DNA from: Deltaproteobacteria bacterium
Lineage (GTDB): Bacteria; Desulfobacterota; Desulfobacteria; Desulfobacterales; JAFDMD01
DNA: 64,000 bases
Reading direction: 5' to 3'
NCBI GenBank assembly: GCA_019306065.1
Contig: JAFDMF010000008.1
Location: 26,430 to 90,429 of the forward strand
The stretch's first letter is position 1. Every line of letters begins with the position of its first letter. The notes under the pieces were generated by a model. It was not told the origin of the DNA. It did no database searches and saw nothing but the letters and a program-made list of their open reading frames with translations. Made by a program: the position numbers and the translations under genes. This document shows positions 1-64,000 of this stretch, one piece after another.

Positions 1-810
1 CATAACACAATAGGCATAGACCTTGTAGCAATGTGCGTAAACGACATCATAAGATACGGCGCAAATCCTCTTGTATTTTCAAATTACATATCTGCAAACC
101 GCCTTAATATAAAAATAGCAAAACAGATAATAAAAGGAATAAAACAAGGATGCAAACAAGCTCAAACCACCCTAATAGGCGGCGAAACCGCAGAAATGCC
201 AAATCATTACCAAAACAACGGATACGATCTTGCAGGGTTTGCCGCGGGAGCGGCAGATAAAGCCGAAATAATAGACGGATTACAAATAAAAGCCGGCGAT
301 CAAATAGTAGGAATAGCCTCTTCTGGGCTTCACAGCAACGGATATTCGCTGGCAAGAAAGATATGTTTTGATATACTTAAATTAAAAATAGATACATATA
401 TCCCGGAACTATCCAAAACCATAGGCGAAGAGCTGCTTATTCCTACAAAAATATATGTTAAAACATTAAAAACAATACTTGCAAAAAACAAAATAAACGG
501 ATGCGCTCATATTACCGGAGGCGGAATAATAAGAAACCTTGCCAAAATCATCCCGCAACGATATAAAGCGGTTATACGAAAAAAAACTTGGGATATCCCC
601 TTTATATTTAATTATTTAAAAAAAAACGGCAAAATAACAAATAATGAAATGCCAAACGTTTTTAACAACGGAATAGGATTTATATTAATAAGTTCTAAAA
701 ACCAACTTGACGATATACTTACAAACATTTATAAAGCAAACAATAAAGCCTATTTAATAGGAGAAATATCAAATAAAAAAAATGGGGAAAATGCCGTTGC
801 TATGATATAA
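1..810 (+). CDS. purM: Phosphoribosylformylglycinamidine cyclo-ligase (AIR synthetase), 5'-truncated by the window edge
   Basis: Frame is open from nt 1 (HNTIGIDLVAMCVNDI...). PurM-like motifs include LIGGETAEMP and HITGGG. The tracked ORF 31..810 is the internal-ATG version. Confidence 0.9.
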   Translation, partial: HNTIGIDLVAMCVNDIIRYGANPLVFSNYISANRLNIKIAKQIIKGIKQGCKQAQTTLIGGETAEMPNHYQNNGYDLAGFAAGAADKAEIIDGLQIKAGDQIVGIASSGLHSNGYSLARKICFDILKLKIDTYIPELSKTIGEELLIPTKIYVKTLKTILAKNKINGCAHITGGGIIRNLAKIIPQRYKAVIRKKTWDIPFIFNYLKKNGKITNNEMPNVFNNGIGFILISSKNQLDDILTNIYKANNKAYLIGEISNKKNGENAVAMI

Positions 811-910
811 GAAACGGTAAAAAACCCGCAAAAAATAACAAATACTTTCTGAAATAGAATAGAAGCTGAAATAACCAAGAACCGGAGAACTGACATGAAA
901 AAAAAAATTA

Positions 911-959
911 CATACCATACCCTTTTGCTTATTCGCAATTTCCATACCATACCTTTTTT
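911..959. repeat. Two direct copies of CATACCATACC(C)TTTT about 32 bp apart, upstream of the autotransporter gene
   Basis: Copies read directly at 911-926 and 943-959. Position about 110-160 bp upstream of the 1071/1089 start suggests a regulator-binding site. Confidence 0.4.
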
Positions 960-1070
960 ACTACAAATACCTGTTTAAAATTTTCAACGGCATCGGAAAT
1001 ATATAAACGCCGCTAACAATATCTTAATATTCATTTTTTTTCCAATAAAATTCCGGCTCAAACTGCAAAA

Positions 1071-3710
1071 ATGGAGAATCCACTCGTTATGAAGAAAAAA
1101 ATAACTCTTTACTTGCTTGTTATATCGACCTTTTTTATACCGTCTCTTTTTGCCAAAGATTACGTCAATAACACATCCATAGAGATCACCGCACCTTGTT
1201 GTAACGCTAACGCTATAACGCTGGAGGACGGCGATAATTATACCAATACAAAAACAGGCAACATTACAATTACAGAAATTCTTTATAATAGCGGAATCGA
1301 TAGCCTACCTGGTATGAGCATAGAGATGAAAGGCGGCCATTTTATAAACGAAGGAACTATTCAGTTATTCAATAGAGTATTTATACAGAACAGTAGTACG
1401 TTTGAGAATAAAGGCACATTATTGAGTGGTGTAAAGGGAGAAATTGGACGAGATACTATAGGAATAAGCACTGGCAGAAGTAATTTTATAAACGAAGGCA
1501 ACGTAACAATGAAGCTGGTCATGATGAGAGGTTACAGCAATAATTTGTTGACGTTGCACAATAAGGCTACAGGCAACTTCATTCTCCGTGATGGGATTGC
1601 AGTCAACGTAACAGGAAAAACACTAATTGAAAACGAAGGGAATATGACAATATACATGATACGGCTCATAACGGGCGAGCTCTATGACATGCAGGGTAAA
1701 TCTCCCGATCATAGAATTAAGAATACGGGTAATTTGACTATGCTAGAAGGCATAGAGGTTGAAGACAACTCCGGGCTTAATTTTATAAACGAAGGAAATT
1801 GTACCATAGGGGGGAGTATTATCGAAGATGACATAGGAGGCATAGACGCCAGTGACTCTATACCCGAATATCGCCACAAGAACCGAGAACCACAAAATAC
1901 TCCTACTCCTTTCGCTATTGTCGATATTAACAACTCAGGCACCCTTACCCTTCATTCGTCCCATAAAGATGTTCGGTCAAGCATAACCTTGTCAAATCAA
2001 GACGATATCTTTACAAATACAGGCTTATTAGATCTAAGCCATGGTATAGACGGAGGGGACGGCACAGACACATTTACTTTGGGAAGCGATAGAATCGATT
2101 CTTTTGATAAACATATTATAAACTTTGAAAACATTAATAAAAACGATTCCGGAACATGGAATTTAGAAGGAAACATATCAGGCGCGCAAAACATCAATAT
2201 CAACCGAGGCAAGCTTAATTTCAGCGGCTCTTTGGACGTAAACAAAACTCTTACGGTAAACGGAGATTTAAATTTAAGCGGCTCCCTTATAATAGATATA
2301 AGCAATACAAGCGCGGATATTGTTAATATCTCCGGCGAGGCTAACATAGCCTACGGAGAATTAATTATACAAATGACGGCGGATACAAACCTGTCCGAAG
2401 AATGGGAAATGCCAATATTAACCGCAGGAACCCTTAACCAGCAATTTAATTCATATTCGTATAATTCTTTGTTTCACGAGTTGCAACTTGATTATAATAC
2501 AAATCAAATAATTTTAAAAAACATAAAGGGCCCTTCTCTTTTAAGCCTTTGCGCGGCGCTAAATCCTTCGGAAAACATAGCCTCATTAATAGACAACCTT
2601 AAAAAAGGAAAAAGTATCGAGCCTGCAAACCGGCTTATTACCAAAATATACTCCTTAACAACCAAAGCGCAGCTATGCCGAACCGTAAAATCCCTTTCGC
2701 CGGAACCTTTGGCTTCCGCAGCTGCGGGAAGCAGAGCAAACCTGTCGGCTCATCTTAAAAACATATCCGCCAGACTTGGCTATTATCATGTTCCGAAACA
2801 GCCTCAAAACAACTTTGCAGGGCTTGTTTCCGATCATTTCGGAATTTTAAATCTAAATAACAACATAGGCGAGGCTCCAGCATCTTTATGGATCAGACAG
2901 ACTTACGGCAAATCGGAACAAGACGCCGATACCCGAAACATAGGATTTGATACAAACAGCATGGGAATTAGCATAGGCAAAGATTACCTGTTCGGCAGTT
3001 TCCTTTTTGGGATAAGCGGCGGTTATTTCAACACAGACATTCAATATGATACCGGTTTTTCGGAAGGAGACATAACAAGCTACAACATAAGCGCTTACGG
3101 AAGCTATGCTATGGATACATATTATATAGATTCAATACTAACCTATTCCAATCATAATTATGACATCAACAGAAATATCATAATAGAAAGCCTTGCGGAA
3201 ACCGCAAATGCAAACTGGAATGCTTACCAATACAGCGCATACATAGAAGGCGGATACAAAATACCCTTTAAAAACAATATCCGGCTTACGCCGATTATAA
3301 ATCTGGAATACTCCGATTACAGCCACAACTCCTTTACCGAAACAGGTTCGATTGCAAACCTTGTCGTATCCGAGACAAACTACTACTCCTTAATATCAGG
3401 AATCGGCTTAACCTTGGAAAAAAGCTTCGATTATCAAGACTGGATATTGCAACCGCACATCTCTTGTATGTTAAAACATAACTTTTCAGACGTTATAAAC
3501 AATATCCAAACCGAATTTTCAAACCTTTCAAACAATGTCGGATCATTTACAATATCCGGCTACGATCAGGGAGCAAACAACTATACATTAGGATTAGGAC
3601 TTCGCGCCTATACAAATAATAACCTTCAAATACATTTCAACTACGATTTCACGGCAAGAAACAACTCCGTTTCGCACGAATTAGGCTTCGGATTGAAATT
3701 CTACTTCTAA
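1071..3710 (+). CDS. Autotransporter outer-membrane protein (passenger with repeated xFINEGN motifs plus C-terminal beta-barrel)
   Basis: Signal peptide MKKKITLYLLVISTFFIPSLFA. Repeated FINEGT/FINEGN/IENEGN passenger motifs. C-terminal about 270 aa has alternating aromatic beta-strand pattern and ends ...GFGLKFYF. Start may be ATG 1089 (GGAG at 1073-1076). Confidence 0.85.
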   Translation: MENPLVMKKKITLYLLVISTFFIPSLFAKDYVNNTSIEITAPCCNANAITLEDGDNYTNTKTGNITITEILYNSGIDSLPGMSIEMKGGHFINEGTIQLFNRVFIQNSSTFENKGTLLSGVKGEIGRDTIGISTGRSNFINEGNVTMKLVMMRGYSNNLLTLHNKATGNFILRDGIAVNVTGKTLIENEGNMTIYMIRLITGELYDMQGKSPDHRIKNTGNLTMLEGIEVEDNSGLNFINEGNCTIGGSIIEDDIGGIDASDSIPEYRHKNREPQNTPTPFAIVDINNSGTLTLHSSHKDVRSSITLSNQDDIFTNTGLLDLSHGIDGGDGTDTFTLGSDRIDSFDKHIINFENINKNDSGTWNLEGNISGAQNININRGKLNFSGSLDVNKTLTVNGDLNLSGSLIIDISNTSADIVNISGEANIAYGELIIQMTADTNLSEEWEMPILTAGTLNQQFNSYSYNSLFHELQLDYNTNQIILKNIKGPSLLSLCAALNPSENIASLIDNLKKGKSIEPANRLITKIYSLTTKAQLCRTVKSLSPEPLASAAAGSRANLSAHLKNISARLGYYHVPKQPQNNFAGLVSDHFGILNLNNNIGEAPASLWIRQTYGKSEQDADTRNIGFDTNSMGISIGKDYLFGSFLFGISGGYFNTDIQYDTGFSEGDITSYNISAYGSYAMDTYYIDSILTYSNHNYDINRNIIIESLAETANANWNAYQYSAYIEGGYKIPFKNNIRLTPIINLEYSDYSHNSFTETGSIANLVVSETNYYSLISGIGLTLEKSFDYQDWILQPHISCMLKHNFSDVINNIQTEFSNLSNNVGSFTISGYDQGANNYTLGLGLRAYTNNNLQIHFNYDFTARNNSVSHELGFGLKFYF

Positions 3711-3740
3711 CAACAAAAAAGGGAAGAAGGAAGAAAGGCG

Positions 3741-3770
3741 GTAGAGACATTGCACATGCTACGTCTCTAC
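3741..3770. repeat. GTAGAGAC...GTCTCTAC hairpin (REP-like, family C)
   Basis: gtagagacattgcacatgctacgtctctac. Same arms as the hairpins at 26328 and 32463. Confidence 0.7.
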
Positions 3771-3896
3771 AATATTATTAGCGCAAAAACTTATTTAAAA
3801 CAAAAGGCAATGACGATAGATACAAAGGAAGATAGGTTTATTACTTATCTTATAATTTCGGGGAAAGTTCGCTTTTTAATATTCTGAGCAGGCGCG

Positions 3897-4367
3897 TTGG
3901 CTACCCTTTTAACATACTATTTCAACAACCCCGTATCCGAAGCCGAATTATTAGATGATATACTTAAACACATTCCGACGGAATTAATCAAAAGCAGAAA
4001 AAAAGACGGATTATCTTTATTCGATCTAAAACAGGCTGCCGAAAGAAAAGGGTATAAAGCGTATGGAGTAAAATTAAAAAACTCATCTTTATTAAAACTT
4101 TCCGTCCCCATTCTAATATATTTGGAAACCGAAGATTACAAACATTTTGCAATATTAAAAGGTATAAAAGAGGATAGATTCTTTTTGGCGGATCCAAGAA
4201 GAGGAAACATAAGAATATCTGCGGATAGATTTATTAAAGAATGGAAAGGCAAGCTTGCTTTGGTTCTTTATAAAAAAAATTACAAACCCCAAAAACATAA
4301 CTTATCCATAGCCGAAAAAATTCTTTTAAGACCGGAACTTAAAGCGGTTAAGATAACCGGCTTTTAA
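3897..4367 (+). CDS. C39-like cysteine peptidase domain protein; reading frame continues upstream through a TGA at the expected catalytic-Cys position
   Basis: C39 hallmarks: ...LATLLTYYF..., His in DYKHFAILKG, Asp in FLADPRRG, then FIKEWKGKLALVL. Upstream in frame: ATG 3810 ...FLIF-TGA(3885-3887)-AGALATLL. Confidence 0.6.
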   Translation: MATLLTYYFNNPVSEAELLDDILKHIPTELIKSRKKDGLSLFDLKQAAERKGYKAYGVKLKNSSLLKLSVPILIYLETEDYKHFAILKGIKEDRFFLADPRRGNIRISADRFIKEWKGKLALVLYKKNYKPQKHNLSIAEKILLRPELKAVKITGF

Positions 4368-4416
4368 TAAAGATTAATCCGTATAATATATTAAGAAAGT
4401 GATGTAAAAAAAAAAT

Positions 4417-4749
4417 ATGTCATCTCAAGAATGGATGTTTAGCCCGGGTCTGCTGTTAGGTCTTTTTTGGATAGAGATATTATACTTTCTTGAAAAGAGA
4501 GAGAAAAAAATTTCAATCTTTATGACTTTTGTATATATGTTTCTATATTTAACGATAGTATCGGCATTTGATAGATATATCTTAAAAACGCTACACTATA
4601 CCTCTTTTTCAACGGATATAGCAGTAATGTTTTGTTTATCATTAATGATAATCGGATTTGTAAAGCTTGCAAGAATTTATGAAAAGAAAAAAATAGAAAC
4701 AAATAATGGTTTAAGAAGGAGAGTATATTATGTTGAAAGTAGCTTTTGA
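4417..4749 (+). CDS. Hypothetical small membrane protein
   Basis: 110-aa ORF with about 3 hydrophobic segments. No recognisable motif. Confidence 0.4.
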   Translation: MSSQEWMFSPGLLLGLFWIEILYFLEKREKKISIFMTFVYMFLYLTIVSAFDRYILKTLHYTSFSTDIAVMFCLSLMIIGFVKLARIYEKKKIETNNGLRRRVYYVESSF

Positions 4750-5233
4750 TCTTTTATTATTGCGCAAGCATCCAATGGAAGACTTTAATTTTTCTGTTCG
4801 ACACAGTATCATACTTATTACTATACTCGGCGCGCTTACGGGGCTTGGAGATTTTAATACGAGTATTCTTAACCCATTGGCAAGAATATTTATAGGCTTG
4901 GGGACGACTTGGTTTGTTTTCTTTTTTGGGGTTAAGTTCATTGGATGGTGGTTAAAAAAAAAACAATACTGGAACAAAGAAGGCAGTTTATTTAATGTTT
5001 TGGCGGCAGCCTCGCTTATAGATATAGTTTCGGCGGCTCTTACTGTTTGCGGTTTACCTCTCTTGATTACATTGCCTCTACATATATACTCTTTGATAGT
5101 ATTCGGCAATGCAGTTAAAGGGGCTACAAACAGCGGGCTTGGTTATGCTATATTAGGGCTCGTATTGTGGACGATTGTTGTTATGGTTATTGTTGTTATA
5201 ATCGGATTAGCGCGCGGTTTTCTTTTTTTATAA
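4730..5233 (+). CDS. Yip1-like multi-pass membrane protein
   Basis: 167 aa with 4-5 predicted TM helices in a Yip1-domain-like arrangement. Overlaps the preceding ORF by 20 nt. Confidence 0.5.
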   Translation: MLKVAFDLLLLRKHPMEDFNFSVRHSIILITILGALTGLGDFNTSILNPLARIFIGLGTTWFVFFFGVKFIGWWLKKKQYWNKEGSLFNVLAAASLIDIVSAALTVCGLPLLITLPLHIYSLIVFGNAVKGATNSGLGYAILGLVLWTIVVMVIVVIIGLARGFLFL

Positions 5234-5260
5234 CCGAGTTAAAAACATTTTATTAAACCC

Positions 5261-5289
5261 TTGACATCCCCAGCGCTAAATATTATCAA
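5261..5289 (+). promoter_or_regulatory. Sigma70-like promoter candidate (TTGACA-N17-TATCAA) for the aminotransferase gene
   Basis: TTGACA at 5261-5266 and TATCAA at 5284-5289, about 40 nt upstream of ATG 5328. Confidence 0.35.
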
Positions 5290-5327
5290 CTTTAAACAAA
5301 TCAACTCTGACAACCGGAAGAAACAAA

Positions 5328-6473
5328 ATGTCCGCAAACAAAACAGACGCAATAACCCCGTTTCTTGTTATGGAAATACTTGAAAAAGCCCAACAAATGG
5401 AAAAAAAAGGGGCAAACATAATACATCTTGAAATAGGCGAGCCGGATTTCAACATACCAAAACCTGTATCCGCAGCAATAACGGAAGCGCTTAATCAAGG
5501 CAACACCCATTATACAAGCAGCCTCGGCATAATTGAATTAAGAGAAGAAATAGCAAAACAGTATGCGAATCAATACAAGGTATCGGTCAATCCGCAGCAA
5601 ATAATAGTTACATCCGGCACGTCTACGGCGCTGCTTTTAATACTCGGATCTTTGATTAAAGAAAAAGATGAAGTGATAATATCGGATCCTCATTATGCTT
5701 GTTATCCGAACTTTATAAAGTTTTTAAACGCAAAGCCTGTATCCATAAAAGTTTACGAAGAGAACGGCTTTCAATACAAGCCGGAAGCAATAAAAAAAAA
5801 AATAACCGAAAAAACCAAAGCAATAATAATAAATTCCCCTTCTAATCCTACGGGAAATATTCTTGAAAAAGAAACAATGGAAGAAATAGCAAAATTTGCT
5901 CCGCCCGTAATATCGGACGAAATATATCATGGGCTTGTTTATGAAAAAAAAGCGCATTCCATACTTGAATTTACACAAAACGCCTTTGTTTTAAACGGAT
6001 TTTCAAAACTATACGCTATGACAGGATTAAGGCTCGGATATATAATAGCGCCGCAACAATTTGTTCGCCAAATACAAAAACTACATCAAAACCTTTTTAT
6101 ATGCGCAAACTCCGCAGTTCAAAAAGGAGGGATTGCGGCTTTAACAAAAGCAAAAAAAGAGGCGGACGAGATGAAAGCAGTTTATAACAAAAGAAGAATT
6201 TACACAATAAACAGGCTAAAACAACTCGGCTTTGGCATAACGGTTGCGCCTCAAGGCGCATTTTATGTATTTGCAAATGCAAAGCATATATCTACAGACT
6301 CTTACGCGCTTGCTTTAGACATTTTACAAAAGGCTCATGTAGGCGTAGCCCCGGGAATAGACTTCGGAAAAAACGGAGAAGGCTATTTGCGGTTTTCTTA
6401 TGCCAATTCCATAAACAACATAATCGAAGGATTGGACCGTATAGAAAAATATCTTAAAAAGAGCGTTGCATAA
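5328..6473 (+). CDS. Class I/II pyridoxal-phosphate-dependent aminotransferase (AspC-like)
   Basis: IHLEIGEPDF, INSPSNPTG, GFSKLYAMTGLRLGY (PLP-Lys region) and LRFSYA C-terminal motif. Confidence 0.9.
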   Translation: MSANKTDAITPFLVMEILEKAQQMEKKGANIIHLEIGEPDFNIPKPVSAAITEALNQGNTHYTSSLGIIELREEIAKQYANQYKVSVNPQQIIVTSGTSTALLLILGSLIKEKDEVIISDPHYACYPNFIKFLNAKPVSIKVYEENGFQYKPEAIKKKITEKTKAIIINSPSNPTGNILEKETMEEIAKFAPPVISDEIYHGLVYEKKAHSILEFTQNAFVLNGFSKLYAMTGLRLGYIIAPQQFVRQIQKLHQNLFICANSAVQKGGIAALTKAKKEADEMKAVYNKRRIYTINRLKQLGFGITVAPQGAFYVFANAKHISTDSYALALDILQKAHVGVAPGIDFGKNGEGYLRFSYANSINNIIEGLDRIEKYLKKSVA

Positions 6474-6514
6474 CTTCGTATTTTGCCAGTTTTCGGCATT
6501 ATGCAACGCTCTTA
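6460..6514 (+). terminator. Long hairpin overlapping the aminotransferase stop codon
   Basis: aagagcgttgcataa (6460-6474) pairs perfectly with ttatgcaacgctctt (6500-6514). No clear T-run follows. Confidence 0.45.
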
Positions 6515-6732
6515 ACTACATTATAAACTTATGCAACCAAAATTAAGACACAAAAAAAAATGATTATTACAATATTTCGCGCCTAACGGCGCTAATAATT
6601 CTTTTTCTATAAATATTTAATCCATAAATGGAATTTGCCAATCTAAACGTCCCGTAAGGACGAAATATTAAAATCTAATTATAAACAGAGGAAATCTCAT
6701 AATAAAAATATAAAAAAAATTTCGGAGCAACC

Positions 6733-8142
6733 ATGACATACATTCTTAAAAAAAAAACAGCAACAAATAACATAAGAAAAGCGGTTCATTCCGGAAGTTT
6801 CTATCCGTCAGATAAAAAAAATCTTATCGAGACAATAGAAAACCTAATAAATGCAGCGGAAAAAAACCTTTGCGCCCTTCCCGCAAACAAAAACCTTAAA
6901 GCTTTAATATTTCCACACGCAGGATATATATATTCCGGACTTACCGCAGCCCATTGCGCATCCCTTTTAAAAAAAGAAAGCTTTACAGATGTCATACTAC
7001 TGGGGCCCGATCATAAAATAGGCTTTAAAAACTGCTGCACAAGCGAGGCAAAGGCTTATCAAACCCCGCTCGGCTCAGTTTCGCTTAACAAAGAGAAAAT
7101 AAAAAAACTGCTATCCGATACAAAAACATTCCAATACATAAAAACATCAGACACAACCGAACATTGCTTAGAAGTAATACTTCCGTTTCTTCAAAACTCG
7201 CTCTGTCAATTTAAACTTGTTCCCATAGTTATGGGAACGGGAAACATCTTTGAATATGCCGAGGCAATAAACCGAATAACCGATAAAAACGCTCTTATCG
7301 TGGTAAGCGCAGACCTGTCTCATTACCTTGATTACGATACTGCGGTTAAAAAAGATAAAAATACCATAAAAAACATATTAAACCTTAACTCCGAACAGCT
7401 TATAAAAGAAAAAAACAACACCTGCGGAATAACTCCTGTTTTAACCCTTATTGAAATCGCTAAAAAAAACAACTGGGACCCGATCTTACTACATTATTCA
7501 AACAGCGGAGATACTGTAGGAGACCAAAATCAGGTAGTAGGATATGCGGCAATAGCCTTTTATCAAAATACCGAAGAACAACTTGATAAAAACCAAAAAC
7601 AGCTTCTGCTTAAACTTGCAAGACAAACAATTGCAAAAAAATTCGGACAAGAGGAACAAGACCTTCAAGAAAAACCAACGCCGAAAAACAGCCTCCTTAA
7701 CAAAATAGGCGGAACATTTGTTACCCTATATATCAATAACAGCCTGCGCAGCTGCATAGGAAACATAGTTTCGGATCTGCCGATAATAGAAGGCATAAAA
7801 AATAACGCTATAAACGCCGCCTTTAAAGACCCCAGATTTCCTCCCTTAACCGAAAAGGAATTGGATAAAATAAAAATAGAAATAAGCATTCTTACGGAAC
7901 CAAAACCATTAACATATTTAAATGCCGAAGATTTAATATCAAAGTTAAAAAAAAATATAGACGGAGTTATACTGCGCAAAGGAATAAAAAGCGCTACGTT
8001 TCTGCCTCAGGTATGGGAACAGCTTCCGGAGCCCAAACAATTCCTTTCGCATCTTTGCGTAAAAGCAGGGCTTTTGTCCGAAGCTTGGATTACGGATAAA
8101 CCGGACATCTTTGTTTATAATGCAGAGCATTTTCAAGAATAA
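6733..8142 (+). CDS. Fusion of a Memo-like protein (AmmeMemoRadiSam system protein B) with an AMMECR1 domain (protein A)
   Basis: N-terminal half has FPHAGYIYSG, LGPDH and SADLSHY (Memo/dioxygenase-like). C-terminal half has GTFVTLY...LRSCIGN and ATFLPQVWE (AMMECR1). Confidence 0.85.
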   Translation: MTYILKKKTATNNIRKAVHSGSFYPSDKKNLIETIENLINAAEKNLCALPANKNLKALIFPHAGYIYSGLTAAHCASLLKKESFTDVILLGPDHKIGFKNCCTSEAKAYQTPLGSVSLNKEKIKKLLSDTKTFQYIKTSDTTEHCLEVILPFLQNSLCQFKLVPIVMGTGNIFEYAEAINRITDKNALIVVSADLSHYLDYDTAVKKDKNTIKNILNLNSEQLIKEKNNTCGITPVLTLIEIAKKNNWDPILLHYSNSGDTVGDQNQVVGYAAIAFYQNTEEQLDKNQKQLLLKLARQTIAKKFGQEEQDLQEKPTPKNSLLNKIGGTFVTLYINNSLRSCIGNIVSDLPIIEGIKNNAINAAFKDPRFPPLTEKELDKIKIEISILTEPKPLTYLNAEDLISKLKKNIDGVILRKGIKSATFLPQVWEQLPEPKQFLSHLCVKAGLLSEAWITDKPDIFVYNAEHFQE

Positions 8143-8146
8143 AAAA

Positions 8147-8284
8147 GTTCGCTGTATAACAAAGTGGTTTGCCCAATTTCGGCGTTGGATAAAAATTTTA
8201 ATCCTCGAAATACTTTAAGTATTCCTGCGGTTAAAATTTTTATCCGCCTTGCACTTGAACAAACTACTTTGTTATACAGCGAAC
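8147..8284. repeat. About 138-bp palindromic MITE-like element (family A), copy 1
   Basis: Perfect 19-bp terminal inverted repeats: gttcgctgtataacaaagt (8147-8165) and actttgttatacagcgaac (8266-8284). Internal arms ggataaaaattttaa/ttaaaatttttatcc. Homologous copies at 56273-56403 and, degenerate, at 39704-39838. Confidence 0.75.
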
Positions 8285-8287
8285 TTT

Positions 8288-8329
8288 CATCCTGTCATTT
8301 CGAGCAAAGCAAAAAATCCCTTTATTATT
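8288..8329. repeat. Short intergenic repeat unit (family B', CATCCTGTCATTTC...AAATCCCTTTATTA)
   Basis: Near-identical to 34740-34780. Related to the GTCATTTCGA...GAGGAGAAATCTCATAAT units elsewhere. Confidence 0.7.
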
Positions 8330-8372
8330 TCGGATAATCATCTTTTTTTGTAATTAACTACCTTTAATAAGA

Positions 8373-9707
8373 TTAAAAACTACCCCTGCCATGCTTTTTA
8401 AAATGACGCTTTACCTGATACATAAAGGTTTTTATGGCAGTCTCCCGCGAAGGCTGATATGTGGAATCATAAGAAACGTCAAGATAAGGCATTCTTATTT
8501 TACTCATAATAGGCTTTACTATAGCCGAGGTTATAGCGCTCGGCATACAGGTAAACGGATAAACATTTACAACTCCGTTAAAACCATGCTCCGCATACGA
8601 TAAAGCCCCCGGTATGCTCAAACAGGCTTCCGTTCCTATATCTAACGTAAAAAGCTTTCTTTCTTTTATAATCTTTTCAAGATCCTTTACATTATGATCT
8701 TGAGCTATATTTAAAAATTTCACCGCCCTATCATATATCCGCTTCTGTTTATACTGCTGATAAAAAAAAATTTTCCCGTATTTTAATACATTTTTCATAC
8801 TATCCACTATAGGTTTTATTTTAAAAGAGGTTAGATTTAACCTGACCTCCTGTTCGGCATTCTTTAATTCTTTATAAGAGGTAAAATTAACCCATTCGGC
8901 AATAGAAGCGTTGACTACTTCGGCTCCTTGTTCTTCCAAATTTTTAATTAAATTCTGATTGGAAAAGGCATGACTTCTCAAATATATTTCGCCTACTATC
9001 CCTACCAACGGCTTTGGAGATATTGAAGAGTTCAACAATCTTTTTCCATTTGCCGCTATCTGTTCTAATTTTTTAAAAATAAAATTAAAATTGCCGGAAG
9101 CGGAATACTTTTCAAAAGCTTCGGATAAAATATTTTGAGCTTTTAAAATAAACCGTTCCGCAGCCCCGGCTTTATTTTCGTAAGGTCTTATTCTCATAAG
9201 AAGCCTGTCTAATATATCTGCCGCAACCAAAGCGATAAAAGAGGCTTTTCTTATTGCCGTAACCTTTTTTTTATCAATCATACCATCAAACGAATAAGAA
9301 TCTTCGGCAGAAAGCGAGGCTATCTTTAACTTTGCAAATTCAGGAAAAGAACTAAAAACTATATGCTGATATTTATTATACATTCCAAATCTGCAAGGGC
9401 CTGCGGTTTCAGGCATCAAATAAAGATATTTTTCTACATTAAAATCATCCTTTAATCTTTCTTTTTCCTTCTTTAAAAAATAAAGAATATCTCCCATAGT
9501 TATCTGACAAGGATAACATTCCTTGCCGGAAGTGTATTCTTTTCCGAGTTCAAGCGCTCGAGGATTGCAAGTTTCAAGCGTCTTTGCATCAATGCCAAAT
9601 CCTCTTAAACAAGCCGCGCAAAGATGGCTTAACATCTTGCTCATATCAGGAATCAGCAAAGTTTTATTAAAAAAATTAAAGCGTCCTATCTTTTTTTTAA
9701 AATACAT
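8373..9707 (-). CDS. Acyl-CoA dehydratase activase-related protein (DUF2229-like; no ATPase domain)
   Basis: GKECYPCQITMGD, GPCRFGMYN and VYPFTCMP are motifs typical of the C-terminal domains of CoA-substrate-specific enzyme activases. The ORF extends to a TTG at 9794; ATG 9707 is the chosen start. Confidence 0.65.
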   Translation of the reverse strand: MYFKKKIGRFNFFNKTLLIPDMSKMLSHLCAACLRGFGIDAKTLETCNPRALELGKEYTSGKECYPCQITMGDILYFLKKEKERLKDDFNVEKYLYLMPETAGPCRFGMYNKYQHIVFSSFPEFAKLKIASLSAEDSYSFDGMIDKKKVTAIRKASFIALVAADILDRLLMRIRPYENKAGAAERFILKAQNILSEAFEKYSASGNFNFIFKKLEQIAANGKRLLNSSISPKPLVGIVGEIYLRSHAFSNQNLIKNLEEQGAEVVNASIAEWVNFTSYKELKNAEQEVRLNLTSFKIKPIVDSMKNVLKYGKIFFYQQYKQKRIYDRAVKFLNIAQDHNVKDLEKIIKERKLFTLDIGTEACLSIPGALSYAEHGFNGVVNVYPFTCMPSAITSAIVKPIMSKIRMPYLDVSYDSTYQPSRETAIKTFMYQVKRHFKKHGRGSF

Positions 9708-9872
9708 CTTATTTCTATAACCATTAAAATCAAAATTCAATCCGCTAAAAATAAACAGAAGGAACCTTTTAAAAAATAAAAACAAAAAAAGCAAAGAAAA
9801 ATACAGCGCATCTTCGATGTGTTAAACCTGCTTTTTGCTTACCGCTATTTTTAAACCTTTTTAATCCGATAG

Positions 9873-9902
9873 TTGTCAATAGACAATATATAAACCTATA
9901 TT
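9873..9902 (+). promoter_or_regulatory. Promoter candidate with palindromic TTGTCaataGACAA box upstream of the formate dehydrogenase operon
   Basis: TTGTCA 9873-9878, N18, TATATT 9897-9902. The -35 lies inside the 14-bp palindrome 9873-9886. Confidence 0.3.
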
Positions 9903-10084
9903 ATGCTGCAAAAATATAAAGTAAAATTCATAAAAAAACGAATTTTACTTGCTTTTTTTAAAAAAAAGAGGCTAACTAGCAAAAACTTATTAATTGAATA
10001 TTAACCTAAAAAAAATCCACTTCATAAACTTATAAAACTAATTTTAGACACAAAAAGAATAATTATAAATATCGGAGAAAAATT

Positions 10085-13000
10085 ATGGAGATTTCAAGAC
10101 GTAAATTTTTAGGAGCCATAGGAGCTTCCGCCGTAGGAAGCGTTTTGCCCTCCTCTTTAAAAGCCGACGATACTTATATTCCCGCAAAAGATAAGTTGAA
10201 AGGCGCGGAAAAAATCTTTACAGTCTGCCCCTTTTGCGCGGTAGGCTGCGGAATGATCGCATACGGTAAAAACGGAAAAATAATCGGCATTGAAGGAGAT
10301 GCAGATCATCCTATAAACGAAGGCGCGCTATGCTCTAAAGGAGGCGCTCTGCTTGATCTTGTAAACAGCGAAAAACGTCTTAAAAAAGTTCTTTACCGGG
10401 CTCCGAAAAGCTTAAAATGGGAAGAAAAATCGTGGGAATGGGCAACTTCGCAGATTGCCCGAAGAATCAAAAAAACAAGAGACGCCACATTTTTACAAAT
10501 CGAAGACGGCAAAACAGTTAACCGAACTCAAGGAATAGCATCTATAGGAGGAGCGGCTTTAGACAACGAAGAATGCTATCTACTTTCCAAATTTATGCGC
10601 TCTATCGGAATTGCATATCTTGAACATCAAGCTCGTATCTGACACAGCTCCACAGTCGCCAGTTTAGCGGCAACATTCGGACGCGGAGCAATGACAAACC
10701 ATTGGATAGACATTAAAAATGCAGACGTAATAATGATATGCGGCGCAAATCCGGCAGATAACCATCCGATAGCGGCAAAATGGATAAATAAAGCCCGCGA
10801 AAACGGCGCGCTTGTTATAAGCGTAGATCCCCGATATACAAGAACATCCTCCTTATCGGATATCTACCTTAAAATCCGAAGCGGAACGGATATAGCCTTT
10901 GCAGGAGGCATAATCAATTATGCTCTTGCCAACAACTTAATTCAAAAAGAATACGTTATAAATTACACAAACGCATCCTTTATCATAAAAGAAGGCATAA
11001 ACTTTAACAACGGACTCTTTTCGGGATACAATCCGCAAACATCCTCTTATGATAAATCCGGCTGGCAGTATGAACTTGACGAAAAACAAAACCCCAAAAA
11101 AGACACTGCCCTCACCCATCCGCGCTGCGTTTATCAATTAATGAAAAAACATTATCAAAGATACGATGCAGATACCGTATGCAACATCACAGGCTCTCCG
11201 AAAGAGGATTATATAAAAGTCTGCAAAACATACACATCCACTTACAAGCCGAACAAAGTAGCCACTTGGCTTTATGCTATGGGAAGCACCCAGCATACGC
11301 ATGGCGTGCAAAACATACGCTCTTATGCCATACTTCAGCTTCTGCTCGGCAACATAGGGCTTGCAGGCGGCGGAATCAACGCTTTAAGAGGCGAATCCAA
11401 CGTTCAGGGTTCAACGGATATGGCTCTGCTTTTTCACATTCTACCCGGCTACTTAAAATCTCCGCAAAAAACGGATCAGACCATTGACGATTATCTTAAA
11501 AATACAACCCCTGTTACAAACGACCCCAAATCTGCAAATTGGCGGGGAAATTATCCCAAATACATAATCTCTCTTTTAAAAGCATGGTATCAGGAAAATG
11601 CGAGTTCCGATAATCAATACTGCTATCAATACCTGCCCAAAAGAAGCGAAAATTATTCTTACATATCCCTTTTCGAAGCAATGTATGCAGATAAAATAAA
11701 AGGATTATTCTGTTTCGGACAAAACCCTGCGGTAAGCGGCCCCAATCTTACAAAAGAAAGAGACGCGCTTGCTAAACTGGACTGGCTTGTAGCCATAGAC
11801 TTATGGGAAACGGAAACCGCTCAATTCTGGAAAAGACCGGGAGTTAATTCCGAAAACATAAACACCGAAATATTTCTACTTCCGGCATGTTCTTCGGTTG
11901 AAAAAGAAGGAAGCATTACAAACAGCGGACGCTGGTCTCAATGGCGTTATAAAGCCTCCGAGCCGTCCGGCGATTCCAAATCCGATCTTTGGATTATAAA
12001 CGCCCTCTACAAAGCGGTTAATAACGAATATAAAAAAGAAGGGGTTTTTCCTGAACCCATTACAAAACTACACTGGGATTACGGAGAGGACGAACCGGAC
12101 GTTCATAAAGTTGCAAAAGAGATAAACGGTTATTTTACTCAAGATACCGTTATCGGAGATAAATCCTTTAAAAAAGGAAATCAGATTCCATCATTTGCTC
12201 TGCTGACAGACGACGGCTCTACATGTTCCGGCAACTGGCTCTATTGCAACTCATATACAGGGCCCGATAAAAAAGATAACAAAACAGCTCGCAGAATAAA
12301 AAAAGACGCTTCAAATAACATAGGCCTCTTCCCCGAATGGGCGTGGCGCTGGCCTCTTAATCGAAGCATTATTTATAACAGAGCTTCGGTAGATTTAAAC
12401 GGCAATCCTTGGGATAGCAAACGCTGGGTTATAAAATGGACAGGAGACATTACAAAATGGAAAGGAGGAGATGTTCCTGACGGGGGCTGGGCTCCCCAAG
12501 ACAAACTCCCCTTTATTATGAAACCGGACGGAGTAGGACATATATGGGCGCCCAATCTGGCAGACGGTCCCCTGCCCGAACATTACGAGCCTTTGGAAAG
12601 CCCGGTTAAAAACCTGCTCTCTACCCAACAAAACAACCCTGCCATAAAACTATGGCATAAAGACGCTCCCGAAAAAAATAAAGTAGGCGAAAGCAAACGA
12701 TACCCTATAGTATGCACAACATACAGAGTCGGCGAGCACTGGCAGGCGGGAGCTATGACAAGAAACATACCCTTACTTGCCGAACTTGCCCCGAACATAT
12801 TTGCAGAATTAAGCGCCGAGCTTGCCCAATTAAAAGGAATCAAAAACGGAAACATAGTAACAATAGAAACCGCAAGAGGAAAAATAGAAGCTTTTGCTTT
12901 AGTAACCGGCAGATTCAAACCCTTTACAATCCAAAACAGACTCATACATCAAATAGGAGTTATTTGGCAGTTCGGATATGCCGGCATAGCTACGGGAGCA

Positions 13001-13090
13001 AGCGCAAACATATTAACCTCTCATGTAGGAGACGCAAATACAATGATTCCTGAATTTAAAGCTTTTCTTTGCGATATAAACAGAATTTAA
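10085..13090 (+). CDS. fdhA: Formate dehydrogenase catalytic (alpha) subunit, molybdo/tungstopterin, selenocysteine-containing, Tat-exported
   Basis: Tracked ORFs 10085..10642 and 10691..13090 are in the same frame, joined by TGA 10640-10642 in the context EHQARI-U-HSSTVASLAATFGRGAMTNHW (classic FdhA/FdnG Sec site). N-terminal SRRKFLG twin-arginine signal and CPFCAVGC 4Fe-4S motif. Confidence 0.93.
10640..10642 (+). other. In-frame UGA recoded as selenocysteine
   Basis: Conserved Sec position of formate dehydrogenases. Flanking residues match the family consensus. Confidence 0.88.
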
Positions 13091-13098
13091 ACTGTTTC

Positions 13099-13146
13099 TT
13101 TACCGTGTAATGTCAACGAGCGCGGCGAAAAAAAATCTTATAATTG
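13099..13146. repeat. Family B intergenic repeat unit (TTTACCGTGTAATGTCAACGAGC...ATCTTATAATTG)
   Basis: First 24 nt are identical to the copy at 27938-27985. Located between fdhA and the 4Fe-4S subunit gene. Confidence 0.75.
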
Positions 13147-13244
13147 TTTAAATGAAATACTCTATAAATAAAATTAAAATAAAAAAAATATTACGATTGG
13201 ACATATCCTATAAAAAATAAACTTTACGGAGAAATATTATAAAA

Positions 13245-14039
13245 ATGAAAGGTATGCTGATAGATTCAACCAAATGTATAGGATGCCGCGGATGTCAGAT
13301 TGCCTGCAAACAATGGAACAATCTGCCTGCGGAAAAAACCGAGTTTTTCGGAGGCGACGGATACCAAAATCCCGGACGCCTCTCTTCAAAAACATGGACA
13401 TTAATCAAATTTAACGAAATAAAAAAAGATACAAACGTAGAATGGATATTTAGCAAACAACAATGCTTCCACTGCATAGAACCGTCCTGCGTTGCCGTAT
13501 GCCCCGTATGCGCTCTTTTAAAAACAAAAAGCGGAGCCGTAATATACGACCCGAAAAAATGTATAGGATGCAGATATTGTCAATTAGCCTGCCCATTTGA
13601 TATTCCATGCTTTGACTGGGACAAGCCGGCGCCGGAAATAAAAAAATGCAACTTCTGCTTCGATAGAATCGAAAACGGAAAAAAACCGGCATGCGCAAAG
13701 GCTTGCCCCGCAGACGCCATTACATTCGGCGAAAGAGACGATTTAATAAGAGAAGCGGAAATACGAATCGCAGATAACCCAAACAAATATATCAATCATA
13801 TATACGGAAGATTTGAAGCGGGCGGCTCTTCGATACTACATATTGCAGGAGTATCTTTTGATAAACTCGGTTTTCGTTCCGACCTTCCGCAATCTCCGGC
13901 AGTTGTTAATAAATCCGAATTTGCGATGAAGGCAATCCCTTATATTATGACAGGACTCGGCATCCTGCTTGGCGGATGCAGCTGGATAATAAACCGCAGA
14001 AATCAAAATGAAGCGTCAAAAACCGAAAAACAAACTTGA
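13245..14039 (+). CDS. fdhB: Formate dehydrogenase 4Fe-4S ferredoxin-type (beta, HybA-like) subunit with C-terminal membrane anchor
   Basis: Multiple CxxCxxCxxxC motifs (CIGCRGCQIAC, CIGCRYCQLAC, CNFC...C) and a C-terminal hydrophobic helix. Confidence 0.88.
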   Translation: MKGMLIDSTKCIGCRGCQIACKQWNNLPAEKTEFFGGDGYQNPGRLSSKTWTLIKFNEIKKDTNVEWIFSKQQCFHCIEPSCVAVCPVCALLKTKSGAVIYDPKKCIGCRYCQLACPFDIPCFDWDKPAPEIKKCNFCFDRIENGKKPACAKACPADAITFGERDDLIREAEIRIADNPNKYINHIYGRFEAGGSSILHIAGVSFDKLGFRSDLPQSPAVVNKSEFAMKAIPYIMTGLGILLGGCSWIINRRNQNEASKTEKQT

Positions 14040-14119
14040 ATATCTCCGACTTGAATTACAAATTAAATGATAAAACAGCTATGACTGAATTTACAATTAC
14101 ATACATAACGAGGTAAATT

Positions 14120-15394
14120 ATGAAAAAAAAAAATACTTCGGTATCTTTGGGAACAATAATCTTAAACGTCCTTGCAATAACCGGAATAGCTTTAATTTTT
14201 TACCGTTTCATAAACGGAATAGGCGCGGTATCCAATCTAAGCGACGACTTTCCTTGGGGAATCTGGGTAACCATTGATATTCTTGTAGGAATCGCCCTTT
14301 CCTCCGGCGGTTTCATACTAACAGGCTCAATACACATCTTTGGAAAAGAAAAATTCGCAAAACTTGCGGATTATGCAATCATGACCTCCTTATTAGGCTA
14401 CCTCCTGTTTATGATAGGGCTTATAATAGATCTTGGGCGTCCTTGGAACCTCATGCATATAATATTTACAGGCAATCATACCTCCCCTTTATATGAAGTC
14501 GGATGGTGCGTAATCTTTTATACTACGGTTTTGATGCTTGAATTTCTTCCTATTCTGTTTGAAAAATACAACCTTGATAACGCCCGCAAAAATTTAAGAA
14601 GCATAACCCCATGGCTTATCGTTATTATGCTTACGGTATTTATATTTGCAATGACCCGCTCTTTAAAATGGATGGCTTTAATGGCGGCAATAGCCCTATT
14701 TTGGGAAATATCAATCGGATGCGGCATAATGCCCAGAAAAAAACAGATGCCAATAATACTAATTATAGCCGGCGTTATATTTTCTACCCTGCATCAATCT
14801 TCGCTCGGCTCAATCTTTCTTATGTCTCCTTATGACATGCATCCTTTATGGTATTCCCCGTTTCTACCCGTTCTATTCTTCTTATCCGCACTTATGGCGG
14901 GATGCGCAATGGTAATAATAGAGGCTTACGCCAGCGCAAAATTATTAAAACATAAAGCTGATGAAAACCTACTTTACGATTTTTCAAAAGCAATACCCTA
15001 TATCATATCAATCTATCTTATCCTGTTATCCGGCTCTCTTGTATATCAGGGAGTTATACAAGAAATATTTAAAGTAAGTTATCAGGCGATCTCTTGGGGA
15101 ATAGAGGTTGTTATAGGAGCTATAATACCTGCCGCTCTTTTTTTATCTCCAAAATTTACTCAAAAGAAAAAAGGAATGCTTCTTGCCTGCATATTACTTA
15201 TAGCCGGCGTTATATGGAACAGAGTAAATGTATCAATTATAGGCATAAAGGCTTACGACCCTGTAACATCTTATCATCCATCCCTTTCAGAAATATTAAT
15301 TACATTAGGGCTTATCTCTATAGGTTTGATAGCTTTTAAACATCTGGCTAAAATTTTAAACAAACAAAAAAATATTATAACCGATAAAACATAG
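14120..15394 (+). CDS. NrfD/PsrC/HybB-family integral membrane quinone-interacting subunit
   Basis: 424 aa with about 10 TM helices, directly downstream of the alpha/beta subunits as in complex-iron-sulfur-molybdoenzyme operons. Confidence 0.82.
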   Translation: MKKKNTSVSLGTIILNVLAITGIALIFYRFINGIGAVSNLSDDFPWGIWVTIDILVGIALSSGGFILTGSIHIFGKEKFAKLADYAIMTSLLGYLLFMIGLIIDLGRPWNLMHIIFTGNHTSPLYEVGWCVIFYTTVLMLEFLPILFEKYNLDNARKNLRSITPWLIVIMLTVFIFAMTRSLKWMALMAAIALFWEISIGCGIMPRKKQMPIILIIAGVIFSTLHQSSLGSIFLMSPYDMHPLWYSPFLPVLFFLSALMAGCAMVIIEAYASAKLLKHKADENLLYDFSKAIPYIISIYLILLSGSLVYQGVIQEIFKVSYQAISWGIEVVIGAIIPAALFLSPKFTQKKKGMLLACILLIAGVIWNRVNVSIIGIKAYDPVTSYHPSLSEILITLGLISIGLIAFKHLAKILNKQKNIITDKT

Positions 15395-15561
15395 AACGAA
15401 ATTTAATAAAATAAACAACTTGATTTATATTATGCATAGTTTTATTAAATAAAATCTATTGCAATCTTAATGTTAAAAAAAAAGAAGTTTTTTTTATAAA
15501 AAACATTGTCAAAAACGGAGATGGTAAAACTAAACTTTAAACAATACGGAGAGTAATAAAA

Positions 15562-16440
15562 ATGAAAAAATATATATATAAATTTTTATTAATAATAACT
15601 TTATTTACGCTTATAATATTTTCCATAACCGGCTGCACAACAATAAAAGCGGTTAACACAATAAAAGCCGGAGAAATTCAGCTTGCAAATAACATAGAAC
15701 GGGAAATATCGGTTGAAAAAAGCGCCCACGCTCTAATAATTAAAACCCATATAAACGAATCGGATAAAGAATATAATTTTATTCTTGATACCGGAGCCCT
15801 CACGTCAATTAGCAAAAAGGTTGCAAAAGAAATTGGCGTAGATAAAGGAATTAAAATCATCGGAAAAGACAGCGCAGGCAATAAAAAGAATATATCTTTG
15901 GTTCAATTAGATAGCATTGCCGTTGAAGATATTAAAGTAAAACAATGCGCTGCCGCTATAATTGACTTATCCGAAATTGATCCAAATATAGACGGAATTT
16001 TAGGATCCAATTTTTTAAGATTTTTTAAAGTAACAATTGACTATCAAACTCAAAAAGTAATTTTCTCAAATAACAATAATCCAACCGAAATTTACGAAAA
16101 TACACTTCAAATACCTTTTCAACAGGAATTTAAATACGGATATGCTCCGGTTATAACCTGTTCTATAGAGGATACAATATCCGCAAAATGTATAATCGAC
16201 ACAGGCGCATCTTATTTGGCGGGCATACCTCTTTCAATAATGAAAAAAACAAAAGCTTTTAAAAACGGCAATGTAATAGAAGCAAAAGGAAACATGAGCG
16301 GCGGAGCATTCGGAACGGATAAAAAAAGTTTTATATTGCTTGCAGATAAATTAAATATAGGCGGTTTTGTTATAACCGGCGCTCCTTTATTCTCCAATAA
16401 TACAGAAGATGAAAAAGCAATACATTTAAAAACGATTTAG
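15562..16440 (+). CDS. Lipoprotein with two retropepsin-like aspartyl protease domains (upstream part of a frameshifted protease-PDZ gene)
   Basis: Lipobox ...ITGC. Two D-T-G active-site motifs (ILDTGAL, IIDTGAS). Confidence 0.75.
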   Translation: MKKYIYKFLLIITLFTLIIFSITGCTTIKAVNTIKAGEIQLANNIEREISVEKSAHALIIKTHINESDKEYNFILDTGALTSISKKVAKEIGVDKGIKIIGKDSAGNKKNISLVQLDSIAVEDIKVKQCAAAIIDLSEIDPNIDGILGSNFLRFFKVTIDYQTQKVIFSNNNNPTEIYENTLQIPFQQEFKYGYAPVITCSIEDTISAKCIIDTGASYLAGIPLSIMKKTKAFKNGNVIEAKGNMSGGAFGTDKKSFILLADKLNIGGFVITGAPLFSNNTEDEKAIHLKTI

Positions 16441-16700
16441 ATTCTTTTGGAATAGCCTTTAATAAGCTTGAAGGTAAAACCATTGTTATGGGAATATTAC
16501 CCGACTCCGCAGCAGATAACGGGCAAATTAAAATAGGAGATGAGGTTGTAAAAATAAACTCAATTAAAACAGAAGAGTTATCACTAATAGATATAGTTAA
16601 TATATTGCGAAACAACACCGAACTTAATTTAAAATATTTAAGCGATAATCAACTTAAAAATATAACCCTTAAAAAAGAAAAGCTTTTTTCGGGTCAATAA
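16413..16700 (+). CDS. PDZ domain segment (downstream part of the frameshifted protease-PDZ gene)
   Basis: The frame is open from 16413 (KSNTFKNDLDSFGIAFNKLEGKTIVMGILPDSAADNGQIKIGDEVVKIN...). The PDZ fold therefore begins upstream of the tracked ATG 16488 and overlaps the end of 15562..16440. Confidence 0.65.
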   Translation, partial: KSNTFKNDLDSFGIAFNKLEGKTIVMGILPDSAADNGQIKIGDEVVKINSIKTEELSLIDIVNILRNNTELNLKYLSDNQLKNITLKKEKLFSGQ

Positions 16701-16794
16701 ATATAAACCGATAGAAATTTTAAAATGCGGCTGCCTCGTTTACATTATAATAGCGATAATCATAAATTATTAAAAAACTATACAGGAGGAAATT

Positions 16795-16965
16795 ATGAAA
16801 GATACAGATGTAATTGCTTATGAGCAAACAGAGTTTGAAGGAATAAAAGAAAAAAATATAAAAGCTCTTCATAAACTTATAGATCCCGAAGAAACGAAAA
16901 AAGATATAGCAGGACGTCAAGCAGGAGGAGCAACCATAGCTATTTCTTATGCTTTTGCATTTTAA
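16795..16965 (+). CDS. Candidate RiPP precursor peptide (56 aa), absent from the ORF track
   Basis: AGGAGGA at 16784-16790, 4 nt before the ATG. Peptide: MKDTDVIAYEQTEFEGIKEKNIKALHKLIDPEETKKDIAGRQAGG-ATIAISYAFAF. Sits directly upstream of the YcaO and radical-SAM genes. Confidence 0.6.
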   Translation: MKDTDVIAYEQTEFEGIKEKNIKALHKLIDPEETKKDIAGRQAGGATIAISYAFAF

Positions 16966-17020
16966 TTTCGTTTTTTCATAACATCTTATAATTAAAAATA
17001 ACTATAATGTAATGAGGTTC

Positions 17021-17061
17021 GGTTGTAACTTCGGATAATATTAATTTCCGAAGTTACAACC
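17021..17061 (+). terminator. Perfect 15-bp stem hairpin between the precursor ORF and the YcaO gene (partial terminator/attenuator candidate)
   Basis: ggttgtaacttcgga (17021-17035), 11-nt loop, tccgaagttacaacc (17047-17061), followed by ...aaaaattttt. Confidence 0.55.
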
Positions 17062-17138
17062 AATCAAAAATTTTTGAAACAATATTAATATTGTTTACTC
17101 ATGGAATCTATTAAAACAACTTATGGAACTATTTTACT

Positions 17139-18953
17139 ATGCTTGAAAACTATAAAGTAGCGTCTCCGGAAAAAACAATTAACAATATAAGAAATATTTT
17201 ATTTGACTATGAAATATTTACAATCGAAAGTTGGATAAGAGATGAGTTTTTACCGAAATCGGTCAGAATAGAAACAATTGATTTGCCAATAGGCACTAAC
17301 GGAAAAGGTATAAATGAAAAATATGCGTTAGCTTCCGCTTATGCGGAATTTATGGAACGTATTCAAAATTTAATTCTGCTTGACGGGCAGTTTAGCGGAA
17401 TAAAAAAGGATATTGCTATTAGGCACACTGATTATATTGATTTTGATTATAATAAATTCAAACAAGAAAATCAGGATATATTAAAAGAGTTAATTTTTTT
17501 TAAAGATATATCTGAGATTGATTCGATTGTAACTGGATTTTCTAATAAACTATATTCATACCCCTTTTTAAATATTAAAACCGGAAAAACGGAATTTTTG
17601 CCGAAGCTTTTTATGCGAATGTCTGTCGGTTCTAATGGTATGTGTGCAGGAAATTCTCCGGCAGAAGCTTTAATTCAAGGTATTTGTGAAATTTTTGAGC
17701 GTTATGCCTTAAAAAAAATTTATAAAACTTCTTATGTTTCTCTACCTTCGGTTCCGGACTCTTATCTTAAAAGATTAACACAATGGAAATACTTTAAGTT
17801 TTTCAGATCAAAAGGATATGAGATTTATGTAAAAGATTGTTCTTTCGGCGGAAAAATACCGGTTGCAGGAGTATTAATAAAAAAAGGAGATAAGGCGTTA
17901 TTTAATTTAGGCTCTTCTCCGAGTTTTTCAATTGCTATAGAAAGATGTATTGACGAGCTTATGCAGGGTGTATTTTACGGAGAGTTAGATAATAGATTAC
18001 AGCCTATTACAACATTAGATCAAGAAATGCCGAATAGAACTTTTTCTACAAAAGAAAAACGAATCGATTTTCAGTATTATACTCAACTGTCATGCGGACA
18101 AGCTATTATTCCGCCATCTGTTTTTGATAATTCGGAACAATTCAATCCTACTTATCTTTTTGAAGCAACAGAAGTTACAAGTAACAAATGCTTAAAAAGT
18201 TTAATTGATATAGTAATTAAATTGGGCTTTACGCCTTATATAAGAGATGTTTCATTTTTAGAATTTTGTGCATACCATGTATATATACCCGGCATGTCCG
18301 AAATAATGCAGCTTAATTGCGATAGAATAAAACTGTTTCATTATGATATTCCAAAAGCAACCGAAATATTTTATAATATAAATTCCGCCGGTAATGAAGA
18401 AATAAATTTTTTAATCAATATAATAAAGGAATTAAATGATAATCCGATTGTCCAAAAGGAGAATATATTAAAGTTTATTTATAACCTTAATTTTAAACAA
18501 GAGGTGAGTTTAAGCGGTATTGAGCCAGAAAATTTATTACCCATTCTTTTTTATAAAATCAAAGATTATAAAGCGGCTTATGATACATTGGAAAAATATC
18601 TTAAAAATAAACTCGGCATTGATAACTACTACAATCCCCCCAAGTATTCCGAAAATCATTTTTGCTTACTAAAATTTTTCTTTTATTTAAAAGAAGGAGA
18701 ACAGCTTAATAATGCAAAAAAGAAGGTAAGCGCCCAATATAATGAATCAATAGTAAATGAAATTTTTGAATTATTAAATAAACCCAATTTTTTATCCGAA
18801 TATTTGGATATACCTAATTGCGGCGATTGTAATAACTGTAAATATAAAAAAGTATGCTGCTTTGAAAACCTTGCAACGTTGAAAAAACAATTAAAAAATA
18901 AAATGGAAAAATATACTTTTGACCAGTCTCATTTAAAAAATATTATAAAATAG
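17139..18953 (+). CDS. YcaO-family ATP-dependent peptide backbone-modifying enzyme with a C-terminal Cys-rich extension
   Basis: GTNGKGINEKYALASAYAEFMERIQN and GSNGMCAGNSPAEALIQGICEIFERY are YcaO signatures. The C-terminal tail carries CGDCNNCKYKKVCC (nt 18819-18860). Confidence 0.85.
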   Translation: MLENYKVASPEKTINNIRNILFDYEIFTIESWIRDEFLPKSVRIETIDLPIGTNGKGINEKYALASAYAEFMERIQNLILLDGQFSGIKKDIAIRHTDYIDFDYNKFKQENQDILKELIFFKDISEIDSIVTGFSNKLYSYPFLNIKTGKTEFLPKLFMRMSVGSNGMCAGNSPAEALIQGICEIFERYALKKIYKTSYVSLPSVPDSYLKRLTQWKYFKFFRSKGYEIYVKDCSFGGKIPVAGVLIKKGDKALFNLGSSPSFSIAIERCIDELMQGVFYGELDNRLQPITTLDQEMPNRTFSTKEKRIDFQYYTQLSCGQAIIPPSVFDNSEQFNPTYLFEATEVTSNKCLKSLIDIVIKLGFTPYIRDVSFLEFCAYHVYIPGMSEIMQLNCDRIKLFHYDIPKATEIFYNINSAGNEEINFLINIIKELNDNPIVQKENILKFIYNLNFKQEVSLSGIEPENLLPILFYKIKDYKAAYDTLEKYLKNKLGIDNYYNPPKYSENHFCLLKFFFYLKEGEQLNNAKKKVSAQYNESIVNEIFELLNKPNFLSEYLDIPNCGDCNNCKYKKVCCFENLATLKKQLKNKMEKYTFDQSHLKNIIK

Positions 18954-19033
18954 CATATTCCACATAAAATAACCTGCATAAAATCGAAAAATAAGACTAA
19001 CAAAGCAAACCTATTGATTAACTGAAATAGAAA

Positions 19034-20950
19034 ATGAAAATTTTAGATAAAGTATTATCAAACGCAGACGGTTTATTAATTATTCCGCCATTTGGTTTTT
19101 TAAATATACCGAATTTAAGCATTCATTTACTTAAAGATTATGCAAAAAAAGCCGGATACAATTTTGACATATTATATTTAAACCTATTATTAGCAAATGA
19201 AATCGGCGAATATGATTATTTATACTTATCAAAATTTTCTAACAAATTTACTGCCGAAAGATTGTTTGCAAGAGTTGCTTATAATGATTTGGTTTGTCAA
19301 AATAAAGGTAATAATGATTTGGTATCGTTTCAAAATCATATATATGAAAAATTAAAAAACGAAGATATTAAATATGAATTTGTTGATACAAATAAAATAA
19401 TTGAATTTGAAAGCAAAATTGATAAATGGATAGATAATATTATAAATAAAATTTCGGAATATAACTATAAAATTGTAGGATGCACCACTACCTTTGAGCA
19501 AACCTCCGCTTCCATAGCCTTTTTAAATGCAATAAAAAAGAAAAATAACAACATAATAACAATACTTGGCGGAGCTAATTGCGAAGGGGAAATGGCAGAG
19601 GGAATTTTTCAATTATCTTCTTATATTGATTATATATTTTCCGGAGAAAGCGAAATAACCTTTTTAGAATTTTTAAAAAATTTTTATAACGAAAAGCTTC
19701 CTAATCAAAAAATAATAAAAGGGCTTCCGTTAAAAGACCTCGATGAATTACCTGCCCTTGATTATTCCGAATATTTTCGACAACTACAAATTTTTATTCC
19801 AAAAGCAGAATTTAAAAAAAATAATCCTATAATGCTGCCGTATGAAACAAATCGAGGATGTTGGAAAGGAGAAAAACAGAAATGTTTATTTTGCGGCTTA
19901 AACGGAGAAAATATTAAATTCAGATATAAATCCCATAATATAGCGCTTAATGAATTAAAAATTCTTTTAAAAAAGAACCCGATAAGACGCGTATTTATGA
20001 TCGGGAATATAATGCCTAATCAGTATTTTGAATCCTTATTACCGAATTTGGCTGATAATCTGCCGGATTTAAAAATATTTTCCGAAGTAAGATCCAATTT
20101 ATCTTTGGAAAAGTTAATATTAGTAAAAAAAGCAGGATTTACAAGACTTCAGGCAGGCATAGAATCTTTATCTACAGGGCTGTTAAAAAAAATGAGAAAA
20201 GGAGTTTCGGCAGTTCAAAATATTCGATTTTTAAAACATGCAAAAATATTAAATATATCTGTTGATTGGAACATGTTATATGCTTTTCCTAATGACTCCG
20301 AAAAAGATTATGCGGATATGTATAAAATTCTGCCCTTCATTTACCATTTAATACCTCCTGTATCTCAAACCCCTTTTGTAATACAAAGATTTAGTCCTTA
20401 TTTCGACTTTCCCGATAAGTTTAATATAAAAAATGTCATTCCTTTCCCTGTATATAAAGAATTTATACCTTCATCGGTTAATATTAACAAAACAGCTTAT
20501 AATTTTTTAGGGGAATTTAATACTGCTTGGAATAAAGAAACTACTCATTATTGGAAAACACTTGAAACAAACAATATATTAAAGTCAGACAATATTATTA
20601 GTAAAGTATTTAACGAAGTAACAGCTTGGCAAAAAGCTTGGGCAGATAAAGAACCGCCGAAACTTGAATTAAAATCAATAGGCGATAACCGATATATGCT
20701 TATTGACACCCGTAACATATCCGAAAATAAAGATATTCGGATAATAGATTTAAAAAAGGCTATAGCCGCTACAATTGATTTTTCCAAAACTTCAAAAGAA
20801 AAAAATCTATTTAAAAATGAAACGGAATGGGCAATTAAACGAAAACTGATTTTAAAAGTAGATAGATCATTTATCTCTATAGTTACTACTAACATTGAAA
20901 CTTTTAAGCAATTACAATGTGAATTGAACAATTTTATAAAAAACGATTAA
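19034..20950 (+). CDS. B12-binding-domain radical SAM enzyme (RiPP-maturation C-methyltransferase-like, rSAM_ocin_1 type)
   Basis: N-terminal LLIIPPFGFLNIPNLSIHLLKDYAKKAGYNFDILYLN... Cluster motif ETNRGCWKGEKQKCLFCGLNG (Cx7CxxC variant typical of this family). Confidence 0.85.
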   Translation: MKILDKVLSNADGLLIIPPFGFLNIPNLSIHLLKDYAKKAGYNFDILYLNLLLANEIGEYDYLYLSKFSNKFTAERLFARVAYNDLVCQNKGNNDLVSFQNHIYEKLKNEDIKYEFVDTNKIIEFESKIDKWIDNIINKISEYNYKIVGCTTTFEQTSASIAFLNAIKKKNNNIITILGGANCEGEMAEGIFQLSSYIDYIFSGESEITFLEFLKNFYNEKLPNQKIIKGLPLKDLDELPALDYSEYFRQLQIFIPKAEFKKNNPIMLPYETNRGCWKGEKQKCLFCGLNGENIKFRYKSHNIALNELKILLKKNPIRRVFMIGNIMPNQYFESLLPNLADNLPDLKIFSEVRSNLSLEKLILVKKAGFTRLQAGIESLSTGLLKKMRKGVSAVQNIRFLKHAKILNISVDWNMLYAFPNDSEKDYADMYKILPFIYHLIPPVSQTPFVIQRFSPYFDFPDKFNIKNVIPFPVYKEFIPSSVNINKTAYNFLGEFNTAWNKETTHYWKTLETNNILKSDNIISKVFNEVTAWQKAWADKEPPKLELKSIGDNRYMLIDTRNISENKDIRIIDLKKAIAATIDFSKTSKEKNLFKNETEWAIKRKLILKVDRSFISIVTTNIETFKQLQCELNNFIKND

Positions 20951-20952
20951 TT

Positions 20953-21633
20953 ATGGAATATGCCTATATAATAATTATGCTTCTTACAGGCCTATCCCTT
21001 CTAATTCATGAAATCGGACATTTGGTTGCCGCAAAATTTTTTGATATAAAAGTCAAACTACTTTCAATCGGAATAGGATCTCTTCTAACCTGTTATAATT
21101 ATAAAGATATAAAAGTTAAAATCTGCGCTTTTCCCGTAATGTTTTATCTAACCCTTAACTATAATCCCAATTCATATTTCAATATACCATTATATAAAAG
21201 AGTATTATTTTCTATTTGCGGAAGCTTGGCAAACCTACTTTTTTTAATACTCATATATATATTTTGTATTGCAATAAACAAAAATTTTTTAATAAGCGAA
21301 TATTATAAAATCCATTCTTTAATACATGACATCAATCATATACCCGGAATACTTTATTTAATAAACGGTTATGCAAAATTAATTTATCAAAACTTTTACA
21401 GTTGTATATCTTTTCTTTTTATCATTAATGTAATAATAACGGTAGTTAATCTATTTCCTATTATTGAACATGACGGCGGTAAAATCATATTCAACATATT
21501 AAATCAAAAAAAGCCGAATATACTAAAGTATTATGTGGCATTTTCAAAAATATTAAAATTTTCTATCGGAAGCCTTGTAATCTATTTTACTACAATCGAT
21601 ATTTGGCGGCTTTTTATAAAACTTATTAAATAA
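20953..21633 (+). CDS. Site-2-protease-like M50 family intramembrane metalloprotease
   Basis: HEIGH at residues 19-23 inside the first TM helix. Second motif NLFPIIEHDGG. Polytopic membrane protein. Starts 2 nt after the rSAM stop. Confidence 0.75.
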   Translation: MEYAYIIIMLLTGLSLLIHEIGHLVAAKFFDIKVKLLSIGIGSLLTCYNYKDIKVKICAFPVMFYLTLNYNPNSYFNIPLYKRVLFSICGSLANLLFLILIYIFCIAINKNFLISEYYKIHSLIHDINHIPGILYLINGYAKLIYQNFYSCISFLFIINVIITVVNLFPIIEHDGGKIIFNILNQKKPNILKYYVAFSKILKFSIGSLVIYFTTIDIWRLFIKLIK

Positions 21634-21651
21634 CTTTTTAGGAATACCCCT

Positions 21652-22854
21652 ATGAAATCGGTTTATAAAAGAAAGCTATCTCCTTATGAAAGATTTTTTC
21701 TCGCAAAAATAGACGATAAACAATTTTTCAGCAATCAAGGAATAATAGAAGGCGAGGGCGTTTTAGATAAAAAATTATGGGAAAAAGCGGTTGAAAAAGC
21801 TTCCGCTGCAAATCCGGGATCAAGAGTAACATTACGCGGAAAACTAATGACAAGCCAATGGGTTGATACTAAAAAAACGCCGAGAATAAGAGAAATTGAA
21901 GATACAAAATGGGACGGTTTAAATTCTAACAACATACCGTATCTTCCGGATAAATTATGCCCCCTAAACGGTCCGGTATGTGAGGTTATATTAATTTACG
22001 GAAAACAAAAACGAGTTATTATAAATTCTTTACATTCCGTTATGGACGGAAAAGCCACTATAGCATGGGCATTAGATATTTTTCGAGCATTACGAGGAGA
22101 ACAGCCTATCGGTTCCAATTCAAAATTAACGGATATAGAATTATCCAAAACTTTTACCAATAAAAGCTTATCTGCAATATCAAATAAATATATTGCCCCT
22201 ACCGGAAAACCGGATACTTATGAAAAAGGGGCAATATGGATTAGAAAAACCGTAAAAGGATTTATAAATAAAGCTATACCTCGAATTAGTATTATACTTA
22301 CAAAAGAGGCATCAAAACTTTCAAACGGTAAATTTTGTATTATGATACCTGTAGATTTAAGACGTAGAAACAAAAAAATAACTTCAGTCGGCAATCTAAC
22401 CGGCAACCTATTTATTGAAATTGATAAAAATTCTACAGTTAATGACATACAAAAAAAAATTATCTATCAATTAAAAAATTATTACGAATGTATGCTTCCC
22501 AAACATATTAATATTGTTAAATACATTCCGATTAAACTTTTACATTCAAGCTTAAAAAAAGTAGCCAAGCAAAAAAATAAAACAGGTTTATTTACATATT
22601 CCGGCATTATAACCCATCTCGGCAGACTTCATGTTAATGCCTTTAGCGGAGGAGGATTTATAGGCAAAACATGGTATAGCTGCAATTCAATGTCCGGCGA
22701 TGATTTGCCGCCTCTATTTATATCAATTTCCGAGACCGAATCATTTAATAATCATACAAATATTCTTATAGGTATATCAAAACCTTTGGCTTCAAAAGGC
22801 AGATTGGAAAAAATTGTTAATTCTATTATTAATGAAATAGATGTATTCCCATAA
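21652..22854 (+). CDS. Stand-alone condensation-domain-like acyltransferase (HxxxDG)
   Basis: LSPYERFFL start, NPGSRVTLRG, and catalytic-type motif SLHSVMDGKATIAWALDIFRAL. About 400 aa, the size of a single C/PapA5-like domain. Confidence 0.6.
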   Translation: MKSVYKRKLSPYERFFLAKIDDKQFFSNQGIIEGEGVLDKKLWEKAVEKASAANPGSRVTLRGKLMTSQWVDTKKTPRIREIEDTKWDGLNSNNIPYLPDKLCPLNGPVCEVILIYGKQKRVIINSLHSVMDGKATIAWALDIFRALRGEQPIGSNSKLTDIELSKTFTNKSLSAISNKYIAPTGKPDTYEKGAIWIRKTVKGFINKAIPRISIILTKEASKLSNGKFCIMIPVDLRRRNKKITSVGNLTGNLFIEIDKNSTVNDIQKKIIYQLKNYYECMLPKHINIVKYIPIKLLHSSLKKVAKQKNKTGLFTYSGIITHLGRLHVNAFSGGGFIGKTWYSCNSMSGDDLPPLFISISETESFNNHTNILIGISKPLASKGRLEKIVNSIINEIDVFP

Positions 22855-22946
22855 TATAATAAAAACGAAACTAATAATAAAAGTAAAAAATTCAACATTT
22901 ATCTCAAAAAATATAAACTCTATAATGTTATGACGCTGTATCTTGA

Positions 22947-23747
22947 ATGACAAATAAAAACATAAAAAAAGCCGTAGAAGCGCTATCAATCAGTTATAAT
23001 TACAAAAGCTTCAACGCCGTAAAAAATATATCCTTTTATATAAATCAAGGAGAATTCTTTGTTATTGCAGGACCAAACGGATCAGGTAAAACAACTCTGG
23101 TTAAAATACTGGCAGGTATAATAAAAGCAAGCATAGGAGAAATCCGAATAACCGAAACTCCAATATCTGCATTTTCCGCAAAACAACTTGCCCGCTTTAT
23201 AGCCTTTGTTCCTCAGGAAATACCCATTTCCTTTCCGTTTAAAGCGGAAGAAATCGTTCTTATGGGAAGATACCCACATACAGGAATACTCGGAATAGAA
23301 AGCGCAGATGATATAAAAATAGCAAAAGAGGCTATGCGTTTTACAAGTACCGAAAAATTTGCCAAAAGAAGACTTGATCAGCTAAGCGGCGGAGAAAGAC
23401 AACGGCTTTTTATAGCAAGAGCAATAACCCAGCAGCCTAAAATAATAATATTAGATGAACCTACGGCATCTCTTGATCCCGCGCATCAAATCAGATTAAT
23501 GGAACTTTTAAAAAACTTAAAAACCAAACAAAATACAACCATAATAATGGTATCCCACGATCTTAATCTTGCCTCCATGTATGCGGAAAAAATATTATTA
23601 ATAAAAAACGGAGAAAAAAAAATCGTAGGCGTCCCTTCTCAAGCCCTTACAAAAGAGTTGCTTCAAGAAATCTACGAATGCGAAATATTTGTAGGAAAAA
23701 GCCCGGCAGGAAACTTTCCCGCAATACATCTTTTGCCTACCCGATAA
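22947..23747 (+). CDS. ABC transporter ATP-binding protein (iron-chelate/cobalamin uptake FepC/BtuD type), no adjacent permease
   Basis: Walker A GPNGSGKTT, signature LSGGERQR, Walker B IIILDEP. Confidence 0.9.
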   Translation: MTNKNIKKAVEALSISYNYKSFNAVKNISFYINQGEFFVIAGPNGSGKTTLVKILAGIIKASIGEIRITETPISAFSAKQLARFIAFVPQEIPISFPFKAEEIVLMGRYPHTGILGIESADDIKIAKEAMRFTSTEKFAKRRLDQLSGGERQRLFIARAITQQPKIIILDEPTASLDPAHQIRLMELLKNLKTKQNTTIIMVSHDLNLASMYAEKILLIKNGEKKIVGVPSQALTKELLQEIYECEIFVGKSPAGNFPAIHLLPTR

Positions 23748-23772
23748 ATAATTATAAAACAAATAAAAAAAC

Positions 23773-23802
23773 TTGAAAAAATATGTTATTAATATGTATA
23801 AT
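23773..23802 (+). promoter_or_regulatory. Promoter candidate TTGAAA-N18-TATAAT upstream of the cytosine methylase gene
   Basis: TTGAAA at 23773-23778 and TATAAT at 23797-23802, about 50 nt before ATG 23853. Confidence 0.4.
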
Positions 23803-23852
23803 AAAATTTCTATATAACGAATAAATAAAGCAAAAGGATAAATTTTTTTAAA

Positions 23853-24854
23853 ATGAATAAATTTACTTTTATAGACTTATTCGCGGGAATCGGAGGCTTT
23901 CATATCGCCGCAAAATCATTAGGCGGCAAATGCATCTTTGCCAGCGAAATCGATGCCCAAGCAAAAAAAGCCTATGAAGCGAATTACGGAATAAAAGTAA
24001 GCGGAGATATAACAAAAATAAAAGCGCAGGATATTCCCGATCATGATATGCTTTACGCGGGTTTCCCTTGTCAGCCGTTTAGTATTATAGGCAACAGATT
24101 AGGCTTTGAAGACATTAGGGGGACTCTTTTTTTTGAAATTATAAGAATATTAAAAAAAAAAACCCCGCCGTCATTTATTTTAGAAAACGTTAAACAGTTA
24201 GCGACTCATAATAAAAAACAAACTATTAATAAAATTATAGAATCGTTGGAATCACTCGGATATAAAGTTGTCTATCGGGTTCTTAACGCTCTTAATTACG
24301 GGCTTCCTCAAAAAAGAGAAAGGGTTGTCATAGTCGGTTTTATAGATAAATCCGCAGAGTTTAAATGGCCTCCCCCCCCCCCCAAATACATTCCTCTTTC
24401 CGAAATAATCGAAAATAAAGCGGACAAAAAACATTACGCCAGCGATAAAATTTGCGAAAAAAGACTCAGTAAACACAAAAGCGAATACAAATTGGCTATT
24501 TGGCATGAAAATAAAGGAGGCAACGTTACAAGCTATCCTTACTCATGCGCGTTGCGCGCGGGAGCCTCATATAATTATTTACTCGTCAATGGAGAGCGTA
24601 GACTCTCGCCGCGCGAAATGCTAAGATTGCAGGGTTTTCCCGAAACATTTAAAATTGTCTGTTCGGATTCCCAAACCAGAAAACAGGTCGGCAACGCCGT
24701 TCCCGTAACGATGATTAAAGCCGTAATTAAAGAGGTTATACATGCGACGTCCAAGATTGAGAGACGAAAAAGAAAGAACAGGAAGCGAGTTATATCCGCT
24801 CGGAGAATTTCCGAAGAAAGTAATATACGCAATCAGCCGCAGACTCATATATAA
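23853..24854 (+). CDS. dcm: DNA (cytosine-5)-methyltransferase
   Basis: Motif I FIDLFAGIGGF, motif IV GFPCQPFS, motif VI ENV, QRER, motif X QVGNAVPV. The basic tail after motif X overlaps the next gene. Confidence 0.93.
   Translation: MNKFTFIDLFAGIGGFHIAAKSLGGKCIFASEIDAQAKKAYEANYGIKVSGDITKIKAQDIPDHDMLYAGFPCQPFSIIGNRLGFEDIRGTLFFEIIRILKKKTPPSFILENVKQLATHNKKQTINKIIESLESLGYKVVYRVLNALNYGLPQKRERVVIVGFIDKSAEFKWPPPPPKYIPLSEIIENKADKKHYASDKICEKRLSKHKSEYKLAIWHENKGGNVTSYPYSCALRAGASYNYLLVNGERRLSPREMLRLQGFPETFKIVCSDSQTRKQVGNAVPVTMIKAVIKEVIHATSKIERRKRKNRKRVISARRISEESNIRNQPQTHI
24372..24383 (+). repeat. C12 homopolymer inside the methyltransferase coding sequence (encodes part of WPPPPPK)
   Basis: Read directly: ggcct-cccccccccccc-aaatac. 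An A11 run also occurs at 24153-24163 in the same gene. Confidence 0.95.
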
Positions 24855-25479
24855 TTTTGCTATAGGCAAGCCGGACATCAGCGGCGAAGATTGGGGCAAT
24901 ATTTTTGCAAAGTCTATAAACGGCGAACATCTATCTCGTCCTTTGGGGTTAGCCGACGTAGTTTTTAAAAAACAGGCATGGTCAGTTAAAAGCGTTAAAA
25001 GCGCCAAACCTCATTCCTGTAAAAAAATCAGAATAATATCCGGTAGAAATTCTCCCGATTATTCTTATGGCATTAGCGCCCCCCGCAAAAATCCGGAAGA
25101 AACCGGAAAAGCGATAATTAATATATGGAACGAACGCGTTAATATCGCTTTGGATAAATACGATTATATTAGAACCGTAATGCTTATAAGGAACATGAAA
25201 ACGCTTGAGTTTACGCTTTTTGAAACCGAAACTAATAAATTTGTTCCCGGCGAATACGAGTGGAAGATAAATAAAAAAAACAATTTGGAAGGAATCAATA
25301 AAGTTAATAAAGAGCATAAGTTTACATGGCAGCCGAGCGGAGGGCAGTTTACAATTATATACTCTTATATACCGGCTTCGGCTGTTCGATTTCGTATAAA
25401 AAAACCGCTCCTTTTAGATTTTGAAAAAATTATAGAAAAGATCGGTTTTCAAAAAAATTGGGTTACAATTAAAGAGTAG
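24742..25479 (+). CDS. Putative Type II restriction endonuclease partner of the cytosine methylase
   Basis: Located between dcm and vsr. Possible PD-(D/E)xK-like element GLADVV...WSVKSVK. No family assignment is possible by eye. Overlaps the dcm 3' end by 113 nt. Confidence 0.5.
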   Translation: MRRPRLRDEKERTGSELYPLGEFPKKVIYAISRRLIYNFAIGKPDISGEDWGNIFAKSINGEHLSRPLGLADVVFKKQAWSVKSVKSAKPHSCKKIRIISGRNSPDYSYGISAPRKNPEETGKAIINIWNERVNIALDKYDYIRTVMLIRNMKTLEFTLFETETNKFVPGEYEWKINKKNNLEGINKVNKEHKFTWQPSGGQFTIIYSYIPASAVRFRIKKPLLLDFEKIIEKIGFQKNWVTIKE

Positions 25480-25485
25480 TAAATT

Positions 25486-25896
25486 ATGGACGTTTTTTCA
25501 AAAGCGGAACGCTCAAAAGTAATGAGAGCCGTAAAATCAAATAAAAACAAATCTACCGAATTAAAATTAATAGAGATTTTTCGGAAATATGAATTAAAAG
25601 GATGGAGACGAAATTATAAAGTATTCGGCAAACCCGATTTTGTTTTTCATAAATACAAAATTGCGGTTTTCGTTGACGGCTGTTTTTGGCATGGGCATGA
25701 CTGTAGAAACACAAAGCCCGCTTCCAACAAAGATTACTGGGATAAAAAAATTGATAGAAATATAGCGAGGGATAAAAAGGTAAATTCTCATCTGACAGAT
25801 TTAGGTTGGAAAGTCATAAGAATCTGGGAATGCGAATTAATAAAAAAGCCTTCAGATGCGGCGGATAAAATCAAAAAAACCGCCCATTCTTCATAG
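25486..25896 (+). CDS. vsr: Very-short-patch repair endonuclease
   Basis: RSKVMRAVKSNKNKSTELKL..., GKPDFVF, VFVDGCFWHGH and IRIWECE are canonical Vsr motifs. Confidence 0.93.
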   Translation: MDVFSKAERSKVMRAVKSNKNKSTELKLIEIFRKYELKGWRRNYKVFGKPDFVFHKYKIAVFVDGCFWHGHDCRNTKPASNKDYWDKKIDRNIARDKKVNSHLTDLGWKVIRIWECELIKKPSDAADKIKKTAHSS

Positions 25897-26037
25897 CTCT
25901 TTTATTAATTTATTGAAGATTATCGCGCCGATAAAAAATAAAAACCTATTGACACAAACCGATAATTTCGGTTATCTTTGCCATCGGAATTTATATAAAA
26001 ACATTTACGAATTGGATATAAACAAAAAAAACTTTTT

Positions 26038-26121
26038 ATGAACGCTTACACATTAACAAAAAATAAACCAAAAAACTGGCGTTGGCAGGCTTACAAACCA
26101 AAGCTTGCTGACGGCGTATAA
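26038..26121 (+). promoter_or_regulatory. Candidate trp leader peptide ORF (27 codons, W-R-W)
   Basis: MNAYTLTKNKPKNWRWQAYKPKLADGV with Trp codons at 26077-26079 and 26083-26085. A 9-bp hairpin lies at 26084-26092/26101-26109. No obvious Shine-Dalgarno. Confidence 0.35.
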
Positions 26122-26147
26122 ATATTTTTAGATAATAATTAAAAAAA

Positions 26148-26182
26148 AGACCGCGGCGGCTTAACGTTCCACGGTCTTTTTT
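26148..26182 (+). terminator. Rho-independent-type terminator upstream of trpE
   Basis: agaccg (26148-26153) pairs with cggtct (26172-26177), with extra G-C pairs inside. A T6 run follows and an A-run precedes, so it may be bidirectional. Confidence 0.5.
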
Positions 26183-26234
26183 ATTTTATAAACTTTTAAA
26201 AGGGCGTGGATATAATCCTCGCCCTTTTTTATTT

Positions 26235-26388
26235 TAGCAATACGAGCGCGGCGAGGAGAAACCTCATAATCATCCGAACTGTGATTAACTATAATAACAC
26301 GATAGACTATGATTAAAAATAAAATCTGTAGAGAGGGTTGCATACAGCGTCTCTACTTTGCAACTTTGTATCTTATATAAAATTAACC
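26235..26388. repeat. Composite intergenic repeat (family B unit plus family C hairpin/tail) directly upstream of trpE
   Basis: ...cgagcgcggcgaggagaaacctcataatc (26235-26271). Then gtagagagggttgcatacagcgtctctac (26328-26356) and ctttgcaactttgtatctta... tail. Confidence 0.7.
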
Positions 26389-26409
26389 GAATAAAAAAAA
26401 GGCGAATAT

Positions 26410-27921
26410 ATGCTGATAAATCAATTTCCGAACAAAAAAAAATTCTGCGACATGGCGAAAAAATACAACGTGATACCCGTATGCTTCGAAATGCTTGCGG
26501 ATACGGAAACTCCGGTAACCATGCTTAAAAAATTTTACAACCCCAAAAAACCGATAGCCCTCTTTGAAAGCGTTGAAGGTAAAGAAAGATGGGGAAGATA
26601 CAGCTTTTTAATGACTTCGGCTTCCGGCGGCATCAGAATTTTTAAAGATTATGTTGAAATCCAAAATAAAAACAAAACTGAAAAAATAAACCATAACGGA
26701 GACCCCTTAAAAGTTTTAAAAAAATTTATGGCTCAATACATACCTGCAAACATTCCGGAACTGCCAAGATTTTGGGGAGGCATAGTAGGATATTTCGGTT
26801 ATGAAACCGTATCTTTTTTTGAAAAAATACCAAACTCCTTTCCACCCGACAAACCGATAGCAAAATTTATAATCCCGGACAGCCTTATAATCTTTGACAA
26901 CGTAAAACATACAATAACGGGGGCGGCAATAGCCTTTATAAAAAAAAAAAATCAGGCTGCCGACCTATACGACGACGCAATAAAAAAACTTAATAACCTA
27001 ATAGATACAATAAAAAAAAAATCTTCAAAAAAAACTTTTATTCCAGAGGACAACTTTAAAACAACCCCTCAATGCAATAAAGAGGATTATATCGAAAAGG
27101 TAAAAAAAGTAAAAAATTACATAAAATCCGGAGAGGTAATACAAGCGGTGATATCCCAGCCCTTTGTTTCAAAAGCGCCTTCTGATCTTTCCGAACTTTA
27201 CAGAGCGCAAAGATACATAAATCCGTCTCCATATCTCTACTTTTTAAACATAGATAAAACCGCCCTTATAGGCTCATCGCCGGAAACAATGGTTCGTTTG
27301 GAAAACCGCATTGCAACATTAAGACCCATAGCAGGCACAAGACCGAGAGGAGAAAATGAAATTTTAGACATAAAACTTGCAAACGAGCTCTTGGCAGACG
27401 AAAAAGAAAAAGCGGAACATCTAATGCTTGTTGATTTGGGACGAAACGACCTCGGCAAAATAGCAAAAACAGGAACCGTTCAGGTAACCGATCTTATGGT
27501 AGTGGAGCGTTACTCTCATGTAATGCATCTTGTTTCCAATATAACCTGCGATATTGAGGATAATAAAGACGCTTGGGATTTAATTAAAGCAACTTTTCCT
27601 GCAGGAACATTATCCGGAGCCCCTAAAATAAGAGCAATGGAAATAATAGCCGAACTGGAAGATACTTATAGAGACGCTTACGGAGGAGCTATAGGTTATA
27701 TATCTTTTAGCGGCAACATGGATATGGCTATTATAATAAGAACCGCCGTAGTAGAAGATAACAAATTAACCGTAACAGCAGGCGCCGGCATAGTTGCGGA
27801 TTCGGATCCGGAAGCCGAACATAGAGAATGTATAAACAAATCAAAAGCCATACAAAAAGCGCTTACGCTTCTTAAAAACAGAGAAACATCCATAGCCGAT
27901 TTTATAGACAAAAAAGAATAG
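26410..27921 (+). CDS. trpE: Anthranilate synthase component I
   Basis: LADTETPV, GSSPE, GTRPRG, LVDLGRND, FPAGTLSGAPK and GAGIVADS motifs. Confidence 0.95.
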   Translation: MLINQFPNKKKFCDMAKKYNVIPVCFEMLADTETPVTMLKKFYNPKKPIALFESVEGKERWGRYSFLMTSASGGIRIFKDYVEIQNKNKTEKINHNGDPLKVLKKFMAQYIPANIPELPRFWGGIVGYFGYETVSFFEKIPNSFPPDKPIAKFIIPDSLIIFDNVKHTITGAAIAFIKKKNQAADLYDDAIKKLNNLIDTIKKKSSKKTFIPEDNFKTTPQCNKEDYIEKVKKVKNYIKSGEVIQAVISQPFVSKAPSDLSELYRAQRYINPSPYLYFLNIDKTALIGSSPETMVRLENRIATLRPIAGTRPRGENEILDIKLANELLADEKEKAEHLMLVDLGRNDLGKIAKTGTVQVTDLMVVERYSHVMHLVSNITCDIEDNKDAWDLIKATFPAGTLSGAPKIRAMEIIAELEDTYRDAYGGAIGYISFSGNMDMAIIIRTAVVEDNKLTVTAGAGIVADSDPEAEHRECINKSKAIQKALTLLKNRETSIADFIDKKE

Positions 27922-27937
27922 AAACAGAATAATAATT

Positions 27938-27985
27938 TTTACCGTGTAATGTCAACGAGCAAAGCGAGGAGAAATCTTATCAAAC
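27938..27985. repeat. Family B repeat unit filling the trpE-trpG spacer
   Basis: tttaccgtgtaatgtcaacgagcaaagcgaggagaaatcttatcaaac ends at the trpG ATG. Confidence 0.75.
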
Positions 27986-28561
27986 ATGATTCTTATAATA
28001 GACAACTACGATTCATTTACATACAACCTTGTTCAATATGTAAAACAGATTGGCGCGCGGGTAGAAGTTGCAAGAAACGATGCAATTGCAGTTTCCGAAA
28101 TAAAAACCTTAAAACCTGACGGAATAATAATATCGCCAGGTCCCGGAGGTCCCAAGTCCGCCGGTATATCTATAAATACAATAAAAGAATTTTCCGGCAA
28201 AATCCCCATACTCGGAGTATGTTTGGGGCATCAAAGCATTGTAGCGGCATTCGGAGGCAAAATAATACCCGCTAAAAAACTTATGCATGGAAAAACCTCC
28301 TTAATTACGGCAGACGCCAAAAAAATATACAAAGGCATAAACAAACCGTTTTACGCAATGCGTTATCATTCTTTGGCGGCATCCGAAAAAAAACTTCCCA
28401 ACTGCTTATACATAACAGCTAGAACCGAAGACGGCGAAATAATGGGGATTAGGCATAAAAAAGACTTAACCGAAGGAATTCAATTTCATCCGGAATCAAT
28501 AATGACCCCAGTAGGCAAAAGACTATTAAGAAACTTTTTAAATTTAACCAATTCTTTTTAA
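27986..28561 (+). CDS. trpG: Anthranilate synthase component II (glutamine amidotransferase)
   Basis: IIDNYDSFTYNL, GPGGP, ILGVCLGHQ (catalytic Cys) and QFHPES. Confidence 0.93.
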   Translation: MILIIDNYDSFTYNLVQYVKQIGARVEVARNDAIAVSEIKTLKPDGIIISPGPGGPKSAGISINTIKEFSGKIPILGVCLGHQSIVAAFGGKIIPAKKLMHGKTSLITADAKKIYKGINKPFYAMRYHSLAASEKKLPNCLYITARTEDGEIMGIRHKKDLTEGIQFHPESIMTPVGKRLLRNFLNLTNSF

Positions 28562-28602
28562 TTGTCATTTCGACAAGCGCAGCGAGGAGAAATCTCATAA
28601 TC
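28562..28602. repeat. Family B repeat unit in the trpG-trpD spacer
   Basis: ttgtcatttcgacaagcgcagcgaggagaaatctcataatc. Confidence 0.75.
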
Positions 28603-28633
28603 AAAATATAAACAGAAGAAAGGACCGAACACA

Positions 28634-29650
28634 ATGTTTAAAAAATATCTAAATAAAATCATAAACAGCGAAAATCTTACGACAGAAGAAATCGCATACA
28701 TAATAGACCGAATACTTACAAACCAATGCACAAACTCTCAAATAGGCGCTTTTATGGCTGCCCTTGCCTCAAAAGGAGAAACCTTTGAAGAGATTGCCGG
28801 CGCGGCCATTGCAATGCGGCGCAAAGCATACAAAATACAAGTATTCGGCTCAACAGTAGTGGATACCGCAGGAACAGGAGGAGATTCTTCCAACACATTT
28901 AACATCTCTACAACTACCGCTTTTGTTACCGCAGGATGCGGCGTAACCGTAGCAAAACACGGAAATCGCTCCGTATCAAGCAAATGCGGAAGCGCGGACG
29001 CGTTAGAAGCGCTCGGAGTAAAAATAGATACCCAACCGGAAATCGCAGAAGAGGCTATAAATGAAATAGGCATAGGGTTTTTATTTGCCCCTTTATATCA
29101 CAGCGCGATGAAATACGCGGCAGAGGCAAGAAAAGAGGTGGGAATAAAAAGCATATTTAACATGCTTGGCCCCCTTACAAATCCTGCGAGCGCAAACTGC
29201 CAGTTAATAGGAGTATATGCATTACATCTTACGGAAATCTTTGCCAATGTTTTAAAAATACTCGGCTCAAAAAAAGCCCTTGTAGTTTGCGGACACGACG
29301 GCTTGGACGAAATAACTGTATGCAATCTAACAAGAATATCCGAACTTGAAAACGACGAAATAAAAACTTATGACATAAATCCGGAAAACTATTTCGAAAA
29401 GCTGGCTTTGCCTCAAAGCCTTAAAGGCGGAGACGCCAAATTTAATGCAAAAATAACAAAAGATATACTTGCAGGAAAAAAAGGAGATAAACGAAATATA
29501 ATACTTATAAATACAGCAGCGGCTCTTATTGTAGCGGGAAAAGCCGATTCATACCAAACAGGAATCAAAATAGCGGAAAAATCTATAGACACAGGAGCGG
29601 CAAAAGATAAATTGGAAAGACTGATAAAATTTACTTGCGAAAATGGATAG
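28634..29650 (+). CDS. trpD: Anthranilate phosphoribosyltransferase
   Basis: VDTAGTGGD, NISTTTAFV, KHGNRSVSSKCGSAD and NPA motifs. Confidence 0.95.
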   Translation: MFKKYLNKIINSENLTTEEIAYIIDRILTNQCTNSQIGAFMAALASKGETFEEIAGAAIAMRRKAYKIQVFGSTVVDTAGTGGDSSNTFNISTTTAFVTAGCGVTVAKHGNRSVSSKCGSADALEALGVKIDTQPEIAEEAINEIGIGFLFAPLYHSAMKYAAEARKEVGIKSIFNMLGPLTNPASANCQLIGVYALHLTEIFANVLKILGSKKALVVCGHDGLDEITVCNLTRISELENDEIKTYDINPENYFEKLALPQSLKGGDAKFNAKITKDILAGKKGDKRNIILINTAAALIVAGKADSYQTGIKIAEKSIDTGAAKDKLERLIKFTCENG

Positions 29651-29655
29651 AATGT

Positions 29656-30450
29656 ATGGAAAAAACAATTTTAAAAAAAATAATCGAGCAAAAAAAAATA
29701 GAAATATCCGAGCAGAAAAAAATAAACTCGGAACAAAAAATCAGAGAAAGCGCGGAAAAATCGTCGGATAAAAAAAGATCCTTTTATAATGCCTTAAAAA
29801 AAACAGCCGATTCAGGCATAAGCATAATAGCCGAAATAAAAAGAGCCTCTCCTTCAAAAGGCGCCATTAAAATCAATCTTAATGCCGCAAATCTTGCCAA
29901 AGCTTACCAACAAGGAGGAGCCGCCGCAATTTCGGTTTTAACAGATTCCCACTTTTTTAAAGGAAGCTTTGACGACTTTAAAACCGTAAAAAAAAACTGC
30001 CTGCTTCCGATGTTAAGAAAAGATTTTATAATATCTTCTTATCAGATATTTCAATCCGCCGCGCTATTAAAAGCAGACGCCATACTTTTAATAGTTCAAA
30101 TATTATCCAAAGAGCAGTTAAAAGATTATATCAGCCTTGCCCGTCAACTCGGCATGAGCGCGCTTGTTGAAATACATTCGGAAAAAGATATAAATTCCGC
30201 GCACCTTGCAAACGCTGAAATAATAGGAATCAACAACAGAGACCTAAAAACCTTTAAAACCAATATGAAAAATGCCATAAGGCTTGTATCTATGATAGAT
30301 AAAAAAATAATTTCGGTTGCCGCAAGCGGTATTAAAAATAAACAAGATATAAAAGAAAGTAAAAAAGCAGGGCTTTATAATTTTTTAATAGGCGAAAGCC
30401 TTGTTAAAGCAGATGATACGATAAGCTTTTTAAAAAATCTTCTTATGTAG
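29656..30450 (+). CDS. trpC: Indole-3-glycerol phosphate synthase
   Basis: ILKKIIEQKKIEI, IAEIKRASPSKG, LRKDFI and INNRDL. The ORF also has an upstream in-frame ATG at 29635 that overlaps trpD. Confidence 0.92.
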   Translation: MEKTILKKIIEQKKIEISEQKKINSEQKIRESAEKSSDKKRSFYNALKKTADSGISIIAEIKRASPSKGAIKINLNAANLAKAYQQGGAAAISVLTDSHFFKGSFDDFKTVKKNCLLPMLRKDFIISSYQIFQSAALLKADAILLIVQILSKEQLKDYISLARQLGMSALVEIHSEKDINSAHLANAEIIGINNRDLKTFKTNMKNAIRLVSMIDKKIISVAASGIKNKQDIKESKKAGLYNFLIGESLVKADDTISFLKNLLM

Positions 30451-30525
30451 TTCCCGAAGAAAAAAGCCTTCTTTTACTTGATTACGGCATTGGACAATCT
30501 CCAAACCAAATATAAGCAGAGTAAA

Positions 30526-31197
30526 ATGAATAAAAAGTTTATAACCCCCCAGATTAAAATATGCGGATTAACAAAAATAAAGCAGGCTGTTGAATGCGAA
30601 AAACTGGGCTCGAATGCCATAGGACTTGTTTTTCATCCTAAAAGTCCAAGATATATCGGAGCAGAAAAAGCAAAACAAATAACTTCGGCTCTTTCCGAAA
30701 AAACCATAACAACCGGAGTGTTTGTAAATGAAAAAATAGATTCCGTCTTAAAAATAATTGAAAAATGCAAATTAAAAGCGGTTCAACTACACGGCGACGA
30801 ATCCCCCGCTTATACCGATCAACTTATCAAAAAAAAAATCTTTGTAATAAAAGCCTTATTTATCCAGAAAAAACCGTTTATATCTGATGTATCCGCATAT
30901 AACGCTTCCGCATACCTTATAGAATACGGAAAAGGATCCCTTCCCGGAGGCAACGCATTACAATGGAATTGGGAAAAAGCAAAAAACTTTGGAACAAATC
31001 ATCCGTTAATACTGGCCGGAGGCATAAATGCAGACAATATATCCGACGCTGCTATATCTGCCGCGCCAGACGCGATTGATATAAGTTCCGGAGTAGAAAC
31101 CTCTCCGGGAAACAAAAATATTTTAAAAGTAAAAGAGATTATAAATAAACTTTCCGATATAAAAATCGCGCAACGCCAACTAAGGAGAATCTTTTAA
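30526..31197 (+). CDS. trpF: Phosphoribosylanthranilate isomerase
   Basis: IKICGLT, AVQLHGDE, ILAGGI and DISSGVE. The tracked ORF starts at an upstream TTG (30478). Confidence 0.9.
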   Translation: MNKKFITPQIKICGLTKIKQAVECEKLGSNAIGLVFHPKSPRYIGAEKAKQITSALSEKTITTGVFVNEKIDSVLKIIEKCKLKAVQLHGDESPAYTDQLIKKKIFVIKALFIQKKPFISDVSAYNASAYLIEYGKGSLPGGNALQWNWEKAKNFGTNHPLILAGGINADNISDAAISAAPDAIDISSGVETSPGNKNILKVKEIINKLSDIKIAQRQLRRIF

Positions 31198-32406
31198 ATG
31201 CAGAACAATAAAAACAAAAAAATGCCTGATCAAAACGGACGTTTCGGAATTTACGGCGGAAGATATGTAGGCGAAACCTTAATGTCAGCTCTTATTGAGC
31301 TTAAACAGGCATACAATAAATTTCTTCATAGTCCCGACTTTAAATCCGAATTTAATCTTTTAATGAAAAACTATGTAGGCAGACCCACCCCTCTTTTTTA
31401 TGCAAAAAGATTGAGCGCTCAATGCAACGGAGCAAAAATATACTTAAAACGGGAGGACCTTACCCATACCGGAGCGCATAAAATCAACAATACGGTAGGG
31501 CAAATCCTGCTTGCAAAACAAATGGGAAAAAGCAAAATTATAGCCGAAACAGGCGCGGGACAACACGGAGTTGCAACCGCTGCAGCAGCCGCTCTTTTTA
31601 ACATGGAATGCAGCATATTTATGGGAATAAAAGATATTAAAAGACAAGCCCCAAACGTTGCCAGAATAAAACTTTTGGGCGCAAAAGTAATACCTGTAGA
31701 TTCCGGAAGCGCAACATTAAAAGATGCAATGAACGAGGCTATAAGATATTGGACAGAAGCGATAGAAGACACCTTTTATGTTATAGGTTCGGTAGCGGGG
31801 CCACATCCTTATCCCGCAATGGTTAGGGATTTTCAAAAAATCATAGGAACAGAAGCAAAAGAGCAAATATTAAAACAAACGAAAAAACTGCCGGATATTC
31901 TTGTTGCCTGCGTAGGAGGCGGAAGCAATGCAATGGGGCTTTTTTTCCCTTTTATAAATGATTCCGTTGAAATGACAGGAGTTGAAGCTGCTGGCAAAGG
32001 CATAGAAACAGGTAAACATGCCGCCACATTAGGACATGGAACCATAGGCATTTTACACGGCTCAAAATCCTATATATTACAGGATAATAACGGACAAATT
32101 AAAGAGGCTCATTCGATTTCCGCAGGGCTGGATTATCCTGGAGTAGGGCCAGAACATTCCTATTTTAAAGATTTAAACCGTATACAATATGTATCTATAA
32201 AAGATAAAGAGGCTTTAAACGCTTTCAAAATACTTTCCGAAACCGAAGGCATCATTCCGGCATTAGAAAGCTCTCATGCTCTTGCTTACGCCATAAAAGA
32301 AGCGCCAAAAAGATCAAAAGAAGATATTATATTGGTTAATCTTTCAGGCAGAGGAGATAAAGACTTGGGTATTGTGCTTGAGCAAACAAACTTAGACATC
32401 TCATAA
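31198..32406 (+). CDS. trpB: Tryptophan synthase beta chain
   Basis: [31 protein letters not shown] (PLP Lys), GAGQHG and GGGSNA. Confidence 0.97.
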
Positions 32407-32526
32407 TTGTCCGAACGTTGATTAAAATGATTAAATGAATACTTTGATTAAAAATTCAATCTGTAGAGACGTTGCATGCAACGTCTCTACTTTTCAACTT
32501 TGTTACTCTGTATCTTAATTATAACT
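32403..32526. repeat. Composite repeat (B tail plus perfect 28-nt palindrome GTAGAGACGTTGCATGCAACGTCTCTAC plus C tail) in the trpB-trpA spacer
   Basis: The palindrome is at 32463-32490. The flanks align with 61921-62022 (ataattgtcYgaac..., attaaatgaat, ...ctttgtatcttaattataac). Confidence 0.8.
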
Positions 32527-32545
32527 ATATAAAAGGATATAAAAA

Positions 32546-33346
32546 ATGAACCGCATAAAAGAAATATTTAAAAAACTAAAAGAAAAAAAAGAAAAAGCCC
32601 TTGTAGCTTTTGTAACGGCAGGCGATCCTAATATCTCACAGTCTTTAAATATTATAAAAAGTATGTGTAAAGCAGGAATCGATATATTAGAACTCGGCAT
32701 ACCCTTTTCAGAGCCCACCGCAGACGGTCCAGTAATACAAAAAGCCTCTGCAAGGGCATTAAAACAAGGTATAAACATAAAAGCAGTTTTTAAATTAACA
32801 AAAAATATAAGAGAATTTACAAACATTCCTATAATATTATTCGGCTATTACAACCCTATACACCTATACGGAAATAAAAAATTTTATATCGACGCGATCT
32901 CCGCCGGCGCAGACGGACTTTTGGTAGTTGATCTGCCTCCAGAAGAATCGGACGAAATGACCAACGAATGGGAAGGAGATAAACTGGCTTTAATCCGTCT
33001 TATAGCATTAACCACGCCGAGAGATAGAATAAAAAAAATAGCAAATTCCGCCTCCGGATTTTTATATCTTGTTTCAAAAACAGGAGTGACAGGAAGCGCA
33101 GGGATAGATACCTCCTTATCTTCCGATAAATTTAAAATAATCCGCTCAATTACCGATCTTCCTGTATGCGTAGGATTTGGAATATCTACGCCGGAACATG
33201 TCTCCGCCGTAGCCTCTTTTGCAGACGGCATAGTTATAGGAAGCGCTTTTGAAAAAACCATAGAAAAAAATATCAATAATTCTGAGTTGGAGAGTATAAT
33301 CTCAAAACAAACGGTAGAATATAAAAAAGCGACAAAAAACCCATAA
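32546..33346 (+). CDS. trpA: Tryptophan synthase alpha chain
   Basis: ALVAFVTAGDP, LELGIPFSEPTADGPVIQ, GVTG and VGFGIS. Confidence 0.95.
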   Translation: MNRIKEIFKKLKEKKEKALVAFVTAGDPNISQSLNIIKSMCKAGIDILELGIPFSEPTADGPVIQKASARALKQGINIKAVFKLTKNIREFTNIPIILFGYYNPIHLYGNKKFYIDAISAGADGLLVVDLPPEESDEMTNEWEGDKLALIRLIALTTPRDRIKKIANSASGFLYLVSKTGVTGSAGIDTSLSSDKFKIIRSITDLPVCVGFGISTPEHVSAVASFADGIVIGSAFEKTIEKNINNSELESIISKQTVEYKKATKNP

Positions 33347-33436
33347 CTAATATTAGACACAAAAAAGAATAATTATGAAACGGAGACGGGTTAAAAGGAA
33401 ATAATATTTGTTCGTTTTCTGCGGTTTGCTCAAATT

Positions 33437-34084
33437 TTATAAAATTAAATACGGAAGCATCCTATCTTCAAGATATTTAAGCTGTTTTTCAAAAGATGCT
33501 GGATCGTTATCTTTTTTAAAGAAAATCATATCCCCGAATATTATATTAACCTTTGCAAATGGCTTCGGTATTATAAATTTATCCCATGAATTAAGCTGCC
33601 AATATCTGTTAGCCGTAACATATACCGGAACCACAGGCGCTCCTATTTCTCTTGCGATTTTTACGGAACCCGCCTTAATTTTACCTACGGGACCTTGCGG
33701 ACCGTCAACAGCGTTAGCTATTAATAAATAATCTTTTTTTGTCGTTAAAATTTTTAAAGCTTCTCTTCCGCCCTTTGAAGAAGAGCCTCTTACTATGTTC
33801 CAGCCTACCTTTTGCACAAACTTTGCAGCTACATCTCCGTCGTTACTTGCGCTGATCATACATACCGGATTATATTCTTTAAGCTTTCTGGCGTAAAATA
33901 TAAGCCCGAAAATATGCTGATGCCATAAACAGTATATAACCTTTTTCCTCTTTTTCAAGCGAACCAGCAGCTTTTCTACATTTTTAACCTTCATTCCGAA
34001 TGTAAAACAATATATTAAAAATATTTTATAAAGCAGATAAATTATTATCTGCGAGGAAAGTATTTTTCTTTTTATTCTATTCAT
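33437..34084 (-). CDS. DUF374-type lysophospholipid acyltransferase family protein
   Basis: CLWHQH, SASNDGD, VRGSSSKGG, DGPQGP and REIGAPVVPV. Confidence 0.8.
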   Translation of the reverse strand: MNRIKRKILSSQIIIYLLYKIFLIYCFTFGMKVKNVEKLLVRLKKRKKVIYCLWHQHIFGLIFYARKLKEYNPVCMISASNDGDVAAKFVQKVGWNIVRGSSSKGGREALKILTTKKDYLLIANAVDGPQGPVGKIKAGSVKIAREIGAPVVPVYVTANRYWQLNSWDKFIIPKPFAKVNIIFGDMIFFKKDNDPASFEKQLKYLEDRMLPYLIL

Positions 34085-34701
34085 TTTTCCAATCTTTTAA
34101 GGGCTTCTAATATTGCGTATCCGGCTTGATCCGGATCCTTTCCGAAAGATATTAACCCGTGTTTATGCCCTGCCATACAAAACAGGTTTATTTTTTTCTT
34201 TTTATATCTTTTATAAGTTTTAATTATTTCTGCCGGCATCTCTTTAGAGCCGTATTCAGCGTTTTTATCTATCATAGAAATATTAAGTTTATCCGCTTCT
34301 TCCCATAGTTTTGCTGAATGCACATGAATTACCGATTTCATTTCGTCATCCATATCATAAAAAGCCGCATGCGATAGAGATTCCGAAGAAGGTTTTACCA
34401 GCCCTTTTGCGACAATTAGATTCTTTTCAAAATCATATTCAATAACAGCGCAATAATCTTTATTTGTAAGTTCGGATACATTTCCCGTTTGACTTCCCGT
34501 AATAATAAAGGCTTTTTTATCATCATAAAACCTGTCTGCCAATACAGACACATTGCCGTATCCTATGCCGTTTGCACATCCTATCAATTTTTTGTCAAAA
34601 AGTATATTTCGCCATTCGTTTATTGCCGATATATCCTCTTGTAAAACAGAGTTCTCTTTTTTAAATATTATTTTAAATTTTATTATGCCTTCCTTATCCA
34701 T
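34081..34701 (-). CDS. Class II aldolase/adducin-domain protein
   Basis: GNVSV, ITGSQTG, VIHVHS and a GHKHG-type metal-binding pattern. 4-nt overlap with the downstream gene. Confidence 0.75.
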   Translation of the reverse strand: MDKEGIIKFKIIFKKENSVLQEDISAINEWRNILFDKKLIGCANGIGYGNVSVLADRFYDDKKAFIITGSQTGNVSELTNKDYCAVIEYDFEKNLIVAKGLVKPSSESLSHAAFYDMDDEMKSVIHVHSAKLWEEADKLNISMIDKNAEYGSKEMPAEIIKTYKRYKKKKINLFCMAGHKHGLISFGKDPDQAGYAILEALKRLEK

Positions 34702-34739
34702 TTTTTTAAGTTCCAGCCTTATTTTGTTTTATTCTATTT

Positions 34740-34780
34740 CATCCTGTCATTTCTATCGAAGCGAGAAATCCCTTTATTAC
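34740..34780. repeat. Family B' repeat unit
   Basis: catcctgtcatttctatcgaagcgagaaatccctttattac is near-identical to 8288-8329. Confidence 0.7.
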
Positions 34781-35271
34781 CTCAAAGCATGTTTTGCAAA
34801 AAGCGTATCTTTTAAATATTTATTATCAGAATCGGAAAAAAATCTTTTAAAAAGCTCCTTGCTTTTTTCACGCAACACACCCGGTATAATCGAAACGCGG
34901 CTTTCTTTATATAAAATTTTAAGAGCGGACAGATCGCAGTTAGTTCCGCCTCCCATAACATCCTCATAAGCGTAGACTGTTTTTTTAATTCCGGAAATAA
35001 TAATTGCTCCGTAACACATAAGACACGGTTCTAACGTAGAAAATAAAGTTACTTTATTTAAATCATAACGGCTTTTTAATTCCGAAAATCTACGCAGCGC
35101 AGTTATTTCGGCATGATCTATCTCATTAACTAAATATTCGGTCGCGCTTCTTTGCCCGTAAGCAATAACCTCATTATCATAAACAATAACGCAGCCTACC
35201 GGAAATTCTCCAGCATTTAAAGACTTTTTTGCTTCCTCCAAAGCCTTTTCCATAAAATATTCGTAATTCAT
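34777..35271 (-). CDS. tadA: CMP/dCMP-type zinc deaminase (tRNA adenosine(34) deaminase-like)
   Basis: HAEITAL and PCLMCYGAI zinc motifs. ATG 35271 is preceded by AAGAGG. The tracked ORF extends to 35322. Confidence 0.8.
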   Translation of the reverse strand: MNYEYFMEKALEEAKKSLNAGEFPVGCVIVYDNEVIAYGQRSATEYLVNEIDHAEITALRRFSELKSRYDLNKVTLFSTLEPCLMCYGAIIISGIKKTVYAYEDVMGGGTNCDLSALKILYKESRVSIIPGVLREKSKELFKRFFSDSDNKYLKDTLFAKHALR

Positions 35272-35540
35272 AAATAAACCTCTTTTTGACAAAATTAAAT
35301 TTTTATTGCTTTTCAAACTCATTTACCTCGTAATTACGAATAGTTATACAAATCGGCGTCTTAATAGTCAAGACAAAAAGACCGCCTCCCGTCTCCTTTT
35401 TATAATCATTCTTTTTTGTGCCTATAACATAGTCATAAGCGTTTTTTATAGAAAAAATCTTATATAATAAAGAATTCTGTTCATTTTTAAGAAATGCAAA
35501 AATTTTAATAAAAAAATTTTTAATATAATATATTTTTTTA

Positions 35541-35570
35541 TTGACATATAGCGAGTTATATATGTATTAA
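35541..35570 (+). promoter_or_regulatory. Promoter candidate TTGACA-N18-TATTAA for the tRNA-Lys/tRNA-Glu pair
   Basis: TTGACA at 35541-35546 and TATTAA at 35565-35570, about 18 nt before the tRNA 5' end. Confidence 0.4.
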
Positions 35571-35587
35571 ACATTTTTCAATTGCGG

Positions 35588-35663
35588 GGGCCGTTAACTC
35601 AGTTGGCAGAGTATCTGCCTTTTAAGCAGAGAGTCGCTGGTTCGAATCCAGCACGGCCTACCA
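35588..35663 (+). tRNA. tRNA-Lys (anticodon TTT), CCA encoded
   Basis: Manual cloverleaf: acceptor gggccgt/acggcct, D arm actc-agttggca-gagt, anticodon arm tctgc-cTTTTaa-gcaga, T arm gctgg-ttcgaat-ccagc. Confidence 0.9.
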
Positions 35664-35685
35664 CTTTACCCAATATTAATTATCT

Positions 35686-35763
35686 GTCCCCATCGTCTAG
35701 CCCGGTCCAGGACACCGGCCTTTCACGCCGGCGACACCGGTTCGAATCCGGTTGGGGACGCCA
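35686..35763 (+). tRNA. tRNA-Glu (anticodon TTC), CCA encoded
   Basis: Acceptor gtcccca/tggggac, anticodon arm ccggc-ctTTCac-gccgg, T arm accgg-ttcgaat-ccggt. Confidence 0.9.
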
Positions 35764-35770
35764 TTTTTTA

Positions 35771-35817
35771 AAAGGATATAAACGTTTTTTTGCAATAACG
35801 CTTATATCCTTTTTTTG
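35771..35817. terminator. Bidirectional terminator hairpin between the tRNA pair and the convergent cyclase gene
   Basis: aaaggatataaacg pairs with cgcttatatcctttt (one mismatch). T-run downstream and A/T-run upstream. Confidence 0.6.
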
Positions 35818-35825
35818 TTTTCTTA

Positions 35826-36764
35826 TTATGGAGATGGTCTCATAACCCCGTTTTTATCTCTTTTAAGCGGAGCCGTTTGAATCGGAAGAGGCGCGCCTGG
35901 AACCTGATTTATAGAAACTCCATATTTCCATTCTTTCGGCGCTACCGCAATATAACGGGCATACCCTCCTGTTCCTCCTTTAGGTTTTGCAAACCCTATA
36001 ATAATTAAAGCCCCCGCTTCCGGCACCTTCTCAAGATTTGCAACCCCTTCGGCTTGCGCAAAATGATTGTGCATAAGCCAATATTCCCCTTCCAAATTAG
36101 GCGTAGTGTCCGTATCTAACGGCTCATGCCCATGAAAAACTATTTTTCGTTCAATATGTAAAAACTTTAAAGCTTCAAGGCTTACCCCCGGAAACGGTTT
36201 TTTATTAAATCTTTCTATCTCTTTCCATTTTTTATGCCAATCGGATCTAACCATAACTACGGAGCCTTCAGGAATTATGCCGTATTTTTCTTCCCATTTT
36301 TTTATATCTTCTACCTGCAGATGATACCCATTATCTTGAGCTACCTTACTATGAATATCTATCACAACTAACGGACGTATTGCATAAGTTGCAGGAATAT
36401 CGCTTATTGTGGCTCCCAGTTTATCCCAATGAGCCGGCGGATCAAGCTGAGTTCCGTATTGATCGGTCGTAAGCTCATAAGCGGTTGCCACAAAGCCATG
36501 CTTTTTGTAAGTAAACTCCTCGCCTACTTCCACATACCCTTCAATGCGATTTCCGGCTTTTGCGGGTTTAAACTTAGCGTTGCCAAAGCCGTGCCATACA
36601 GCCTGAACAGGCTCAAAGGCATGAGTAAGATCAATATACTTGGCATCTTTAAATATGTTATTATATACTTCCCAAAGTCCGCGAGTTTTCTCTTCAGCCG
36701 TTGCGGTAAGTCCGGCAAAAAATATAACGGATAAAATTGTTGCTATTAAAACCGATTTCTTCAT
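35826..36764 (-). CDS. Secreted cyclase-family protein (kynurenine formamidase-like fold)
   Basis: Signal peptide MKKSVLIATILSVIFFAGLTATA. Also IDLTHAF, GTQLDPPAHW, VVIDI and HGHEPLDTD. Confidence 0.78.
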   Translation of the reverse strand: MKKSVLIATILSVIFFAGLTATAEEKTRGLWEVYNNIFKDAKYIDLTHAFEPVQAVWHGFGNAKFKPAKAGNRIEGYVEVGEEFTYKKHGFVATAYELTTDQYGTQLDPPAHWDKLGATISDIPATYAIRPLVVIDIHSKVAQDNGYHLQVEDIKKWEEKYGIIPEGSVVMVRSDWHKKWKEIERFNKKPFPGVSLEALKFLHIERKIVFHGHEPLDTDTTPNLEGEYWLMHNHFAQAEGVANLEKVPEAGALIIIGFAKPKGGTGGYARYIAVAPKEWKYGVSINQVPGAPLPIQTAPLKRDKNGVMRPSP

Positions 36765-36975
36765 TACAGCCTCCTTTTAAATATGGTTTTATTTTAGGTT
36801 ATAAGACATTACTCTTTTATTCGTTTGCTTTATTAAATGTCAATTGAATAAAAGACGTTGTTTGTGTGGCATATCTTAATTAAAAAAGCTGGCTGCATAA
36901 CTTGCCTTTTTTTTGTATAATGGAAAGGAAGCGACTTTCTGTAAGGGTGTTGTAATGGTATGTTTAATTTTCAAG

Positions 36976-37048
<73 letters not shown>

Positions 37049-37081
37049 CTCGTATTAGATAGATAACGGGTAAGCGGCGTC

Positions 37082-37110
37082 TAACTAACAATTTGAAAGC
37101 TGATTGTCAA
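37082..37110 (-). promoter_or_regulatory. Promoter candidate TTGACA-N17-TAGTTA for the minus-strand tRNA-Lys
   Basis: On the minus strand: ttgaca (37110-37105), 17-nt spacer, tagtta (37087-37082). About 33 nt upstream of the tRNA. Confidence 0.35.
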
Positions 37111-37265
37111 TTTTTTTATGCTAACTTTATCAAAAATTTTATAATTATTCCTTTTTGCATCAAAAATTTAATTATAAATTTTTATATATATTTCTTGACT
37201 TTATACCATAATTATTTGTAATTATTTTTATACTTATTAACCGAATATATTGAAAGGAAATTTCT

Positions 37266-39002
37266 ATGGATAAAATATTAAAAATCAATATGACAGGCGA
37301 TGCTCCCAATTTTAAAATCGAATCTTTGGGCGATTATGAAGGGCTTGGAGGCAGAGCGATGACCTCTGCGGTTATCTATAAAGAGGTTCCGCCGTTATCT
37401 CATCCTCTTAGCGCGGATAATAAACTAATTATAGCTCCCGGTCTTATGAGCGGATCCGCCGCTGTTATATCCGGCAGACTTTCGGTAGGGTGTAAAAGCC
37501 CGCTTACAGGAGGCATTAAAGAGGCTAATTCAGGAGGACAGCCGTCTCAGATGCTTGCCAGACTCGGCTATGCTGCCGTTATTATAGAGGGCAAACCGAA
37601 ACAGAATAATTTATATAAACTGTTTATAAGTAAAGACGGAATTCAACTAACTGTTGATAATAGTCTTAAAATGCTCGGCAATTATGATTTGATTGATAAA
37701 ATGAAAGAGGCTTACGGAGATCAAATCGGATGTATATCTATAGGACCGGCCGGCGAAATGAAAATGTCTGCGGCTTCGATAGCCTGTACAGATATGGAAT
37801 TAAGACCTACCCGCCATGCAGGGCGAGGCGGAGTAGGCGCTGTTATGGGTTCCAAAGGAATAAAGGTTATTGTTATAGATGACAGCGGCACGTCTATCCG
37901 CGCTCCAAAAGACAAGGAAAGATTTAAAAATGCAAATAAGGCTTTTGCCGAAGGTCTTAAAAAACATCCCGTTACAGGAGAAGGACTTGCGGCTTACGGA
38001 ACAAATGTTTTGACTAACATTATCAACGAAGCAGGCGCGTATCCCGCTCACAATTTTTCTTTCGGACAGTTTAAAGGAGCCTCTAAAATCAGCGGCGAAA
38101 CTATGGCGGAAACCGAAACTAAAAGAGGCGGTTTGGCTACTCACGGCTGCCATAAAGGCTGCGTAATTAAATGTTCCGGCGTTTATAATGACAAAGACGG
38201 AAATTATCTTACAAAACAGCCTGAATATGAGACTGTATGGGCGCATGGCGGAAACTGCGGAATTGACGATCTGGATGCGATTGCTATGTTAGACCGTCTT
38301 GACGACGATCTGGGGATTGATACCATAGAGATGGGCGCTGCCATAGGGGTTGCTATGGAAGCAGGGCTTTTAAAATTTGGAGATGCGGACGGAGCTATCA
38401 GGCTTTTAAAAGAAGAGGTGGGGAAAGGAACCCCGTTAGGACGCGTTTTAGGAAACGGAGCGGCTGTTACAGGTAAGGTTTTTGGAGTTGAAAGAGTTCC
38501 CGTAGTAAAAGGGCAGGCTATGCCAGCTTACGATCCTCGCGCTGTGCAGGGGGTAGCGGTTACTTATGCAACCAGTCCGATGGGAGCGGATCATACGGCT
38601 GGTTACGCGGTAGGTTCCAATATTATGGGAGTAGGCGGAAAAACGGATCCTTTAAAGCCGGAAGGCCAAGCCGATCTTTCGCGCGATCTTCAAATAGCCA
38701 CTGCAGCTCTTGATTCTACGGGCTTATGCCTTTTTATATCTTTTGCTATTTTGGATCAGCCGGAAACCTTTAACGCTATGGTTGAGCTTTTAAACGGCTT
38801 TTTAGGAAAAGATTTTACCGCAGACGACATTATCGAACTCGGCAAATCTGTACTTAAAAACGAAAGAGATTTTAATACAAAAGCCGGATTCACCTCCAAA
38901 CATGACAGACTTCCCGAATATTTTAAGAATGAAGTTTTACCGCCCCACAAGGTTACTTTCGGGGTGTCGGACGAAGAGTTGGATCAGGTTTTTAATTGGT
39001 AA
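37266..39002 (+). CDS. aor: Tungsten-type aldehyde:ferredoxin oxidoreductase
   Basis: AOR N-terminal domain (GGRAMTS, ISGRLSV, SPLTGG) and C-terminal domains (GMPAYDPR, GADHT, CLF). Confidence 0.92.
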   Translation: MDKILKINMTGDAPNFKIESLGDYEGLGGRAMTSAVIYKEVPPLSHPLSADNKLIIAPGLMSGSAAVISGRLSVGCKSPLTGGIKEANSGGQPSQMLARLGYAAVIIEGKPKQNNLYKLFISKDGIQLTVDNSLKMLGNYDLIDKMKEAYGDQIGCISIGPAGEMKMSAASIACTDMELRPTRHAGRGGVGAVMGSKGIKVIVIDDSGTSIRAPKDKERFKNANKAFAEGLKKHPVTGEGLAAYGTNVLTNIINEAGAYPAHNFSFGQFKGASKISGETMAETETKRGGLATHGCHKGCVIKCSGVYNDKDGNYLTKQPEYETVWAHGGNCGIDDLDAIAMLDRLDDDLGIDTIEMGAAIGVAMEAGLLKFGDADGAIRLLKEEVGKGTPLGRVLGNGAAVTGKVFGVERVPVVKGQAMPAYDPRAVQGVAVTYATSPMGADHTAGYAVGSNIMGVGGKTDPLKPEGQADLSRDLQIATAALDSTGLCLFISFAILDQPETFNAMVELLNGFLGKDFTADDIIELGKSVLKNERDFNTKAGFTSKHDRLPEYFKNEVLPPHKVTFGVSDEELDQVFNW

Positions 39003-39011
39003 AATTCTAAT

Positions 39012-39048
39012 TTATATCCTGCTTCGCAAAAATCGAAGCAGGATATAA
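39012..39048 (+). terminator. Hairpin after aor
   Basis: ttatatcctgcttcg (39012-39026) pairs perfectly with cgaagcaggatataa (39034-39048). Confidence 0.5.
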
Positions 39049-39065
39049 GAAATAAAAATATATCC

Positions 39066-39644
39066 ATGAACATTCATATTATCACATCTAAATCCGGCGT
39101 CTCTTTTTTCTCCTTTCTTCTTAATTACGGAGTAGGCGTAAAAATTTACGATAATCCGAGCGTAAAAAAATTTTTATTAAAAGATCTTAAAATAGACGAA
39201 GATTATATTTCTAACAGAATTCAGACTCTGTTTTTAAATTCCAAACCTATCGACAATATTGATAACGCCTTTCTTGAAAATGGCGCAACCCTTGCTTTAT
39301 CTGCGGCTATGCCGGGGACGGCAGGAGCGCTTTTCAGAAAAAAAGGACGCTATGCGGCCATGCGAAAGCAGATAACCTATACGGATAATATAGATATTAA
39401 AAAAAACAAAGAGGGTAAAATAATATTAAAGCTTTTTAATATGCCGGCAAAAGAGCTTGCGGGTATAATTTTTGAACGCGGAGTATTGATAGAAAAAGAG
39501 ACTTTAAGCCTTTTTTTAAAAAATTATAACCAACGCATAACGCCTCATATAAAAGAGATACATTCGGATTGCAAAAAAAAGGATAAAACGATTTTTTTTA
39601 ACCGCAATTTAAAAGCTATAAACTTAAAAGTAACCTTTTCATAA
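39066..39644 (+). CDS. Hypothetical protein downstream of aor
   Basis: 192-aa ORF. No motif recognised. Confidence 0.4.
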   Translation: MNIHIITSKSGVSFFSFLLNYGVGVKIYDNPSVKKFLLKDLKIDEDYISNRIQTLFLNSKPIDNIDNAFLENGATLALSAAMPGTAGALFRKKGRYAAMRKQITYTDNIDIKKNKEGKIILKLFNMPAKELAGIIFERGVLIEKETLSLFLKNYNQRITPHIKEIHSDCKKKDKTIFFNRNLKAINLKVTFS

Positions 39645-39703
39645 ATAGTTGCCGTATGAATTTGAGCATAAAGCTTAAATAATAAATTTATCAAATCAGT
39701 TTC

Positions 39704-39838
39704 CGTATAAAAACATCTTATTTTGTTCACCTTTAAAGCTTATAAAAATTTTAAACGCAGTAATATACAAAGTATTTCAAGGATTAAAATTTTTATCCAA
39801 CGCCGCGATCAAGCAAAAGAAGCCTTGTTTCTATAAAA
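39704..39838. repeat. Degenerate copy of the family A palindromic MITE-like element
   Basis: 39768-39806 (aaagtatttcaaggattaaaatttttatccaacgccg) matches the reverse complement of 8183-8221 with a single mismatch. The arms tataaaaattttaaacgcag and gtataaaaacatc are diverged. Confidence 0.55.
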
Positions 39839-39842
39839 CCTA

Positions 39843-40082
39843 CTAACCGCCGGCGATAAGCGGAAAAATTCCTATCCTGTCCTTATCCTTTAAAACCTCA
39901 TCTCCGTTTGAATGGCGATTGTTTAAAAAAATTATCTTTACCTTTTCTAACGGCAGATTGAGCTTTTTTATCAGGCTATAAACCGTAGTATTTGGTTCAA
40001 TATCAATAGCCCATAGATTATCCGATTTTTTATCCGGCATATAGTTTGCCAGCCCTGCATATAGTTTTATATAAACTTTCAT
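39843..40082 (-). CDS. MoaD/ThiS-family ubiquitin-like sulfur carrier
   Basis: 79 aa ending ...FPLIAGG (C-terminal Gly-Gly), beta-grasp size. Confidence 0.78.
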   Translation of the reverse strand: MKVYIKLYAGLANYMPDKKSDNLWAIDIEPNTTVYSLIKKLNLPLEKVKIIFLNNRHSNGDEVLKDKDRIGIFPLIAGG

Positions 40083-40364
40083 TATAATTATATCTTATTT
40101 TTCAATTAATTTTGTTTGATATGCGCTAAAATCCGCCTATTACCCTTTATAATCATCTTTTCAATAATAGACATTTCATAAATTAAAAAGCTTTTTGAAA
40201 CAAACAATAAGTTTTCGCATAAAAAATTAATTTTACAGGTCGAATAATATTGAAAATTCTTCTGTTTATACTCAACTAAAGCTCGTTGCGTAACAATTAC
40301 GCCTTGCTCGAGCTACTTATAGATGTTATACAAAACCAAAAAATTTTAAAGGGGTAATAAAAAA

Positions 40365-41723
40365 ATGAGGTCTAAATTAAATAGAATTACGATGATACTG
40401 ATAACGGCTTTTCTATTTTTTGCCATATTTGTTTTTATAAAAAAAACCGAAAGCCAAAAACCTGATTTTGAGTTTGCCTTACCCGGCGACACAAGTAAAG
40501 CAATAAACGCCGAAAGCCAACTTGCCGGTATTGTTTCGGACGCTAAAAGCGGTCTTAGAAATTTATCTATATTATTAATAAAAGACGGAATCGAAACGGT
40601 TATTTTTGAAAAAAGCTTTCCTAAAACAAAAAGAGTTTATACTTATAACTTTAATGTTTCCATTAAATCTAAAGATCTACAAATTAAAGACGGCAAAGCA
40701 TTATTAAAAGCTATGGCGTCTGATTATTCTTGGAGAAATTCCGGAAGCGGAAATTTAACGCAGATAGAAAAAGAGATTATTATAGATACAAAACCTCCGA
40801 GAATAGAGATACTAAGCGGCGCTCATAATATTATACAAGGAGGCGCCGGGCTTGTTATATACAAACTATCCGAGCCTTGCAAAATATCCGGCATAAAAGT
40901 AGGAGATAATTTTTTTCCCGGATATTTGAGCGGAGCAAAAAATAAAAACATATTCTTTGCTTTTATAGGGCTTAATTACGATCAGCCTACCAATACTGCA
41001 ATTGCCGCCCAAGCCGTAGATTATGCGGGAAACGAGGCAAAAACAAGTTTTTATAAATATTTTAAAAAAGCCTTCTTTAAACAGGACATTATTAATATAA
41101 CAGACGGCTTTTTAGAACAAAAGATGCCGGAATTCTCGGACGATATCAATTTAAAAACAAAAGAGGCTTCTTTAATAGAACAGTTTTTGGAAATAAATAG
41201 AGATGTAAGAAAAGCAAATTTTAAGCAGATACGGCAGATATGCGCAGACACAGAGCATAAAAAATTATGGGAAAAAACATTTTTAAGATTTCCTCAGTCT
41301 GTAACCAGAGCAGGCTTTGCAGATGCAAGAACATATAAATATAAAGGAAAAAATATTGACAATCAGGTTCATTTGGGAATCGACTTGGCTTCAACCGCAT
41401 ATTCGAAAATTCCCGCGGCAAATTCAGGTAGGGTTGTATTTGCGGAATTTTTGGGAATTTACGGAAATACCGTAATAATAGATCACGGATTAGGACTTTT
41501 CAGCTTATATGCTCATCTTAACAGAATAGACGTAGAAAAAGGAGCTGACGTTAAAAAAAAAGATATTATAGGGCGTACTGGAATGACAGGTATGGCGGGA
41601 GGCGATCATCTTCATTTTTCTATGCTTGTTCATAATATTTTTGTAAACCCTATAGAATGGTTTGATGCAAGCTGGATAAAAAACAATATTACTTCAAAAA
41701 TAGAATCTATACGGAATGAATAA
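40365..41723 (+). CDS. M23 (LytM) family metallopeptidase with N-terminal membrane anchor
   Basis: HLGIDLA, IIDHGLGLFSLYAHL and GGDHLHFS. Confidence 0.88.
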   Translation: MRSKLNRITMILITAFLFFAIFVFIKKTESQKPDFEFALPGDTSKAINAESQLAGIVSDAKSGLRNLSILLIKDGIETVIFEKSFPKTKRVYTYNFNVSIKSKDLQIKDGKALLKAMASDYSWRNSGSGNLTQIEKEIIIDTKPPRIEILSGAHNIIQGGAGLVIYKLSEPCKISGIKVGDNFFPGYLSGAKNKNIFFAFIGLNYDQPTNTAIAAQAVDYAGNEAKTSFYKYFKKAFFKQDIINITDGFLEQKMPEFSDDINLKTKEASLIEQFLEINRDVRKANFKQIRQICADTEHKKLWEKTFLRFPQSVTRAGFADARTYKYKGKNIDNQVHLGIDLASTAYSKIPAANSGRVVFAEFLGIYGNTVIIDHGLGLFSLYAHLNRIDVEKGADVKKKDIIGRTGMTGMAGGDHLHFSMLVHNIFVNPIEWFDASWIKNNITSKIESIRNE

Positions 41724-42336
41724 ACATAAACCGCCTAAAAGCGCTTTTAGAGATAACATGGAAGCTATAATAATAGCCTTAATAATTGCTTTCTTTATCC
41801 GCAGTTTTGTAGTTCAATCTTATAAAATACCGTCCGGATCCATGAAAGACACCCTTTTAATAGGAGATCATTTATTAGTAAGCAAATTTATTTACGGAGT
41901 AAAACTCCCTTTTACAGATATTACCCTTCTCCCAATATCAAAACCGAAACACGGCGATGTGATTGTATTTAAATTTCCGGAAGATGAAAAAAAAGATTTT
42001 ATTAAAAGAGTAGTAGGCATAGAAGGGGATACAATTGAGATTAGAAAAAAAAGACTCTTTGTTAATAATAAACCGGCAGAGTATAAAGCCGCGGCATTTA
42101 AAAATACTAATATTATCCCGCCTTGGCGTTCCCCAAGAGACTATTTTGGTCCTATAACGGTTCCCAAAAATTCGATATTTGTAATGGGAGACAATAGAGA
42201 TCACAGCTACGACAGCAGATTTTGGGGCTTTGTTAAACTTAAAAAATTAAGAGGAAAAGCGCTTGTAATATTTTGGTCTTGGGATAGCGAAAATACCCGC
42301 CCCCGATGGAATAGAATCGGAAAAATAATTAAATAG
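41716..42336 (+). CDS. lepB: Signal peptidase I
   Basis: IPSGSMKDTLLIGDHLLV, KRVVG, GDNRDHSYDSRFWG. Confidence 0.93.
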   Translation: MNKHKPPKSAFRDNMEAIIIALIIAFFIRSFVVQSYKIPSGSMKDTLLIGDHLLVSKFIYGVKLPFTDITLLPISKPKHGDVIVFKFPEDEKKDFIKRVVGIEGDTIEIRKKRLFVNNKPAEYKAAAFKNTNIIPPWRSPRDYFGPITVPKNSIFVMGDNRDHSYDSRFWGFVKLKKLRGKALVIFWSWDSENTRPRWNRIGKIIK

Positions 42337-42356
42337 CGTCAATTTGATTTAATAAG

Positions 42357-43472
42357 CTATATATCCAAATACAAAGAGGGCTCCGAAGAATTTAAAACTT
42401 GAGCGCCCTCTTTTGTTACTGCAACCATGTTTTCTAATCTTATACCGCCGTAATTTTTTATATATATTCCAGGCTCCACAGTAAAAACCATACCTTTTTT
42501 TAAAATCGTATTATCAATACGATTTATTCTCGGCGCTTCATGAACATTAAGCCCTACTCCGTGCCCTAAAGCATGCCCGAATTTTTCTTTAAACCCCATA
42601 TCATCTATATGTTTTCTTGCCGCATTATCTATATCAACAGAGTTTGCTCCCGGTTTTATCAGCGCAATCGCTTTATTTTGCGCCTCCAAAACAGCATTAA
42701 AAGCCTCTTTTAAAAGATTGTCCGTCATGCCGAATATAAAGGTTCTGGATATATCCGAACAATATCCATCCTTTTTTACGCCCCAGTCAAATAGAATCGT
42801 CTCCCCTTTTTTAAATACCCTGTCCGAACAGATTGCATGCGGAATTGCGGCATTAGGTCCGGATGCGGCTATTATAGAAAACGATAATTCGTCCGCCCCT
42901 TTTTTCCGCATCTCCTGTTCAAGCAGCCAAGCCGCTTCTTTTTCGCTCACACCAAGCTTAAATTTTTTCATAAAATCGGCAAAAGCGGATTCCGCTATAT
43001 CCAGAGAGTTTTTAATAAGTTTAATTTCCACTTCTTCTTTGATAATTCTTATATCTTCTACAATATTATCGCCGGGCACAAATGCGGCTTTTACCTCTTT
43101 TTCTTTAAAATGTTCTATGAGCTTTTTATACATAAAATAGGTAAGACGGTAGCTTTCAAACCCGACTGCCGAAGGATTCAATTTTTTTATAATATCTGCG
43201 GTCTCTGCCAAAAGATTCTTTTTATATATATAAAGCTGGTAAGCCGAGTCAATTTCTGCCTCTGCTTGTATCTCATATCTGAAATCTGTTATAAGAATCG
43301 CTTTATCCTGCGTTATTATAATAATGCCGGCTAATTCGTCCGGCTGGTTATCTGCAGCCGTAAAACCGGATAAATATCTGCGGTTTTCGGCAGATGCCAC
43401 TATAAAAGCCTCTATATTTTTTGTAAATAACGCCTTTTTCATCTTACTGAGCCTTTTTTTTATATCCTGCAT
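42357..43472 (-). CDS. M24 family Xaa-Pro aminopeptidase
   Basis: Creatinase-like N-terminal domain plus DWG...DISRT, HALGHGVGLNVHE, EPGIY and RLEN. Confidence 0.9.
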   Translation of the reverse strand: MQDIKKRLSKMKKALFTKNIEAFIVASAENRRYLSGFTAADNQPDELAGIIIITQDKAILITDFRYEIQAEAEIDSAYQLYIYKKNLLAETADIIKKLNPSAVGFESYRLTYFMYKKLIEHFKEKEVKAAFVPGDNIVEDIRIIKEEVEIKLIKNSLDIAESAFADFMKKFKLGVSEKEAAWLLEQEMRKKGADELSFSIIAASGPNAAIPHAICSDRVFKKGETILFDWGVKKDGYCSDISRTFIFGMTDNLLKEAFNAVLEAQNKAIALIKPGANSVDIDNAARKHIDDMGFKEKFGHALGHGVGLNVHEAPRINRIDNTILKKGMVFTVEPGIYIKNYGGIRLENMVAVTKEGAQVLNSSEPSLYLDI

Positions 43473-43528
43473 ATTACTCCGTAACTTCTTAATTAACTTG
43501 TTATAATTTCTAAATTAATAATAGCGTT

Positions 43529-44263
43529 TCATATTAACATGTCTTCGATCTCTTGAGTATAAGAGCCGTTGTCATTATAAATTATTAAAGGAGACGCCAC
43601 TTTTACGCCGGATTTTCCCCCTTTTACCCCTTCGGTTAAAATCAGTTTAGCCTCTTTGTTTTTTTTGGAATGTATGCTTCTAATCAGTTTAGGCTCTATT
43701 CCGACAATTTTCATTTCATAAAAAAGCTCCGCCATTCTTACTGCCGGATAAATAATTACAAATCTTCCTGAAACCTTCAGCATAATTTTTGCAGTCGCTA
43801 TTATATCTTTAAGCGAGGCTTTTATCTCGTGTCTTGCTATTGCCTTTTGAAAATCGGGATTGATTTTTCCGGAACCGGCTTTTCTATACGGAGGATTCGA
43901 TACCACAACATCTGCGGGAATAAAAAAGGAATCCTTGTTAAAAAGCCTAAAATCCGCCTCTGCAATCTTAATTTTTTCGGTCATATTGTTTGCCGAAACA
44001 TTTAATTTCGCAATATCCGCAAGACTTTTTTGCAGCTCGATTCCTAAAATATTAATATCTTTTTTCTTAAAAGCCAAAATTAACGGAATTATTCCGGAAC
44101 CTGTTCCCAAATCAATAATCGTATCCTTACAGGAAACAGTAGAACATAAATAAGCCGCCAAAATAATCGAATCAATCGAATATCTGTAGCCATTTTTAGG
44201 CTGATAAGCTTCAAGTTTCCCTTTAAAAAAAGTATCCTTTGTTAATAAATCTTTGTTAAACAT
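43529..44263 (-). CDS. SAM-dependent methyltransferase, tRNA1(Val) m6A37 (TrmN6/YfiC)-like
   Basis: GYRYSIDSIILA, DLGTGSG and NPPY. Confidence 0.8.
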   Translation of the reverse strand: MFNKDLLTKDTFFKGKLEAYQPKNGYRYSIDSIILAAYLCSTVSCKDTIIDLGTGSGIIPLILAFKKKDINILGIELQKSLADIAKLNVSANNMTEKIKIAEADFRLFNKDSFFIPADVVVSNPPYRKAGSGKINPDFQKAIARHEIKASLKDIIATAKIMLKVSGRFVIIYPAVRMAELFYEMKIVGIEPKLIRSIHSKKNKEAKLILTEGVKGGKSGVKVASPLIIYNDNGSYTQEIEDMLI

Positions 44264-44576
44264 CGGCTCCCGCCTTAAATTTTATATCTTTTATCGCATC
44301 TTTTCCCATCGCCTTATTTAACTTTGCAATAACATCTTTTTTTAAAAAATGAAGCTGCTGCATCATAGCGGGATTATCCACATTTACTATCAATAATCCG
44401 CCTTTAAAGGCCGCCGGTTTTGTATGGGCAGATATAAAGTCTCCAAGGGCATCCTCCCATACATCCCACGCTTGAAGCATAAAAGAGTCGTAAGATATGC
44501 GGTATTTTGCAAGAGCGTCGGTTAAAAAATCGCCTAACTTAAAAAAATGCTTATTATTTACTCTATTATCATTCAT
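44256..44576 (-). CDS. DUF721 (DciA-like) domain protein
   Basis: W..A.G......T.P..F..G.L.V.V.N.A....L pattern. ATG 44576 overlaps the ispD stop (ATGAATGA). The tracked ORF extends to 44606. Confidence 0.65.
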   Translation of the reverse strand: MNDNRVNNKHFFKLGDFLTDALAKYRISYDSFMLQAWDVWEDALGDFISAHTKPAAFKGGLLIVNVDNPAMMQQLHFLKKDVIAKLNKAMGKDAIKDIKFKAGADV

Positions 44577-45261
44577 AAAAATCCGTATCCGCCAAAAACT
44601 CCGCAAGCTTTATATCTGCCAAACAGGTAATCTTAATATTTAGTCTGCTTCCCTCAACAACCGCAACCTTTGCCCCGATTCTTTCAAGTTTTGAAGCGTC
44701 ATCCGTATCTAATGCTCCATCTTTATAAAATTTTTCATAAGCCGACAATATCAAAGAATACTTAAAAGCCTGCGGTGTCTGCGCCATCTGTATCGTATCT
44801 CTTTTTACGGTTTTTTCTATAAAACTATCGACTCCGATCATCTTTAAAGTATCGGTTATAGGAACCGCCAAAATTGCTGCTCCGCATTCTTCGGCTTTTT
44901 TTATACATCTTTTTATATCCTTTACCGATACAAAAGGTCTTACTCCGTCATGAATAAGGATAATGCCGTTTTTATGCTCTACCCTTTTTAATCCGTTATA
45001 TACGGAATCTTGACGATTAACCCCACCTTCCGCTATTTTAATCTTATCCTTTTTATCTACATAGCTTAAAATCTCTGCCCTACAAAAATCAACCTCTCCC
45101 TTCGGAACTACAACAATAATCTCTTTTATCTTATCAATAGATTCAAAAATCCGAATTGTGCGGCTTAAAATCGGAACCTCTTTTATCTTAATATACTGCT
45201 TAAAAATTTTGCTCTTCATTCTTAAGCCTTTTCCGCCGGCGGTAATAATAGCCGAAATCAT
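44569..45261 (-). CDS. ispD: 2-C-methyl-D-erythritol 4-phosphate cytidylyltransferase
   Basis: AIITAGGKGLRM, KQYI, VLIHDGVRPF and QTPQAF. Confidence 0.93.
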   Translation of the reverse strand: MISAIITAGGKGLRMKSKIFKQYIKIKEVPILSRTIRIFESIDKIKEIIVVVPKGEVDFCRAEILSYVDKKDKIKIAEGGVNRQDSVYNGLKRVEHKNGIILIHDGVRPFVSVKDIKRCIKKAEECGAAILAVPITDTLKMIGVDSFIEKTVKRDTIQMAQTPQAFKYSLILSAYEKFYKDGALDTDDASKLERIGAKVAVVEGSRLNIKITCLADIKLAEFLADTDFYE

Positions 45262-45327
45262 AATCCACTCCGTTTAAATATTTTATAAAAAATTACAACC
45301 CAGCCGTTTTATATAACAGTCTTTCTT

Positions 45328-45356
45328 TTGACATTTTACATATCAGGCTATATATA
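45328..45356 (+). promoter_or_regulatory. Promoter candidate TTGACA-N17-TATATA for the helicase gene
   Basis: TTGACA at 45328-45333 and TATATA at 45351-45356. Confidence 0.4.
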
Positions 45357-45433
45357 TATTTTTTTTATACTTCACAAGAAAGTAAAATATAAACAGATAA
45401 AACCATAATAAATAAAAACAATAAGCAAAAATT

Positions 45434-47308
45434 ATGATGAAACTATCCAAACAACAGGCAGAAGCGGTTAAATATACAGACGGGCCCGCTCTTGTAGCGG
45501 CGGGAGCAGGCGCCGGCAAAACAGGAACTTTAACCGCAAAAATAGCATATCTTATAGCAAAAGGCTTAAACCCGAAACGGATACTTGGAATTACATTTAC
45601 CAATAAAGCCGCAGACGAAATGAAAACCAGACTTATAGAAATAACCGGAAGAGATCCGAAAGATTTTTTTTGGGTCCGAACCTTTCATTCCGCATCATAC
45701 CTTATTTTAAGGCAGCATTGCGAACTGCTTGGATATCAAAAACCGCTTCAAATAATAAACCTGTATCAACAGCAAAAAACAATAGAAGATATACTTAAAA
45801 AAGGAAATATAGACAAAAAATATGCAAAAAGCATGCTTGCCGAAATATCCAAGGCGAAAAACTCCTCATCCCCGGAAAAACATCTTGATCTGGCGCGCAA
45901 AAAATTTTCAGCGCCTATAACCGAAATATATGAACTCTATGAAAAATCATTAAAAGTGCAAAATTGCGTGGATTTCGACAACATACTTCTTATGACCCGA
46001 AACCTTTTACGCGATTTTCCGGAAATAAAAAAAAAATACCAAGAACTTTTTCAATACATACTTGTTGACGAATATCAGGATTCAAACGACATTCAAGAAG
46101 AATTAACCTCTCTTCTTTTAAAAGACGGACGGCTTTTTTGCGTAGGAGACGACTGGCAGGCGGTATATGGATTTAGAGGAAGTAATATAAATCATTTTCT
46201 TAACTTTACCCGAAAATATAAAAATGCAAAGATATTTAAACTGGAGCAAAACTACCGCTCTGCAGACAAAATAGTAAAAGTTGCCAACGGCATAATAAAA
46301 TTAAATGAAAACAAGATAGATAAAAAATGCTTTTCAAAATTAAAAGGAGGAGTAGTTAAAATATACGAGTATGCAGACGAAGAGGAAGAAGCCGCAACAA
46401 TAGCTCAAAAAATTAAAAAATTCCATCATTACCAAGGCAAAACAACCTCGTACGACAAGTTTGCGGTTATTTATAGAACAAGATTCTGCTCTCTTGCATT
46501 TGAAAAAATATTTAGAATCTATAATATACCGTATAAAATGGTAGGCGCTCTAGGTTTTTTTGAAAGAAAAGAGATATTGGATATATTATCATACCTTCAA
46601 TCCGCAGTTTTTATTAAAGACAACGCCTCTTTTTTACGAATAATCAATACCCCAAAACGCGGAATAGGACCCGCTTTATTAAAAAAAATAGAAGATAACA
46701 GACCCGAGGAAGCAAGCCTGCAAGAAACTGTAAAAGAATTGCTCGGGCGCGAGCAAAAAATATTTACTCCCAAAATAGAAAAAGAACTTACAAACTTAAT
46801 AAAGCTTCTTGACAATATAACCAAAATGCCTCCAAAAGATGCCATAACCGAAATAATGATACAAACAAACTATAAAGAGCATCTAAAACAATACGTTCAA
46901 AATAATGATGCAGATTATACGGCAAAAATCGAAAATATAGACCAGCTGATATACTCTGCGGCTCAAAACGGAAACCTTGAAGATTTTTTGGAAGAAGCCA
47001 CCTTAATAAAAGAGGATAAAAATCAAGATAACGCCGAAGATACGGCAAAAGTTAATCTTTTAACAATACACGCAGCAAAAGGGCTCGAATTTCATACGGT
47101 ATTTATAATAGGATGCGAAGAAAACCTGCTTCCCCATTGGAAATCCATAAATTCGGACAAAGAGCTTTCCGAAGAGCGGAGGCTTATGTATGTTGCGGCG
47201 ACAAGAGCAAAATATAACCTATACCTTTCCTGCGCAGATTATCGCAAAGGGCAGTTTAACCCGAAAAGCAGATTTTTATATGAGATTCAAAAAAGTGGAA
47301 TAGTTTAG
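45434..47308 (+). CDS. UvrD/PcrA/Rep-family ATP-dependent DNA helicase
   Basis: AGAGAGKTGTL (motif I), ITFTNKAA, VDEYQDSN, QNYRS, HAAKGLEF and YVAATRA. Confidence 0.93.
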   Translation: MMKLSKQQAEAVKYTDGPALVAAGAGAGKTGTLTAKIAYLIAKGLNPKRILGITFTNKAADEMKTRLIEITGRDPKDFFWVRTFHSASYLILRQHCELLGYQKPLQIINLYQQQKTIEDILKKGNIDKKYAKSMLAEISKAKNSSSPEKHLDLARKKFSAPITEIYELYEKSLKVQNCVDFDNILLMTRNLLRDFPEIKKKYQELFQYILVDEYQDSNDIQEELTSLLLKDGRLFCVGDDWQAVYGFRGSNINHFLNFTRKYKNAKIFKLEQNYRSADKIVKVANGIIKLNENKIDKKCFSKLKGGVVKIYEYADEEEEAATIAQKIKKFHHYQGKTTSYDKFAVIYRTRFCSLAFEKIFRIYNIPYKMVGALGFFERKEILDILSYLQSAVFIKDNASFLRIINTPKRGIGPALLKKIEDNRPEEASLQETVKELLGREQKIFTPKIEKELTNLIKLLDNITKMPPKDAITEIMIQTNYKEHLKQYVQNNDADYTAKIENIDQLIYSAAQNGNLEDFLEEATLIKEDKNQDNAEDTAKVNLLTIHAAKGLEFHTVFIIGCEENLLPHWKSINSDKELSEERRLMYVAATRAKYNLYLSCADYRKGQFNPKSRFLYEIQKSGIV

Positions 47309-47365
47309 ATGCTTAAAAATAACAGATTGTAAAAACAGAATATTTATTACGGTATATCTTTAACT

Positions 47366-48883
47366 TTAAAAGCGTGAGGATATATTTTCTGAAGTTGAAT
47401 ATAATTTTGCATGTTCTGCAATCGCAAAATCATCTGTCATGCTTGAAATAAAATCACAAATTACTCTGATAAGATGTTTTTTCATCGGTTTGCTTTCGTC
47501 CGATGAATAATATGTTTTGTCCAACCAATTTCTCTTTTCGCCAATCGTTTTTTCACTAATATTTTTTTTATCAGAATAGAATTGTTCAAAAAGTTGTTCT
47601 ATCTTACTATTGCTCAGCTGTTGAGGGTTTGACAAATATGCTTTTGCTAATTGACGTATAATAAATTTTGCTTTCCCATCCATTCTTTGTACTTCATAAG
47701 AATTTAAAATCAAATTTTTTAAGTTATCTTTTAAGTTAGAAGAACTCTTCTCTAACTCCGAATTATAAGATATAATTTTATCGATTTTAATCTTACCGCT
47801 ACTACTCGAAAATTCATCGCCTAAATTTAATGTTGGATATAACTTTTCAAAGTCTTTTTTTGACTTAATCTTATAATATTTAATAAAACATTGAATATTA
47901 TTACAAGAATTTTCAATTCAGGAACGATTTAAATATCCGACAACCAACTTTGATAGTTTTGAAATAGCAAATCGTGTTTCACTTTTTTTTATACTGTTAA
48001 ATATTTTTTTTTCTTCTTGGGTAAAATATGGGTATAAGAATTCTTTAATTAACTCTAATATCTCATCAATCTTTATTACATTTGCAATAAGTCCGTCCTC
48101 AATGTCATGGTGTCTCTGAGCGATTTCATCAGCATATTTAACAAGCAAACCCTCAAAACTCCATGCCTCACGCCCTTCGTCTTTAATCTGCAACATCTTA
48201 TTATATTGATTATAAAATTTATTGTTTAATACTATTTCATTTTCATTTTTCTTATTGATATATTTACATTTTCCTTCTTCTTTATTTCTATTCTGAGTAT
48301 ATTTACATTTTCCATTAATTGCATATATACATTTTTTCCAAATATCTCCCGTATGATTTTTTATGCCCCATAAAGTAAAGTTTGATAAATTAATTCCTTT
48401 AAATGTATCATAGAGATCGGTTAGTTCGGCAGCGAGTCTTACTCCCTGTAAGTTATGCTTAAATCCCATCTCTTCTTCATCTAACTGTATGGATAAATCG
48501 CTTAAGGAATCACAATTTGTAGCTATTAAATTTAATACTCTCTCGCCCGTATGACCGAATGGGGTGTGTCCTATATCATGACCTAATGCAATCGCTTCCG
48601 TAAGGTCTCTATCTATCCCTAAAGCCGTTGCTGAAAGTGTTGCAATTTGAGCAACTTCTAATGAATGCGTAAGGCGGGTTCTGACGTGATCGTCAAAAGC
48701 AGGAAGAAATATCTGCGTTTTTCGGCTCAACCTTCTAAAAGGTTTTGAGTAAAGAATACGATCTCTATCCCGTATAAAATCATTTCTATATTTACTGTTC
48801 GAAATATTTTCATTGCTACTACGCAAAATATATTTAGAAGGCGCCCATATATAACCTTTTTGAATTTTTTTACATTTTTTCAT
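47366..48883 (-). pseudogene. dGTPase-like dNTP triphosphohydrolase (HD domain) interrupted by one in-frame TGA
   Basis: The N-terminal ORF (47918..48883) has RDRDRILYS, FRRL..KTQ and RLTHSLEV...LGHDIGHTPFGH. After the TGA at 47918-47920 the same frame stays open to 47366, ending in the family C-terminal motif CDFISSMTDDFA. Confidence 0.75.
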
Positions 48884-48900
48884 AAAAATACCCCGCTTAT

Positions 48901-51075
48901 CTATCCCATATCCTCATAACCTTTAACCAAAACCTCTCTCGGTTTTACTCCGTCTGCGGGACCTATTACCCCTTCTTGTTCCATTACTTCTATTATGCGG
49001 GCAGCCCTGTTGTATCCGATTCTCAAATGTCTTTGCACCATTGATATTGAGGCTGTTCCGGCTTTTGCAACAAGCGCTACCGCCTCGTTATATTTTTCGT
49101 CATATTCGGTTTGAGCGTTATCCGCATTGTTTTTTTTCGTAGGTTTTAGGATATTTTTATCATAATCCGGCGCGCCCTGCTTTTTAAGATAAACTACTAT
49201 TCTTGTTATTTCCGCCTCCGAAATGTATGCTCCGTGTATTCTTTGGAGTTTTCCGGTTGAAGGGGGCATAAATAGCATGTCTCCGTTTCCGAGTAGGTTT
49301 TCGGCTCCGTTTGCGTCTATGATTGTTCGGGAATCTGTTTTGGAGGATACTTGAAAAGTCATTCTTGTAGGAAAGTTTGCCTTTATAACTCCTGTTAAAA
49401 CATCAACGGACGGTCTTTGGGTAGCAAGTATTATGTGTATTCCGGCTGCCCTTGCCATTTGAGCAAGTCTTGCAAGAGAAACTTCCACCTCTTTTGAAGC
49501 TACCATCATTAAATCTGCAAGCTCGTCTATTATAATAACTATTTGAGGAAGCGGCTCGAGCTGTTTCTCCTCCTCTTTTTTTATTTCTTGGTTTTTCGAT
49601 TTTATGATTTCTTTTATTTTTTTGTTGTATCCGGCAAGGTTTCTCGCATTGCTTTGCGCGAGTAGTTCGTAGCGTCTTTCCATTTCCCGAACAGCCCAGC
49701 AAAGAGCGTTTGTAGCCTTTTTTACGTCTGTTACAACAGGCACTATAAGATGGGGTATTCCGTTGTAATCGGATAGCTCTATTCTTTTTGGATCTATCAT
49801 TATCATGCGGACTTCTTCGGGCGAAGCTTTGTATAGTATGCTTGTTATCATTGTATTTAACGCTACGCTTTTGCCGGAGCCTGTCGCGCCCGCAATAAGA
49901 AGATGCGGCATTTTGTCAAGCTGGGCTACTATGGGTTCGCCCGCTATATTTTTTCCCAAACATAATGTAAGCTTTGATTTTGAGTCTATAAATTTTTGAG
50001 AGGTTGATATTTCCTTAAAATATACGGTTTCTCTTTTGTTGTTGGGGATTTCTATTCCTATTACGGCTCTGCCGGGTATGGGAGCCACAATTCTTATGCT
50101 TATGGCGCTAAGCGCAAGCGCAAGATCATCGCTTAGATTTGCTATTTTATTTATTTTTACGCCGGGCGAGGGTTCATATTCAAATGTTGTAATAACGGGT
50201 CCGGGATTTATGGCGGTTACTTTGCCGGTTACTCCGAAATCGTTCAGTTTTTTCTCAAGTAGTTTCGCTTGCATGGAAAGGTTGTTTTCATCTATTTGAG
50301 TCTTGCTTTTTTCTATCATGTCAAGAAGGTTAACGGAGGGCAGACTAAACTTTGCCTCTTCTGCGGCAAATTGAAAAACTTCCTGTTTTAACGCCGGTTT
50401 TTGATTGAAAACCGGTTGTTCGATTTTACCGGCGGGGCTGTTTATTTTAACCTGTTCGGCATCTTGCCCTTCGCTTTTTCTTTGGGCAATACGCTTTGCT
50501 TTTTTCCTACGTTCGGAATGTTTTATTAAAGATGTATCTATCTTTACCTTTTTTGTTTTTACAAAACTAATAATTGCTTTATAAGCTTTGATTATGGAAC
50601 AACCTGTGGCAAGTATAAAACCGGCTGTCCATAATAATAAAAATATTATTATAGCGCCGGCTGTATTGGCGTATTGAACAAAAAAAGCCCGAAACGCCAT
50701 TCCTACTATTCCGCCGGAGGCAACTTTTGTCCCGAATATAATATAATTGTCTTTTAAAACGGAAAAAATTGCTCCGGTCATTATTATAAGGATTATTCCG
50801 CCCGCAATTGACGTAGCTGCGGAAATATTTTTTTTTTTCAAAAAATTAATCCCAGCCAAAAGAAGCAGCGGCGGGATCAAAAAAGCGCCGATTCCAAAAA
50901 GCCCTATTAAACCGCCTGCAAGATATGCCCCGAATATTCCGAATATATTGTTTATATTTCCGGAAATCTCCTTTGCATTGTTTAAACAAGGATCCGAACC
51001 GCTGTAAGAAAGCAGGCTTAAAGAACTTAATATTACAAGAAAAAAAAGTAGAATGGCGTATAATTCTTTTCGCAT
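48901..51075 (-). CDS. ftsK: DNA translocase FtsK/SpoIIIE
   Basis: N-terminal TM helices, GATGSGKS Walker A, IIIDELADL Walker B and a C-terminal gamma winged-helix (SISMVQRHLRIGYNRAARI). Confidence 0.95.
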   Translation of the reverse strand: MRKELYAILLFFLVILSSLSLLSYSGSDPCLNNAKEISGNINNIFGIFGAYLAGGLIGLFGIGAFLIPPLLLLAGINFLKKKNISAATSIAGGIILIIMTGAIFSVLKDNYIIFGTKVASGGIVGMAFRAFFVQYANTAGAIIIFLLLWTAGFILATGCSIIKAYKAIISFVKTKKVKIDTSLIKHSERRKKAKRIAQRKSEGQDAEQVKINSPAGKIEQPVFNQKPALKQEVFQFAAEEAKFSLPSVNLLDMIEKSKTQIDENNLSMQAKLLEKKLNDFGVTGKVTAINPGPVITTFEYEPSPGVKINKIANLSDDLALALSAISIRIVAPIPGRAVIGIEIPNNKRETVYFKEISTSQKFIDSKSKLTLCLGKNIAGEPIVAQLDKMPHLLIAGATGSGKSVALNTMITSILYKASPEEVRMIMIDPKRIELSDYNGIPHLIVPVVTDVKKATNALCWAVREMERRYELLAQSNARNLAGYNKKIKEIIKSKNQEIKKEEEKQLEPLPQIVIIIDELADLMMVASKEVEVSLARLAQMARAAGIHIILATQRPSVDVLTGVIKANFPTRMTFQVSSKTDSRTIIDANGAENLLGNGDMLFMPPSTGKLQRIHGAYISEAEITRIVVYLKKQGAPDYDKNILKPTKKNNADNAQTEYDEKYNEAVALVAKAGTASISMVQRHLRIGYNRAARIIEVMEQEGVIGPADGVKPREVLVKGYEDMG

Positions 51076-51116
51076 TTTTTATTTTATATCTCAGTATCTT
51101 TGTATCTGTATTTCGC

Positions 51117-52766
51117 TCACACCTCAATAATAAACGGATATATCGCAGGTCTTCTTTTTATTGTATATACAAAATATTGTCTTAAAGCTCTTTTTAATTT
51201 TTCCTGAAGCTTTTGGATTCTATTTTCAACGCCATAATTTATCTCCTCTACTATTTCCAAAATAACGCATTGAGCATCTTCTAACAAATACCCTGTTTTC
51301 ATAGGAAATACAAAGCCTTTTGAAAATATTTCGGGTCCGTAAATTATTATGCCTGTCTCTTCGTCCAACGCCATTGTTACTATTACAAATCCGTCTTCGG
51401 ATAAAATCCGCCTTTCTCTTAAAACGCTGCTGCCTACGTCCCCTACCCCTTTACCGTCTATAAGAACTCTGCCCGTAGCTATTTTTTCCGTAAGTTTCCC
51501 TTCATTATTATCAAATTCTATAACCTGTCCGTTTTCGGCAAGCAATATACAATCTCTGGCAATCCCCATATCTTTTGCCAGCTTTGAATGAAGAACAAGG
51601 TGTCTGTATTCTCCGTGTATAGGTATAAAATATTTCGGCTTTACAAGACTTATCATTAATCTGAGCTCTTCTTTAAAAGCATGTCCTGAAACGTGTATTT
51701 CGGATATTTTTTCGTATATTACGTCCGCTCCTCGTCTGTAAAGATTACTTATTATCTTTGTAATTGCCCTTTCGTTGCCGGGTATAAATTTAGAAGATAA
51801 TATTATTGTATCTCCCGTTGTTATTTTTACCTGCTTATGAATTCCGGCAGACATTCTTGCCAAAGAAGACATCGGCTCGCCTTGGCTTCCGGTTGTTATT
51901 ATTATTACTTTATCTTGGGGATAATTATCTATTTCGTCAACAGTTATCTCCGCATCTTCGGATATATTTATATAACCGAGCTCTTTTGCTATACTTACGC
52001 TTGTTTCTAAACTAAAACCATTAAATACTGTTTTCCTTCCATATTTTTCGGCTATCTCTACTATTGCCGCAATTCTGTTTATATTTGACGCAAAAAGAGC
52101 CACTATTACTCTGCCGGTAGTTTTTTTGATAATATCTTCCAACTTATCCGCAATCTCTTGGCGAGATATTGTATAGCCTTCCTTTTCTACGTTAGTAGAA
52201 TCGGAAAGCAAAGCAAGAACCCCTTTTTTTCCGAGTTCTGCAAATTTGTTAATATCCGTTTCTTTATTATTTAAGAATCTGTGATTGATTTTAAAATCTC
52301 CGGTATGCACTATAAGCCCTACCGGAGTATGAATCGCTATTCCTACGCCGTCTATAACGCTGTGGCTTACTCTTACAAATTCCAGTTTGAACGGACCTAT
52401 TTTTAATTCTTCGTTTATATCTATTTCATAAAGCTCCGCAGTATTTAAAATCTGATGCTCGGATAACTTATGCCGAATCAACCCGAGAGTAAACGGAGTT
52501 GCAAATATGGGAACATTAACTCTCTTTAAAAGATACGGGATCGCTCCTATATGATCTTCGTGTCCGTGAGTTAAAACTATAGCGGCTATTTTAGATTTGT
52601 TCTGCTCAATATAATCCATTTTCGGAATAACTATATCAACCCCTATCATATAATCTTCCGGAAACATAAGCCCCGCGTCTATTATAAAAATAGAATTTTC
52701 ATATTCAAAAAGCATCATATTCAAGCCGATCTCGCCAAGACCGCCGAGAGGAATTATTTTTAACAT
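51117..52766 (-). CDS. rnj: Ribonuclease J
   Basis: LTHGHEDHIG, beta-CASP region, HVSGHA and C-terminal domain. Confidence 0.95.
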   Translation of the reverse strand: MLKIIPLGGLGEIGLNMMLFEYENSIFIIDAGLMFPEDYMIGVDIVIPKMDYIEQNKSKIAAIVLTHGHEDHIGAIPYLLKRVNVPIFATPFTLGLIRHKLSEHQILNTAELYEIDINEELKIGPFKLEFVRVSHSVIDGVGIAIHTPVGLIVHTGDFKINHRFLNNKETDINKFAELGKKGVLALLSDSTNVEKEGYTISRQEIADKLEDIIKKTTGRVIVALFASNINRIAAIVEIAEKYGRKTVFNGFSLETSVSIAKELGYINISEDAEITVDEIDNYPQDKVIIITTGSQGEPMSSLARMSAGIHKQVKITTGDTIILSSKFIPGNERAITKIISNLYRRGADVIYEKISEIHVSGHAFKEELRLMISLVKPKYFIPIHGEYRHLVLHSKLAKDMGIARDCILLAENGQVIEFDNNEGKLTEKIATGRVLIDGKGVGDVGSSVLRERRILSEDGFVIVTMALDEETGIIIYGPEIFSKGFVFPMKTGYLLEDAQCVILEIVEEINYGVENRIQKLQEKLKRALRQYFVYTIKRRPAIYPFIIEV

Positions 52767-53047
52767 TTTTAACCTTTTTTATAATAAGTTGATCGAAAAT
52801 TAAAAAAAATTAATCTTCGCTTTACATCTATGCAAAATAAAATATTTTTCTATAACAAATAAATAAAACAAATCTTAAACCGTAAAAATTCGGTATAAGT
52901 TACAACTTATTATAAAGATAAAAATAAAAATTTCAATGTTTTTGTGTATCTGTTACTTTATTAATATAATTTCCGTAAAAAACCCCTTTGTTTTACCCAA
53001 CGCTTAAAATCAAGTAAAAGAAGACGTTTTTATACGAAAACTATAAA

Positions 53048-53383
53048 CTATGTAATGACGCTAATCTGATTAAATGTAGAATCAACATAATCTATTAGCC
53101 AATCCCGCTGTTTTTTATCCGCATATCTTATGCAGCCGCATCTTATTTTATTTTTTGCTCTTACCAAAAACTCAAACGACGCGCTCTGACTATCAAGTTC
53201 AACCGCAAAATAAAAGGGACCGCATTCCGATGCATGCTCTTTCTGCTCGTCAGACAACAGATTGTCATCTAAAAAAATTCTGTATATTCCCTCTATACAA
53301 TTATCATTATGAAATTCTTCCATATGCGATCTGATTTTACAATAATCTTCCACTCTAAGTTCGTCTATTGTGTATTGTTTCAT
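53048..53383 (-). CDS. Hypothetical protein (111 aa)
   Basis: Clean ORF downstream of and co-oriented with the methylase. No motif recognised. Confidence 0.45.
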   Translation of the reverse strand: MKQYTIDELRVEDYCKIRSHMEEFHNDNCIEGIYRIFLDDNLLSDEQKEHASECGPFYFAVELDSQSASFEFLVRAKNKIRCGCIRYADKKQRDWLIDYVDSTFNQISVIT

Positions 53384-53407
53384 TGTTTTCTTCCCTAACG
53401 CCGAAAT

Positions 53408-54475
53408 TTATGCAGTTCTGTACAACAGATTTTCACATGTTTGTTCAATGTCCATAAACTCATATCCCTGTTTTGCGATAAAAAGATTACCGGAAATTGT
53501 TTTAAGTTTTTCAACCGCAGCCTTTACGGCATATTCGGATTGATCTACTCCTATCCATTTTCGCCCGTTTATTTGAGCCAATTTAAGCGTTGTTCCGGAA
53601 CCGCAAAAACAATCTAAAACTATGCTGTCCGGATTAGAAGAAGTTCGAATAATTAAATCTAATAATTCCGAATTTTTTTCCGTAGGATAAACCGGATATT
53701 GAGGGTCTTTATATTTCCAAACATCTTGAACTCTTTTGCCTTCTCTTTCTTCTGCAAAAATTATTTTTCTCGGATTTCCGGTTGAAGACCGCTCAATCAA
53801 TCCTTCTTTATCCCATTGTTCCATCGTTTCAACATCTGTCCGCCAATGTCTGCCTTTAGGAGGCTTTATTCCTTTAAACGGCTGCCCCGATCTTCCGTTT
53901 TCCGTTTCTCCGGGAGCATGAAGCGGCACGGTTGTATATTTTCTTCCTTGTTTGTCTGTTTTGGAAAATAATTTTTCAATATCTTTTTCGGTATATTTTT
54001 CTTTCGGCTCGTTCCATATAGCTTTTGAAGTTTTTGTGTAAAAAAGAATAAGGTCTTTAATATTGCCGTAACCAAGTCTCGCAAAGTTTTTGGGATTACA
54101 TTTAATTCTTGTAATATCGTTTCTAAAATTTTCTATACCAAAAACCTCGTCCATCATTACTTTTACATAATGCCCGATTTTATAATCGGCGTGTAAATAA
54201 ATAGAGCCTTGTTCCGATAACAACTCTTTAAGCAGAATTAACCTTTTTTTTAAATACTTTATAAAATCGCTGCCTATAAGTTTGTCGGCGTATGCAATAT
54301 CTCCGTTTTTTGAATTGCTGATAGTAGAAGCCCTGCCATCCGTAATTGTGAAGTTTCCGTTTGTCGCAAACGGGGGATCAATATATATCAAGTCAATTTT
54401 TCCTTTTAAGCTTCTATCTTTTATCAGATAATTAAGAGCATAAATATTATCCCCTTTAATCAGTAAATTTTTCAC
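53408..54475 (-). CDS. Beta-class N6-adenine/N4-cytosine DNA methyltransferase
   Basis: Motif IV IYIDPPF is near the N-terminus and motif I DCFCGSGTT near the C-terminus (circularly permuted beta order). Confidence 0.9.
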   Translation of the reverse strand: MKNLLIKGDNIYALNYLIKDRSLKGKIDLIYIDPPFATNGNFTITDGRASTISNSKNGDIAYADKLIGSDFIKYLKKRLILLKELLSEQGSIYLHADYKIGHYVKVMMDEVFGIENFRNDITRIKCNPKNFARLGYGNIKDLILFYTKTSKAIWNEPKEKYTEKDIEKLFSKTDKQGRKYTTVPLHAPGETENGRSGQPFKGIKPPKGRHWRTDVETMEQWDKEGLIERSSTGNPRKIIFAEEREGKRVQDVWKYKDPQYPVYPTEKNSELLDLIIRTSSNPDSIVLDCFCGSGTTLKLAQINGRKWIGVDQSEYAVKAAVEKLKTISGNLFIAKQGYEFMDIEQTCENLLYRTA

Positions 54476-54486
54476 AACTTCCTTCC

Positions 54487-55269
54487 TTATAGTTGATATA
54501 AAAACTCTCGCAATACTAACGCGCTCATAATATTATAATCTTTATAACGCTCGGTTAGCAATTTATACATTTTATTATTCCCTTTAATATAAAGAACCCC
54601 GTCTAACACGGCAATCTTTATTGCCTTCACCCCTTTTGTTTCAATCATATTTATAGCGTCGTTAAACTGCGCATTCTGATATCCGCCGAAATCGGTAAGA
54701 AACTTTGCCTCTCCTATAACATATTTGCCATTAAACCTCGCCGCAAAGTCAAGTCCTTTATTATGATTGTAGTCCAAATTATTCTTTGCAAAATTCATCA
54801 TTGCATTATCGCTTGCGTCTAAAATAGCGTCATTATTATTTGCAATAAATTCAGATAAATCAACGGGCGTAATCCCAAGAGATTTTTTTCTTAACCAACC
54901 TCTAAACATCGGACCAATCTGCCGATTAGTCTCTTTGGGTTCGCTGCATCGCTCAAAAATCTTATTAAGTCCCATTTCATAAAGTCTGCCGCAAATACGA
55001 TTTATAGTTCTCGGGTTTCTATCAATTGCGGATTTATCCCTTCTTAAATATGCAACATAGCTATCCTTTATCGGAAAAAGTTCAAGTTTTAAAAGTTCTC
55101 CGAACAAAGCGTCGTTATTTTTACAATTAAAGTGTTTTTCAACGTCCGTCCATATTTCTTTGTTAATATCTCTTATGCCTTCAGGAATTGTCGGATATAC
55201 ATGAAACAGATCGTCAAGATATGATCTTTGATTTGCATACTCTATGCTTAATTTAAGCCAACGATTCAT
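54487..55269 (-). CDS. Putative Type II restriction endonuclease partner of the beta-class methylase
   Basis: 260-aa ORF 11 nt upstream of the methylase, same strand. GGGGA lies 8 nt before the ATG. Assignment rests on context only. Confidence 0.45.
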   Translation of the reverse strand: MNRWLKLSIEYANQRSYLDDLFHVYPTIPEGIRDINKEIWTDVEKHFNCKNNDALFGELLKLELFPIKDSYVAYLRRDKSAIDRNPRTINRICGRLYEMGLNKIFERCSEPKETNRQIGPMFRGWLRKKSLGITPVDLSEFIANNNDAILDASDNAMMNFAKNNLDYNHNKGLDFAARFNGKYVIGEAKFLTDFGGYQNAQFNDAINMIETKGVKAIKIAVLDGVLYIKGNNKMYKLLTERYKDYNIMSALVLREFLYQL

Positions 55270-55559
55270 TAGCGTCCCCCATTTTTTTACGTCCGGAATT
55301 AAAAATATCGGATAGAACCGCTCCGCCCTCTCGTTTTATTTTTTTAAGATAATCTTTTGTAAGCATTATCTCCCTCTCTTAATATATGGTTTGATTTTTT
55401 TTATTTAAAATCGTTTATTAATAGGTCTATTACAAAACCGATATACCAATTTTACGCAATAATGTCTTTAGATTTTTTAAAAAGAATAAACCGCTTGCAG
55501 TCCGTTTATAAAAGCATTATTCTTTACGTCAAAATTTTATAACGGAAAAAATAATTACT

Positions 55560-56228
55560 ATGACTTTATCATTTAATTCAATAATAGAAGACGCTCGGGA
55601 AAGTTTAAGCTTTTTAAAAGAGATCGGCTGCAATAATTTTGAATGCTCCGAAAACAGCTTAAAAATAATAGAAAAATGGAACTTTAAAAAATTAAAGTCG
55701 GAAATTGCTTTATGCAATAAATGTAAAACCGCTCAAAACCGCAAAAATATAGTATTCGGAGAAGGCGCCTTTAATGCAAAACTTATATTTATAGGAGACG
55801 CTCCGAAAATTGAAGAGGAAAAAACAGACAGACCTTTAACAGGCGAGGCGGGAATACTTTTAAATAAGATAATATCGGCTATGGGACTTTCGTTGGAAAC
55901 CGTCTATATTTGCAACATTCTTAAATGCAAAACAGACAAAAATATAAAAAACTGCGAAGAAGAAATAAAAAACTGCCTTCCTTTTTTAAAAAACCAGATA
56001 AAAAAGATAAATCCCCAAATTATATGCACACTCGGAACAGAAGCTTCCAAAGCGCTGTTAAATACTAAGGCTGGCATAACCGCTTTAAGAGGAAAATTTC
56101 ATAATTACTACAAAATCAAAGTGATGCCTACTTTTCACCCTGCCGAACTTATTGAAAATGAAAATAAAAAGCGTTATGTATGGGAAGATATGAAAAAAGT
56201 TATGGCGATTATAAACCAGCCTCGCTGA
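55560..56228 (+). CDS. Family 4 uracil-DNA glycosylase
   Basis: GEGAFNAKLIFIGDAP, ICNILKC and FHPA. N-terminal Cys residues are consistent with the 4Fe-4S type. Confidence 0.85.
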   Translation: MTLSFNSIIEDARESLSFLKEIGCNNFECSENSLKIIEKWNFKKLKSEIALCNKCKTAQNRKNIVFGEGAFNAKLIFIGDAPKIEEEKTDRPLTGEAGILLNKIISAMGLSLETVYICNILKCKTDKNIKNCEEEIKNCLPFLKNQIKKINPQIICTLGTEASKALLNTKAGITALRGKFHNYYKIKVMPTFHPAELIENENKKRYVWEDMKKVMAIINQPR

Positions 56229-56272
56229 TAACAACCGAATTTAAACCAAAAAAAATAATTATAAAAAAGCCC

Positions 56273-56403
56273 GTTGTATAACAAAATATTTTGTTCGTTT
56301 TCAAGGCATACAAAAATTTTAACCGCATCAATACTTTGAGTATTTCGAATATTAAAATCTGATCATAACGCTTCAAAACGAGCAAAATACTTTGTTATAC
56401 AGC
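56273..56403. repeat. Family A palindromic MITE-like element, copy 3
   Basis: gttgtataacaaaatattttg ... caaaatactttgttatacagc termini (2 mismatches in 21) and central aatactttgagtatt. Aligns along its length with 8147-8284. Confidence 0.75.
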
Positions 56404-56423
56404 AGGCTGGAAAGAAAAAGACT

Positions 56424-57476
56424 ATGGCTGGCAATACAATAGGACAGATATTTAAAGTTACAACCTACGGCGAATCTCATGGAATAGGCGTAGGCGCTGT
56501 TATAGACGGATGCCCGCCCGGCATCCCGATAAATAACCAAATAATCCGAAAAGCTCTTGATAAAAGAAAAACAGGCGCATCTATTGCAGGAACCAATAGA
56601 AAAGAGCCGGATCCTGCGGAAATAATATCAGGAACATTTAAAGGAGTTACAAGCGGAACTCCTATAATGATATTTATTCCGAATAAAGAGGCGGATAGCG
56701 AGGCGTATAAAGATATTGCGGATATATACAGACCCGGACACGGGGATATAACTTATATGCAAAAATATAAAATAAGAGACTGGCGTGGAGGAGGCAGAGC
56801 CTCCGCAAGAGAAACCGTCGCAAGAGTAGCGGCAGGCGCGGTTGCAAAAGCGGTTCTTAATAAAAAAAATATCAGCGTAAAAGCTTATACAATCCAGCTC
56901 GGAAATATCCGCGCAAAAAAATACGATTTTAGCCATGCAAAAACCGATCCTTTCTTATGTCCGGATCAACAAGCCTCCAACACTATGGAACAAGAGGTTG
57001 AAAAAGTAAAAAAAGACGGGGATTCTTTGGGTGGAATAGTAGAAATAATTGTAAAAGGGGTAATACCTGGGTTAGGAGAGCCTGTTTTTGATAAACTTGA
57101 CGCGGACATTGCAAAAGCCGTAATGAGCATAGGAGCGGTAAAAGGGGTTGAAATAGGCTCGGGATTTTACGCGGCTTTAATGAAAGGTTCCGAAAATAAC
57201 GATTCTATTTCCAAAAACGGTTTTGCGACCAATAATGCCGGCGGAATTCTTGCAGGAATATCAAACGGAGACGATATTATTATAAGGGCTGCGGTAAAGC
57301 CTATACCTTCCATAAGACTTGAGCAAAAAACAATAGATGAAAAAGGAAACGAAAGAACAATCTCTATACAAGGAAGACACGATATTTCTGCAATACCAAG
57401 GATCAATTCGGTATGCGAAGCAATGGTAAGTATAACCCTTGCGGATCATCTTTTAAGACAAAGAGCAATAAGATGA
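56424..57476 (+). CDS. aroC: Chorismate synthase
   Basis: [23 protein letters not shown] and GGILAGIS. Confidence 0.96.
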
Positions 57477-58090
57477 CAAATTTAATATGCGTAATAATTT
57501 TATCTTATATAGCCGGTTCAATACCTGTAAGCATTATAATTTCCAAAATATTTGCAAATACGGATATAAGAGAATGCGGAAGCAAAAACCCCGGAGCCGC
57601 AAATGTTTATCGAACCGTAGGACCCGCTGCGGGCGCGCTTGCCGCGTTTTTTGATATATTTAAGGGCGCCGCATCAGCCTTATGGATTGCGCCCATAGCT
57701 TATGATATATCCTTATTTGAAAACGAAACCATATCTTTTATTGCAGGCAGCGCGGCTATACTTGGTCATATATTTTCTATATTTTTAAAATTTAAAGGAG
57801 GCAAAGGGGTGGCAACCGCTGCGGGAGTCTTTTTTGCAATGACGCCTATTGCGGCGTTAATATCTCTTATAATATTTGTATCTGTTGTTATGACGACAAA
57901 AATTTCCTCGTTAGGCTCGCTTCTCTCAACATGCTTAACGCCTATTATTCTTTTTGTAATGAGCGATTATTTTTATATGGATATTCCGAAGAACGCTATA
58001 AGCTTTGCAATATTTACAGCTTTTTTGATACTTTTTGCGCATAGAAAAAATATAGAGCGTATTGTAAAAGGTAAAGAAAATAAAGTTTAA
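57473..58090 (+). CDS. plsY: Glycerol-3-phosphate acyltransferase PlsY
   Basis: GSIPVS, GSKNPGAANV and KGGKGVAT. The ATG overlaps the aroC stop (ATGA). Confidence 0.93.
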   Translation: MTNLICVIILSYIAGSIPVSIIISKIFANTDIRECGSKNPGAANVYRTVGPAAGALAAFFDIFKGAASALWIAPIAYDISLFENETISFIAGSAAILGHIFSIFLKFKGGKGVATAAGVFFAMTPIAALISLIIFVSVVMTTKISSLGSLLSTCLTPIILFVMSDYFYMDIPKNAISFAIFTAFLILFAHRKNIERIVKGKENKV

Positions 58091-58156
58091 AATAATCGAA
58101 TAAAATATTTTTTAACTGTTTTAATGCAATATAAGGCATATCTAAAATAATAAGCT

Positions 58157-58651
58157 ATGAAAGAATTATTAGACAAAATATCTTCTTATAACATATTCAA
58201 TTGCTTGCTCCCTGGAACACTTTTTTCTGTGATTGTTTCTAATATAACGGATTTGAATTTAATACAATCTGATTTATTAGTTGGAGTTTTTGTGTATTAT
58301 TTTATCGGTTTGATTATTAGTCGAATCGGTTCATTGGTTATTGAGCCAATTCTTAAAAAAATAAAATTTGTGAAATTTGCAGATTACGAGGACTTTGTAA
58401 GAGTTTCATGCAAAGATAAAACATTGGAGATATTATCTGAATCCAATAACATGTATCGAACCTTTATTTCATTGTTTTTACTTTCAATTTTGCTTAAACT
58501 GTACTTTATTTTTGAGAGTAAATGGATATTTTTATATAGATGGAATAGTTGGATAGTAGTTATTCTATTACTATTAATGTTTTTATTTTCTTATAGAAAA
58601 CAGACAAAATATATAACCAAAAGAATTAATTCGCAAAAGGACAATTTATGA
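58157..58651 (+). CDS. Hypothetical membrane protein (about 4 TM helices)
   Basis: 164-aa ORF whose stop overlaps the next start (ATGA at 58648-58651). Confidence 0.5.
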   Translation: MKELLDKISSYNIFNCLLPGTLFSVIVSNITDLNLIQSDLLVGVFVYYFIGLIISRIGSLVIEPILKKIKFVKFADYEDFVRVSCKDKTLEILSESNNMYRTFISLFLLSILLKLYFIFESKWIFLYRWNSWIVVILLLLMFLFSYRKQTKYITKRINSQKDNL

Positions 58652-59535
58652 GTATAGTAAAGTCGTTTTCCGTAGGCAATGGCGATATGTTTTTTATAAA
58701 ACATAATAGTGACAATTTTTCAATAATAGATTGTTGTTTATCAGACGATAACAAAGAAGATATAGTGGATGAATTAAAAAATGAGTCTTGTAAGAAAGGA
58801 ATTCAACGGTTTATTTCAACCCATCCTGATGAAGACCACATTCAGAACCTTGATTATTTGGATGATAAAATGGGATTTTTAAATTTTTATTGCGTAAAAA
58901 ATGAGGCGGGAAAAGAAGATGAAACTTCAGGATTTAAAAGATACTGTGAATTAAGGGATTCTGATAAAAAATCGTTTTATATAAGTAAAGATTGCTCAAG
59001 AAAATGGATGAATCAAACTAATGATGAGCGAGGCTCACCTGGCATTAATATATTATGGCCAAAAACAAGTAATCAAGATTTTAAGGATGAATTAGAAAAA
59101 GTAAAAGATGGAGAAAGTCCAAATAATATCTCTCCGATTATTAAATATAGTCTTCAGGATGGAGCAATAATGCTATGGATGGGAGATTTAGAAAATTATT
59201 TTATGGAAAAGATCAAGGATAAAGTTTTTTTTTCGAAGATTAACATTTTATTTGCCCCACATCACGGACGAAAAACCGGAAAAGTAATTAAAGAGTGGTT
59301 AGACGACATCAATCCTGATATTATAATCATGGGCGAGGCTCGATCAAGGGATCTTGATTATGCGGCTTATGATGGCTACAACAAAATAACTCAAAATTCA
59401 GCAGGAGATATAACCTTTAAATGTGAGAAGGGTAAAATTCATATCTATGTTTCAAACGAAAATTACTCAGTTGATTTTCTTGATGATGAGGGAAACGATG
59501 AATTTGACAATTATATTGGGACATTGAATATATAA
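58648..59535 (+). CDS. MBL-fold metallo-hydrolase (ComEC C-terminal-domain-like)
   Basis: SVGNGDMFFI...FSIIDCC, STHPDEDHIQ (HxDxDH-type metal motif) and APHHG. Confidence 0.72.
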   Translation: MSIVKSFSVGNGDMFFIKHNSDNFSIIDCCLSDDNKEDIVDELKNESCKKGIQRFISTHPDEDHIQNLDYLDDKMGFLNFYCVKNEAGKEDETSGFKRYCELRDSDKKSFYISKDCSRKWMNQTNDERGSPGINILWPKTSNQDFKDELEKVKDGESPNNISPIIKYSLQDGAIMLWMGDLENYFMEKIKDKVFFSKINILFAPHHGRKTGKVIKEWLDDINPDIIIMGEARSRDLDYAAYDGYNKITQNSAGDITFKCEKGKIHIYVSNENYSVDFLDDEGNDEFDNYIGTLNI

Positions 59536-59591
59536 TAACAATATTTCAGATTAATGTAATAACCTATAACCCAAAATATTTTAAATAAAAT

Positions 59592-61145
59592 ATGAAACAA
59601 AAAAAAGTTCTTCTTATGATATTAGACGGCTGGGGAATCGGCGGAAACAACCGTAACAACGCCGTTTACGCTGCAAAGACTCCGATTTTAGACGGCTTAA
59701 AAAAAAAATATCCGCAAACCTCTCTTTTATGTTCCGGTAAAGATGTCGGATTGCCCCCCGCCATTATGGGAAACTCGGAAGTGGGGCATTTAAATATAGG
59801 AGCGGGCAGGGTTGTTTATCAGAATTTGTTAAAAATAAACGAATCTATAAAAAATAAAATTTTTTTTGAAAATTTTGCCGTAAACTCGGTAATGGATAAG
59901 GTTTTAAAAACTGAAAGAAGCTTGCATGTAATAGGGCTTTTATCCGATGCCGGAGTTCACAGCCATATTAACCATCTTTTTGCAATAATAGATATGGCTA
60001 AAAAAAAAGGTATAAAAAAACTATTTGTTCACGCAATTACAGACGGCAGAGACACTCCGCCGGACAGCGGGCTCAGCTATATAAAAAAAACCGCCAATTA
60101 TTTATCAGAAATAAAATGTGGACAAATTGCAAGTATATGCGGAAGATATTTTGCAATGGACAGAGATAAAAGATGGAAAAGGATTAAAACCGCATACAAT
60201 CTTTATACAAAAGGAGAAGGGATAAAAGAGGAACAACCGATAGACGCTATAAAAAAGGCTTACCAAAAACAGGAAACGGATGAATTTATAAAACCTATAA
60301 TTATCATTGATAAAAAAAACAAACCGCTTTCCATAATAAAAGATAATGACGGAATTATATTTTTTAATTTCAGAGCAGACAGAGCGCGAGAAATTACGGC
60401 AGCCTTTACGGAGCCCAATTTTAATAAATTTATAAGAGCTTACACCCCGAAACTATGCGAATTTGTTTCTATGACCCAATATGACGATAAACTTAAAAAT
60501 CCGCTTACAGCTTTTGCGCCTAATCGTCTTAAAAACATACTTGGCGAAGTAATAGCAAATAACGACTTACGCCAGTTAAGAATTGCCGAAACCGAAAAAT
60601 ATGCTCACGTAACTTATTTCTTTAACGCCGGAGAGGAAAAATCTTTTTTAAACGAAGATAGAATATTAATAGAATCTCCGAAAAGTGTAGCAACTTATGA
60701 CCAAAAGCCGGAAATGAGCGCCTTTGAAGTAACCGAAAAAGCATTGAAAAATATTAAAAAGAATAAATATCATCTTATAGTTATAAATTTTGCAAACATG
60801 GATATGGTAGGACATACAGGAAAGCTTGACGCGGCAATAAAAGCCTGCGAAACCGTTGATAACCGCGTAGGAAAAATTCTGCCTGAAGCCTTAAATGCAG
60901 ATATGAGCGTAATAGTAACCGCAGATCATGGAAATGCGGAGATTATGCAAGATAAAAACGGCAAACCCCATACTGCTCATACTACCAATCCGGTTCCTTT
61001 TATTTTGGTTGAAAAAAATATTAAAAATATTAAACTTAAGATCGGCAGACTTGCAGATATTGCGCCGACTATTTTAGATATTATGAATATAAAACAGCCG
61101 AAAGAAATGACAGGGAATAGCCTGATCGTTTCGGTAACCACTTAA
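59592..61145 (+). CDS. gpmI: 2,3-bisphosphoglycerate-independent phosphoglycerate mutase
   Basis: ILDGWG, GNSEVGHLNIGAGR, TDGRDTPP, ADHGNAE. Confidence 0.96.
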   Translation: MKQKKVLLMILDGWGIGGNNRNNAVYAAKTPILDGLKKKYPQTSLLCSGKDVGLPPAIMGNSEVGHLNIGAGRVVYQNLLKINESIKNKIFFENFAVNSVMDKVLKTERSLHVIGLLSDAGVHSHINHLFAIIDMAKKKGIKKLFVHAITDGRDTPPDSGLSYIKKTANYLSEIKCGQIASICGRYFAMDRDKRWKRIKTAYNLYTKGEGIKEEQPIDAIKKAYQKQETDEFIKPIIIIDKKNKPLSIIKDNDGIIFFNFRADRAREITAAFTEPNFNKFIRAYTPKLCEFVSMTQYDDKLKNPLTAFAPNRLKNILGEVIANNDLRQLRIAETEKYAHVTYFFNAGEEKSFLNEDRILIESPKSVATYDQKPEMSAFEVTEKALKNIKKNKYHLIVINFANMDMVGHTGKLDAAIKACETVDNRVGKILPEALNADMSVIVTADHGNAEIMQDKNGKPHTAHTTNPVPFILVEKNIKNIKLKIGRLADIAPTILDIMNIKQPKEMTGNSLIVSVTT

Positions 61146-61177
61146 CCTTAATCTGAATTTGAGAGGAGAAATAAAAA

Positions 61178-61756
61178 ATGAAAATAACAACTATACTCGG
61201 AAGCCCGAAAAAAAATGGAAACACTGCGGCGTTTCTTGAACAGTTTGAAAAAATTATGGAACAAAATAATGAGATTAACCGAATTAATATCAAAGATAAA
61301 AATGTAAACGGATGCCTTGGCTGTGGCTCGTGCAGAAAAAAACCGGATGCTATAGGCTGCGTTCAAAAAGATGACGGAGTATCCATATTTGAACAGATGC
61401 TTGATTCCGATTTGATAATATACGCCTCTCCTCTTTACTGCTGGGGCTTTACGGCTCAGCTTAAAGCTTTAGTAGATAGACATTTTTGCATGGTAAAAGA
61501 ATTCAGCCTGCCGCATAATCACGTTTCTTTGTTAGAAAACAAAAAAGTAGCTCTTTTGGTTACCTGCGGAGGACCCGTTGAAAATAATGCAGATCTTATA
61601 CAAACCGCATTTGAAAGGCTTGCCTTTTATATAAAGAGCAAAATTGCCGGCAAATTTATTCTTCCGTTCTGCTCGGATATTAATATTGCAAAAACCCAGG
61701 GCGCTACACTTGCCCAACAAATGGCGGATAGACTTACCGAAAAGCCTATTGCATAA
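61178..61756 (+). CDS. Flavodoxin-fold NAD(P)H-dependent FMN reductase / iron-sulfur flavoprotein-like
   Basis: ILGSPKKNGNT, a CLGCGSC cysteine motif and ASPLYCW. Confidence 0.78.
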   Translation: MKITTILGSPKKNGNTAAFLEQFEKIMEQNNEINRINIKDKNVNGCLGCGSCRKKPDAIGCVQKDDGVSIFEQMLDSDLIIYASPLYCWGFTAQLKALVDRHFCMVKEFSLPHNHVSLLENKKVALLVTCGGPVENNADLIQTAFERLAFYIKSKIAGKFILPFCSDINIAKTQGATLAQQMADRLTEKPIA

Positions 61757-61881
61757 CTTTTTATTTTGCTCATTTTCACGTGCCGTAAAACCGGACAAAA
61801 TCCTTGCAAAAAGTGGATTGAAAGTAAATAATAAAGGGATTGCTCGCTTCTATCGACAGGATAGGAAGCGCTTTTTCTTAC

Positions 61882-62022
61882 TTGTTATTTCGATGAGCGT
61901 AAGCGAGGAGAAATCTTATAATTGTCTGAACTGTGATTTATATAATTAAATGAATGCTATGATAAATCAAAGCCAGCCAAAGTATAGATCTATACTTTGC
62001 GACTTTGTATCTTAATTATAAC
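61882..62022. repeat. Most complete copy of the composite B-C intergenic repeat, ending 3 nt before the ligA ATG
   Basis: ttgttatttcgatgagcgtaagcgaggagaaatcttataattg, then gtctgaac...attaaatgaat..., then the 22-nt palindrome caaagtatagatctatactttg (61978-61999), then cgactttgtatcttaattataac. Confidence 0.8.
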
Positions 62023-62025
62023 CGT

Positions 62026-63873
62026 ATGAATAACATAAAAAAATTAGTTTCGGATTTAAAAAAATTTAACGAGGAGTATCGAAAAGGCACTCCTCTGATT
62101 ACAGATAAAGAATACGACTCTCTTATAGAAAAACTAAAAAAAGCAGTCCCCCAAAACCCTTTTCTTAATACCGTAGAACCGGAAATCTTTGAAACCAAAA
62201 AAGAGGTAAAACATCCCGCCCCCATGCTCTCTATTGAAAAAGCATATACAAAAGACCAACTTAAAAAATTTATAGCAAGAGTAAAAAAAGAGGCTGAAGA
62301 AATAGGCATAAAAAACCCAGAATTTACGGTAATGCCTAAACTGGACGGGCTTGCAGGAAGAGACGACGGCAAAATTCTTGCTACAAGAGGCAGCGGAACA
62401 GTAGGCTATGATATAACGGAACTTTTTAAAAAAGGGCTTGAGCCTATAGGCGGCAGGGGCTACGGACTGGGCGAACTTGTTATTGTAAATTCTTATTTTA
62501 AAAAACATCTTGCCAAACATTTCGAGCATCCCAGAAATATGGTTGCTGGAATTGCGGCGGCAGATAATCTTAACGAATTTGCAAAAAAGGCCCTTGCAGA
62601 AAAAAAAATTCTTTTTATTCCTTATACTTTTTTGGATAAATGGACTGGAACAGGCGAAGATCTACTTGGAAATTTAGAAAAAATCTTTGAAGATTTGGCT
62701 CAAAAAACCGACTATCCTATGGATGGTATGGTGGTTTATATAGAAAATAAAGAGATAAAAAAATATATGGGATCTACCGCAAACGCTTACAGATGGCAGA
62801 TAGCGGTAAAAACAAAAGGGGAAACAGGCGTTACAACGGTAAAAGATATTATTTGGCAGGTGGGAAGAACAGGAAATATAACCCCCGTATTATTAGTAGA
62901 GCCTTTATCGCTTTCCGGCGCTACAATAAGACGAATTACGGCTCACCATGCCGGAATGGTTCAAAATAAAAAAATCGGCAAAGACGCAGTAATAGAGGTT
63001 ATAAGAAGCGGCGAAGTAATTCCGAAATTAGAAAAAATTATAAAAAAGTCTTTAAAATTTAATGTCCCTGCTAAATGCCCCTCGTGCGGTTCAAAAACCG
63101 CATGGAATAACGATTTTTTAAAATGCGAAAATTATAACTGCAAAGCCCAAATAGAACAAAGAATAAACCATTGGTTTAAAACTTTGGGTAATGCAAATTG
63201 GTTCGGAATTAAAACGATACAAAAACTCACGGAAGCCGGTTATGACGATATAAAAAAGATGTATTTGTTACAAGAAACCGATTTTGTTAATATAGGCTTC
63301 GGGCCGATTCAATCTAAAAATCTTATGCTCTCTCTTATAACAAGCCAAAAAAAAGAGATTGAAGACTGGCGTTTTCTTGCGGCTTTTGGAATTGTCAATC
63401 TTGGAATAGGCGAAAGCGTTAAACTGCTCTCTTATATAAGCCTCGAAAAAATTTCTATGGCAACCGCAGAATTTATTGAAAATATAGAAGGATTCGGACC
63501 TATTACAAGCCTATCTATAGCGGAAGGGATAAAGAAAACATCTAACGATTTAAATTATATGCTCTCTTTGGGTTTTAATCTTACAAAAACTCCAAAGGCT
63601 TCGGAAATTAAAAGCAAAACCTCGCCTATTGCAGGAAAACGTATATTATTTACGGGTAAAATAGAATCCGGAACCAGAGAAAATATGCAGATTAATGCAA
63701 GAAAATTAGGCGCTACGGTTCAAACCTCCATCGCCAAAAATACAGACTATCTTATATACGGAACAAATGCGGGAGCTTCCAAATTAAATAAGGCAAAAAA
63801 ACTTAAAATATATACCCTTTCCGAAAAAGAGTATATTGATCTAATAATAACACCAGAAACTAAAAGATATTAA
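62026..63873 (+). CDS. ligA: NAD-dependent DNA ligase
   Basis: Domain Ia (EYRKGTPLITDKEYDSL), adenylation KLDG, ATRGSGTVGYDIT, Cys4 zinc finger CPSCGS...CENYNC, HhH region and C-terminal BRCT. The tracked ORF starts at a TTG inside the repeat (62005). Confidence 0.92.
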   Translation: MNNIKKLVSDLKKFNEEYRKGTPLITDKEYDSLIEKLKKAVPQNPFLNTVEPEIFETKKEVKHPAPMLSIEKAYTKDQLKKFIARVKKEAEEIGIKNPEFTVMPKLDGLAGRDDGKILATRGSGTVGYDITELFKKGLEPIGGRGYGLGELVIVNSYFKKHLAKHFEHPRNMVAGIAAADNLNEFAKKALAEKKILFIPYTFLDKWTGTGEDLLGNLEKIFEDLAQKTDYPMDGMVVYIENKEIKKYMGSTANAYRWQIAVKTKGETGVTTVKDIIWQVGRTGNITPVLLVEPLSLSGATIRRITAHHAGMVQNKKIGKDAVIEVIRSGEVIPKLEKIIKKSLKFNVPAKCPSCGSKTAWNNDFLKCENYNCKAQIEQRINHWFKTLGNANWFGIKTIQKLTEAGYDDIKKMYLLQETDFVNIGFGPIQSKNLMLSLITSQKKEIEDWRFLAAFGIVNLGIGESVKLLSYISLEKISMATAEFIENIEGFGPITSLSIAEGIKKTSNDLNYMLSLGFNLTKTPKASEIKSKTSPIAGKRILFTGKIESGTRENMQINARKLGATVQTSIAKNTDYLIYGTNAGASKLNKAKKLKIYTLSEKEYIDLIITPETKRY

Positions 63874-63896
63874 TATCTTTTAGTTTCTGGTGTTAT
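63847..63896. terminator. Perfect 23-bp hairpin spanning the ligA stop codon; likely bidirectional terminator with the convergent HU gene
   Basis: ataacaccagaaactaaaagata (63847-63869), loop ttaa, tatcttttagtttctggtgttat (63874-63896). T-run at 63907-63913. Confidence 0.7.
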
Positions 63897-63911
63897 CTAT
63901 AAAAACTTTTT

Positions 63912-64000
63912 TTATTTCACAGCCTCAGCTAATTTTTTACCCGGTTTAAATTTTACTACATTTTTAGCTTTAATTTTAATTGTCGCTCCTGTTTGCGGGT
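63912..64000 (-). CDS. hup: HU/IHF-family DNA-binding protein, C-terminal fragment (gene continues beyond the window)
   Basis: Minus-strand translation ...PQTGATIKIKAKNVVKFKPGKKLAEAVK-stop matches the HU C-terminal arm consensus. Absent from the ORF track because it is short. Confidence 0.75.
   Translation of the reverse strand, partial: PQTGATIKIKAKNVVKFKPGKKLAEAVK

What the first reader, a model, noticed from the sequence alone, without database searches (positions are those of the whole stretch)
16784..22854. Compact RiPP-like biosynthetic cluster with an unusual enzyme set
Five co-directional, tightly spaced genes (gaps of 2-173 nt) follow a strong ribosome-binding site. They are a 56-aa peptide ORF, a YcaO enzyme, a B12-binding radical-SAM enzyme with the Cx7CxxC motif typical of RiPP C-methyltransferases, an S2P/M50 intramembrane metalloprotease (HEIGH plus NLFPIIEHDGG), and a stand-alone condensation-domain-like enzyme (HSVMDG). 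YcaO plus B12-rSAM chemistry is known from bottromycin biosynthesis and from McrA modification. I do not know of a described RiPP class that combines these two enzymes with an intramembrane M50 protease and an NRPS-type C domain. There is no E1-like/Ocin-ThiF partner, TfuA, lanthionine enzyme or dedicated ABC exporter. By eye the block is more AT-rich than the flanking fdh and trp genes, which suggests horizontal acquisition. Predicted product: a short hydrophobic peptide that is backbone-modified (azoline, thioamide or amidine), C-methylated and possibly N-acylated.
Basis: partly seen in the sequence, partly recalled or inferred. Interest (0 to 1): 0.86.

Follow-up and report, generated by a model that had tools for sequence, protein, structure and literature searches.

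The report
Undescribed YcaO-based peptide-modification gene cluster
This AT-rich block is a real operon for making a small modified peptide; it belongs to a rare gene-cluster family with no published description that I could find, and it pairs an E. coli-type YcaO enzyme with a membrane protease and a stand-alone NRPS-like enzyme.

Summary
GC is 28.8% against 36.1% for the rest of the window.

Family assignments:
- YcaO: Pfam hit, with the full two-domain fold of E. coli YcaO.
- TIGR03975 B12-radical-SAM C-methyltransferase: scores above the curated cut-off.
- M50 protease: confirmed.
- Last gene: no sequence-family hit, but a confident model with a condensation-domain fold.

The 56-aa ORF is a conserved precursor. 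Three divergent homologues exist. Two of them lie directly downstream of an aspartyl-protease–PDZ lipoprotein gene; the third has no context.

The recurring unit is Asp-protease-PDZ, precursor, YcaO, M50 and the C-fold enzyme. The rSAM is an add-on. It comes from a second recurring module (precursor, YcaO, TIGR03975 rSAM) found in other clusters.

One homologous core contains no Cys, Ser or Thr. Azoline formation therefore cannot be the conserved YcaO reaction.

A close relative carries only a decayed remnant of the cluster, with different flanking genes.

Verdict: this is a genuine RiPP-type cluster and a new variant of a known kind. Its chemistry is unknown.

The parts
15562..16700 (+). Retropepsin-like aspartyl protease plus PDZ lipoprotein gene. 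It is a conserved upstream member of the cluster family. Here it is split into two ORFs (15562-16440 and 16488-16700) by an 85-nt deletion at about 16412/16413.
   Evidence: Pfam gives Asp_protease_2 (4.6e-16) on the first ORF and PDZ on the second. tblastn with the intact 416-aa L092 homologue shows a frame switch and about 25 missing residues. The alignment with L007 shows the 85-nt gap. An intact homologue lies directly upstream of the precursor in L091/L092 and L097. The N-terminus carries a lipobox, ITGC.
16784..16789 (+). AGGAGG ribosome-binding site, 5 nt upstream of the precursor ATG.
   Evidence: Sequence read.
16795..16965 (+). Precursor peptide gene (56 aa). The leader carries KEKxxKALxKhhDP and ends in AGG. 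The predicted 11-aa hydrophobic core is ATIAISYAFAF.
   Evidence: phmmer matches the L091/L092 peptide at E = 5e-6 among about 12,000 ORFs. A two-sequence profile finds P0224 (E = 1.7e-6) and P0225 (E = 7.2e-6) among 1.84 billion proteins. P0225 again sits next to an Asp-protease-PDZ gene.
17021..17061 (+). Hairpin with a perfect 15-bp stem, between the precursor gene and ycaO. It is a likely attenuator or mRNA-stabilising element.
   Evidence: Inverted repeat I13. The fold of the 173-nt spacer gives -38.9 kcal/mol, z = -6.4, with 0 of 200 shuffles as stable. An analogous hairpin followed by a T-run lies after the L092 precursor.
17139..18953 (+). E. coli-type two-domain YcaO (604 aa). The ATP-binding motifs are intact and the C-terminus carries an invariant CxxCxxCx5C motif.
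   Evidence: PF02624 at 5.5e-39. NF040716 scores 152 bits against a cut-off of 700. The PDB sequence hit is E. coli YcaO 4q84, E = 8.7e-24. The AlphaFold model (pLDDT 91.2) matches 4q84-4q86 over its full length at TM 0.67-0.74. Invariant residues are listed. The Cys motif occurs in 104 of 117 homologues.
19034..20950 (+). B12-binding radical-SAM C-methyltransferase (638 aa) of the TIGR03975 family. It is the lineage-specific add-on in this cluster.
   Evidence: TIGR03975 scores 487 bits against a cut-off of 282, covering the full model. Cx7CxxC lies at residue 276. The gene is absent from L008-L010 and L091/L092. TIGR03975 rSAMs lie next to related YcaOs in L090, L096, L028 and L039.
20953..21633 (+). 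Small M50 (site-2-protease type) intramembrane metalloprotease (226 aa), with HEIGH and NLFPIIEHDGG and no PDZ domain.
   Evidence: PF02163 at 2.8e-22. The gene keeps the same position after ycaO in L008-L010 and L091/L092.
21652..22854 (+). Stand-alone condensation-fold enzyme (400 aa) with active-site motif LHSVMDG. The family consensus is HHAVMDG.
   Evidence: No Pfam, NCBIfam or PDB sequence hit. There are 99 homologues. H128 and D132 are invariant. The AlphaFold model has pLDDT 94.8. Foldseek matches AzeD 8s6l (E = 9.5e-19, TM 0.73) and many NRPS C/E/starter-C domains. The YcaO-linked copies form one clade in a neighbour-joining tree.

Best explanation
The block from 15562 to 22854 is an accessory, probably horizontally acquired operon for a ribosomally made, post-translationally modified peptide. 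It belongs to a small gene-cluster family for which I found no description.

Shown:
- A conserved 48-56-aa precursor family. The leader carries K-x-x-K-A-L-x-K-h-h-D/N-P, then about 15-18 residues later (A/N)GG. The core is a hydrophobic x-[TA]-I-[AG]-I-[AGS]-... segment.
- In its family this precursor lies downstream of an Asp-protease-PDZ lipoprotein gene. It lies upstream of an E. coli-type YcaO, a small M50 protease and a stand-alone condensation-fold enzyme.
- This window's version has gained a TIGR03975 B12-rSAM C-methyltransferase between ycaO and the M50 gene.
- This window's version has lost an intact Asp-protease-PDZ gene.

Inferred mechanism:
1. The hairpin after the precursor gene lets precursor mRNA exceed enzyme mRNA.
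2. The YcaO recognises the leader and uses ATP to activate a backbone amide in the conserved [TA]-I-[AG]-I segment. One family core has no Cys, Ser or Thr, and there is no E1/ThiF partner. The conserved outcome is therefore not an azoline. It is more likely a thioamide or an amidine-type product. My rough split is thioamide 0.35, amidine or other N-nucleophile 0.25, azoline at Thr/Ser of this particular core 0.15, and something else 0.25.
3. The rSAM C-methylates unactivated carbon(s) of the core.
4. The M50 protease cuts at the GG/core boundary at the membrane, releasing a short hydrophobic peptide.
5. The C-fold enzyme modifies the peptide. The most likely reaction is N- or O-acylation from an acyl-CoA or acyl-ACP, at about 0.4. 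An AzeD-like non-acyl reaction is the alternative.
6. In relatives the extracytoplasmic Asp-protease-PDZ trims the C-terminal VP[KR]K tail. The window's peptide lacks this tail.
For: Domain assignments.

Precursor conservation:
- Window against L091/L092, E = 5e-6.
- The database search returns only three clusters: the window's own peptide, the L092-type peptide and a near-identical variant of it.
- The profile search finds P0224 and P0225 among 1.84 billion proteins.
- P0225 was found by sequence alone and again lies next to an Asp-protease-PDZ gene.

Gene-set recurrence:
- L091/L092: AspP-PDZ, precursor, YcaO, M50, C-fold.
- L008-L010: YcaO, M50, C-fold.
- L007: remnant of the same cluster at about 89% DNA identity.

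Other points:
- The YcaO-linked C-fold proteins are monophyletic within a 99-member family.
- The YcaO + TIGR03975 module recurs with peptides that carry the same leader and T-I-A-G motifs, in L090 and L096.
- Other members of this YcaO clade sit in clearly RiPP-type clusters with Nif11 precursors, rSAM/SPASM enzymes, BtrH_N and M16.
- The YcaO ATP-site motifs are identical to those of E. coli YcaO.
- The P0224 core NWAIGIAIRINFVVPK has no Cys, Ser or Thr.
- The hairpin has z = -6.4, and L092 has an analogue.
- M50 proteases are known leader or scaffold peptidases in epipeptides and pearlins (PMC10885120).
Against: - There are no experimental data, so no modification is shown.
- The family is tiny. 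It has about four divergent precursors and three or four independent loci, so co-occurrence statistics are weak.
- The exact five-gene set occurs only here.
- The Asp-protease-PDZ gene is disrupted here.
- The nearest relative (L007) has lost the precursor, ycaO and half of the rSAM, and its C-fold gene is fragmented. The cluster is therefore dispensable and may be decaying.
- Most C-fold homologues (35-43% identical) lie beside MMPL transporters and CapK-like ligases, with no YcaO. The substrate could be a lipid rather than the peptide.
- No acyl-donor gene (A domain, carrier protein or ligase) is in the operon.
- No sulfur-transfer partner is present for thioamidation.
- No recognisable RRE was found.
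Confidence: 0.7

Rival explanations
1. The cluster is a decaying, non-functional remnant of a horizontally acquired island. The ORFs happen to be still open, but no product is made.
For: An 85-nt deletion breaks the conserved Asp-protease-PDZ gene. The ~89%-identical copy in L007 has lost 16701-19947 (precursor, ycaO and the N-terminal half of the rSAM), and its C-fold gene is split into three ORFs. The window's peptide lacks the C-terminal VP[KR]K tail present in all three homologues.
Against: All five genes of the finding are full length with intact catalytic motifs. The RBS and the post-precursor hairpin are intact. Loss of the tail together with loss of a tail-processing protease could be a coherent functional change rather than decay. 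The 85-nt gap could also be a MAG assembly error.
Confidence: 0.2
2. The M50 protease and the C-fold enzyme do not act on the peptide. They act on envelope lipids or membrane proteins, as the MMPL-linked paralogues probably do. They merely travel with the YcaO cassette.
For: Most C-fold homologues lie as 2-3 tandem paralogues beside MMPL transporters and CapK_C-type ligases, with no YcaO or small peptide gene (L001, L003, L005). Identity to those copies (up to 43%) is nearly as high as to the YcaO-linked copies (44-46%). No acyl-donor gene lies in the operon.
Against: The YcaO-M50-C-fold order is kept in lineages whose YcaOs are only 41-50% identical. The genes are tightly spaced (2 and 18 nt here). 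The YcaO-linked C-fold proteins form their own clade. No MMPL or CapK gene lies in the 15.4-23.8 kb block, and the rest of the window was not scanned for them.
Confidence: 0.12
3. It is a conventional azoline (TOMM/LAP-like) pathway, in which the YcaO cyclodehydrates Thr2 or Ser6 of the core.
For: The window core ATIAISYAFAF contains Thr and Ser. The rSAM-linked relatives also have T-I-A. YcaO enzymes are best known for azoline formation (PMC8442711).
Against: TIGR03604 (SagD-type) scores 41.7 bits against a cut-off of 219. There is no E1-like/Ocin-ThiF partner and no dehydrogenase. The C-terminus is not proline-rich (sequence), and that feature marks azoline-forming YcaOs (PMC8442711). The homologous cores have Ala where the window has Thr, and P0224 has no Cys, Ser or Thr at all.
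Confidence: 0.1
4. The YcaO and rSAM modify a large protein, as E. coli YcaO/RimO act on S12 or the archaeal enzymes act on McrA. On this reading the small ORF is not their substrate.
For: The best NCBIfam hit is the S12 accessory-factor model, and the fold is that of E. coli YcaO. JGI annotates the homologues that way.
Against: The score is far below the equivalog cut-off (152 against 700). The YcaO is accessory: it is missing in L007 and sits in an AT-rich island. A conserved small ORF with a shared leader and core motif precedes related YcaOs in five different cluster architectures. The neighbours are RiPP-type enzymes.
Confidence: 0.06

Closest known systems
E. coli YcaO (PDB 4q84-4q86; NF040716, S12 methylthiotransferase accessory factor)
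   Same: Both have the same two-domain architecture over the full length (Foldseek TM 0.67-0.74, about 620 aligned columns). The ATP/Mg-binding motifs are identical. Neither has a fused or adjacent E1/ThiF or TfuA partner.
   Different: Identity is only about 20%. The protein scores 152 bits against the 700-bit equivalog cut-off. It is encoded in an accessory operon behind a conserved precursor peptide. It also carries an invariant C-terminal CxxCxxCx5C motif. I did not test whether E. coli YcaO has that motif.
Bottromycin biosynthesis (partner-independent YcaOs plus class B rSAM C-methyltransferases)
   Same: Both combine a stand-alone YcaO with B12-dependent radical-SAM C-methylation of a short hydrophobic peptide. 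Partner-independent amidine-type chemistry is possible in both (PMC8442711).
   Different: Bottromycin uses a follower peptide, two YcaOs, three rSAM methyltransferases, an alpha/beta hydrolase, a P450 and other enzymes. Here there is an N-terminal leader, one YcaO, one TIGR03975 rSAM, an M50 protease and a C-fold enzyme. None of the bottromycin-specific genes is present.
Proteusins / Nif11-NHLP clusters with TIGR03975 rSAM methyltransferases (polytheonamide type)
   Same: The rSAM is a full-length TIGR03975 member. More distant long-form YcaOs sit with TIGR03975 enzymes and Nif11-type precursors that have A/G/I/V-rich cores (L028, L039). The leader ends in GG.
   Different: The window precursor has no Nif11 or NHLP domain and is only 56 aa long. 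There is no epimerase, no LanM-like dehydratase and no C39/PCAT exporter.
Epipeptide (EpeX/YydF) and pearlin (TglG/TmoG) pathways that use M50 proteases
   Same: In both, a membrane-embedded M50 metalloprotease is encoded in a RiPP operon and releases the product from the leader or scaffold (PMC10885120).
   Different: Those pathways use an rSAM epimerase or PEARL/LanB-like enzymes, not a YcaO, a B12-rSAM methyltransferase or a C-fold enzyme. I did not compare the window M50 with EpeP or TglG at sequence level.
Stand-alone condensation-family proteins (AzeD 'C_standalone' clade; PapA/WS-DGAT-type acyltransferases; starter C domains)
   Same: The protein has the two-lobed C-domain fold with the catalytic His and Asp of HHxxxDG retained. 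The first His is replaced (Leu here, Pro in AzeD). It is encoded as a free-standing protein (bioRxiv 10.64898/2026.07.17.738954).
   Different: Identity to AzeD is 12%, and Pfam Condensation gives no hit. It has no NRPS or PKS neighbours. The activity is unknown: AzeD is a dehydratase, not an acyltransferase. Most of the protein's own relatives lie next to MMPL transporters.

Membership tests
YcaO superfamily (PF02624 / TIGR00702) | A YcaO ATP-grasp-like domain scoring above the curated threshold, with the ATP/Mg-binding Ser/Glu/Arg motifs | tested here: met
   PF02624 scores 134.8 bits (cut-off 25.7). TIGR00702 scores 81.4 bits (cut-off 75.65). The motifs ALASAYAEFMER and SNGMCAGN...EIFERY align with E. 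coli YcaO and are invariant in A1.
Azoline-forming TOMM/LAP YcaO (SagD type, TIGR03604) | A score above the TIGR03604 cut-off, an E1-like/Ocin-ThiF partner (fused or adjacent), and a proline-rich C-terminus | tested here: not met
   The score is 41.7 bits against a cut-off of 219.25. No ThiF/E1 gene lies between 15.4 and 23.8 kb. The C-terminus ...FDQSHLKNIIK has no PxPxP. The feature definition comes from PMC8442711.
Thioamide-forming YcaO-TfuA systems (TIGR03266 / thioamitide type) | An adjacent TfuA gene, or membership of the McrA-glycine thioamidation YcaO equivalog | tested here: not met
   TIGR03266 scores 31.2 bits against a cut-off of 365. No TfuA appears in the locus or in related loci (Pfam lists). 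TfuA-independent thioamidation is not excluded.
E. coli YcaO equivalog (NF040716, S12 methylthiotransferase accessory factor) | A score above the equivalog cut-off | tested here: not met
   The score is 152.5 bits against a cut-off of 700. The overall fold is nevertheless shared.
TIGR03975 RiPP-maturation radical SAM C-methyltransferase | A full-length match above the trusted cut-off, a Cx7CxxC radical-SAM cluster motif and an N-terminal B12-binding region | tested here: met
   The score is 487.1 bits against a cut-off of 281.85, covering model positions 2-604 of 606. CWKGEKQKCLFC lies at residue 276. Pfam B12-binding scores 26.4 bits, below its own cut-off of 32.1. Methyltransferase activity was not tested.
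Peptidase family M50 (site-2 protease) | An HExxH motif and an NxxPxxxxDG motif within transmembrane segments, with a Pfam score above the cut-off | tested here: met
   PF02163 scores 79.6 bits (cut-off 27.2). HEIGH lies at residue 19 and NLFPIIEHDGG at residue 166, and hydrophobic segments cover both.
NRPS condensation-domain superfamily | A sequence match to the Pfam Condensation family (PF00668) | tested here: not met
   There is no Pfam hit even at E <= 10, and no NCBIfam or PDB sequence hit.
NRPS condensation-domain superfamily | The two-lobed CAT-like fold with the catalytic His/Asp of HHxxxDG at the lobe interface | tested here: met
   The model has pLDDT 94.8 and pTM 0.93. Foldseek gives 250 PDB matches at E <= 0.001, led by AzeD, the MokA C domain, TycB3 E, the SrfA-C C domain and the RzmA starter C domain. 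H128 and D132 are invariant in 51 homologues. The first His is Leu in the window protein.
Proteusin / Nif11-NHLP precursor family | The precursor matches the Nif11 (TIGR03798 / PF07862) or NHLP leader models | tested here: not met
   The 56-aa peptide has no Pfam or NCBIfam hit.
Bottromycin-type pathway | A follower peptide, two YcaOs, multiple rSAM methyltransferases and BotH/BotAH/P450 accessory genes | tested here: not met
   The locus has one YcaO, one rSAM and an N-terminal leader ending in GG. None of the accessory families is present.
The cluster family proposed here (AspP-PDZ, precursor, long YcaO, M50, C-fold) | A homologous precursor directly upstream of a long-form YcaO, followed by an M50 gene and a C-fold gene, with an Asp-protease-PDZ gene upstream | tested here: met
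   The order and the homology are shared with L091/L092 and partly with L008-L010 and L097. In the window the AspP-PDZ gene is present but disrupted, and an rSAM is inserted.

The most novel reading that the evidence does not exclude
The locus represents a new RiPP class. An E. coli-type two-domain YcaO with a conserved C-terminal Cys4 (possibly Fe-S or Zn) site acts without an E1/ThiF or TfuA partner on a hydrophobic core that needs no Cys, Ser or Thr. The product would be a thioamide, an amidine or a reaction not yet seen. The peptide is then released at the membrane by an M50 protease and tailored by a stand-alone condensation-fold enzyme that is recruited from an MMPL-linked lipid pathway. 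The result would be a short lipidated, signal-like peptide. This would give the first defined peptide substrates for the large, functionally unresolved E. coli-type YcaO family.
Probability: 0.35. Interest if true: 0.8.

Novelty: new variant of a known kind. Interest (0 to 1): 0.62.

Why it matters
YcaO enzymes are widespread, but most have no known function (PMC8442711). The E. coli-type long form in particular has no defined substrate chemistry; this rests on my own knowledge of the field.

This locus and its relatives place such YcaOs directly behind conserved small precursor peptides that share a leader motif and a short [TA]-I-[AG]-[IG] core motif. One of these cores has no Cys, Ser or Thr. 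That makes the reaction directly testable with a peptide of about 50 residues and one enzyme.

The locus also pairs RiPP enzymes with a free-standing NRPS-type fold, an intramembrane protease and a lipoprotein aspartyl protease. I found no description of this combination in six literature searches on YcaO/RiPP terms. The comparison of variants with and without the B12-rSAM offers a natural experiment on what that methyltransferase targets.

Practical value is limited by rarity. Only a few metagenomic instances exist, from anaerobic Desulfobacterota-like organisms. There are also signs that the cluster is dispensable.

Tried and rejected
- The metagenome-contig scan with the YcaO alignment failed with a tool error and still consumed the cap. 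Neighbourhood sampling therefore relied on 12 exact-protein look-ups and one genome scan.
- The genome-contig scan returned 79 loci. Only one (L011) exceeds 33% identity, and its neighbourhood showed no recognisable partner genes. None of the 79 has an M50 or C-fold neighbour at E <= 1e-3.
- The search for precursor homologues in the 5.8-billion-protein word-indexed database returned only the window peptide and the Smithellaceae one with a close variant. The exhaustive profile search added two more. A 1,849-aa repetitive protein (P0223) and P0226 were discarded as low-complexity AGG-repeat matches.
- Promoter and terminator consensus scans were uninformative in this AT-rich DNA (43 sites found, 50 expected).
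- The repeat search found no direct repeats, tRNA or integrase marking island borders.
- I tested whether the A-T protein of L096 contains a domain related to the C-fold enzyme. hhalign probability was 0.5%, so I rejected this.
- Six literature searches on YcaO/RiPP terms found no description of the gene combination or of a Cys-rich C-terminal YcaO domain.
- I considered a defence-system or R-M linkage with the adjacent Dcm/Vsr genes. I rejected it because those genes are absent from L007 and L092.

Full report
OBSERVATION

- 16795-16965, 56 aa
- 17139-18953, 604 aa
- 19034-20950, 638 aa
- 20953-21633, 226 aa
- 21652-22854, 400 aa

The gaps between them are 173, 80, 2 and 18 nt. AGGAGG lies at 16784-16789, five bases before the first ATG. 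The quoted motifs are all present: Cx7CxxC at rSAM residue 276, HEIGH and NLFPIIEHDGG in the M50 protein, and HSVMDG at residue 128 of the last protein.

The block is 28.8% GC and the rest of the window 36.1%. No other 6,071-nt stretch of the window falls below 33.7% (mean 36.0, sd 1.3). The flanks are a formate-dehydrogenase-type molybdopterin enzyme with its 4Fe-4S and NrfD subunits on the left. On the right lie an ABC ATPase, a Dcm/Vsr module and trpE/G/D.

WHAT THE GENES ARE

YcaO. The protein matches Pfam YcaO (E = 5.5e-39). Its best NCBIfam model is the E. coli S12 accessory-factor equivalog, but at 152 bits against a 700-bit cut-off. The SagD-type azoline model and the McrA thioamidation model score far below their cut-offs. 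The only solved relative by sequence is E. coli YcaO (E = 8.7e-24). An AlphaFold model (pLDDT 91.2) superposes on E. coli YcaO over its full length at TM 0.67-0.74. So this is the long, two-domain YcaO form. The ATP-site motifs are conserved.

rSAM. The protein is a full-length member of TIGR03975, the RiPP-maturation B12 radical-SAM C-methyltransferases (487 bits, cut-off 282).

M50. The protein passes Pfam M50.

Last protein. It has no Pfam, NCBIfam or PDB sequence hit, even at E = 10. It has 99 database homologues, with His128 and Asp132 invariant. A very confident model (pLDDT 94.8) matches the condensation-domain fold. The top hit is the stand-alone C-family dehydratase AzeD (E = 9.5e-19, TM 0.73). 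Dozens of NRPS C, E and starter-C domains follow.

IS THE SMALL ORF REAL?

Yes.
- The closest YcaO homologue with long contigs (P0110, Smithellaceae, seen on many contigs) is preceded by a 48-aa ORF. phmmer matches this ORF to the window peptide at E = 5e-6 among about 12,000 six-frame ORFs.
- A profile of the two peptides, searched exhaustively against 1.84 billion proteins, finds two further peptides. These are P0224 (52 aa, E = 1.7e-6) and P0225 (49 aa, E = 7.2e-6).
- All four share a leader, (K/Q)-(E/K)-K-x-h-x-(A/V)-L-x-K-h-h-(D/N)-P, then a spacer, then (A/N)GG. The core is hydrophobic:
  - window: ATIAISYAFAF
  - P0221: GWAIAIGIAGTFCVPKSK
  - P0224: (G)NWAIGIAIRINFVVPK
  - P0225: SWAIGIAFAFAVPRK
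- P0225 was found purely by sequence. It lies on a short contig directly downstream of an aspartyl-protease-PDZ gene. The Smithellaceae peptide has the same neighbour, and so does the window peptide.
- A hairpin with a perfect 15-bp stem follows the window precursor gene (17021-17061; z = -6.4). A comparable hairpin with a T-run follows the Smithellaceae one.

DO THE GENES CO-OCCUR?

Partly, and in an informative way.
- L091/L092 carry AspP-PDZ (416 aa), precursor, YcaO, M50 and C-fold.
- L008-L010 carry YcaO, M50 and C-fold. The contig ends before the precursor position.
- Neither of these has the rSAM.
- The YcaOs of these loci are only 41-50% identical to each other and to the window's. The shared order is therefore not a single recent island.
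- Within the 99-member C-fold family, the YcaO-linked copies form one clade in a neighbour-joining tree.
- The remaining family members are up to 43% identical. They lie as two or three tandem paralogues beside MMPL transporters and CapK-like ligases in Spirochaetota and Bacillota, with no YcaO.

Separately, YcaOs 37-43% identical to the window's are followed by TIGR03975 rSAMs in L090 and L096. In L090 the rSAM comes with a second B12-rSAM and an ATP-grasp enzyme. In L096 it comes with an adenylation/carrier-protein didomain, an M16 protease and a methyltransferase. The upstream peptides in both loci carry the same elements:
- L090: ...AFQRLTNPEDEILNPAGFPKQITIAGRHNIA
- L096...LEILDKPEERMDEEEKVTDSVDWTIAGGYSGKF

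Other members of the clade sit with Nif11 precursors and several rSAM/SPASM enzymes, BtrH_N and further aspartyl proteases. The window cluster is thus a hybrid of two recurring modules. The three rSAM-linked peptides have T-I-A, where the three rSAM-less ones have A-I-[AG]. That is suggestive, but the sample is too small to interpret.

STATE OF THE CLUSTER IN THIS LINEAGE

The conserved upstream AspP-PDZ gene is present at 15562-16700 but split. tblastn with the intact homologue shows a frame switch and about 25 missing residues. Alignment with the close relative L007 shows an 85-nt deletion at about 16412.

L007 comes from a Deltaproteobacteria MAG and is about 89% identical in DNA. It shares only 16244-16701 and 19947-22894 with the window. 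The precursor, ycaO and the first half of the rSAM are replaced there by about 1 kb of unrelated DNA. Its C-fold gene is in three pieces. Both of its flanks differ from those of the window. Together with the composition, this supports an accessory, mobile and dispensable cassette.

The window peptide is also the only family member without the C-terminal VP[KR]K tail. PDZ domains typically bind C-termini (established knowledge). I therefore suggest that the lipoprotein AspP-PDZ trims that tail outside the cell, and that the tail and the protease were lost together here. This is inference from a single case.

MECHANISM (INFERRED)

The YcaO most likely binds the conserved leader and ATP-activates a backbone amide in the [TA]-I-[AG]-I segment.

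Several facts argue against azoline formation as the conserved reaction:
- P0224 has no Cys, Ser or Thr.
- There is no E1/ThiF partner.
- The SagD-type model is not matched.
- The C-terminus is not proline-rich. That feature marks azoline-forming YcaOs (PMC8442711).

Thioamidation or amidine-type chemistry is more likely. No TfuA is present. The invariant C-terminal CxxCxxCx5C motif could be a metal or Fe-S site relevant to this. It occurs in 104 of 117 long-form homologues, but it was not tested.

The remaining steps are inferred as follows:
- The rSAM would C-methylate the core.
- The M50 protease would cut at the GG/core junction. Its RiPP precedents are EpeP, TglG and TmoG (PMC10885120).
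- The C-fold enzyme would tailor the peptide. Acylation is my best guess, given its MMPL-linked relatives and the A-T didomain in L096. The dehydratase activity of its best structural match warns against certainty (bioRxiv 10.64898/2026.07.17.738954).

COMPARISON AND NOVELTY

The defining features of the following families were tested and not met (see the membership table):
- TOMM/LAP
- YcaO-TfuA
- bottromycin
- proteusin

Epipeptide and pearlin pathways were compared only qualitatively (see Closest known systems).

Membership of the following families is met:
- the YcaO superfamily
- TIGR03975
- M50
- the condensation fold, but not the Pfam Condensation sequence family

Six literature searches on YcaO/RiPP terms found no description of this gene combination.

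I rate it a new variant of a known kind. It is a RiPP-type YcaO cluster with an undescribed precursor family and accessory set. Interest is 0.62. The family is rare and no chemistry is shown. It does, however, offer a direct experimental handle on E. coli-type YcaOs.

Noticed in passing
window 18819-18857 (YcaO residues 561-573); homologues P0101-P0219: Long-form (E. coli-type) YcaO homologues carry a C-terminal CxxCxxCx5C motif. It is invariant in the 21-sequence alignment and present in 104 of 117 full-length homologues. It may be a Zn or Fe-S site. I found no description of it in the literature search.
   Followed up: partly
window 10085-13090 (+), in-frame TGA at 10643-10645: The formate-dehydrogenase-type molybdopterin subunit is split by a single in-frame TGA in the context HQARI*HSS. 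This looks like a selenocysteine codon rather than a broken gene.
   Followed up: partly
window 22947-23747 (+): An orphan ABC ATPase of the heme/corrinoid/FecE importer type (PRK13548, 244 bits against a cut-off of 261). It has no adjacent permease or binding protein. It lies 93 nt downstream of a cluster that needs cobalamin. It is not conserved in L007 or L092.
   Followed up: no
window 23853-25896 (+): A Dcm-type C5 cytosine methylase, an overlapping 245-aa ORF with no family hit (possibly the cognate restriction enzyme) and a Vsr mismatch endonuclease. This is a likely R-M module sitting between the peptide cluster and trpEGD.
   Followed up: no
L001 5616-13523; L003 5690-13504; L005 5161-9194: Outside the YcaO-linked clade, the C-fold family occurs as 2-3 tandem paralogues. 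They lie beside an MMPL transporter and a CapK_C-type ligase in Spirochaetota and Bacillota MAGs. This is an uncharacterised envelope-lipid-like locus reminiscent of the PapA/MmpL pairs of mycobacteria.
   Followed up: no
L028 10013-16172; L039 6803-13880; L034, L050, L076, L087: More distant long-form YcaOs (25-30% identity) in Bacillota lie with Nif11-type precursors whose cores are A/G/I/V/S/T-rich (6 of 79 loci). In L028 and L039 there are two YcaOs in tandem plus a TIGR03975 rSAM. This is an apparently uncharacterised proteusin-like group.
   Followed up: partly
L094 6851-7723; L095 5854-7071 and 12282-13178; L091 6749-7999; L097 256-1491: Retropepsin-like aspartyl proteases (Asp_protease_2) recur next to this YcaO clade in four different cluster architectures. 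A literature search for YcaO with aspartyl protease found nothing. They may be an unrecognised type of RiPP peptidase.
   Followed up: partly
L007 7001-7702: In the close relative, a 233-aa ORF of unknown function occupies the place of the deleted precursor, ycaO and rSAM 5' segment.
   Followed up: no
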